Part shown: piece after piece, positions 1-32,735 of the stretch
How the letters are laid out: the number at the start of each line of letters is the position of its first letter
Numbering within the stretch: position 1 is the first letter of the stretch
Program-made: the position numbers and the translations under genes
Notes under the pieces: model-generated
The model's input: the letters and a program-made list of their open reading frames with translations, nothing else
Databases searched by the model: none
What the model was told of the DNA's origin: nothing
Assembly (NCBI GenBank): GCA_964361085.1
Contig: CAYHZK010000003.1
Coordinates: 1 to 32,735, forward strand
Source: an uncultured Planctomycetales bacterium
Lineage (GTDB): Bacteria; Omnitrophota; Gorgyraeia; Zapsychrales; JANLHA01
DNA length: 32,735 nucleotides
Direction of reading: 5' to 3'

Positions 1-895
1 CGCAGATGATGAGAAAGAGGATGGTGTGCATCACGAGATACATCGTCCCCTCAAGTTTTATAAAAGTTGTAAAGCCCGCCCACAGGCCCGCCAGGATGAG
101 AAAAGAATCGTCCCGCGATTTGTGCCATATCAAAAGCAGCAGGATCGTCGCGCAGTGAAAATACAGCATTGTAAAATCCCGATAGGCGATGGTGCTGTGA
201 AAAATGAAAAAGTTTGAGGAACACAGCAGGGCCACGCCGGCGAGCGCCCAGGGTCTGCTTGTGTGCAGGCGGAGAAAAGAGTAATGAATGACAAGGTAAG
301 AGCAGAACATGAGCGGGAAAAACGCGTTAACCAGCAGTTCGTGCCATTTCCCAACCATCACGGCGATCCACGTCATCATCAACGGGACTTGCAACGGATA
401 GGCCGCGTGGGGGAGATGGGAGGGCTGATAAAGGGCGCGTTCGTAAAAAAAAACTTTCGCGTTGAAGGCGATAAAGGAGACGGCGTCCCACTCGGAGACC
501 GGAACGTTTAGCGCCCGCCAAAAGACGTAATAAATATGATAGCCGATAAAAAGCGCGAGCGATCCGATGATGATTTTTTCCTTTAACGTTGACGGTTGCG
601 GTCGGACATCCTGTTGCAGGGCGGGAGCGGCCGCGTCTTTGACTAAATTGTGAATGAAAAAAACAACAAAAGTCATGGCCAGCAGCGCGCCGCTGATTGT
701 CAAAAGATTGAATTCGATCCCCAGAATCCCCAGGAGGAGCATCCCCTGGCCCAGCAGGCCCAGCCCTAAACCGAAGGCGATGGCCGTCGAGAAAAGAAGA
801 TTGACTGGAAACCGGCGAAAGAGGAGAAACAACACCGCCATCCCCGCGGCGGTGGGGATCATGCCGGCTGCAGCGATTTTTAAGAATGTTTCCAT
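1..895 (-). CDS. GT-C fold (ArnT/PMT_2-like) polytopic membrane glycosyltransferase, C-terminal part cut by window edge
   Basis: Absent from the ORF track because it has no stop in the window. Complement ATG at 895-893; my hand translation stays open to nt 1 (METFLKIAAAGMIPTAAGMAVLFLLF...SEWDAVSFIAFNAKVFFYERALYQPSHLPHAAYPLQVPLMMTW...FTTFIKLEGTMYLVMH). Many hydrophobic helices and an acidic first loop. Its FIKLEG motif parallels FTKPEG in the 21697-23067 paralogue. Starts 13 nt after the stop of the upstream gene. Confidence 0.6.
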   Translation of the reverse strand, partial: METFLKIAAAGMIPTAAGMAVLFLLFRRFPVNLLFSTAIAFGLGLGLLGQGMLLLGILGIEFNLLTISGALLAMTFVVFFIHNLVKDAAAPALQQDVRPQPSTLKEKIIIGSLALFIGYHIYYVFWRALNVPVSEWDAVSFIAFNAKVFFYERALYQPSHLPHAAYPLQVPLMMTWIAVMVGKWHELLVNAFFPLMFCSYLVIHYSFLRLHTSRPWALAGVALLCSSNFFIFHSTIAYRDFTMLYFHCATILLLLIWHKSRDDSFLILAGLWAGFTTFIKLEGTMYLVMHTILFLIIC

Positions 896-908
896 AGTGA
901 TTGACGTG

Positions 909-1637
909 TCATTGTTTGATGGCGATTAAACTGTTTTTGTCAAAGGGCGGCATGGCGACATACCCGTCCGTGACCTGCGACAGCGGATCGTCCTTGGCGA
1001 AGATGATCAGGCAATCCTTGGTGTGGTCCTGGTCGACCCTGATATCAATCGGGTAAAGATAATAAGCCACGGCGGCGAAGGTGAGCATCCCCTCATTTTG
1101 AGCGGTATCCAGATCCGTGACGGGAATGCCCCAGTGCTTGCCGGGAAAATTACGCTGGCAATACCGCGCGAACTGATAGGAATTTTTAAACCGGATGGCG
1201 ATTTTTTCCTCCAGGGATTTATGGCCGTACAATTTGTATTGCTCCGTATGCGCCAGGATTTGCAGTCCGCTGATCAGGACCACAAATGCGAAGCCGACGT
1301 TGTAAAGGATTTGGGAGTTCCATGTCCCGGGCCGGGTTTTCTTTTGGCTCAGGGATTTGAACAGGCAAGCCAGCCCCCCAGCGATGGTCAAAGTCAGATA
1401 GACGTAAAATAACGCGTTTAGCCCCAGGATGTTTTTAACCTGAAAAAAATTTTTGTCGGGAACGGTAAGACTCCCGGCGAGGGTGAGGAGCGTTTCCGGG
1501 AGATCGCCCTGCAGCCGGAAGGATAAAAACGCAAAAAGGATCAGCCCGGACAGCGCGGTCGCGATCAGGGACAAAAGAAAATCCATTCCTGTGTTGGAGT
1601 CTCCGGCATGGTTTTTATAGGCGGGATCGTTCGACAT
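909..1637 (-). CDS. hypothetical membrane protein (3-4 TM helices plus C-terminal extracytoplasmic domain), immediately upstream of a GT-C gene
   Basis: The ORF track gives 909-1703, which would start at a TTG. A good minus-strand promoter (1690-1662) lies inside that extension, so ATG 1637 (MSNDPAYKNH...) or ATG 1586 (MDFLLSLIATALSG...) is the likelier start. Hydrophobic segments: LSLIATALSGLILFAFLSF, LFYVYLTLTIAGGLACLF, VGFAFVVLISGLQIL. I recognise no family. Confidence 0.5.
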   Translation of the reverse strand: MSNDPAYKNHAGDSNTGMDFLLSLIATALSGLILFAFLSFRLQGDLPETLLTLAGSLTVPDKNFFQVKNILGLNALFYVYLTLTIAGGLACLFKSLSQKKTRPGTWNSQILYNVGFAFVVLISGLQILAHTEQYKLYGHKSLEEKIAIRFKNSYQFARYCQRNFPGKHWGIPVTDLDTAQNEGMLTFAAVAYYLYPIDIRVDQDHTKDCLIIFAKDDPLSQVTDGYVAMPPFDKNSLIAIKQ

Positions 1638-1661
1638 GGATTGAAAGAAACAGATGGTGCC

Positions 1662-1690
1662 ATTATAGGGGCCTCTCAAGAACCAGACAA
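1662..1690 (-). promoter_or_regulatory. sigma70-like promoter TTGTCT-N17-TATAAT for the 1637->1 operon
   Basis: On the complement strand, -35 TTGTCT is at 1690-1685 and -10 TATAAT at 1667-1662, with a 17-nt spacer. Read directly from the sequence. Confidence 0.4.
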
Positions 1691-1730
1691 GCAATTTCTG
1701 CAATTACCCCGTCATTTTCGCGAAGAAAGC

Positions 1731-1739
1731 TGATATAAT
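1731..1739 (+). promoter_or_regulatory. extended -10 element TGaTATAAT for the GT2 gene
   Basis: TGATATAAT at 1731-1739, about 30 nt upstream of ATG 1770. The -35 is poor (GTCATT), but the TGn extension is present. Confidence 0.4.
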
Positions 1740-1769
1740 GGCCCGCGAACAATTCCCGGAGAACATTTC

Positions 1770-2717
1770 ATGAAACTCATCATCCAGATCCCCTGCCTCA
1801 ATGAAGAGCAAAGCCTTCCGGCAACGCTCAAAGACCTGCCGCAAAAGATTGAAGGGATCGATACCATTGAGATTTTGGTGATCGACGACGGCAGCAGCGA
1901 CCGCACCGCCCAGGTTGCCCGGGAGCAGGGCGCGCATCATATCGTGCGATTTACGAAACGGTGCGGGCTGGCCAGGGCCTTCAGCGCGGGGCTGGATGCC
2001 GGGTTAAAGACGGGCGCGGATATCATCGTTAATACCGACGCCGACGGGCAGTATAAGGGTGAGGATATTCCCCGTCTTGTGCGGCCGATTCTCAACGGGG
2101 AGGCTGATGTTGTCATCGGCAACCGTGATATCGAAAACGTCAGGCAATTTTCGTTCATTAAAAAACGGCTTCAGCGATTGGGCAGCTGGGTCGTGCGCAA
2201 TTTGTCCGGCACCACCGTGCCTGACGCGACGACGGGGTTTCGCGCTTACAGCCGCGAGGCCGCCCTGAGGATGAATATCGTTTCGGCTTACACCTATACT
2301 CTGGAAAGTCTTATCCAGGCCCAGCATAAGAACCTCGCTATCGCGAATATCACCATTCACACGAATGAGGTGACCCGCGAATCCCGTTTGTTCAAAAGCA
2401 TGTGGCAGTATATTGCCCGATCCATGGTCACGATCTTGCGGATCTATGCCATGTACAATCCCCTCAAAACTTTTGTTATCGCGGGATGTGGGCTGTCGCT
2501 GGCCGGATTTCTGATCGGCTGCCGGTTTGTGTATTATTATCTGCTTGGCTACGGCAGCGGGCACACCCAATCCCTGATTTTGGCGGCCATCCTCTTGATT
2601 GTTGGTTTTCAGATGTTTATCGTCGGGCTCGTCGGCGATCTCATCGCCGCCAACCGCCGGCTTATCGAGGACACCCTGTATCGAGTCCGGGAAATCGAGT
2701 CAAGGGAAAATTCTTAG
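1770..2717 (+). CDS. GT2 glycosyltransferase, GtrB/ArnC/Dpm1-type polyprenyl-phosphate sugar synthase
   Basis: 315 aa. GT-A motifs VIDDGSSDRT and NTDADGQY. Two C-terminal TM helices (FVIAGCGLSLAGFLIGC, LILAAILLIVGFQMFIVGLVG), typical of this clade. GGAGA lies 7 nt upstream of the ATG. Confidence 0.85.
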   Translation: MKLIIQIPCLNEEQSLPATLKDLPQKIEGIDTIEILVIDDGSSDRTAQVAREQGAHHIVRFTKRCGLARAFSAGLDAGLKTGADIIVNTDADGQYKGEDIPRLVRPILNGEADVVIGNRDIENVRQFSFIKKRLQRLGSWVVRNLSGTTVPDATTGFRAYSREAALRMNIVSAYTYTLESLIQAQHKNLAIANITIHTNEVTRESRLFKSMWQYIARSMVTILRIYAMYNPLKTFVIAGCGLSLAGFLIGCRFVYYYLLGYGSGHTQSLILAAILLIVGFQMFIVGLVGDLIAANRRLIEDTLYRVREIESRENS

Positions 2718-2739
2718 TGAATGTCTGCGCGGGACAGGG

Positions 2740-3474
2740 TCAGGACAATTTATTTTTGAGGACGATTTTTAAGGTGTGCAATTTTCTTAAGACATCGAAC
2801 CGGATCCGCTGAAAAACCGTGAATCTTTTGTCATTGATCCCGCTGTAAAAGATGCCTCCTTCCCTCCGCGCGATGTGCCGGAGGAATTTCTCTTGATCCT
2901 CCATAAAAGGCTGCTCGGAAGTTTTCTGCAAACAGACGCACAACAGCTCATTCATGACTGTCTGTTCCACGATCTGATATCCGTTTTCTTCGGCTAGCAC
3001 GCGAAAGAAATCCCTTGAGTAATAATTGTTGCAGTGATATTTCCATTGACCGTTCTGGTCCAGTTCTTCAACCGCCGGAATGATATGGATCATCAGACCG
3101 CCTTTTTTCGTGGCGCGATGGATATTTTGAAAACAGATAAACTGCGCCTCATAAGGCTCCACGTGTTCTGTTGTCCCGGAGTTGGTGACGATGTCGAAAT
3201 GTCCGATCCACTCGGGGCGATCCATGGGGCGCGCCAGGTCAACCGCCACGGCCCCGTCTCGTCCGTTCATATCAACCGAGGTGTGCTCCACACCCAGCTT
3301 TGAATAATATTCTTTGCCCTTCTTTTCGGGGATCGTCGGCGAAAAGGTCTTTCCCCAGAAGGCATTGAGGATATTTTGATTGCCGAGTTCCAGCATGCGT
3401 TTCCCTTGCGGCGCGCCTAAATATTTTGAGATGCAGCTATTGATAAACGCGATATGGTGCGGGAAATAAGCCAT
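2740..3474 (-). CDS. class I SAM-dependent methyltransferase (probable)
   Basis: 244 aa. Motif-I-like RMLELGNQN, DIVTNSGTTEHV and KKGGLMIHIIP fit the layout of Methyltransf_11/23-type enzymes. Lies within the glycosylation operon. Confidence 0.55.
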   Translation of the reverse strand: MAYFPHHIAFINSCISKYLGAPQGKRMLELGNQNILNAFWGKTFSPTIPEKKGKEYYSKLGVEHTSVDMNGRDGAVAVDLARPMDRPEWIGHFDIVTNSGTTEHVEPYEAQFICFQNIHRATKKGGLMIHIIPAVEELDQNGQWKYHCNNYYSRDFFRVLAEENGYQIVEQTVMNELLCVCLQKTSEQPFMEDQEKFLRHIARREGGIFYSGINDKRFTVFQRIRFDVLRKLHTLKIVLKNKLS

Positions 3475-3483
3475 GGGCGATTC

Positions 3484-4692
3484 CTAAGTTTTAAGAGCGG
3501 GGATCTCCCGGATGAGATGATCCACCAGGTTAGACCAGGTGTAATTTTTCATAATTTCACGGCATCGTCGAGACATCGATTGAGCCAATTGGTCGTCTAA
3601 AAGAATTTTCATGATCCCGCGCGCGAGATCCTGTGGGTCGTCGGGTCTGACAATGATCCCCGCGGTTCCCTGATCAAGGTATTCTTTTCTGTCGCCGATA
3701 TCCGCGGTCACAACAGGCACACCCGCGACCATGCTTTCGAATATCTTCCAGGGCGACCGGCCGTGGTTGTTCAGGGTGTCGCGGGCCGGATCAACGCTGA
3801 CGTGAGCGCAGTGAAGGTAAGACGGGATTTCCTCAGGGGCGACGCGTCCCGTGAAATGAACGGCGTCTTTCAATTCAGGCTCAATTATTTCCCGCACATG
3901 ATCGAAGTCCTCTCCTCCGCCGATGATCAATAAGACCGCGTGAGGAATCTCTCGATGAACGTCCCGAAACGCGTCGATCAGCAGATCCACGGCGTGCCCG
4001 GATCGAAGGCTCAGGGCCCCAAAATAGATAACGACCTTTTTCTTGTGCAGGGAATATTTTTGTTGCAACCGTTCGACGGCGTTCTCTTCAAAGTGATTAA
4101 AAAAAGTTTCATCGGGGGAATATTGAAACTTGACAAATTTATTTTCCGGATAACCAAGTTGAACATACCGTTGCTTTAAGAACGATGTGTTATAGGTCAC
4201 CTTGTGGGCATATCGCGGCAGACGGTCCTCAAAAAAGGCGACAATCTTTTTTTGCAAACCGGACAGTGTTTCAAATCCCGCCTCATAATCATCCGTGTCA
4301 AGGAGGAGGGGCTTCCCTTTGACCCATTTGACGATCAGCGCGGCAAGGCCGTTGATGGGCTGGGGTTTAAAGCAGTAAATCACATCAGTTTTCAGCGCCA
4401 GGCCTTTTAAGGTCATCCCCGCGACGGAACAAAAAACAACCCAGAGGAGTTGAATCGGATTGAAATAGTATTTCCGTTCATTGATTTTCAGGACCTGCAT
4501 CTGTCCGACAAAATAAACATCCACGCCGTCGACATTGATGTGCCGTTGGGACAAGGATTTCAGATGGGGGTGAAGCGTCAGACATTGGACGTTATATCCA
4601 CGCTTGACGAATTCACGCCCCAGCGGAATATACTTGATGCCGCTGGGCTCCTGCAGTCCTCCTACGGCGAAGAATGTGATGGTTTTAGTCAT
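3484..4692 (-). CDS. GT4 (glycosyl transferases group 1) glycosyltransferase
   Basis: 402 aa with GT-B C-terminal domain signature ...GGGEDFDHV...FTGRV...PWKIFESMVAGVPVVTADIGDRKEYL. Overlaps the upstream gene by 8 nt. Confidence 0.85.
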   Translation of the reverse strand: MTKTITFFAVGGLQEPSGIKYIPLGREFVKRGYNVQCLTLHPHLKSLSQRHINVDGVDVYFVGQMQVLKINERKYYFNPIQLLWVVFCSVAGMTLKGLALKTDVIYCFKPQPINGLAALIVKWVKGKPLLLDTDDYEAGFETLSGLQKKIVAFFEDRLPRYAHKVTYNTSFLKQRYVQLGYPENKFVKFQYSPDETFFNHFEENAVERLQQKYSLHKKKVVIYFGALSLRSGHAVDLLIDAFRDVHREIPHAVLLIIGGGEDFDHVREIIEPELKDAVHFTGRVAPEEIPSYLHCAHVSVDPARDTLNNHGRSPWKIFESMVAGVPVVTADIGDRKEYLDQGTAGIIVRPDDPQDLARGIMKILLDDQLAQSMSRRCREIMKNYTWSNLVDHLIREIPALKT

Positions 4693-5632
4693 TCTTTTTA
4701 ACAGCCCCTAACAGTGTCCGATAAAATATGACGGACAGGAGCAGGTAAAGGATATACCAGATCAGACGCAACGTCGCGCAGACAATAATGCCGCCTCCCG
4801 CGGAATTCCCAAGGACCGTGGAAAGATACCCGTAAATCACCTCCGTCACGCCAAGATTGCTGGGGGTGATAAAGAAAATGTTGCTTAAAAGGGTCAAGGC
4901 CGTAAAAAGGGTCGTCTCGGCAAAATTCAGGTGCACCTCAATCGCCCCAAACGCTATAAAGATCGAACATGCAAAAAGCATAAATGTTAAAAAATTTAAA
5001 GAAATTATAACAGTCAGCAACCGGAGGTCTCTCATCGTGACCATAAAACTGTCGACAATGTCACAGAGTTTTCGCTGGGCCCAGAGCAGCCACGGGTTTT
5101 TTGTCTTATGGGATTGTAGAATTTTTTGGCTTAAAAGGGGAATGAGAAGAAATATCGCCAAGAGCCCTGTTAAAAGACCGATGGCGTTAAATCCCTTGAT
5201 CTGAAACCGGTGATCCTGGATAGCGATAGCACCGATGGAGATCAGCAAAACAAAAATCGCCTCCAGCCAGCCGAAGACAGAGATCATCCCGATGGATTGG
5301 GTATAGGGGAATTGATGGTTTGTTTTCAGGATATAGCTTCGGAACAGGTTGCCGCCCTGCGTGACGTGGAAATTGACAAAACGAGAAACGGAAAAAATCT
5401 TAAACCAATCCGTAAACAGGACATCCCGGAGCCCCAGCTTTCTTAAAATAATCAGCATTTTGTAGCCCAGAAGGACGTGAATGGCAATACTCAGGAGGAA
5501 AATAATGAGGAGCCGGTCACTCTGCAATTGAAAAATGTAGGCTAACTCCCCGGTATGTTGAGAAAAATAGCGCAGGATGATCAGGAGACAGAGGGAAATA
5601 ATAACAGTTTGTAAAAATATTTTGTTCTTCAA
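4685..5632 (-). CDS. UPF0104 / LPG_synthase_TM (MprF-flippase-domain-like) membrane protein
   Basis: 315 aa polytopic protein resembling the paralogue at 12207-13205 (N-terminal TM, FxGNLFxxxxxG-like FHVTQGGNLFRSY). TTG start overlaps the upstream TGA stop (TTGA). AT-rich membrane-protein composition. Confidence 0.65.
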   Translation of the reverse strand: MKNKIFLQTVIISLCLLIILRYFSQHTGELAYIFQLQSDRLLIIFLLSIAIHVLLGYKMLIILRKLGLRDVLFTDWFKIFSVSRFVNFHVTQGGNLFRSYILKTNHQFPYTQSIGMISVFGWLEAIFVLLISIGAIAIQDHRFQIKGFNAIGLLTGLLAIFLLIPLLSQKILQSHKTKNPWLLWAQRKLCDIVDSFMVTMRDLRLLTVIISLNFLTFMLFACSIFIAFGAIEVHLNFAETTLFTALTLLSNIFFITPSNLGVTEVIYGYLSTVLGNSAGGGIIVCATLRLIWYILYLLLSVIFYRTLLGAVKKND

Positions 5633-7197
5633 GTGTCGTCTTTTCCGGTTTTGAGTTTTGAAAATAATAAGGTGATAAAGGCCATAAACAGTAAAACCGG
5701 CAGCGCTGTCAGCATAAAAGCATTAAAGAGTGGGTGAGGTTCTAAAGGAAGAGCCCCGGTTTTCTGGAGGATTATGAATTCTAGCATCCCGAATAAAGAA
5801 AATATGAAAGTCCCCGGCAGACAAACCCACCCGGCCCATTCGTCGTCCTGATATAAACAACGGCACACGAACCATATGCTGAATATTGCGATCAGCGATT
5901 TCGCAATCAACTCAATTTCTCCACCCCATGCCGCCTGAGCGCACGCGTAAATAAATTTACATAAGGCGTACAAGGATAAACACAGAATGGGAAGAGCCAT
6001 TTTATGGCTTTTGCGGATATTGTGATAGGGGCATGTTTTCACGATGGTATAGATATGATGCCATCCGATTGTCGCGATCAACGCGATGCAGGGATACATC
6101 GGCACGCGAAACCGCTCGCCGGCGCCTAAGTTTGCCGCGAAAACGGGAGCCGCCGTCAGGTAAACAATAACGACGAAAAAGAAGCGGAGATAAATATTTT
6201 TTTTTATCAAGACGAGCCCCATGATGAGTCCCAGTTTCCAAAGATCAATCCAGCTCAGTGTTATTATTTTAAACATTGCTGTTAAAGCGGCATCCGGGAG
6301 TGTCATCAGCGTTGTATGGGTTAAGACACGTCGAATCAGGTTGAGAAAATTCCAGGGGTAAAAGACCCACGGCGATACCCCTGACACATTCAATCTTTGA
6401 TAACTGCCGATAATCCCGTCGCCGCCGTAAGAAACGTCTCCAATGCTGGAAAAGCGCCATTCCCCAAGCTGCGTATAATTCCGTACATGCCACAAACTCA
6501 GAAGACACGTGACAGTGATGATAAACAGAACGCTGTGGGCGATGACCTTTTCCGGAGATTTTCTATAAGCGAGGACAAAATAACACGCAATGATTGTGTA
6601 AGGTAAATAATAGCCTATGGGACGGATATAAACACAAACAGCCGATAAGAACGCGGCAATGAGCAAGTCGCGCGTCTTTCCCGAATTCAAGTAAATCACG
6701 AAAAAGTAAAGAAAACCCGTCAAGACGCAGGTGAAGAGTGTTTCGGTGATCATGAGCATGGAGTTATAAGTCACCGAGAAATCAAAGAGCATGAAGAGAG
6801 CGCATAAGCGCTTTAAGCCGGGGTCAACGACGCCCATGATTTTATAAACAATCAGGGCTGCAAGGATTGAAAGGAATATCTGAACATACACGATCCGAAT
6901 AAAATCGAATTGAAAAACGCCCGATAATATCGCAAGAAAGATGGGATACCCCGGTGTCCGGAATATTTCCGGCACTAAGACGCCATTTTGATCAATTTGA
7001 GCAAAGGCCTTGTTCTTGATCAGGGAGCCGGCGAGGTTGACGTAACTTGCGGAGTCAGGCAGAAAAATGGCCTCCTTTCCGCATTGATTCAGATACAGAT
7101 GGAAGGCGAAAAATTTAAACCAGACCAGGCACGCCGCAATGATAAAGAACACATTTTTTGAGAGAGGAAAGAGGGGGATGTGTTCTGCGCTCCGCAT
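5629..7197 (-). CDS. GT-C fold (PMT_2/ArnT-like) polytopic membrane glycosyltransferase
   Basis: 522 aa with more than 10 hydrophobic helices. First-loop region PDSASYVNLAGSL...FRTPGYPIFLAILSG matches what I recall for PMT_2-family (GT39/GT83-like) enzymes. Confidence 0.65.
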   Translation of the reverse strand: MRSAEHIPLFPLSKNVFFIIAACLVWFKFFAFHLYLNQCGKEAIFLPDSASYVNLAGSLIKNKAFAQIDQNGVLVPEIFRTPGYPIFLAILSGVFQFDFIRIVYVQIFLSILAALIVYKIMGVVDPGLKRLCALFMLFDFSVTYNSMLMITETLFTCVLTGFLYFFVIYLNSGKTRDLLIAAFLSAVCVYIRPIGYYLPYTIIACYFVLAYRKSPEKVIAHSVLFIITVTCLLSLWHVRNYTQLGEWRFSSIGDVSYGGDGIIGSYQRLNVSGVSPWVFYPWNFLNLIRRVLTHTTLMTLPDAALTAMFKIITLSWIDLWKLGLIMGLVLIKKNIYLRFFFVVIVYLTAAPVFAANLGAGERFRVPMYPCIALIATIGWHHIYTIVKTCPYHNIRKSHKMALPILCLSLYALCKFIYACAQAAWGGEIELIAKSLIAIFSIWFVCRCLYQDDEWAGWVCLPGTFIFSLFGMLEFIILQKTGALPLEPHPLFNAFMLTALPVLLFMAFITLLFSKLKTGKDDT

Positions 7198-7202
7198 AGA
7201 TT

Positions 7203-7925
7203 TTAATCTTGAGCCTTCTTAAGAATTTTCTTGCCCCATCCTCGTATGGCCTTGGGAATCTTAATGCGGACCGCCCCTTCGCTGAGTTTTTTGACGATCA
7301 ACATATTAAAATTCTTCAGGCGGTCGGCGGCCGTGATGTTTTTGGATTTGACGGCCAGGGTGATTTCATCGATCAGTTTGATGTCCTTAAATTGACCCGA
7401 ACGGTAAATAAGTTCATTGACGACTCGCCGGGGGCCTTCGTATCCAATGGTATCGTGAAAAACAACCATGCCGCCGTCGATCACTTTGGGGACCCAATCG
7501 TGAAAATCTTCTTTGACGGCGGAGTATTCATGGCTCCCGTCGATAAAAAGCAGTTCAATCGGTTCATGAAATGACAGGGCCGCGTGGCGCGAGGTATCCA
7601 CGATCGGCACGATCAGGTCCGCAACGCGGGCTTTTTCGATATTCCGTGAAAACTCCGCGAAGGTGTTGGATGGGGTTTTTGCCCCCGCGTATTCGGTGTA
7701 TCCTTCATGAGGATCAATGGCGTAAATCTTGATATTCTTTCCCCGTTGAGACCCTTTAGCCAGACAGATGGTCGATTTCCCTTTATAGGAACCGATCTCG
7801 ACGATAACCCCTTTGGCCGTGCAGCATCGCGCGGAATGATACAACAGTTCCGCCTCGTGGCCGGACAGCCACCCTTCTATGGGATCGACAATCCCTTTAA
7901 TACTTTCTATGTCCTGGTCGGCCAT
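7203..7925 (-). CDS. class I SAM-dependent methyltransferase (Methyltransf_24/CmcI-like)
   Basis: 240 aa: GWLSGHEAELLY, VIVEIGSYKGKST, IYAIDPH, LLFIDGSHEYSAVKEDF, GGMVVFHD. Confidence 0.8.
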   Translation of the reverse strand: MADQDIESIKGIVDPIEGWLSGHEAELLYHSARCCTAKGVIVEIGSYKGKSTICLAKGSQRGKNIKIYAIDPHEGYTEYAGAKTPSNTFAEFSRNIEKARVADLIVPIVDTSRHAALSFHEPIELLFIDGSHEYSAVKEDFHDWVPKVIDGGMVVFHDTIGYEGPRRVVNELIYRSGQFKDIKLIDEITLAVKSKNITAADRLKNFNMLIVKKLSEGAVRIKIPKAIRGWGKKILKKAQD

Positions 7926-7952
7926 AATCCCTTATGAAAAGAGGTTTTTTGG

Positions 7953-8681
7953 TTAAGCTGAAACAGAATTTTTTTGTATGACCAACAAAAGGTCATCTCC
8001 TCGTGCGATTGTCTTTTCCATGCGGTACGCGCGGAGGGGAAAAAGCCTTTCGATCTCTCCCATCGACCATTGGCGGACGTGGAACAAATGCCGCCTCGCG
8101 GATGCGCTGACCGGGACAAGAAAGAAAAGCCCGTTTTCCTTAAGCGAGTCTTTGACCTGGGTCATGGCGAACGACAGTTTTTGATCGGTCACAATGTGTT
8201 CGATCACGTCCATCATGATGATGACATCAAATGTCCTGTCCAGGGGTTCCGTCGTGACATCTTTTTTGACAAACTGGAATTGGGGGAACTGGTTTTGCAA
8301 TTGAGGGAAGTAAGCGTCCGTAATATCGATCCCCGTGTAATTTTTAACATCCAGGTCGCGAAGGATTTTTGTGTAAAAACCCGTCCCGCAGCCGATTTCA
8401 AGAACATGGATTTGAGAATAATTCAGGTTTTGTTTTTGGCAGGCGTCACGAAAGACTTCCTCGGCAAGGCCGCGTTGTTTTAAGTTCTCCTCCTCGGAAA
8501 GGCCTTCGATCCCCACGGCCTTGACATTCCCCTTGTGCCGTTTGAAACGGTCGTCCCAGTACCGGGCCGCGTCATAGTCGTCCTTCCGGCCGTATTTCAA
8601 AGGAAAAATAATCATCTTGTCGATGACGCGCCTGGTGAACTCGATGGGGTTGCCCAGGAATCTGATCAGGAAATCTTTCAT
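7953..8681 (-). CDS. class I SAM-dependent methyltransferase
   Basis: 242 aa. Motif I VLEIGCGTGFYT, motif II region FDVIIMMDVIEHI, then LKENGLFFL. Confidence 0.85.
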   Translation of the reverse strand: MKDFLIRFLGNPIEFTRRVIDKMIIFPLKYGRKDDYDAARYWDDRFKRHKGNVKAVGIEGLSEEENLKQRGLAEEVFRDACQKQNLNYSQIHVLEIGCGTGFYTKILRDLDVKNYTGIDITDAYFPQLQNQFPQFQFVKKDVTTEPLDRTFDVIIMMDVIEHIVTDQKLSFAMTQVKDSLKENGLFFLVPVSASARRHLFHVRQWSMGEIERLFPLRAYRMEKTIARGDDLLLVIQKNSVSA

Positions 8682-8738
8682 TATTTTTTGGGTTTTTTGC
8701 CCTTCCCCCGGATCCGCTGGTTTATAATACTGGGCATC

Positions 8739-8766
8739 ATCATAAGATACCTGAGCATAATATCAA
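8739..8766 (-). promoter_or_regulatory. candidate promoter TTGATA-N16-TATGAT for the 8681->2740 methyltransferase/GT operon
   Basis: On the complement strand, TTGATA is at 8766-8761 and TATGAT at 8744-8739, with a 16-nt spacer. Located in the divergent 122-nt intergenic region. Confidence 0.3.
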
Positions 8767-8803
8767 AAAATAACCGATAGCTTAATAACAATTTCCCCGA
8801 AAA

Positions 8804-9910
8804 ATGCTTCTGTATATTACACGAAAGTTCCCGCCGTCTCTCGGCGGCATGGAGCGCTTCAATTTTAAACTGGTGAACCGGCTTCAGACGCGCATCGGGA
8901 TGAAGCGCATTTGCTGGGGGGGGAGCAATCTCTGGCTTCCGTTCTTTATGCTGGTCGTCCTGGGGAAAGGGCTTTATCTTTGTGTCCGTTACAAGATCAC
9001 CTGTCTTTATATCTCCGAAGGCCTGATGAGTCCGTTTGGGGTGCTTTTCAAACGGCTTTTTAACGTTCCGATCGTTGTCACGATTCATGGCCGCGATATC
9101 ACCTTTCCGCTCAAGATCTATCAAAGTGTTATCCCCTGGGCCCTGCGGCGTTTTGACAAAGTGATCTGTGTCAGCAACCATCTTCGCAGGGAGTGTCTTG
9201 CAAGAGGTGTTGCTGAAGACAAGATTGAGATCATCCCCAACGGCGTGGATGTGAACGATTTTCAGGGGCCGCCAGACACCGACATCATCAGCCGGCTGGA
9301 AACACTGTCTAAGAGGAATCTTAAAGACCGGCGGCTCATCTTGTCCGTTGGGCGCCTGCTCCGTTTGAAGGGATTTGATTCCTTTATCAAAAATATCCTG
9401 CCGCTGATCGTCAAAGACATTCCCGCCGCCCTGTATCTTGTCGTGGGGAGCGGTCCGCAAGGGGATGAACTTGAAAAATTGATTTCGGAGAAAAACCTCC
9501 AGAATCATGTTGTCCTTTTGGGGCGCGTCGATATGGACAGCGGTTTGTTGCCCGCCATTTATCGGGCGGCCGATATCTTTGTCATGCCGAATGTTTCTGA
9601 CAGGAATATGAAAGAGGGGTTTGGTCTTGTCGCCCTGGAGGCCTGCGCATCCGGGTTGCCGGTCATCGCGACACGCGTCGGCGGCATTCCGGAGGTGATT
9701 TTTGACGGTAAGAACGGGTTTCTTTTTGAGGAAACGGATTATCAGGGGTTCGCCGTAAAGTGCGTGGACCTGCTGCAAAACCCCATGCTGTCGCAATCGT
9801 TTGGCGCTCAATCCCGGATTTTTGTCCGCGATCGGTTCTCCTGGGACCGTATCGCCCAGTCCTATGTCGGCATTTTCGAAAAACCAGCACGCCCGCCACA
9901 GCACCAATGA
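8804..9910 (+). CDS. GT4 (group 1) glycosyltransferase
   Basis: 368 aa. N-terminal FPPSLGGMERF. EX7E motif EGFGLVALEACASGLPVIATRVGGIPEVI. Confidence 0.9.
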   Translation: MLLYITRKFPPSLGGMERFNFKLVNRLQTRIGMKRICWGGSNLWLPFFMLVVLGKGLYLCVRYKITCLYISEGLMSPFGVLFKRLFNVPIVVTIHGRDITFPLKIYQSVIPWALRRFDKVICVSNHLRRECLARGVAEDKIEIIPNGVDVNDFQGPPDTDIISRLETLSKRNLKDRRLILSVGRLLRLKGFDSFIKNILPLIVKDIPAALYLVVGSGPQGDELEKLISEKNLQNHVVLLGRVDMDSGLLPAIYRAADIFVMPNVSDRNMKEGFGLVALEACASGLPVIATRVGGIPEVIFDGKNGFLFEETDYQGFAVKCVDLLQNPMLSQSFGAQSRIFVRDRFSWDRIAQSYVGIFEKPARPPQHQ

Positions 9911-9955
9911 TTCATCAGGTGGATCCCCTCTTCCCATGCGCGCACGAGATTCCCC

Positions 9956-9984
9956 TTGCAAGACGAATGCCCCGTGGATATAAT
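9956..9984 (+). promoter_or_regulatory. near-consensus sigma70 promoter TTGCAA-N17-TATAAT upstream of trxA
   Basis: TTGCAA 9956-9961, TATAAT 9979-9984, 17-nt spacer. AAGGAG RBS at 10016-10021. Confidence 0.6.
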
Positions 9985-10027
9985 AACTTGCCTTATAGAC
10001 GAAAATCTTAACGCAAAGGAGCAAGTC

Positions 10028-10351
10028 ATGGCTGTGGTTCATGTTACGGAAAAGGATTATGACGCGGAAATTCTCAAATCGCCGTTGCCGGTCCTGGTGG
10101 ACTTTTGGGCGGAGTGGTGCGGACCCTGCCGGGCCATCGCCCCAGTTCTGGAAGATGTCGCCAGGGAACTGGATGGAAAACTCAAGGTCGCCAAGGTCAA
10201 TGTCGATGAGGCCCAGGATTTGGCCGCCCAATATCATATTATGTCGATCCCAACCCTGCTGATTTTCAAGCAGGGGGAGGCTGTCGACCAATTCGTGGGG
10301 GCTATGGGCAAGGCGCAATTGCTGGCGAAGATCAAGCCGCACCTGGGATAA
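10028..10351 (+). CDS. trxA: thioredoxin
   Basis: 107 aa from ATG 10028; the 9956 start in the ORF track is an upstream extension running through the promoter. WCGPC active site, and the canonical VLVDFWAEWCGPCRAIAP...KVNVDE...SIPTLLIFKQG. Confidence 0.95.
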   Translation: MAVVHVTEKDYDAEILKSPLPVLVDFWAEWCGPCRAIAPVLEDVARELDGKLKVAKVNVDEAQDLAAQYHIMSIPTLLIFKQGEAVDQFVGAMGKAQLLAKIKPHLG

Positions 10352-10369
10352 TCAGGCGCAGGAGGAAAG

Positions 10370-10720
10370 ATGTTAATCAGTTTTTGTAAATCGAAGATCG
10401 CGCACGCGACGGTGACTCAGGCGGAACTTTATTACGAGGGGAGCATCACCATCGATGAGGCGCTGCTGAAAGCCGTTAATATTATTCCCGGCGAGAAGGT
10501 CGAGGTTTTGAATATCAACAACGGCAACCGTCTGGAAACTTACGCGATTGCCGGGAAAGCCGGTTCCGGTGAGGTCTGCTTGAACGGGCCGGCGGCGCGG
10601 TTAGGGTTTGCGGGGGACAAGATCATCATCTTAAGTTATGCCCTGATGGAACCGCGAGAAGCCAAAAAATCCAAAACAAAGATCGTTTATCTTGACGAAA
10701 AAAACCACATCCGCAGATGA
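10370..10720 (+). CDS. panD: aspartate 1-decarboxylase
   Basis: 116 aa. KSKIAHATVTQAELYYEGSITID contains the Gly-Ser self-cleavage site. AGGAGG RBS at 10359-10364. Confidence 0.92.
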   Translation: MLISFCKSKIAHATVTQAELYYEGSITIDEALLKAVNIIPGEKVEVLNINNGNRLETYAIAGKAGSGEVCLNGPAARLGFAGDKIIILSYALMEPREAKKSKTKIVYLDEKNHIRR

Positions 10721-11217
10721 TCATTCCCCAATTGACAATCCGTACCTATGGAGATCCCTGTTTGCGAAAAAAATCCGTGTCCGTCGATCATGTCGGCCCC
10801 GGGGAACGGATGCTCATCAAGGCCATGCTGGCTGCGATGTATGAGCACAAGGGGGTTGGGCTGGCCGCCCCTCAGGTCGGCGTCAATCAGCAGATTTTCG
10901 TGGTGGATATCGGCGAAGGCCCCATCGCCGTGATCAATCCCAGGATTATCAAACGCTCCGGCGCGGAAAAGCGGGAGGAAGGGTGCCTCAGCATCCCCGG
11001 GGTCATGCTCAACGTCCGCCGGCCCCAAAGAATCGTCGTCAAATACACCGATGAACACAATCAAACCGTCGAGCGGGAGCTGAATGACCTTTTAGCGCGG
11101 GTTTTTTTGCACGAGAACGATCATCTCCTCGGCAAGCTGATCATCGATTACGCGGGGCTGCGGGATAAAATCAAGATCAAAAAACAATTGCACGAGCTGA
11201 TCAAAAAGCAGGCGTGA
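10717..11217 (+). CDS. def: peptide deformylase
   Basis: 166 aa with the three motifs GVGLAAPQVG, EGCLSIPG and HENDHL. ATGA overlap with the panD stop. Confidence 0.95.
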   Translation: MIIPQLTIRTYGDPCLRKKSVSVDHVGPGERMLIKAMLAAMYEHKGVGLAAPQVGVNQQIFVVDIGEGPIAVINPRIIKRSGAEKREEGCLSIPGVMLNVRRPQRIVVKYTDEHNQTVERELNDLLARVFLHENDHLLGKLIIDYAGLRDKIKIKKQLHELIKKQA

Positions 11218-12143
11218 GTCCTATGCCCGAGGCTGTCCAGGCCGACCCCATCCTTTCAAAATCCTTTCCGCGGTTGCCGTCGTGGTTTCGTCAAGACTTG
11301 CCGGATATGACTAGGATCGGCGCCATGAAGGCCATGCTCCGGGATTCCCGTTTGCATACCGTCTGCGAAAGCGCCCATTGTCCCAATCTGGGAAAGTGCT
11401 GGGGGCGGGGGGTCGCGACTTTTATGATCTTAGGCGACATCTGCACCCGCGCCTGCCGTTTTTGCGCGGTTAAGGCCGGCAAACCCGCGGCGGCGGATCC
11501 GGCGGAACCGCGTCATGTCGCCCTCGCGGTCAAGCAATTGAATCTCCGTTATGTCGTCGTCACCTCGGTCGCGCGGGATGACCTCAAAGACGAAGGCGCC
11601 GGGCAGTTCGCCGAAACGATCCGCGAGATCCGCCGGCTGACACCGCACACCAGGATTGAAATCCTGATCCCGGATTTTTCCAACGCCGCCGCGAACCTTA
11701 ATCTCGTCGCTGAGGCTCGACCGGATGTCATCAGCCATAACATCGAAACCGTGCGCCGTTTGTCCCCGGCGGTGCGGCCGCAGGCCGATTATGACCGTTC
11801 GCTCTCGGTGTTGCAGACCTTGAAAAACCTGCAGCCTGCGGTTTTCACAAAGTCGGGCCTCATGGCCGGCCTGGGCGAACGCGCGGATGAGGTCAGGGAG
11901 GCGATGGAAGATCTGATCGCCGCCGGCTGCGATATTCTGACGATCGGCCAGTATCTCGCTCCCACCCGGATGAAACGCCACCTGCCGGTCCAGGAATTTT
12001 TGCCGCCGGAAAAATTTAAAGAATACGAACTCCTCGGACACAGCCTCGGGTTTAAACATGTCATGAGCGGCCCTCTGGTGCGAAGTTCCTACATCGCCGA
12101 AGAAGGATACGAGGGCTGTGTTGAGGCTTTGCGAAAGGGTTAG
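11214..12143 (+). CDS. lipA: lipoyl synthase
   Basis: 309 aa. Auxiliary cluster CESAHCPNLGKC and radical-SAM CTRACRFC. Start is either GTG 11214 (GTGA overlap with def) or ATG 11223. Confidence 0.95.
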   Translation: MSPMPEAVQADPILSKSFPRLPSWFRQDLPDMTRIGAMKAMLRDSRLHTVCESAHCPNLGKCWGRGVATFMILGDICTRACRFCAVKAGKPAAADPAEPRHVALAVKQLNLRYVVVTSVARDDLKDEGAGQFAETIREIRRLTPHTRIEILIPDFSNAAANLNLVAEARPDVISHNIETVRRLSPAVRPQADYDRSLSVLQTLKNLQPAVFTKSGLMAGLGERADEVREAMEDLIAAGCDILTIGQYLAPTRMKRHLPVQEFLPPEKFKEYELLGHSLGFKHVMSGPLVRSSYIAEEGYEGCVEALRKG

Positions 12144-12150
12144 CTTTTTC

Positions 12151-12177
12151 CCGTATCCCGTCGTCCACAGGATACGG
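12151..12177 (+). terminator. stem-loop after lipA (8-bp stem CCGTATCC/GGATACGG, 11-nt loop), no U-tract
   Basis: Read directly from the sequence. Followed by the tandem GATACGG AATACGG. Its role as a terminator is doubtful because there is no T-run. Confidence 0.25.
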
Positions 12178-12206
12178 AATACGGTCGGCGGATAACAACG
12201 ACACCC

Positions 12207-13205
12207 ATGACCACATCTCAAAAAAAAATAAAATCCCTGTTGTCCTCGCTCCTGCGGTTCGGCTTGAGCGCTATCCTCCTCATTTATATTTTTTCTAAAA
12301 TTGACGTCGAGCAAACCCTCGCCGTTGTCAAAACGGCCGATGTCCGTTTTATCATTTATGCCTTTCTGGTTTTTTTTATGATCAGCCTTTTTCTTTTGCT
12401 GCGCTGGAGCGTCTTTATCAAGGCTTTAAAGCTTGAGGCGCCGTTTTTCAGTATCGTGCGGTATTTTTTTATCGGCTTATTCGGCAATCTCTTTCTTCCC
12501 AGCGCGATCGGCGGGGATGTCATCAAAATTTTTGGCCTTTGCCGTTATTCGACACAGAAGGCCAAGGTTGTGGCCTCGGTTTTGCTGGACCGTTTGAGCG
12601 GGTTTGCCGGCATGGTCGGCGTCGCGACGGCGGCGTTTCTGTTTGGCCATCGCGTCATCAATGATGCGTCGGTTTTGATTTCCATTGTGGCCATGGCCGG
12701 GGCCTCGGCCGTCATCGGGACGGTGTTGTTTCATGAAGGCGCGTATTCTTTTTGCTGCCAGGTCTTTGCCCGTTTCCCGAGGGTGAAGGAAAGTCTCATG
12801 AAGATGCATTACGACATCGCCCTGCTCAAGGATCGTCCGGCCGCGCTGCTTCAGGCCGTGGGGATTTCGGCTCTTTCGCAGGTCAGTCTCGCGATGACAT
12901 TTTTTTTCATCAGCAAGGCCCTGCACCAGGACGTCCCGTTGTTTTATTTCATCATTTTTGTCCCGTTGATCTGTGTCGCGTCAACCGTCCCCTCCATCGG
13001 GGGCTTGGGCGTCCGCGAGGCGGGGACGGCGTATCTTCTGGCGAAAGTCGGCGTGGCCTCGGGGGTGGCGGTGAGCATCAGTTTGATCAATTTTTTATTT
13101 ATGGTTTTGATGGGTTTGCTCGGTGGATTGTTTTATGTGAGCACAAACTCGGCCGCGGGTTTGCCGATTGCAAAACAGCTGGAACCTCTGAAAACGGCAC
13201 AATGA
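12207..13205 (+). CDS. UPF0104 / LPG_synthase_TM (flippase-like) membrane protein
   Basis: 332 aa. Family-typical N-terminus LLRFGLSAILLIYIFSKID and motif FFIGLFGNLFLPSAIGGDVIKIFGL, later VPSIGGLGVREAG. Confidence 0.8.
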   Translation: MTTSQKKIKSLLSSLLRFGLSAILLIYIFSKIDVEQTLAVVKTADVRFIIYAFLVFFMISLFLLLRWSVFIKALKLEAPFFSIVRYFFIGLFGNLFLPSAIGGDVIKIFGLCRYSTQKAKVVASVLLDRLSGFAGMVGVATAAFLFGHRVINDASVLISIVAMAGASAVIGTVLFHEGAYSFCCQVFARFPRVKESLMKMHYDIALLKDRPAALLQAVGISALSQVSLAMTFFFISKALHQDVPLFYFIIFVPLICVASTVPSIGGLGVREAGTAYLLAKVGVASGVAVSISLINFLFMVLMGLLGGLFYVSTNSAAGLPIAKQLEPLKTAQ

Positions 13206-13214
13206 CCTTTAACA

Positions 13215-13718
13215 ATGGCGCTGCATTTTGTCCTTGATGGATACAATTTGATAAAGCAGACGCCTGCTCTCGCGGAGCGTTGTCTGGAAGAGGGCCGGAC
13301 CGCGCTGCTTGCTCTCATTGAAAAAGAAGGGCTTCGGGGGAGCCCGCGCAACGCCGTGACCGTTGTTTTCGACGGGCAGCAGGGGCTGGGCGGCTGTCCC
13401 TCGGGAGAAAATCCGCAGGTGATCTTCACGTCCGGGGAATCGGCGGATGACAAGATCAAGCGCCTCGTGGATGAGGCCCCGAACCGCAAAAATATCGTTG
13501 TGGTGACCGAAGACCGCGAGATCAAATATTACGTTCGCGCCGCCGGAGCGCAGGTTTTGGGTGTCCGTGAATTTTTAAACCGGATGAAAACTCAGGGCAA
13601 ACATAATGCCCCCCCTCCCGCGGATAAAAAATATATCCCCAGTACGGTTGAGGATAAGATCACATCCGAGATGGAAAAGATATGGCTGGATCAAAAAAAG
13701 AAAGACAGGACTCCTTGA
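13215..13718 (+). CDS. NYN domain (YacP/Rae1-like) predicted ribonuclease
   Basis: 167 aa: FVLDGYNLI...VTVVFDG...VIFTSGESADDKIKRLV...VVVTEDREI, the YacP-like NYN layout. Confidence 0.7.
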   Translation: MALHFVLDGYNLIKQTPALAERCLEEGRTALLALIEKEGLRGSPRNAVTVVFDGQQGLGGCPSGENPQVIFTSGESADDKIKRLVDEAPNRKNIVVVTEDREIKYYVRAAGAQVLGVREFLNRMKTQGKHNAPPPADKKYIPSTVEDKITSEMEKIWLDQKKKDRTP

Positions 13719-14488
13719 CGCAGGCCATCCTGACCTATCTGACGGATCGGATTACCGCGACGGGCAGCGCCATTTTTTTCTTGGGCGACGTCATTCGGCA
13801 TGTCTTCCGCGGACGGATCCGCTGGAACGAGGTCCTCAAACAGATTTATCAGCAGGGTGTGCAGTCGGCGGTGATCGTGATGATGGCGTCGCTGGCGTCG
13901 GGCGCCGTGCTGGCGCTGCAGGGGTATGTCATGCTCAACCGTTTCGGCGCCAAAGAGCGCGTGGCGCAGCTGGTTGTCCTGTCTTTGGTGCGGGAATTGA
14001 GTCCGGTTTTTACGTCTTTCATTTTTTCAGGGAAGGCGGGGGCGCGGATGGCGGCGGAGCTGGGGACGATGAATGTCAACGACCAGATTGTGGCGACAAG
14101 GACGCTGGGGGTCGACCCGGTTGAATTTTTAGTCGTGCCGCGGATGGTCGCGTGTTTTTTGGTCTTGCCCGGGCTGGTGGTCCTTTCGGAGGTTGTCGGG
14201 GTTTTCGGGGGGTATCTGATCGGCGTTTATAACGCGGGGATCCCGGGGACCACGTATATCCAGCAGACCCTGCGGTCGGTCAATTTTGTGGATTTTTACA
14301 GCGGGTTTACGAAGACGTTTTTTTTTGCGCTTCTCATCGTCTGGATTTCGTGCTATCAGGGTTTTCACACCAAAGGCGGTTCACTGGGGGTCGGGCAATA
14401 CACGACCAAGGCCGTGGCCCTGTCCTACATGATGGTCGTGATTTCCAACGTGATTCTGACCAAAATTATTTTGACGTTTTGGGGATGA
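13682..14488 (+). CDS. mlaE: Mla-type ABC transporter permease
   Basis: 268 aa. MlaE-like QQGVQSAVIVMMASLASGAVLALQG...ELGTMNVNDQIVATRTLGVDPVEFLVVPR. Overlaps the NYN gene by 37 nt. An alternative in-frame TTG at 13715 would give a TTGA overlap instead. Confidence 0.85.
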   Translation: MAGSKKERQDSLTQAILTYLTDRITATGSAIFFLGDVIRHVFRGRIRWNEVLKQIYQQGVQSAVIVMMASLASGAVLALQGYVMLNRFGAKERVAQLVVLSLVRELSPVFTSFIFSGKAGARMAAELGTMNVNDQIVATRTLGVDPVEFLVVPRMVACFLVLPGLVVLSEVVGVFGGYLIGVYNAGIPGTTYIQQTLRSVNFVDFYSGFTKTFFFALLIVWISCYQGFHTKGGSLGVGQYTTKAVALSYMMVVISNVILTKIILTFWG

Positions 14489-14503
14489 GCAGCGCACGGA
14501 ATC

Positions 14504-14536
14504 CGTATTTCGTAGTTTGTATTCCGCAAAATACAA
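14504..14536 (+). repeat. short dispersed repeat, copy B (inverted partner at 29264-29302)
   Basis: CGTATTTCGTAGTTTGTATTCCGCAAAATACAA. It shares the exact 14-mer TTCGTAGTTTGTAT and flanks with the reverse complement of 29264-29302 (29 of 33 positions by hand alignment, allowing two gaps). Embedded in the inverted repeat CGGAAT...ATTCCG. Confidence 0.55.
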
Positions 14537-14544
14537 AGTAAGAT
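14517..14544 (+). promoter_or_regulatory. candidate internal promoter TTGTAT-N16-TAAGAT ahead of lipoprotein-mlaF-mlaD
   Basis: Hexamers at 14517-14522 and 14539-14544 in the 107-nt mlaE/lipoprotein spacer. Confidence 0.3.
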
Positions 14545-14595
14545 GTCTGTGGCGCAAAAAATTCTGTCCTGATTTACTATTGCGAGGAGGATCCA

Positions 14596-14955
14596 TTGAA
14601 AGGAATTATTCTGAAAATCATACTATTGTTTTGTGTTCTTTCCTTAACCGCCGGCTGTGCCGGGCTGGACGGGAACCGGGGGGATACCACATATCAATTC
14701 CCTGTCATCGAGGCGGAGTGGATCAGAAACGGCGAGCCTCTTGAGTACGAAGGGGAGTTTTGGTATCCTCAGGACAACGTCGATGTCTTGCTGGATTCCG
14801 AGGTGATGCTCCTCGGGAAATACCGGGACGTTGAATTTTTCGCCCAGACCGTCGACGTGCGGCCCTATAACCGGCTGTATACCAAATTCGGCAGCAACAG
14901 ATTCCGGAGTTTTGAGAATAAGGTTTACGATGATCAAAGTTACCAGGCTCAATAA
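14596..14955 (+). CDS. small lipoprotein of unknown family embedded in the Mla operon
   Basis: 119 aa. TTG start, with GAGGAGG beginning about 12 nt upstream. Signal peptide plus lipobox (KIILLFCVLSLTAGC). The mature part is rich in Y/F/W/E. The 3' end overlaps mlaF by 26 nt. Confidence 0.65.
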   Translation: MKGIILKIILLFCVLSLTAGCAGLDGNRGDTTYQFPVIEAEWIRNGEPLEYEGEFWYPQDNVDVLLDSEVMLLGKYRDVEFFAQTVDVRPYNRLYTKFGSNRFRSFENKVYDDQSYQAQ

Positions 14956-15646
14956 ACGATTCGGCGGCCAGCAGGTTTTGGACAATATCAACCTGGAGAT
15001 CCGGGAGGGGGAACTCCTGGTGATCTTAGGCGAAAGCGGGTCGGGCAAAAGCGTTTTGTTGCAGCATCTGATCGGATTGATCAAACCCGACGAGGGAACG
15101 GTTGAGATCGACGGGCGGGATATCACAAAGCTTCCGGAAAAAGAATTGTTGAAAGTCCGCCGCCATATCGGGTATCTGTTTCAGGACGGGGCGTTGTATG
15201 ATTTTATGACGGTTTTTGAAAACGTGGCCTTCCCCTTGCGGGAGCATACGCGGGCGAAGCCGCGGGAGATCAAGGCCAAGGTCCTGGAACTTTTAAAAAC
15301 GGTGGGGCTGGAGGGGGCTGAAGGAAAATTCCCGTCTCAGTTGAGCGGCGGGATGAGAAAGCGCGCCGCCCTGGCCCGGTCGGTGATCCTTGATTCCCGC
15401 GTGCTCTTTTGTGACGAGCCCACATCGGGCCTGGACCCAATCAAGAGCCGGAGTATTTCGGATCTGATCAAGGGAATCGGGCGGCAATTGAAATGCACGA
15501 CGGTGGTGACATCGCATGATATTCAGAATTCGTTTCGCATCGCGGACCGGCTGATCTTGATCCGGGAGGGCAGGATCGTCGCGGAAGGGGTGCCGGCGCA
15601 GCTGCAGGCGTCGCACGATTCGTATCTACAGGAATTCCTAACTTGA
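14930..15646 (+). CDS. mlaF: Mla-type ABC transporter ATP-binding protein
   Basis: 238 aa from ATG 14930 (MIKVTRLNKRFGG...); the 14831 start in the ORF track is an extension. Walker A GESGSGKS, signature LSGGMRKR, Walker B VLFCDEPTSGLD. Confidence 0.88.
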   Translation: MIKVTRLNKRFGGQQVLDNINLEIREGELLVILGESGSGKSVLLQHLIGLIKPDEGTVEIDGRDITKLPEKELLKVRRHIGYLFQDGALYDFMTVFENVAFPLREHTRAKPREIKAKVLELLKTVGLEGAEGKFPSQLSGGMRKRAALARSVILDSRVLFCDEPTSGLDPIKSRSISDLIKGIGRQLKCTTVVTSHDIQNSFRIADRLILIREGRIVAEGVPAQLQASHDSYLQEFLT

Positions 15647-15665
15647 ATCCCCCTGCTGTCAGGGG

Positions 15666-16277
15666 ATGATGAAGGGAAGCCGCATGGAACAAAATGATTT
15701 TTTGAAGAAATTCTCCGCGGGATTGTTTTTTCTTTTCTGCGTCGCCCTGATCGTCGGGGTCGTGTTTGTGATCGGCGTCGAGAAGGGGATCACCGAAAAG
15801 AAGTTTCCCATAACGGTCCTGTTTAACAAGGTGGGAGGGCTGACGGCGGGATCCCCGGTCCGGCTTTCGGGTGTGACGGTCGGGGTCGTGGCCAACATTG
15901 ATTTTCTTGATGAAGAAGTGGCGGGCCGCGGGGTCAAGGTGGAGCTGAATCTTTATAAGAAATTTCAGAAACAGCTTTATAAAAGCACGCGGTTTGCGAT
16001 CATCACCGAGGGGGTCCTGGGAGAAAAGATCATCGAGATCACAACGTCGCCCGGGTTTCGCCGCGCCGACATCACCACCCCCATCATCGGGGAAGACCCC
16101 CTGGACGTGCAGAATCTCGCGGAGACGTTCGGCGATACCGCCGTTTCGCTCCTGGAGGCGTCGAAATCCATCCAGGGCATCATCAACGAGGTGAGGGATA
16201 TTTCCGCGGCGACCAAACGGCTGCTCAACCGCATCGAGCAACGGGTCATCGAAGGGAATCTGTTTAAGGTGTTTTAA
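15666..16277 (+). CDS. mlaD: MCE-domain substrate-binding protein
   Basis: 203 aa. N-terminal TM (GLFFLFCVALIVGVVFVIGV) followed by MCE core FPITVLFNKVGGLTAGSPVRLSGVTVGVVANI. The start could instead be ATG 15684. Confidence 0.8.
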   Translation: MMKGSRMEQNDFLKKFSAGLFFLFCVALIVGVVFVIGVEKGITEKKFPITVLFNKVGGLTAGSPVRLSGVTVGVVANIDFLDEEVAGRGVKVELNLYKKFQKQLYKSTRFAIITEGVLGEKIIEITTSPGFRRADITTPIIGEDPLDVQNLAETFGDTAVSLLEASKSIQGIINEVRDISAATKRLLNRIEQRVIEGNLFKVF

Positions 16278-16289
16278 AAAGGACGAGGC

Positions 16290-17363
16290 ATGACTCAATT
16301 TCATGTTTTAGGTTTTTCGGTGCCGTGGTGGCTGATGGTGGCGTTGTTATACGGCTTGTGGGTGATGGCCCTGTTGACGGTCAAACGGATCGTTTTTATG
16401 GTGATCAAAAAGATGGCCGCCCGCACCAAAACGCGGTTCGATGATGTCTTTATCGAGTCCGCAAGTTTTCCATTAACGATTTTGATCTTTGCCAGCGGCG
16501 GGATCCTGGTTCATCGTCTGATCCCCATGGGGGATGGCGAGATCACCCGGGCTGTTTTATCCGGATTCAAGGCGGTCTCGATTTTTGCGATTGTCCTTTT
16601 TGTCGACAAGTTCCTGAACCTGATCCTGAAGGAATACAGCGCCAGGGTTGAAATTCTAAAGACGTCGGGCGGGATCGCCCGGGGATTTGTCCGGACCGTG
16701 ATTCTGGGGCTGGGCACCCTCGTTTTTCTGGACAGTTTCGGGGTGTCGATTACGCCCATCATCGCTTCGCTGGGGATCGGGTCGCTGGCGGTCGCGCTGG
16801 CGCTGCAGCCGACGCTGGAAAATCTTTTTGCCGGCATTCAGATTGTGGCCGACAAGCCGATCCTCGTCGGGCATTTTGTCAGGCTGGAGTCGGGGGAAGA
16901 AGGGTATGTCCACAAGATCGACTGGCGCTCCACATGGATCAGGATGCTCCCCAATCACATGGTCGTTATTCCCAACAAAACCCTGATCAACTCGCGCATT
17001 CTCAATTACTATTACCCTGACGCCGAGTGCGCGCTCGTGATGCAGGTCGGCATCCATTACAAATCCGATCTCGACCATGTGGAGCGGGTCACCATCGAGG
17101 TCGCGCAGGATGTCCTCAAGAGCGTCCCCGGTGGCGTCGCGACGTTTCAGCCGTTTATCCGTTACCACACGTTCGGCGATTTCAGCATCAATTTTTCCGT
17201 TATTTTGAGGGTGAGGGAATTTGTCGATCAGTATCTGGTGAAACACGAGTTCGTGAAGCGCCTGAAGAGGCGTTATGAAAAGGAAGGGATCGTCATCCCG
17301 TATCCCATCGAGGCGGTCAACGTGGAGCAGGAAGAAGTCCATTCGAGAAAAAATAACAGTTAA
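16290..17363 (+). CDS. MscS-family mechanosensitive ion channel
   Basis: 357 aa. The pore helix and beta-domain signature LGIGSLAVALALQPTLENLFAGIQIVADKPILVGHFVRL...GYVHKIDWRSTWIRMLPNHMVVIPNKTLINSRILNYY. Confidence 0.88.
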   Translation: MTQFHVLGFSVPWWLMVALLYGLWVMALLTVKRIVFMVIKKMAARTKTRFDDVFIESASFPLTILIFASGGILVHRLIPMGDGEITRAVLSGFKAVSIFAIVLFVDKFLNLILKEYSARVEILKTSGGIARGFVRTVILGLGTLVFLDSFGVSITPIIASLGIGSLAVALALQPTLENLFAGIQIVADKPILVGHFVRLESGEEGYVHKIDWRSTWIRMLPNHMVVIPNKTLINSRILNYYYPDAECALVMQVGIHYKSDLDHVERVTIEVAQDVLKSVPGGVATFQPFIRYHTFGDFSINFSVILRVREFVDQYLVKHEFVKRLKRRYEKEGIVIPYPIEAVNVEQEEVHSRKNNS

Positions 17364-17380
17364 AAGAAAAGGGGACAGGC

Positions 17381-17674
17381 ATGTTCATCCTCGGTAATTT
17401 AGTTATCACGGTGGCAAAACTTTTGGATATTTTTCTCACGGCGATGTATTGGGTCATCCTGATCCGGGTCCTGGTCAGCTGGGTCAGCGCCGATCCTTTT
17501 AACCCGGTTGTCCGGTTTTTGCACCAGGTGACCGAGCCTGTCCTGGAGCCGATCCGCCGGTTCCTGCCGCTGATGGCCCTGGATTTGTCTCCCTTCATCG
17601 CCGTTTTGATCATTTATGCGGCCAGGTCGTTCGTGGTCGCATCGCTTTTCGATTTGGCGGCGCGGTTGCGGTAA
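17381..17674 (+). CDS. yggT: YggT family membrane protein
   Basis: 97 aa: YWVILIRVLVSWVSADPFNPVVRFLHQVTEPVLEPIRRFLP...DLSPFIAVLII. Confidence 0.85.
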   Translation: MFILGNLVITVAKLLDIFLTAMYWVILIRVLVSWVSADPFNPVVRFLHQVTEPVLEPIRRFLPLMALDLSPFIAVLIIYAARSFVVASLFDLAARLR

Positions 17675-17698
17675 TTCCCGCATTTGCGGAGTTAGGGC

Positions 17699-17727
17699 TT
17701 GCAAAGTCGGATGATTTTGTGTATAAA
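17699..17727 (+). promoter_or_regulatory. sigma70-like promoter TTGCAA-N17-TATAAA upstream of ybaB
   Basis: TTGCAA 17699-17704, TATAAA 17722-17727. GAGGAG RBS about 6 nt before ATG 17755. Confidence 0.55.
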
Positions 17728-17754
17728 AGTTAAACATCAAATGAGGAGATTTTT

Positions 17755-18036
17755 ATGTTCGACAAAATGAAGCAGATGATGGAAATGAAAAAACAGGCGG
17801 ACCGGATCAAAAAAGATCTGGACGCGGTCTCCGTCGATGTCGCCGATATCCGCGGGATTAAGATTGTCATCAGCGGCGCCCAGGAGTTCCGCTCGATTGA
17901 GATCGATGACAACCTTCTGGGCATCGATAATAAAAAACGTTTTGAGGCCGATCTGCTGAAAAGCCTCAACACGGCGATCAAAAAAGCGCAGCAGGTGGCC
18001 GCCCAGAAAATGATGGCGGCCATGCCGGGCATGTGA
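17755..18036 (+). CDS. ybaB: YbaB/EbfC family nucleoid-associated protein
   Basis: 93 aa: MKQMMEMKKQADRIKKDL...GGIKIVISGAQEFRSIEID...DLLKSLNTAIKKAQQ. Typical YbaB length and pattern. Confidence 0.85.
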   Translation: MFDKMKQMMEMKKQADRIKKDLDAVSVDVADIRGIKIVISGAQEFRSIEIDDNLLGIDNKKRFEADLLKSLNTAIKKAQQVAAQKMMAAMPGM

Positions 18037-18087
18037 TGAAGCGCCTCATCCCCTATTTCCCCATATAACGAAAACAGGAGGGTTGCA

Positions 18088-18321
18088 ATGCCGTACGAAA
18101 AATCACTGGATAAGGAAACATTCAAGGAAGTCAAAGTTTTGGGGGAGACCCGCATCACCGTCGGAGTTTTCTCGTACAACGGCGGGGATAAAAAATTGCA
18201 GGTTTCGCGCGAAAATCTTGACCAGAATAATGAATGGCGGTTTGCCAAACTCGGGCGGATGACGAAGGCCGAATCGCAAGAGGTCATTCCTCTGATGATG
18301 AAGGCCTTGGAGAGCATGTGA
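18088..18321 (+). CDS. small conserved protein, possibly PC4/YdbC-like ssDNA-binding fold
   Basis: 77 aa with a good RBS (CAGGAGGG). The pattern ITVGVFSYNGGDKKLQVSRE...FAKLGRMTKAESQEVIPLMMKAL resembles, from memory, YdbC (...VSWN...DIRTW...MGKGITLSEEE...). Confidence 0.4.
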   Translation: MPYEKSLDKETFKEVKVLGETRITVGVFSYNGGDKKLQVSRENLDQNNEWRFAKLGRMTKAESQEVIPLMMKALESM

Positions 18322-18340
18322 GGCCGGGAGGACGCGGGGT

Positions 18341-18820
18341 ATGGGACAGGAAGTTTATTTAACGAGGGCCGGCTATGAAAAATTGCGCGGCGATCTTGAG
18401 ACTCTAAAAACGACGGAACGCCGCCGTATTTCTAAGGCCATCGGCGAGGCCAGGCTTTTGGGCGACATCTCCGAAAACGCCGAATACGACGCCGCCAAGG
18501 ACGCGCAGGCCCATTGCGAAGCCCGGATCGCCGAACTCGAAGCCAAGCTCGCCAATGTCCGGATCATCGAGGACCAGAATATCGCGACCGACAAGGTTTA
18601 CATCGGCGCTTTGGTTTCCCTTAAGGATGCGGAAAGCGGCGAAAAGATGCAGTATCTGATGGTCTCCCCCGAGGAGGCCAGTTTCGAGGAAAACAAACTT
18701 TCCATTTTTTCTCCCATCGGCAAGGGGCTGATCGGGCACAAGGAAGGCGAAGAAGTCTCAATCAAAGTCCCAGCCGGAACCTTGCGTTACAAAATCTTAA
18801 AGATCGAAAGGCCGTTATGA
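18341..18820 (+). CDS. greA: transcription elongation factor GreA
   Basis: 159 aa: YLTRAGYEKLRGDLETLK...GDISENAEYDAAKDAQ...ISIFSPIGKGLIGHKEGEEV. Confidence 0.95.
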   Translation: MGQEVYLTRAGYEKLRGDLETLKTTERRRISKAIGEARLLGDISENAEYDAAKDAQAHCEARIAELEAKLANVRIIEDQNIATDKVYIGALVSLKDAESGEKMQYLMVSPEEASFEENKLSIFSPIGKGLIGHKEGEEVSIKVPAGTLRYKILKIERPL

Positions 18821-18852
18821 CCGTTTGCGGTCGTTGCGGCCTTTAATCTTTA
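18807..18852 (+). terminator. probable intrinsic terminator after greA
   Basis: Outer stem AAAGGCCG (18807-14) / CGGCCTTT (18837-44). Inner stem GACCG-tttg-CGGTC (18819-32). Followed by TTTAATCTTTAT. Confidence 0.5.
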
Positions 18853-18914
18853 TCCGCAATACTTCTCTGCAACGATTCCGGTGCCGTTGAGAGCCGCGAA
18901 ACAAGTGAGGCCGG

Positions 18915-20777
18915 TTGGATATTCCCTTTTTTCAAACACTGCAGGCGGAATGGCGCACCACCATTTCCATTCCGGAAAAACGGCGGGGATTTGTTTACGG
19001 CGCCCTGCTGATCCTCTGTTTCCTCGTCTTCAGCAACAGTCTCAATAATCCGTTTTTAATGGACGACTACTCCATGATCCTCACCAACAAGGCCATCGGG
19101 GATCCCGGTCATTTGCAGATTTTCCCGTTCGGCTTTTCCCGGGTGGACGGCGCCGCCTACCTTTATTACCGGCCGGTCTTGCATCTTTTGTTTTTCATCT
19201 CCTTCCGCTTGTTCGGTTACCAGGTTTTTGGCTATCATCTCTTCAACTTCATTTTATTTTACTTGTGCGGGCTCATCCTGTTTCATTTCTGCAAGGCCCT
19301 GTTCGGGGATTGGAAATTCGCGTTTTTGACAAGCGCGCTGTTTTGCGCCCATCCTATCAACGGCGTCCTGGTGAATTACACGACGACAGCCGCGTATGAG
19401 GTCCTGATCCTGGCCATGCTGGGCGGATTTTTGTGTTTCCACCAAGGGACTGTTGCAAAACGCCCATCTGCGGCGTTATCTCCTCGTTCGTTTGTGCGAC
19501 GTCCAATAAGGACGCCTCCGCGCTCACTCGTCGATGCCTTGCATCTGGCCATTTTGCAACAGTCCCGCCAATGGATTGAAACCGGTCGCCGGCGCTGGCA
19601 GGCGGCGGGGTTATTGCTTTTTGGCCTGTCGTTGCTGTGCCATGAGATCGCCATGGTCTTTCCTTTTTACCTGGCCGCGATGCTGTATTTCGTCAAAAGG
19701 TGTTCCATCAGAAAAACCTTGATGACGATTGTCCCGTCGCTGATCCTCCTCATGGTGTTTTTCATTTTTCGAATGCGATACGCCAGTTTGAAAACCGGCG
19801 TGCTCGATCACATCGGTTCCTGGCATTTGTCCTGGTCCGGATATCTGGCCTCCTTCGCCAGCCTGATTCGTCACTATCTTTTTAACCTCGTTTTCTTAAG
19901 AGACATTGTTTTGATGTGGGCGACACCGGTCATTCGCGACGGTGACGGCGTCATCGCGCTGGGCTTGATTTCCGCGCTTTTAATCGCTGTGCGCCAGCTT
20001 TTTTATCACCGCCGCAACCGGCCTTTTGCGCTGGGCCTGTCCTGGTTTTTGATCGGCCTGGGTCCCTTGGCGCTGGCCTGTTTTTCCCGTCCCGAGGCGG
20101 GCTTCATCATGGCCCCGCACTGGTTGTTCTTTTCGACGATCGGGTTTTGTATCTTTCTGGCGTCGGCAATTATGGATTTCAAAGACCGGTATCCGTTGCG
20201 CTGGATCACCGTGGGGATCGTCTGCCTGCTGGGAAGTTATGTCCTCACAAGCCGGGAATACAATAAACTCTGGGGCCATGAAAAGGCTTATTGTCAGCAT
20301 ATGCTTGCCCTGTCGCCCGACATGCAGTTTCCCGCGTTCTGGCTGGCCGATGTTGCCATGCGGGAAGGGGATTGGCAACAGGCCAGGGCGTATCTGGAAA
20401 AAACCCTGGACGCGCCGGTGCCCAATTGGCAGACGTATGCCAATCTGGGTTTTGCCGAGATGAATCTGGGGAACGACCCTGCGGCGACGGCGTATTTTTA
20501 CACCGCCATCCGCCTCAATCCGTCCGCGCCCGAGGCTTACCACAACCTCGCCATCATGGCCCTGCAAAAGGGAGATTACGAAGGATCGATTGAATTGTTG
20601 AAAAGAGCGATGGCCGTTGACTTTTATTTCCTCCCCGCGAAAAAAACCCTGGCGAGCATTGACCTCGAACGAGGGGAGAACGATAAAGCCAAGGCCCTGC
20701 TTAACGACATCCTTCGCATTGACCCCAGCGACGCCTGGAGCCGTGACGCGTTAGAAAATGTTTTAGCGAATCCTTAG
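18915..20777 (+). CDS. TMTC-like protein: N-terminal GT-C (PMT_2-type) membrane glycosyltransferase fused to C-terminal TPR repeats
   Basis: 620 aa; TTG start, with no in-frame ATG nearby. First-loop acidic motif NPFLMDDYSM, about 10 TM helices, then TPR repeats (WQQARAYLEKTL..., YANLGFAEMNLGNDPAATAYFYTAIRLNPSAPEAYHNLAIMALQKGDYEGSIELLKRAMAVD...). Carries the 121-nt palindromic element in frame. Confidence 0.8.
   Translation: MDIPFFQTLQAEWRTTISIPEKRRGFVYGALLILCFLVFSNSLNNPFLMDDYSMILTNKAIGDPGHLQIFPFGFSRVDGAAYLYYRPVLHLLFFISFRLFGYQVFGYHLFNFILFYLCGLILFHFCKALFGDWKFAFLTSALFCAHPINGVLVNYTTTAAYEVLILAMLGGFLCFHQGTVAKRPSAALSPRSFVRRPIRTPPRSLVDALHLAILQQSRQWIETGRRRWQAAGLLLFGLSLLCHEIAMVFPFYLAAMLYFVKRCSIRKTLMTIVPSLILLMVFFIFRMRYASLKTGVLDHIGSWHLSWSGYLASFASLIRHYLFNLVFLRDIVLMWATPVIRDGDGVIALGLISALLIAVRQLFYHRRNRPFALGLSWFLIGLGPLALACFSRPEAGFIMAPHWLFFSTIGFCIFLASAIMDFKDRYPLRWITVGIVCLLGSYVLTSREYNKLWGHEKAYCQHMLALSPDMQFPAFWLADVAMREGDWQQARAYLEKTLDAPVPNWQTYANLGFAEMNLGNDPAATAYFYTAIRLNPSAPEAYHNLAIMALQKGDYEGSIELLKRAMAVDFYFLPAKKTLASIDLERGENDKAKALLNDILRIDPSDAWSRDALENVLANP
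19446..19566. mobile_element. MITE/RPE-like palindromic element inserted in frame in the TMTC-like gene
   Basis: Perfect 15-bp terminal inverted repeats GGGACTGTTGCAAAA (19446-60) / TTTTGCAACAGTCCC (19552-66). Flanked by ACCAA (19441-45) and GCCAA (19567-71). 121+5 = 126 nt = 42 codons. No transposase is associated with it. Confidence 0.5.
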
Positions 20778-20842
20778 ACATCCCGAAATTTTTGAAACGG
20801 CGGGCCTGTCTGCCGGGGCATTTATCGCAAAGGAGGAATCAC

Positions 20843-21619
20843 ATGTTGGGTAATGTATGTTTCATGAGGCGCAGGAAGAACAAATTTATGGTCATGTTTG
20901 TTTCTTTTTTTGTTGTAATTTATCTCTTCTCGAATGATATTCTTGGCGCAACGCTGATAAGAAGAAATATTTTTATTGATGCTGGTGCAGATTCTGGCGC
21001 GGTTTATTCGGCGTTCCACGCCATCAGTTCATACTTACCCGGGTATTCATGGGAGATCATCGCGATAGAGGCAAATCCTACCACTATCAATAGCATGCCC
21101 AAATTCCCCAATCTTACAATTCTGAATAAAGCCATTTGGACAGAAGATGGCACCATTTTATTTTATCTAAATAAAAGAAACAATGCCGCAAGCAGTCTAT
21201 TTGAAAAGAACGCAGAAGATGAGCCATACCAAGTCACCGTTGAATCGATAGACTTCAGTCAGTGGATGAAAAAGAATTTTACAACGGAAGACTACATTAT
21301 TCTTAATATGGATATTGAAGAAGCAGAGTATGCTGTCTTAGAAAAGATGTTGAGTGATGACACGGCAAAATATATTGATCGATTATATGTTGAGTTTAAT
21401 AATGATCATCTTATTGGGAATTCGCTAAGAAAGAGAAAAATTCTGAAAAGAATGAGGAAGGCTGGTGTCGCAGTACAAACATCTTCCCTTTGGGGGATAT
21501 TATTAGTCGATATTTTGGGCAATGATGTGAATTTCCAAAAGTATAATGTTTTCCAAGAGTATAATGCTTCCCTGAATTCAGACCACAATAGGTTAGTCAT
21601 CCCAAAGCCATTCGATTAA
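20843..21619 (+). CDS. FkbM-family (Methyltransf_21) methyltransferase
   Basis: 258 aa from ATG 20843 (AGGAGG at 20831-36); the 20792 start in the ORF track is an extension. FIDAGADSGAVY, IIAIEANP, NKAIWTEDGTILFY, ILNMDIEEAEYAVLEKM. Markedly AT-rich DNA. Confidence 0.8.
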   Translation: MLGNVCFMRRRKNKFMVMFVSFFVVIYLFSNDILGATLIRRNIFIDAGADSGAVYSAFHAISSYLPGYSWEIIAIEANPTTINSMPKFPNLTILNKAIWTEDGTILFYLNKRNNAASSLFEKNAEDEPYQVTVESIDFSQWMKKNFTTEDYIILNMDIEEAEYAVLEKMLSDDTAKYIDRLYVEFNNDHLIGNSLRKRKILKRMRKAGVAVQTSSLWGILLVDILGNDVNFQKYNVFQEYNASLNSDHNRLVIPKPFD

Positions 21620-21696
21620 AAGACTAACGGTGTCGGGTCCCGCAGGGACGTTTAACTGGGAAATAGGTGACTGCGAGAGGGACAGGCAAAAAGAAC

Positions 21697-23067
21697 TTAG
21701 CGTTTGGATTCTGAGTGTCCGCTTAAAGCCGCGCGGAAGGTCCAGAAGGCGGTCATGGGCAGGACCGAGAGGAGGATCCGGTTGAGCGAGACATCCAGCC
21801 ACCAGCGGATGTCGAAATGGGTGTTGATGAAGTAATACGTGGTAATCACGCTTAAGTAAGAAAATAAAAATAGTCCCGGCAGCAGGTTTTTGTTTTGAAA
21901 ACAACGTTTTCCTCCGATCACGCCGCCCATAAGGAGCAGCAGCCATATCCCGCGCCATTTCATACTGATCAATTCTTGCCCCAGTGATAAAAGGATAACC
22001 TGTAACCGTTCCCAATCCGCCGGTTTTTGCGCGGATGTCAGGCCGTTGACGAAGGTTTGATTGCCCGGCGAGTAGAGCGCGTGAAAGGCGAAAGAGGGGA
22101 TGGCGGTTAAGATTAATCCCGTCAGCAGCAGCGAGCAGCCGGACCTGGCGAGTTTCTGATCCGGCAGCACCGTCAGGAGCAAAACCGGCAATCCGGTAAC
22201 CGCGATGAGCCCGGCGGCGATCAGTCCTTCGGGTTTTGTGAAACTGAGCAGCCCCAGGAACAGCCCGGCGAGGAGGGCGTAATGTTTGTTTTGTGTTTTC
22301 CAGGATTGCTCCAGACAATAAACGCCGGCCAGGATGTAATACGCCACCACAATATCGCAGTACTGGCTGGTCGCCAGGACATTGAATTGCGGGATGGTCA
22401 AGGGCAGTAAGGCTGCGAGGATGGAAAACGGATTTTTTGTTGTTTTCAGCAGGGCCGCGAACAAAAGGCCCGTTGTCAGGGCCGTAAAAAGGAATGATGT
22501 CAGGAGAGGCCCGGCATCGGCGGCGCGGTTGACAAAGAGCCAGCCCCAGACGTTGATGAGCGGCAAAAGCAGCGGATAATGCGGGCTCGTCCGCCAGAGG
22601 TCGGGGGCAAAGATATTTTTCCAGTTTTCCCCGCCTAAGAAAAGGACCTTGGCCTTGAAATTCCAGACCTGCCAGGCGTCCCATCCGCCGAAAGGAAAGC
22701 ATTGGGCCTGTTCCCAGACCGGGACCAGGGCCAGAAGAAAGAGGATGGTCAGGCCCGCTGTTTTGCCGTCGATGGATTTGAACGGGATGATCTTGAAAAG
22801 CCGCTGCTTATGGGCGACAAGCCCATATAAAAAAAGGAGGCCAAGCAAAATAACATGGCCCGTGATCACAAGCGGAGGGTGGAGCTGATCCAGGAGGAGG
22901 TAACTGTAAAAGGTCAGGTTCCCGCTCAGCCCCATGCCCAGTCCCCCCGCCAGAAAGATTTTAACGAGCCGGGAATCCCCGTCCTTTTCGTCCAGCAGGA
23001 TCGTCAGGACGAGGTATCCGATCAATAATGAAATCAAAAACGGCAGGAGGATCAGGGGCGGCTCCAT
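21697..23067 (-). CDS. GT-C fold (ArnT/PMT_2-like) polytopic membrane glycosyltransferase
   Basis: 456 aa with about 12 TM helices. Periplasmic-loop aromatic region FGGWDAWQVWNFKAKVLFLGGENW...SPHYPLLLPLINVW, and FTKPEG. The overlapping 21593-22702 ORF is an out-of-frame artefact. Confidence 0.7.
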   Translation of the reverse strand: MEPPLILLPFLISLLIGYLVLTILLDEKDGDSRLVKIFLAGGLGMGLSGNLTFYSYLLLDQLHPPLVITGHVILLGLLFLYGLVAHKQRLFKIIPFKSIDGKTAGLTILFLLALVPVWEQAQCFPFGGWDAWQVWNFKAKVLFLGGENWKNIFAPDLWRTSPHYPLLLPLINVWGWLFVNRAADAGPLLTSFLFTALTTGLLFAALLKTTKNPFSILAALLPLTIPQFNVLATSQYCDIVVAYYILAGVYCLEQSWKTQNKHYALLAGLFLGLLSFTKPEGLIAAGLIAVTGLPVLLLTVLPDQKLARSGCSLLLTGLILTAIPSFAFHALYSPGNQTFVNGLTSAQKPADWERLQVILLSLGQELISMKWRGIWLLLLMGGVIGGKRCFQNKNLLPGLFLFSYLSVITTYYFINTHFDIRWWLDVSLNRILLSVLPMTAFWTFRAALSGHSESKR

Positions 23068-23525
23068 TTTTTGTAATCACGGCGTTCCCGCGTGTTTCCG
23101 GTTTGATGAAAACTTTGGTGCGGGGTCCTGGCTAAAATGGCGCCGGAAGGACTCTTTAAAACCGGGATCGCCCCGATGTCTTTGATTTTGTTCAGGGCGA
23201 TTTGAGGTGTGGAACACACAAAAAGGATGTATTCGTGGCCGGTGTTGCCGAGGTCCAGGATCGTCGGGGCCACGGCCAGCTGGGTTTGCGCGAAACGTGT
23301 GGCGGGCCCGATGTCGTCCAGGCTTTGGTCGGTATAGTAACCGATAAAAGGAGGATTTTTTAAGGCCTCGCTCAAGCCGGTGAAGTGGGCCCCCGGGAAC
23401 GGATAGGGCGCGTGCCGGCGCAATTTACTGATCCGCGCCGTGTAACGGATGATGTTGAAGCTGTTGACGCCGAGGACGAGGATGCCCAGGATGAGGAAAA
23501 GAGTCGTCAGAGGTTTTTTTGTCAT
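23052..23525 (-). CDS. hypothetical N-terminally anchored protein, overlaps the start of the GT-C gene by 16 nt
   Basis: Likely start ATG 23525 (MTKKPLTTLFLILGILVLGV...); the track ORF extends to 23666. Single TM followed by a domain of about 130 aa. Weak similarity to the C-terminal domain of the 909-1637 product. Confidence 0.5.
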   Translation of the reverse strand: MTKKPLTTLFLILGILVLGVNSFNIIRYTARISKLRRHAPYPFPGAHFTGLSEALKNPPFIGYYTDQSLDDIGPATRFAQTQLAVAPTILDLGNTGHEYILFVCSTPQIALNKIKDIGAIPVLKSPSGAILARTPHQSFHQTGNTRERRDYKKWSRP

Positions 23526-23585
23526 CGGCCCCAATAAACTATAAGAAGTTTTCAACGCAACGGAGAAAAACCTTAAATTAAGCCT

Positions 23586-23613
23586 TTGCCAAGGGATATT
23601 CGGCGGGTATAAT
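23586..23613 (+). promoter_or_regulatory. sigma70-like promoter TTGCCA-N16-TATAAT for the wbpB-like operon
   Basis: TTGCCA 23586-91, TATAAT 23608-13. About 70 nt of leader, then AAGGAG 7 nt before TTG 23690. Confidence 0.5.
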
Positions 23614-23689
23614 AGGGGCAAATTCTTTGCGAAAGTTCTGGAAATATTGATTCTATTCTGAGACACACGCCTTCAAAAGGAGTCATCCC

Positions 23690-24706
23690 TTGATCACGAT
23701 CGGTATTATCGGCTGCGGGCATTGGGGGCCGAACCATATCCGCATCTTCAGCCAGGCCGCCAACTCTCGCGTCGCGATGTGCGCCGATCTGGACGAGGAA
23801 CGGCTGAGGGCGATCAAGTCCTTATATCCCGACGTCAAAATCACCACGCAGTATCGCCATATCCTCGAGGATCCAGGCATTGATGCCGTGTGTATCGCGT
23901 CTCCCACCAACACGCATTTTCCGTTTTCCAAAGAAGCCCTGGAGTGCGACAAGCATGTCCTTTGCGAAAAGCCGCTGGCCCTGACGCCCGGGGAATGCCT
24001 GCTGTTGAACGAGCTGGCCGAGCGCCGGAAGAGGATCCTCATGGTGGGGCACATTTTCATTTTCAACCAGGGGATCGTGCGGCTGAAGGAATACATCAAG
24101 ACCGGGGAACTGGGGACGGTCCAGTACGCCCATTCGGAGCGCACGAATCTCGGGCCGTTCCGGTACGACGTCAATGCCCTGTGGGATTTGGCGCCCCACG
24201 ACATTTCGATTTTCAATTACCTGTTTGACAGTTGCCCGATCAACGCCTCGGGCCGGGGGCAGAAATATTTGACCAAGTCCCTGGACGATGTCGCCTTCGC
24301 CTCGCTGGAATATCCCGGCAAAATCCTGGTCAATGTGCACGTCAGCTGGCTGGATCCCAAGAAGGTCCGTCAGATCACGATCGTCGGCGACAAAAAGATG
24401 GTGGTCTGGGACGATCTCGACGGCCTGGGACCCATCAAACTTTATGACAAACATGTCGAGCGGACATCCAGATTTTATGAAAGTTACGGCGAGTTTCAAC
24501 TGCTCTCCCGCGAAGGCAACATCACGATCCCCAATGTCGGGTTTCACGAACCGCTCAAAAACCAGGCCCAGTATTTTCTCGATTGCGTGACGCACAACAA
24601 GCACCCCGACTGCACCGACGCCCGGAAGGGGCATGATGTCGTCAAGACCCTCTGCGCCATCCAGCGGTCCATGGATCGAAGCGGGGCGCTGGAAATCATT
24701 GCCTGA
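23690..24706 (+). CDS. Gfo/Idh/MocA-family NAD-dependent sugar-nucleotide oxidoreductase (WbpB/WlbA-like)
   Basis: 338 aa, TTG start. Rossmann IGIIGCGHWGPNH and EKP motif VLCEKPLALT. Followed by a WbpD/WlbB-like acetyltransferase. Confidence 0.8.
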   Translation: MITIGIIGCGHWGPNHIRIFSQAANSRVAMCADLDEERLRAIKSLYPDVKITTQYRHILEDPGIDAVCIASPTNTHFPFSKEALECDKHVLCEKPLALTPGECLLLNELAERRKRILMVGHIFIFNQGIVRLKEYIKTGELGTVQYAHSERTNLGPFRYDVNALWDLAPHDISIFNYLFDSCPINASGRGQKYLTKSLDDVAFASLEYPGKILVNVHVSWLDPKKVRQITIVGDKKMVVWDDLDGLGPIKLYDKHVERTSRFYESYGEFQLLSREGNITIPNVGFHEPLKNQAQYFLDCVTHNKHPDCTDARKGHDVVKTLCAIQRSMDRSGALEIIA

Positions 24707-24708
24707 CC

Positions 24709-25278
24709 ATGACCAACCGCAAACAATTTTTTCAGCATCACACAGCCCTGGTGAGCCCCAACGCCGCAATCGGCGACATGACGCGCATCTGGGCTTTTGT
24801 CAACATCCAGGACGGGGCGGTGATCGGCGACGGGTGCAATGTCTGCGACGGCTGCTACGTGGAGAACGGCGCTGTGGTCGGCAACCATGTGACGCTTAAA
24901 AACGGCGTCTCTGTTTTTGCGGGGATCACGCTTGAAGACGATGTTTTTTGCGGGGCCAATGTGGCGTTTGTCAACGACCGGTATCCCCGCAGTCACCGGC
25001 AGGACCCGTGGGTTTTGGAAAAAACCCTCGTTAAAAAAGGGGCCACGATCGGCAGCAACGCGACCGTCCTTTGCGGGGTGACGATCGGCGAATACGCGTT
25101 GATCGGCGCGGGAAGTGTTGTGACCAAGGATGTCGGTGATTACCACATGGTGCTCGGCAATCCCGCGAAATTTTACGGCTTTGCCTGCCTTTGCGGGCGC
25201 AAACTTCCCGGGGATTTCCGGTGTTCCTCCTGTCAGACGGCATTCACGCTGACGGATCATCAGCTGCGGTTAAAATGA
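24709..25278 (+). CDS. left-handed beta-helix (hexapeptide) N-acetyltransferase, WbpD/WlbB-like
   Basis: 189 aa. Hexapeptide repeats IGDGCNVCDGCYVENGAVVGNHVTLKNGVSVFAGITLEDDVFCG...IGSNATVLCGVTIGEYALIGAGSVVTKDV. Cys-rich C-terminal tail CLCGRKLPGDFRCSSC. Confidence 0.8.
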   Translation: MTNRKQFFQHHTALVSPNAAIGDMTRIWAFVNIQDGAVIGDGCNVCDGCYVENGAVVGNHVTLKNGVSVFAGITLEDDVFCGANVAFVNDRYPRSHRQDPWVLEKTLVKKGATIGSNATVLCGVTIGEYALIGAGSVVTKDVGDYHMVLGNPAKFYGFACLCGRKLPGDFRCSSCQTAFTLTDHQLRLK

Positions 25279-26006
25279 ACAAAACCCTTGTTTGTCCGGT
25301 TGCTTATAACGAACACGTCAAATTGCAGGGCGTCATCGAACGGTTTTTAAAATCGCCGGTCTATGGCCGGGTGGATTATTTGATCGTCGACGACGGCTCC
25401 ACGGACGGCACGACGGAGATGATCAGGAGTTTTCGGGACCGCGGTGTTGGGACCGTCAAGCACCCTTTTCGCATGGGGGTCGGCTCCGCGATCCGCACCG
25501 CGATCAAATACGCCGTCGAAAACAAATATCAGGTCGTCGTCATCATGGCGGGCAATGATAAAGACAATCCGGATGAGATCCCGCGGCTGATCGATCCGAT
25601 CTTGAAGGACGGCTGCGACATCGTCCAGGGGTCGCGCTATGTCAACGGAAACCGGACCGGCGGCGACATGCCGCTTTACCGCAAACTGGCGACACGGCTG
25701 CACCCTTTCCTTTTTTCTCTGGCGGCCCGTCGCAGGGTGACCGACAGCACCAACGGGTTCCGGGCCATCAGACTTTCGATCTTTGAGGATCAGAGGATCA
25801 ATCTGGATCAGGAATGGCTCAACGCCTATGAGCTCGAGCCGTACATTTTATTCAAGGCGATCCGGCTGGGATACCGCTTCGCCGAGGCGCCGGTCACCAA
25901 GATCTATCCGTCCAAAAAATTAGGATACACAAAAATGCGTCCGATCTTCGGGTGGTGGAGCATCTTAAAGCCCATTTTTTATCTGGGACTGGGTATTAAA
26001 AAATAA
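25275..26006 (+). CDS. GT2 glycosyltransferase, Dpm1/ArnC-like (soluble form)
   Basis: 243 aa from ATG 25275 (ATGA overlap with the upstream stop); the 25191 start in the ORF track is an extension. LIVDDGSTDGT, QGSRYVNGNRTGG, VTDSTNGFRA. Confidence 0.8.
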   Translation: MNKTLVCPVAYNEHVKLQGVIERFLKSPVYGRVDYLIVDDGSTDGTTEMIRSFRDRGVGTVKHPFRMGVGSAIRTAIKYAVENKYQVVVIMAGNDKDNPDEIPRLIDPILKDGCDIVQGSRYVNGNRTGGDMPLYRKLATRLHPFLFSLAARRRVTDSTNGFRAIRLSIFEDQRINLDQEWLNAYELEPYILFKAIRLGYRFAEAPVTKIYPSKKLGYTKMRPIFGWWSILKPIFYLGLGIKK

Positions 26007-26018
26007 CGGGAGGGAGTC

Positions 26019-26774
26019 ATGAGAAAATGTCCCCGCTGCAAAGTCGTTTATTACATCGAAGACCGGATGCGGTGCCTCTATTGTGAATCGGGCTTAGTCA
26101 CGATCCATTCCGACACCTCCGTGGATTTGAGCAACGACAAGGGATTTGATCCCCAGATGATCAAAGGGCTCAAGACGGAACTGGCGATTCTCAAAGAGGT
26201 CTTGCAGGAATGGCAGATGCTTGGGCATCTGCGGCTGCAGTATATGATCGGCACCTATTTCAAGCTGAGAACCTCGACGTTCTTTTATTCCTTCAGCCGT
26301 CAGAATTTCAAGATGGGCAATCAATTCAAGCGGCTGTTCGTGCAGCCGATTCACCTCAATTCTTTTTTCATGATCCCCTGGGTGGTCATCAATGTGTTCG
26401 ACTCCATCATCATGAGATTTACGTATACGGGATACTGCCAGAAATGCGGATGGAAATACAAAAAGGTCGCCGCCAATCAGGAGCATGATCCGGCGGAGTG
26501 CGCCTATAATCAGGACTACACCAAGGTTGTCAACGCCATTTTGAGCGGCAAGATCACAAAGACAGAAGTCAAGGTTCAGCAGGAGGCGCTTAAGGTGATC
26601 AAGGAGGGCAAGCGCAGCGCCTATCAGTATCTTTGCTCCCAGCGCAATACGCGGGACAAGCTGATTGATATCTTCTGCGTGTGGCTCTCCGTATGCATGA
26701 TGATCGCCTTGATGGTCTTTGTGCTGTTGCCCCTGGCCAGGGGCTGGATGGCGGGACGCGACGACTTCATTTAA
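26019..26774 (+). CDS. hypothetical zinc-ribbon protein with C-terminal TM anchor
   Basis: 251 aa. CPRC-x12-CLYC at the N-terminus and a second Cys pair, CQKC. Internal hydrophobic stretch FFMIPWVVINVF. C-terminal helix IFCVWLSVCMMIALMVFVLLPL. I recognise no family. Confidence 0.5.
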   Translation: MRKCPRCKVVYYIEDRMRCLYCESGLVTIHSDTSVDLSNDKGFDPQMIKGLKTELAILKEVLQEWQMLGHLRLQYMIGTYFKLRTSTFFYSFSRQNFKMGNQFKRLFVQPIHLNSFFMIPWVVINVFDSIIMRFTYTGYCQKCGWKYKKVAANQEHDPAECAYNQDYTKVVNAILSGKITKTEVKVQQEALKVIKEGKRSAYQYLCSQRNTRDKLIDIFCVWLSVCMMIALMVFVLLPLARGWMAGRDDFI

Positions 26775-26799
26775 AAAATAAATTACAAGCGAGGGGTTT

Positions 26800-27069
26800 A
26801 TGAAACGGTTGATGGCATTTTATTTTGTTTTGATTTTTTTAGGGTGCAGCTACGGCAGCGACAAGATCCGGACGCTGATCAATGAACCGGAAACAATCCT
26901 CAGAGATCCTGAGTACGCGGATTATAAGGAATCGCTGGATCATCTCGAGAGCGATTATCTGCACAAAAAGATCAGCTACGCCGAGTATCTCGAGCAAAAA
27001 CGGCAGATCGAGGCCGGCTACGATCAGGAGATCAAAACCCGGCGCGATCAAATCGAAGGGGTGCGTTGA
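26800..27069 (+). CDS. small lipoprotein with SHOCT-like C-terminal helix
   Basis: 89 aa. Signal peptide plus Cys (FYFVLIFLGCS). KKISYAEYLEQKRQI resembles the SHOCT motif. GAGGGG RBS. Confidence 0.5.
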   Translation: MKRLMAFYFVLIFLGCSYGSDKIRTLINEPETILRDPEYADYKESLDHLESDYLHKKISYAEYLEQKRQIEAGYDQEIKTRRDQIEGVR

Positions 27070-27100
27070 CCCGATTCTCTTCGGGACGCGCCGTGACAAT

Positions 27101-27826
27101 ATGAGAATTTTTGGAAAAAATCCCGTTTTAGAGCGCCTCAAATCCCAGCCGAAAAGCATCCGGACGATTTATGTGCAGGAAGGTCATCCCGACGCCGGGT
27201 ATATCCAGAAAAAAGCCAACAAATGGGGCATCGCGGTCTGCAAGGTGCCGGGGTCCAAGATTCAGAAATTGGCGAGGGATCTGAATACCCAGGGGCTGGT
27301 CGCCGAGGTCGAAGGGTTTTCTTATCTCAGTCTCGACGACCTTTTGCAAAAGGCCAGGACGGACAACGGGACTGTGGTTTTTTTGGATGAGTTGACCGAC
27401 CCGCAAAATTTAGGCGGCATCATCCGCAGTCTGGGGTGTCTGGGGAATTTTTTTATCGTTCTCCCGACGCATCATTCGGTGGAGGTGACGCCGGCGGTCC
27501 TGCGGGTGGCCTGCGGCGCGGATAATTATGTGAGTGTTGCGAAGGTGGCGAATCTGAATCAGGCCATCCTGGCGGCGAAAGAAGAGGGCTTCTGGATCGC
27601 GGGGGCTGTTGTCAAGGGCGGGCAGGATATCGCAACGGCGCGTTTGAATTTTCCTCTGGCGCTGGTTGTCGGGTCCGAGCAGAAAGGGATCCGGGACGTG
27701 ATCCGCAGGCACCTTGATATCGAGTTGTCGATCCCGATGGCCCATGAGCGGCTTTCGCTCAACGCGGCCCATGCGACGACGATTTTTTGTTATGAGATCG
27801 CGCGTCAGAGGAAAATTAAAATATGA
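27101..27826 (+). CDS. rlmB: SpoU/TrmH-family 23S rRNA 2'-O-methyltransferase (RlmB-like)
   Basis: 241 aa from ATG 27101; the 26882 start in the ORF track is an extension through the lipoprotein gene. N-terminal substrate-binding domain FGKNPVLERLK...QGLVAEV. SPOUT motifs LDELTDPQNLGGIIRS, LVVGSEQKGI, SLNAAHATTIF. Confidence 0.78.
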   Translation: MRIFGKNPVLERLKSQPKSIRTIYVQEGHPDAGYIQKKANKWGIAVCKVPGSKIQKLARDLNTQGLVAEVEGFSYLSLDDLLQKARTDNGTVVFLDELTDPQNLGGIIRSLGCLGNFFIVLPTHHSVEVTPAVLRVACGADNYVSVAKVANLNQAILAAKEEGFWIAGAVVKGGQDIATARLNFPLALVVGSEQKGIRDVIRRHLDIELSIPMAHERLSLNAAHATTIFCYEIARQRKIKI

Positions 27827-28440
27827 AAAAGAAAACGGTCAAAAGATCCGGCACCATGACCGCCAGGGACTGCCGGGCGGCTTTGGATTTTTTTGCCGAG
27901 GCGGGATTGCTCAAGCGTGTCAAGCGCAGCGGGTGGTGGGTGGCCGGGATCAAGGACCCGGAAAGTGTCGCCGGGCATTCGTTCCGGACCGCGATCATCG
28001 GATTTTATCTCGCGCACGCCGAGGGGGTCGATCCTTACAAGGTGATGGTCATGACGCTCTTCAATGATATTCATGAAGCCAGGATCAATGATCTGCACAA
28101 GATGGGGCATTACTATATTGATTTTAAGGACGCCGAAAAACGGGTCTTCAAGGATCAGATGCGCGGGCTTAAAGAAAACGCCAGGTCGGTCCTCGAGAGC
28201 TGCCGCGACGAATACGATCACCAGAAGACCAGAGAAGGGATCCTCGCCCGCGACGCGGATATCCTCGAATGCCTGCTGCAGGCCAAAGAATATTATGACG
28301 CGGGGCACGAGGGCGCCAGGCTGTTTTTTGACCGCGCCCCCGATCATTTGAAGACCGAGAGCGCCCGCAGCCTCTGGCGGCAGATCAGATCGTGGGACAG
28401 TCATGAGTGGTGGCGGTCGGTTGTGAAATTTGAACGGTAG
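27823..28440 (+). CDS. YfbR-like HD-superfamily (HD_3) protein with degenerate HD dyad
   Basis: 205 aa: LKRVKRSGWW...ESVAGHSFRTAII...LFNDIHEARINDL...ARDADILECLLQAKEY. The protein contains no His-Asp dipeptide at all. ATGA overlap with rlmB. Confidence 0.7.
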   Translation: MKKKTVKRSGTMTARDCRAALDFFAEAGLLKRVKRSGWWVAGIKDPESVAGHSFRTAIIGFYLAHAEGVDPYKVMVMTLFNDIHEARINDLHKMGHYYIDFKDAEKRVFKDQMRGLKENARSVLESCRDEYDHQKTREGILARDADILECLLQAKEYYDAGHEGARLFFDRAPDHLKTESARSLWRQIRSWDSHEWWRSVVKFER

Positions 28441-28451
28441 AGCGGGTTCCT

Positions 28452-29333
28452 ATGGCGGCGATTTTCGGTTATTGTTTTCAGCGGTTCCGGGTTTTGTGGG
28501 TTTTGTTCTTTATCATGTCCACGGCGGGCTGCGCGTATAATGTCGCGACCGGCCGTCGGGAGTTGATCCTGATCCCCACAACGACGGAAATCTCCATGGG
28601 ACGGGACATCCACCGCCGGATCGCGTCCAGCGACAAGTTTTCGGCGGACAAAGAGCTGGTGGCGCGGATCGACCGCATCGGCCAGAAGCTCGCGCGGGTT
28701 TCCGACCGGCAGGATTATCAGTATCACTTTTTTGTGATTGAGAAAGACGAGTTGAACGCCTTCACAATCCCCGGCGGCAACATCTATATTTATACCGGAC
28801 TCGTGAATAAACTGAAATCCGACGATGAGATCGCCGCTGTTCTGGCCCACGAGATCGGCCATTGCGCGGCGCGCCATACGATCAAAAAGTTTCAGGCGGC
28901 CGTCGGCTATGATCTGATCGGCGGGATCATCTTAAACGAAGTCGGCATGCAGGAGCAGGTTCGCCGCATCGCCTCGATGAGTTCCAGCGCGGTCATGCGG
29001 CTGGTTTTCTCGGCCTATGGCCGGCAGGACGAACACGAATCGGATAAGCTCGGCCTGAAATATATGGACCTGGCCGGTTATGATCTGGACGGCATGGTCG
29101 GATCTTTTCAGGTTTTAGAGAAGGAATCAAAAGGCCCTGATGTGCCTCTTATCCTGCGCACCCACCCGTATATCAGCGATCGCATCAAGGCCGTCCGGGA
29201 AGAAATTCAGAAGATCCGTTCCGGCGGAACGACAATGTCTCCCCGCCAACGGAGTAGCGTAAATTGTTTTTACGAGATACAAACTACGAACGACGAGATA
29301 CGTTGTAAATCGCCATGGAACGCATTGGTTTAG
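28452..29333 (+). CDS. M48-family zinc metalloprotease lipoprotein (YcaL/BepA-like)
   Basis: 293 aa. Lipobox FIMSTAGC, HExxH motif AVLAHEIGHCAARH, downstream E in QDEHESDKLG. The last ~40 aa run through repeat copy C. Confidence 0.85.
   Translation: MAAIFGYCFQRFRVLWVLFFIMSTAGCAYNVATGRRELILIPTTTEISMGRDIHRRIASSDKFSADKELVARIDRIGQKLARVSDRQDYQYHFFVIEKDELNAFTIPGGNIYIYTGLVNKLKSDDEIAAVLAHEIGHCAARHTIKKFQAAVGYDLIGGIILNEVGMQEQVRRIASMSSSAVMRLVFSAYGRQDEHESDKLGLKYMDLAGYDLDGMVGSFQVLEKESKGPDVPLILRTHPYISDRIKAVREEIQKIRSGGTTMSPRQRSSVNCFYEIQTTNDEIRCKSPWNALV
29264..29302 (-). repeat. short dispersed repeat, copy C (inverted relative to 14504-14536)
   Basis: Reverse complement is CGTATCTCGTCGTTCGTAGTTTGTATCTCGTAAAAACAA. 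On the + strand it shows ACGAGATAC twice (29272-80 and 29293-301, period 21), bracketed by GTAAAT (29259-64 and 29305-10). Confidence 0.55.
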
Positions 29334-29605
29334 CCGCCAGCAAGATCGCGAAAGGGAATTTGCTCCTTTACAACCTGTGCGTTGTTTTTCTTTCCCTTTT
29401 GGTCGCGCTGCTTTTGTTTTTTATCGCCGGGACCGCCATTTTTTTGGGATTGCTGCTGCTGCGGGCCATCTTCGGCGGGATGTTCCCGTCTTCAGGCGAA
29501 GGGACATGGGCTGCCATTGCCGGCGTCTGCATGGTTTCCCTGACGGTTGTGGTGAGCGGTGTGAGCCTTTTCGCGATTTCCAAAAACCTGAGACTAAAAA
29601 AATAA
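29315..29605 (+). CDS. small (96 aa) membrane protein, translationally abutting the histidine kinase
   Basis: Two to three TM helices (LLLYNLCVVFLSLLVALLLFFIAGTAIFLGLLLL, WAAIAGVCMVSLTVVVSGVSLFAI). The stop TAA at 29603-05 is followed immediately by the kinase ATG at 29606. There is no clear SD upstream. Confidence 0.55.
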   Translation: MERIGLAASKIAKGNLLLYNLCVVFLSLLVALLLFFIAGTAIFLGLLLLRAIFGGMFPSSGEGTWAAIAGVCMVSLTVVVSGVSLFAISKNLRLKK

Positions 29606-31537
29606 ATGTCCGGGCAAGACCAGATAACGCAGAATTGGCGCGGGTTGGCGGCGATCCTCCCTTTGGGAGTTTTTCGCCATGTCCTGGGAGAACCCGACCG
29701 GTTCGTTTTCATCAACCCGGCCCTGGCCGGGTTGCTGGGTTATTCGGAGGAGGAACTTTTGGCGATGCCGGCGGGCGATATCTTCAACGACAGCGGCGTT
29801 TACCGGGCCCTGATCGACAATGTCCGGGAGCGGGGAACGGCGTTGAGGGAAGAGATCAGCGTGCGGGCCAAAAGCCGGCAGGAGATTTTTTGTTTTTTGT
29901 CTTTGACGGCGGTCAGAGATTCCGGCGGGGCCGTCACAGGGATCGACGGGGTCTTGCAGGATATTTCGCAGACCCGCCGGGCGGCAAAGGACTTGAAGGA
30001 GTCCAAGGAACTCTTTCAGATCGTTTTTAACAATTTTGCCGCCGCGATTGTCGTGGCCGACCAGCATGACAAAATCACCGCCTGGAATCCCCTGACGGAG
30101 CAGATGCTGGGCTGGCAGAGGGGGGAGCTGTTCAACAAACCGATGGCGGAACTTTATTCCGCTCAGGCCTGGGAACAGGTCCGGGACGAGGCGTTGCGGC
30201 AGAACAGCATGCTCTCCGAGCGGGAGGCCCAGGTTTACAGGAAGGACGGCCGTCTTCTGGATGTCAGCATTTCCCTGTCCTTCATTCACGACAGTGAAGG
30301 GGAGCGGATCGGCTGGATTACGATGATACGTGACATCACGGAGCAGAAAAAGGCACGGCAGATGCTGCTTCAGGCCAAGATCGCGGCTGAAGAAGCCAGC
30401 ACGACGAAAAGCCTTTTTCTTGCCAATGTCTCGCACGAGGTCCGGACCCCCATGAACACGATCCTGGGGATCGTCGATCTGACGCTGGACGGTTCCTTGA
30501 CGCCGGAGCAGCGGGATAACCTCATGACGATCAAGACGGCTGGCGATGTTCTTTTGAGCCTGATCAACGACATCCTGGATCTTTCCCGTGTCGAGGCGGG
30601 CAAGGTCCAATTGGAAAATATTGAGCTGAACATCTCGCATATCCTCCACAGTGTCTGTAAAGGCTTGAGCATTCTGGCGCGCAACAAAAATCTGGAATTG
30701 GTCTGGGAGGTTGATCCGCAGGTTCCCGAAACGCTGGGAGGCGACCCGATCCGGCTGCGCCAGATTCTGGTCAACCTGATCAACAACGCGATCAAGTTCG
30801 CGTTTCACGGGCAGATCGTGATCAAGGTCAGGGCGCTGGCCGTCGGAGACGGCATGTGCGAGATGCGGTTTTCGGTGAGGGACGAGGGGGTGGGGATCCC
30901 CCGGGAAAAATTGCAGTCGATCTTTGAGCCCTTCACCCAGGCCGACGCCTCGACGGCGCGGCGTTTCGGCGGAACGGGCCTGGGCCTGGCGATCTCGAAA
31001 CGTTTAGTCGAGATGATGCAGGGACGGATGTGGGTTGAGAGCGAAGAATTCAAGGGGAGCATATTTTATTTTACGGTGAAGCTGCGCATCGCTGAAAGAG
31101 CGCCGTCGGCGTCCCCTCCGTCGGACCCCGCTGCGGCGCCGGCCGCGGACGCGCCGGGAAAAGACGCCAAAAATCTTTACATCCTGCTGGCGGAAGATAA
31201 TATTGTCAACCAGAAGATCGCCGCGCGGATGCTGGAAAAGAAGGGATGGCGGGTCAAGGGCGCTGAAAACGGCAAGCAGGTTTTGGAATATTTGGAGCAG
31301 GAACCGTTTGACCTCATTCTCATGGACGCCCAGATGCCGTTTCTGGACGGGTTTGAAACCACCCGCCTGATCCGCGAGAGCGAGAAGAAAAACGGCAGGC
31401 ATATCCCGATCGTCGCGCTGACCGCGCACGCCATGGCGAGCGATCGCCAGAAATGCCTTGATACCGGGATGGATGATTACGTGTCGAAGCCGATTGACAG
31501 ACAGAAACTGTACGCGGCCATTGAAAATCTTTTTTAA
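29606..31537 (+). CDS. hybrid sensor histidine kinase (PAS-PAS-HisKA-HATPase_c-REC), no TM segment
   Basis: 643 aa. H-box SHEVRTPMN, N-box LINNAIKF, G-boxes DEGVGIP and GGTGLGLAIS. Receiver ILLAEDN...DLILMDAQMP...VALTAHA...YVSKP. Confidence 0.92.
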   Translation: MSGQDQITQNWRGLAAILPLGVFRHVLGEPDRFVFINPALAGLLGYSEEELLAMPAGDIFNDSGVYRALIDNVRERGTALREEISVRAKSRQEIFCFLSLTAVRDSGGAVTGIDGVLQDISQTRRAAKDLKESKELFQIVFNNFAAAIVVADQHDKITAWNPLTEQMLGWQRGELFNKPMAELYSAQAWEQVRDEALRQNSMLSEREAQVYRKDGRLLDVSISLSFIHDSEGERIGWITMIRDITEQKKARQMLLQAKIAAEEASTTKSLFLANVSHEVRTPMNTILGIVDLTLDGSLTPEQRDNLMTIKTAGDVLLSLINDILDLSRVEAGKVQLENIELNISHILHSVCKGLSILARNKNLELVWEVDPQVPETLGGDPIRLRQILVNLINNAIKFAFHGQIVIKVRALAVGDGMCEMRFSVRDEGVGIPREKLQSIFEPFTQADASTARRFGGTGLGLAISKRLVEMMQGRMWVESEEFKGSIFYFTVKLRIAERAPSASPPSDPAAAPAADAPGKDAKNLYILLAEDNIVNQKIAARMLEKKGWRVKGAENGKQVLEYLEQEPFDLILMDAQMPFLDGFETTRLIRESEKKNGRHIPIVALTAHAMASDRQKCLDTGMDDYVSKPIDRQKLYAAIENLF

Positions 31538-31550
31538 AAAGGAAGAGCTT

Positions 31551-31907
31551 ATGGATCCTACGGTTATTGACCTTGATGATGTGATGGAACGGGTGCAGGA
31601 CGACAAGGAACTGCTCCTGGAACTTTTCGATATTTTTGAGGAGGATTACGCCCGGAGGCGCAAGGTGCTGGAGGATGCGCTCGCCGCCAGGAATTTTGAA
31701 ACGATCAGGGACGTGGTCCATTCGATCAAGGGCGCGGCCGGCAACATCGGGGCCAAGACACTGCACGCGACCTGCCAGAATATCGAGCATATGGCCATGG
31801 ACGAAAATCTCGACGGGATCGTCCAGGCCATGCCCGCCCTCGACGGGCAATACGATGCCGTGCAGGGGCATATTGCAAAATTGCGGGCCAAGTTCGGGAA
31901 AGGATAG
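31551..31907 (+). CDS. Hpt-domain phosphotransfer protein
   Basis: 118 aa from ATG 31551; the 31458 start in the ORF track is an extension. Phospho-His motif HSIKGAAGNIGA. Confidence 0.85.
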   Translation: MDPTVIDLDDVMERVQDDKELLLELFDIFEEDYARRRKVLEDALAARNFETIRDVVHSIKGAAGNIGAKTLHATCQNIEHMAMDENLDGIVQAMPALDGQYDAVQGHIAKLRAKFGKG

Positions 31908-31915
31908 TTTTTGAT

Positions 31916-32735
31916 ATGCAGAAATATTTTGCTACGATTGCGTTTCTTTGTTTTGTCCTGGTTATCGCGACGTTCTACGCGGTCTTTTATACGCCCTGGC
32001 TGGCCGTTGCGTATTTGCCGGACTTTGTGGGGCGGTATGGGGAGGGCTGGCAGCTTCGCTCGTTGCAGATCGGCGGACAATCTTTTCAGTTTCCTGAAAC
32101 CGTAAAATTTTACCGCCTTTCCGGGGAGCTCCAGAAAGAAGACGCGGTTTACCGTTTTGACATGGCGGAGGCGATCCCTGAGGAAATTTTCTCGCTTTGG
32201 AAGGCCAAGCGTCAGGCGAATGTCACCTGCACCGGGGTCAATATTTCCGGCCAGGATGTCGAGATCAGGCAGGCCAATATGAAAGTGCTGTTGACCGCGT
32301 CCCCGTCGACCGAGTTGGCGATGGACGTGACCGGGCACGCCGCCGCAGTGTTTTTCAGGCGGTATCATTTTCAAAACATCACCGCGCGCCTGAAAACGGA
32401 CAGCAAGCAATGCCAGATTTCAGAACTGACGACGAATCTTTACGGCGGCAGGGCGCAGGGGGAAATCCAGATCAATTTTCAGAACCGCGAGGTTTTCTCC
32501 GCGATCGAGTTTTCCGGCATCAAAAGCGAGACCATGGAAGAGATCAACAAACCGTTTTTTTCCCAGCTCTCGGCCCAGTTCGACGGGTCGCTCCGCCTGA
32601 AAATGACAGGAGACTGGGTTGAAATCCTCGCTCTCCACGCGACCATGCCGAAAGGGAGCAAGCTGCATTTCCGGATGATCAAGGCCATGAGCGCTTATCT
32701 GACGCATGAGGAATCGATCCAAAGCATCGAGTCCA
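31916..32735 (+). CDS. hypothetical N-terminally anchored protein (possible AsmA-like), 3' end beyond window
   Basis: Absent from the ORF track because it has no stop in the window. ATG 31916; my translation stays open to the window end (MQKYFATIAFLCFVLVIATFYAVF...TTNLYGGRAQGEIQINFQN...). The LYGG...G...I motif is reminiscent of the C-terminal regions of AsmA-family proteins. Confidence 0.45.
   Translation, partial: MQKYFATIAFLCFVLVIATFYAVFYTPWLAVAYLPDFVGRYGEGWQLRSLQIGGQSFQFPETVKFYRLSGELQKEDAVYRFDMAEAIPEEIFSLWKAKRQANVTCTGVNISGQDVEIRQANMKVLLTASPSTELAMDVTGHAAAVFFRRYHFQNITARLKTDSKQCQISELTTNLYGGRAQGEIQINFQNREVFSAIEFSGIKSETMEEINKPFFSQLSAQFDGSLRLKMTGDWVEILALHATMPKGSKLHFRMIKAMSAYLTHEESIQSIES

Follow-up and report, generated by a model that had tools for sequence, protein, structure and literature searches.

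A 126-nt in-frame insertion, very probably a type II MITE, in a membrane/TPR protein gene of an uncultured bacterium

Within the 32,735-nt stretch of DNA analyzed here (referred to as the window), the gene for a 620-aa polytopic membrane protein has received an insertion of 126 nt and has kept its open reading frame (ORF). Taken as a whole, it is very probable that the inserted block is a non-autonomous DNA transposon, namely a type II miniature inverted-repeat transposable element (MITE) with terminal inverted repeats (TIRs) and a target site duplication (TSD), which cannot encode a transposase, which was moved into the gene with the help of another element and which is tolerated there. The element family has been mobile recently, as a sibling contig lacks this copy and has another one elsewhere. 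An earlier note on the same DNA had proposed a non-autonomous palindromic element tolerated in frame, and this proposal is supported by the empty site and by further copies with other flanks. The features discussed below are listed in Table 1.

Table 1. Positions of the host gene, the element and a second target site in the window
Feature	Position	Strand	Description
Host gene	18915..20777	+	620-aa polytopic membrane protein with C-terminal TPR repeats; PMT_2-related family (GT-C-type glycosyltransferases)
42 extra codons	19437..19562	+	Residues 175-216 (FHQGTVAKRPS...AILQQ)
Left TSD copy, 5 bp	19441..19445	.	Now ACCAA, one substitution from GCCAA
MITE	19446..19566	.	121 bp; TIRs and non-coding interior with central hairpin
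Left TIR	19446-19460	+	GGGACTGTTGCAAAA; presumed transposase-binding end
Central small hairpin of interior	19499..19515	.	ACGTCC-aataa-GGACGC; fold pairs CGTCC/GGACG
Right TIR	19552-19566	+	TTTTGCAACAGTCCC; exact reverse complement of left arm
Right TSD copy, 5 bp	19567..19571	.	GCCAA
Empty target site	29274..29278	.	GAGAT; the sibling contig has another element copy directly after these bases

Filled and empty alleles of the host gene

The sibling contig (L007) is syntenic with the window at 92-96% nucleotide identity and contains the same gene minus exactly these 126 nt. The empty site, TGTGT|TCCCGCCAATGG, contains a single GCCAA. As the earlier arithmetic had it, the element (121 nt) and the duplication (5 nt) add up to 126 nt or 42 codons, and the frame that is read through the insert contains no stop codon; thus, the host ORF stays open. 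At the protein level, the closest orthologue has 578 aa (620 minus 42) and lacks exactly the 42-residue block, which is also missing from 10 of the 10 aligned, more distant homologues. The added peptide is rich in R, P and S and had been read correctly (GTVAKRPS...ILQQS); its junctions in the protein are ...GGFLCFHQGTVAK and ...AILQQSRQWIE.

The element is flanked by ACCAA and GCCAA, as described before. Two of nine nt of the left flank differ from the empty site, which is above the background divergence of 4-5%, and the mutated left TSD suggests that the insertion is not brand-new. The insertion arose by DDE transposition, either cut-and-paste or copy-and-paste, after a 5-bp staggered cut at GCCAA, and its target was a loop-encoding part of a gene for a membrane/TPR (PMT_2-related) protein.

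Reciprocal evidence comes from a second site. At positions 10946-10997 the sibling contig reads ...TTTTTACGAGAT|GGGACTGTTGCAAAACGCCCATCTGCG up to its end, where the window reads ...TTTTTACGAGAT|ACAAACTACG, and the blastn alignment of the two stops at position 29278 of the window. This second copy is identical to the element over the 27 nt visible, and the window has no insertion at the corresponding point, 29278|29279; filled and empty sites are reciprocal between the two contigs.

The element and its family

The two arms are exact reverse complements 91 nt apart, which confirms the inverted repeat recognized earlier, and beyond the 15 perfect bp the complementarity extends to 26 nt at 85%. 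No other perfect 15-mer inverted pair with a spacing of up to 200 nt exists in the window. The probability of such a pair by chance had been put below 0.01; it is indeed low, but the figure is too optimistic, as 4 of 200 composition-matched random windows (Markov-1) contained one (about 2%). Folding of the 131-nt stretch gave -53 kcal/mol on the plus strand (z -5.3) and -62.8 kcal/mol on the minus strand (z -5.9), far more stable than dinucleotide shuffles in both cases. The central hairpin appears in the minimum free energy (MFE) structures of both strands, and both internal hairpins named earlier are present in the MFE fold, whereas the supposed likeness of the interior to a repeat at 14504/29264 (also given as 14504/29268) found no support in alignment.

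The element is well below 500 bp and has a GC content of 57%. It contains no transposase gene, and the sole long ORF across it is that of the host gene. Its TIR length of 15 bp falls within the range of about 4-30 bp that is part of the MITE definition (PMC10969869). No promoter- or terminator-like site was found within the element, and an Rfam scan of positions 19200-19800 (E <= 10) returned only a chance-level sRNA match outside it. Neither a second copy (arm search with up to three mismatches) nor a transposase gene was found in the 32.7-kb window.

Scans with both arms, in which the outer 3 nt were left free for metagenomes, identified 57 loci (6 in genomes and 51 in metagenomes). About 55 further copies are located in unrelated metagenomes or metagenome-assembled genomes (MAGs) from other assemblies, and their flanks differ. 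The consensus of the left end is G[G/A]GACTGTTGCAAAA and that of the full element is G[G/A]GACTGTTGCAAAA...TTTTGCAACAGT[C/T]C; the outer triplet, although left unspecified, was GAG at 50 ends and GGG at 31 ends, and one copy (L010) has GGC ends. Perfect 5-bp direct repeats abut the 15-nt arms in 21 of 56 copies, compared with a chance expectation of about 0.05, and a TSD with one mismatch was observed in 8 of the 55 copies counted for mismatches. No other offset or length gave an independent signal among the 56 copies, and an 8-bp direct repeat was found in none of them at any offset.

The family can be divided into subfamilies whose interiors differ and which share only the arms. A central hairpin recurs at the equivalent place in other subfamilies, with a different sequence, and a consensus structure computed over the subfamilies shows pairing in the arms alone and no conserved interior structure. 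The element is 96% identical to copy L006 and 87% identical to copy L005. Apart from the element, L006 has no nucleotide similarity to the window, and the encoded proteins are 35-47% identical. Copies were found in Omnitrophota as well as in MAGs labelled Planctomycetia, Leptonemataceae and Clostridiales, all of them uncultured lineages. Viral contigs gave no two-arm match, and no element match was found in known plasmids and phages (blastn in distant mode), so that no transfer vector was identified in these sets. The copy search that the earlier note had suggested therefore returned many loci with the same arms and different flanks, one of them at a different site in the sibling contig.

These data also bear on the view that the block is not mobile at all but is a native, lineage-specific palindromic coding segment or an artefact of assembly. 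The window has one copy only, and assembly errors can make palindromes. However, near-identical copies occur with unrelated flanks in independent assemblies of other projects, precise empty sites exist in two genes (the host gene and the NUDIX gene described below), 5-bp duplications are seen family-wide, and the codon usage of the insert is foreign to the host gene. The filled/empty pairs and the multi-assembly family effectively refute a non-mobile block or an artefact, for which we see next to no chance.

The host protein and other in-frame copies

Among Pfam families, only TPR families match the 620-aa protein itself, while PMT_2 matches 5 of the 11 members of its protein family. Of the previous label 'GT-C/TPR', matches of the protein itself bear out the TPR part, and the GT-C part is suggested by its relatives. 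A Foldseek search against the PDB with the host protein gave TPR matches only and thereby did not probe the GT-C fold of the membrane domain. One homologue (P0005) is named as Candidatus Omnitrophota. In the AF2 model (pLDDT 80, pTM 0.80), the 42-residue segment lies between the confident helices 156-179 and 226-242. Residues 182-199 are modelled as coil with pLDDT <50 and residues 205-223 as a weakly confident helix; most of the 42 added residues are predicted to be disordered. The loop that bears the insert varies in sequence among homologues.

Compared with the sibling orthologue, the host gene has a dN/dS of 0.30 (0.33 before the insert and 0.29 after it), a value that averages the whole divergence of the two genomes and not only the time since insertion. 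Judged by this ratio, the host gene shows purifying selection. The neighbouring greA has a dN/dS of 0.03, ten times lower. The insert has its own codon usage: TTA, TCA, ATA and AGG, pointed out earlier as rare codons, each occur once in it and have low RSCU values in the window (0.32-0.55), and its mean RSCU is 1.01, compared with a minimum of 1.10 for any 42-codon window of the host gene.

It is possible, though on balance unlikely, that the MITE has inactivated the host gene, which would then be a young pseudogene whose ORF is open only because the element is frame-neutral and mostly free of stops. Element and TSD together measure 126 nt and four of six frames are open, which is not unusual when the arms are held fixed (P = 0.19); the codon usage of the insert is the worst in the gene, and the mRNA would contain the -53 kcal/mol hairpin. 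The tenfold difference in dN/dS from greA points in the same direction, and a neighbouring gene in the sibling contig weakly matches PMT_2, making redundancy possible. On the other hand, the dN/dS is well below 1 and equal on both sides of the insert, the 620 codons contain no frameshift or stop, the insert sits in a sequence-variable loop modelled as coil between intact helices, and the mutated TSD suggests that the insertion is not brand-new. Genes that usually matter, such as that for RuvC, also retain in-frame copies, in the case of RuvC in three samples. The open frame itself is weak functional evidence because every insertion of the element is frame-neutral and four of its six frames are stop-free; an insertion at random within a gene would leave the ORF open in about two of three cases. 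The host protein probably still works, as the insert is placed in a loop between helices that varies among homologues.

Members of the same subfamily are located in frame in RuvC, NUDIX and lipoprotein genes. The NUDIX gene again offers both alleles, filled (P0172, 224 aa) and empty (P0177, 182 aa), which are 98% identical. By comparison with E. coli RuvC, the RuvC insert occupies a hairpin tip; the in-frame RuvC alleles in the three samples are identical or near-identical. Among 5.8 billion proteins, five contain peptides of the element (the host protein and four others). Most family copies are intergenic, and the copy in the window is the sole clean intragenic one of the approximately 56 sampled at the DNA level. 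Several other loci were considered as intragenic and discarded: at L009 a eukaryote-like kinase contains a match by chance, L021 and L041 precede gene starts by a short distance, the trmE that holds L011 is truncated, and the ORFs at L019, L020, L023 and L034 are spurious ones in GC-rich DNA. The filled and empty alleles of the membrane/TPR and NUDIX genes in near-identical genomes represent a natural experiment in which a mobile element adds a peptide segment. Should the protein keep the insert, they would make it possible to test how well GT-C-like inter-helix loops and the RuvC hairpin cope with about 42 disordered residues.

The length of the element (3n+1, which the 5-bp duplication makes frame-neutral) and the absence of stops from most frames raise the idea of an 'ORF-compatible' lineage, in which the subfamily would owe its survival within genes to shaping or filtering, would act as a recurrent donor of disordered loops of about 42 residues in Omnitrophota-like groundwater bacteria, and would have spread horizontally among distant hosts (element 96% identical, host proteins about 40%). 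As a combination, these three propositions appear quite doubtful. ORF compatibility is not statistically beyond chance: selection for open frames was not significant in the test with fixed arms mentioned above, nor was enrichment of frame-neutral lengths by subfamily (9 of 19, P = 0.15; 5 of 8 multi-copy subfamilies, P = 0.09). The four largest subfamilies are all frame-neutral, a post hoc observation.

Candidate mobilizer and comparison with known systems

The transposase would be supplied in trans by an IS5-like insertion sequence (IS) of about 1.3 kb that encodes a protein of about 340 aa with DUF772 and DDE_Tnp_1. Such an IS is the most likely mobilizer, as suggested by the similarity of the ends and one co-occurrence on the same contig. 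In the latter case (L042), a MITE copy lies 1.5 kb away from a 1313-bp IS with ends GAGACTGGTGCAAAAGC / GAGATTGTTGTAAAAGC, whose 342-aa DUF772 + DDE_Tnp_1 product reaches 191 bits against NCBIfam IS5_4, above the cut-off of 140. Transposase homologues with 73-78% identity and GAGACTG.T.C-type ends are present on contigs from other samples (L061, L062, L063, L067/68, L077 and L078). In total, IS5-like elements with GAGACTG.TGCAAAA ends were found at seven loci, L042 being the one that shares its contig with a MITE copy. Their ends (GAGACTG[G/T]TGCAAAA) match the MITE arms, and the GAG-variant arm and the end of the L061 IS agree fully in their first 12 nt. The GAG variant is common to all of these ISs, and an IS ending in the GGG type seen in the window's own subfamily was not found. 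An annotated but distant IS5-family element on a Mesorhizobium plasmid has related ends (GGGCCTGTTGCG), and no relative of the L042 transposase was found in viral contigs. A Priestia relative of the IS1182 family (L059) was rejected, its ends (GGAGACCTCCGAAAAAA) being unlike the MITE arm.

When the MITE was compared with 70-nt IS ends, local alignment scores were 9-18 and the likeness was confined to the termini (about 15-17 nt); therefore, the relationship of MITE and IS is of type II and not of type I. The element resembles IS5-family or IS1182-like ISs in its ends only. The duplications made by these ISs measure 5 bp in L067 (AACGT) and 6 bp in L042 (ATAATT) and in the distant relative L060; that of the L061 IS is offset by one base, and those of the remaining ISs are eroded. 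IS5 itself makes a 4-bp duplication, compared with 5 bp in the MITE and 5 or 6 bp in the IS5-like elements where readable.

The MITE might instead have been derived from, and mobilized by, an IS of the IS6/IS26 family. The 14-bp IS26 end GGCACTGTTGCAAA (L076, annotated as 'IS6-like element IS26 family transposase' on plasmid NZ_CP023725.1) is one position off the MITE arm (13 of 14 match), and the GGC ends of L010 would fit as well. Yet IS6-family elements make 8-bp duplications, and the MITE duplications are of 5 bp (21 perfect cases) and never of 8 bp. Moreover, a tblastn search with the IS26 transposase against about 58 loci (partial genomes) gave only a 26-aa fragment (E = 0.006), whereas matching ends were present on IS5-like elements, including one on a MITE-bearing contig. 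We regard an IS6/IS26 origin as very improbable and retain an IS5-like IS as the candidate. Tn3-derived TIMEs have terminal repeats of about 38 bp (GGGG...TAAG) and a 5-bp duplication. The duplication length would fit the element, but its arms measure 15-26 nt and seem unlike Tn3-type ends in sequence.

The element has much in common with prokaryotic MITEs such as Correia/NEMIS of Neisseria, ERIC, RUP, Nezha, Chunjie and QMITE (PMC10969869), including small size, TIRs, TSD, a non-coding nature, stem-loop potential, many copies with varied flanks, ends like those of a candidate autonomous IS family and occasional in-frame fusion with host ORFs. It differs from them in not being AT-rich and in residing in uncultured lineages instead of cultured pathogens. 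Its G[G/A]GACTGTTGCAAAA ends and 5-bp TSD matched no named family encountered in a limited literature check; to that extent, we propose a candidate unnamed MITE family with very conserved ends in several uncultured phyla. No new principle is involved, since both MITEs and in-frame insertions are already documented. The impression that in-frame palindromic insertions are little described outside a few lineages did not stand, as in-frame MITE fusions have been called 'not unusual' (PMC10969869).

The earlier comparison with Rickettsia palindromic elements (RPEs) holds in part. As far as they are summarized in PMC10969869 (after Ogata et al. 2000), RPEs are palindromic repeats of about 100-150 bp that lie in frame within protein-coding genes. 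Set against that summary, the gain of an in-frame peptide with an intact host ORF in several genes (membrane/TPR, RuvC, NUDIX and lipoprotein) is similar, whereas the element described here stands apart by its distinct TIRs, its TSD of 5 bp and the transposase family proposed as its mobilizer; intragenic copies are a minority in its family and the rule for some RPE families, and its hosts are free-living environmental bacteria and not obligate intracellular ones. The likeness concerns form and location in genes. If the 'ORF-compatible' reading were true, proteins of free-living, uncultured lineages would have a means of evolving similar to that provided by RPEs. The MITE family should also be useful in the annotation of MAGs, in which such repeats break contigs and lengthen predicted proteins. 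The sibling contig itself ends inside a copy of the element.

The insertion in the host gene

The closest homologue of the host protein, P0002, has 578 aa, exactly 42 fewer than the window's protein, and is encoded on L007, a contig of a sibling genome that is syntenic with the window at a nucleotide identity of 92-96%. Nucleotide alignment revealed an empty site in L007 (...TTTTTGTGT|TCCCGCCAATGG...) and a filled site with 126 extra nt in the window (...TTTTTGTGT TTCCACCAA [GGGACTG...CAGTCCC] GCCAATGG). L007 thus has one copy of the target GCCAA, and the element in the window is flanked by two, which bears out the proposal of the earlier note that the flanking 5-bp repeat is a target-site duplication (TSD). 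Its left copy now reads ACCAA, and one more substitution is found 3 nt upstream. The 42-residue segment is also missing from ten more distant homologues (34-43% identity), agreeing with the lineage-specific insertion that the earlier note had envisaged, and the extra 126 nt leave the ORF continuous to its full length, as claimed. The element in the host gene is almost certainly a MITE insertion.

The terminal inverted repeats (TIRs) are exact reverse complements at the claimed spacing, and the inverted repeat runs inward to 26 nt with 85% complementarity. Nowhere else in the window do two perfectly inverted 15-mers lie within 200 nt of each other. Of 200 random windows of matched composition, 4 contained such a pair, so a chance origin is unlikely (~2%), although less extremely so than originally calculated. 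The 131-nt stretch has a far stronger fold than its dinucleotide shuffles (z of -5.3 and -5.9 for the two strands), and both of the small internal hairpins that had been noticed appear in its predicted folds.

Two intergenic regions of the window (14504-14531 and 29268-29295) share a ~30-nt repeat (CGT..TTCGTAGTTTGTAT..CG.AAAA), its copies inverted relative to each other. The likeness previously seen between it and the element interior did not hold up, as comparison gave no convincing resemblance and the two are unrelated; the sibling's extra MITE copy sits within the second arm of this repeat. In addition, a 20-nt inverted repeat with 90% complementarity and a 139-nt spacer (27643-27662 and 27802-27821; TTTGAATTTTCCTCTGGCGC / GCGTCAGAGGAAAATTAAAA) could be another small palindromic element.

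Features of the element, its host gene and other copies
Feature	Location	Strand	Size	Details
Left TIR	19446-19460	+		GGGACTGTTGCAAAA
Right TIR	19552-19566			exact reverse complement of GGGACTGTTGCAAAA; 91 nt between arms
Host ORF	18915-20777		620 aa	
Extra residues	175-216 of host ORF			inserted by element plus TSD
Peptide in P0171	between GYGLIEVNKFSS and PSRQVKLLEVGTIEP			RuvC
Peptide in P0172	after residue 5 (MKNGK)			NUDIX hydrolase
Peptide in P0173	between n-region and h-region of signal peptide			lipoprotein
Peptide in P0170	near N-terminus			
RuvC element			121 nt	flanks CATCC/CGTCC
NUDIX element			121 nt	flanks GATAG/GACAG
Lipoprotein element			124 nt	flanks ATTAA/CTTAA
100-nt subfamily loci (metagenome Ga0197142)	L020:1283-1500; L023:1164-1365; L041:4039-4150; L058:562-680			

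Consequences for the host protein

The peptide and the four under-used codons attributed to the element were both verified: the insert has a mean RSCU of 1.01, and every 42-codon window in the rest of the gene is higher (minimum 1.10). The GT-C/TPR label given to the gene stands in its TPR half, since Pfam matches only TPR families in the host protein itself; a relationship to PMT_2 (GT-C) is seen in five of 11 family members. In an AlphaFold2 model built from 11 sequences (mean pLDDT 80, pTM 0.80), confident helices span residues 156-179 and 226-242, and the insert is predicted as coil at 182-199 (pLDDT below 50) and as a weakly supported helix at 205-223. The insertion site falls within a stretch variable among homologues. 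Compared with the sibling orthologue, the host gene as a whole has a dN/dS of 0.30, with 0.33 for the part upstream of the insert and 0.29 for the part downstream; that of the neighbouring greA is 0.03. The model, the variable site and dN/dS fit a tolerated loop insertion, short of proof, and we lean slightly towards a host protein that is still functional.

Any insertion of the window element is frame-neutral and four of its six frames are stop-free, so that roughly two in three random insertions into genes would keep an ORF open. With the arms held fixed, this many open frames is unexceptional (P = 0.19). No promoter-like or terminator-like site was found in the element. Its predicted mRNA hairpin reaches -53 kcal/mol and might influence mRNA stability or translation; transcripts containing Correia elements are cleaved by RNase III (PMC10969869).

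Elsewhere in the sibling comparison (window 29240-29333, L007:10930-10949), a Peptidase_M48-like gene differs by a small indel close to its 3' end. The indel shifts the ORF stop, which lies at 29333 in the window and at L007:10949 for the called gene in the sibling.

Mobility, spread and other in-frame copies

L007 ends in ...TTTTTACGAGAT|GGGACTGTTGCAAAACGCCCATCTGCG, its final 27 nt (L007:10971-10997) being identical to the start of the window element. The corresponding site in the window is empty, between 29278 and 29279 (29274-29279, target GAGAT). The two close relatives thus each carry a copy at a site that is empty in the other, and the element is probably multi-copy in the sibling genome, given that the contig breaks off at the repeat. 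The arms also recur beyond these genomes. A one-genome-per-species scan with both arms yielded six further copies, in MAGs labelled Omnitrophota, Planctomycetia, Leptonemataceae and Clostridiales and in one unclassified bacterium, and a metagenome scan limited to the inner 12 nt of the arms yielded 51 loci. The outer three bases were left open in the latter query; 50 ends proved to have GAG there and 31 to have GGG. Of 56 usable copies, 21 have a perfect 5-bp direct repeat immediately outside the 15-nt arm, versus ~0.05 expected, and one-mismatch repeats occur in eight more (counted separately, on 55 copies); direct repeats at other offsets or lengths gave no independent signal in the 56 copies. 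One apparent copy, L009, was rejected as a chance match in a eukaryote-like kinase. The interiors sort into about 19 subfamilies that have only the arms in common.

The interiors at loci L006 and L005 are 96% and 87% identical, respectively, to that of the window's element. Outside the element, L006 has no nucleotide similarity to the window, and its proteins, including a host-gene homologue, are 35-47% identical to the window's. The element is thus far younger than the split between the hosts, which implies inter-lineage transfer. Searches of plasmid, phage and viral-contig collections turned up neither the element nor a vector.

The element's four stop-free translations, concatenated, matched only four of 5.8 billion predicted proteins, and the element was confirmed at the DNA level in three of the four genes (RuvC, NUDIX and lipoprotein), in all of which element plus 5 nt is divisible by three. 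The RuvC insert lies at what we take, from the E. coli sequence, to be a hairpin tip. An empty NUDIX allele (P0177, 182 aa, 98% identical) lacks exactly the 42 residues. Among DNA-sampled copies, the window's alone is cleanly intragenic, and enrichment of frame-neutral lengths by subfamily was not significant (9/19, P = 0.15). In-frame persistence recurs in the window's subfamily, yet it is a minority outcome. The likeness to Rickettsia palindromic elements (RPEs) drawn in the earlier note holds for the outcome, an in-frame palindromic insert; this element differs from RPEs in its TIRs, its TSD and its candidate transposase, and its copies are mostly intergenic.

The family answers to the working definition of a MITE given in PMC10969869, and the element qualifies and works as a prokaryotic MITE. 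In-frame MITE fusions are not unusual, as in ERIC, BOX, QMITE1 and Anabaena MITEs, with RPEs as the extreme case (PMC10969869). No named family with these ends was found in a limited literature search. The original observation is confirmed and its interpretation supported; what this case adds are two filled/empty allele pairs, a wide range in uncultured phyla and evidence of recent spread between lineages.

Several copies show further peculiarities. The RuvC copy (L069:2232-2352, also L070 and L071) carries a compensatory double change, GTTGC->GTCGC left and GCAAC->GCGAC right, that keeps the inverted repeat perfect; a variant master copy or within-hairpin correction could account for this single case. 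Some NUDIX alleles (L072-L074, P0176, P0178) are called from a Met within the element (MARCKAS...), an illustration of how such elements lead automated annotation to alternative or spurious N-termini. At L011:527-647, a copy lies within trmE/mnmE, where TrmE_N matches profile positions 68-117 only; the 5' part appears to have been lost through insertion plus deletion, or the gene to be truncated, and no TSD is visible. The 18 copies of the 100-nt subfamily have conserved outer flanks (CGAACCC-[CNNNG]-element-[CNNNG]-CAGCCCG), adjoin a GC-rich REP-like hairpin and also occur in tandem arrays that repeat every 105 nt (element + 5 nt, spacers identical), which suggests a preferred target or amplification via unequal recombination. 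Three loci (L024:1923-2035, L034:3481-3595, L045:2432-2560) hold the 12-nt core ACTGTTGCAAAA inside longer palindromes pairing ~15 nt further outward, and appear to be other families with a common core motif. Mini-palindromes of arms only, with almost no interior (L025:8897-8925 and L049:2080-2108; GAGACTGTTGAC TTTTGCAACAGTC), may represent copies that have collapsed, or footprints of excision.

A candidate mobiliser

One contig, L042, carries both a MITE copy (162-281) and a 1313-bp IS (1821-3133) with ends GAGACTGGTGCAAAAGC and, in reverse complement, GAGATTGTTGTAAAAGC, and ATAATT on each flank. Its 342-aa product has DUF772 and DDE_Tnp_1 domains and scores above the cut-off of NCBIfam IS5_4 (191 bits, cut-off 140) and just below that of IS1182 (267.3 bits, cut-off 270). 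Several of its 869 homologues (E < 1e-30) are named 'IS5 family transposase' in their source. Flanking DNA was read for eight homologues (ten loci): six at 73-78% identity (L061, L062, L063, L067/68, L077, L078) have GAGACTG(G/T/C)T(G/C)C... ends, with a clean 5-bp duplication, AACGT, in L067. Relatives at about 51% identity end in GAGAATGCTGAAAAAG, and an annotated IS5-family element of a Mesorhizobium plasmid (34% identical) in GGGCCTGTTGCG. As the MITEs match IS5-like ISs over the terminal 15-17 nt only, the relationship is of 'type II'. None of the ISs found has the GGG-type end of the window's element.

An unlikely rival is IS26 (IS6 family), whose end GGCACTGTTGCAAA agrees with the MITE arm at 13 of 14 positions; however, no IS6 transposase was found in any of the loci searched, and the MITE duplication is 5 bp, versus 8 bp for the IS6 family. 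Given the end identity, the one co-occurrence and the compatible duplication length, an IS5-like mobiliser seems reasonably probable. IS26 itself, as found in plasmid NZ_CP023725.1 (L076, ends at about 613 and 1432), has a repeat one position off both the MITE and the IS5-like ends, despite transposases of different families; the ends might have converged or might have a common origin.
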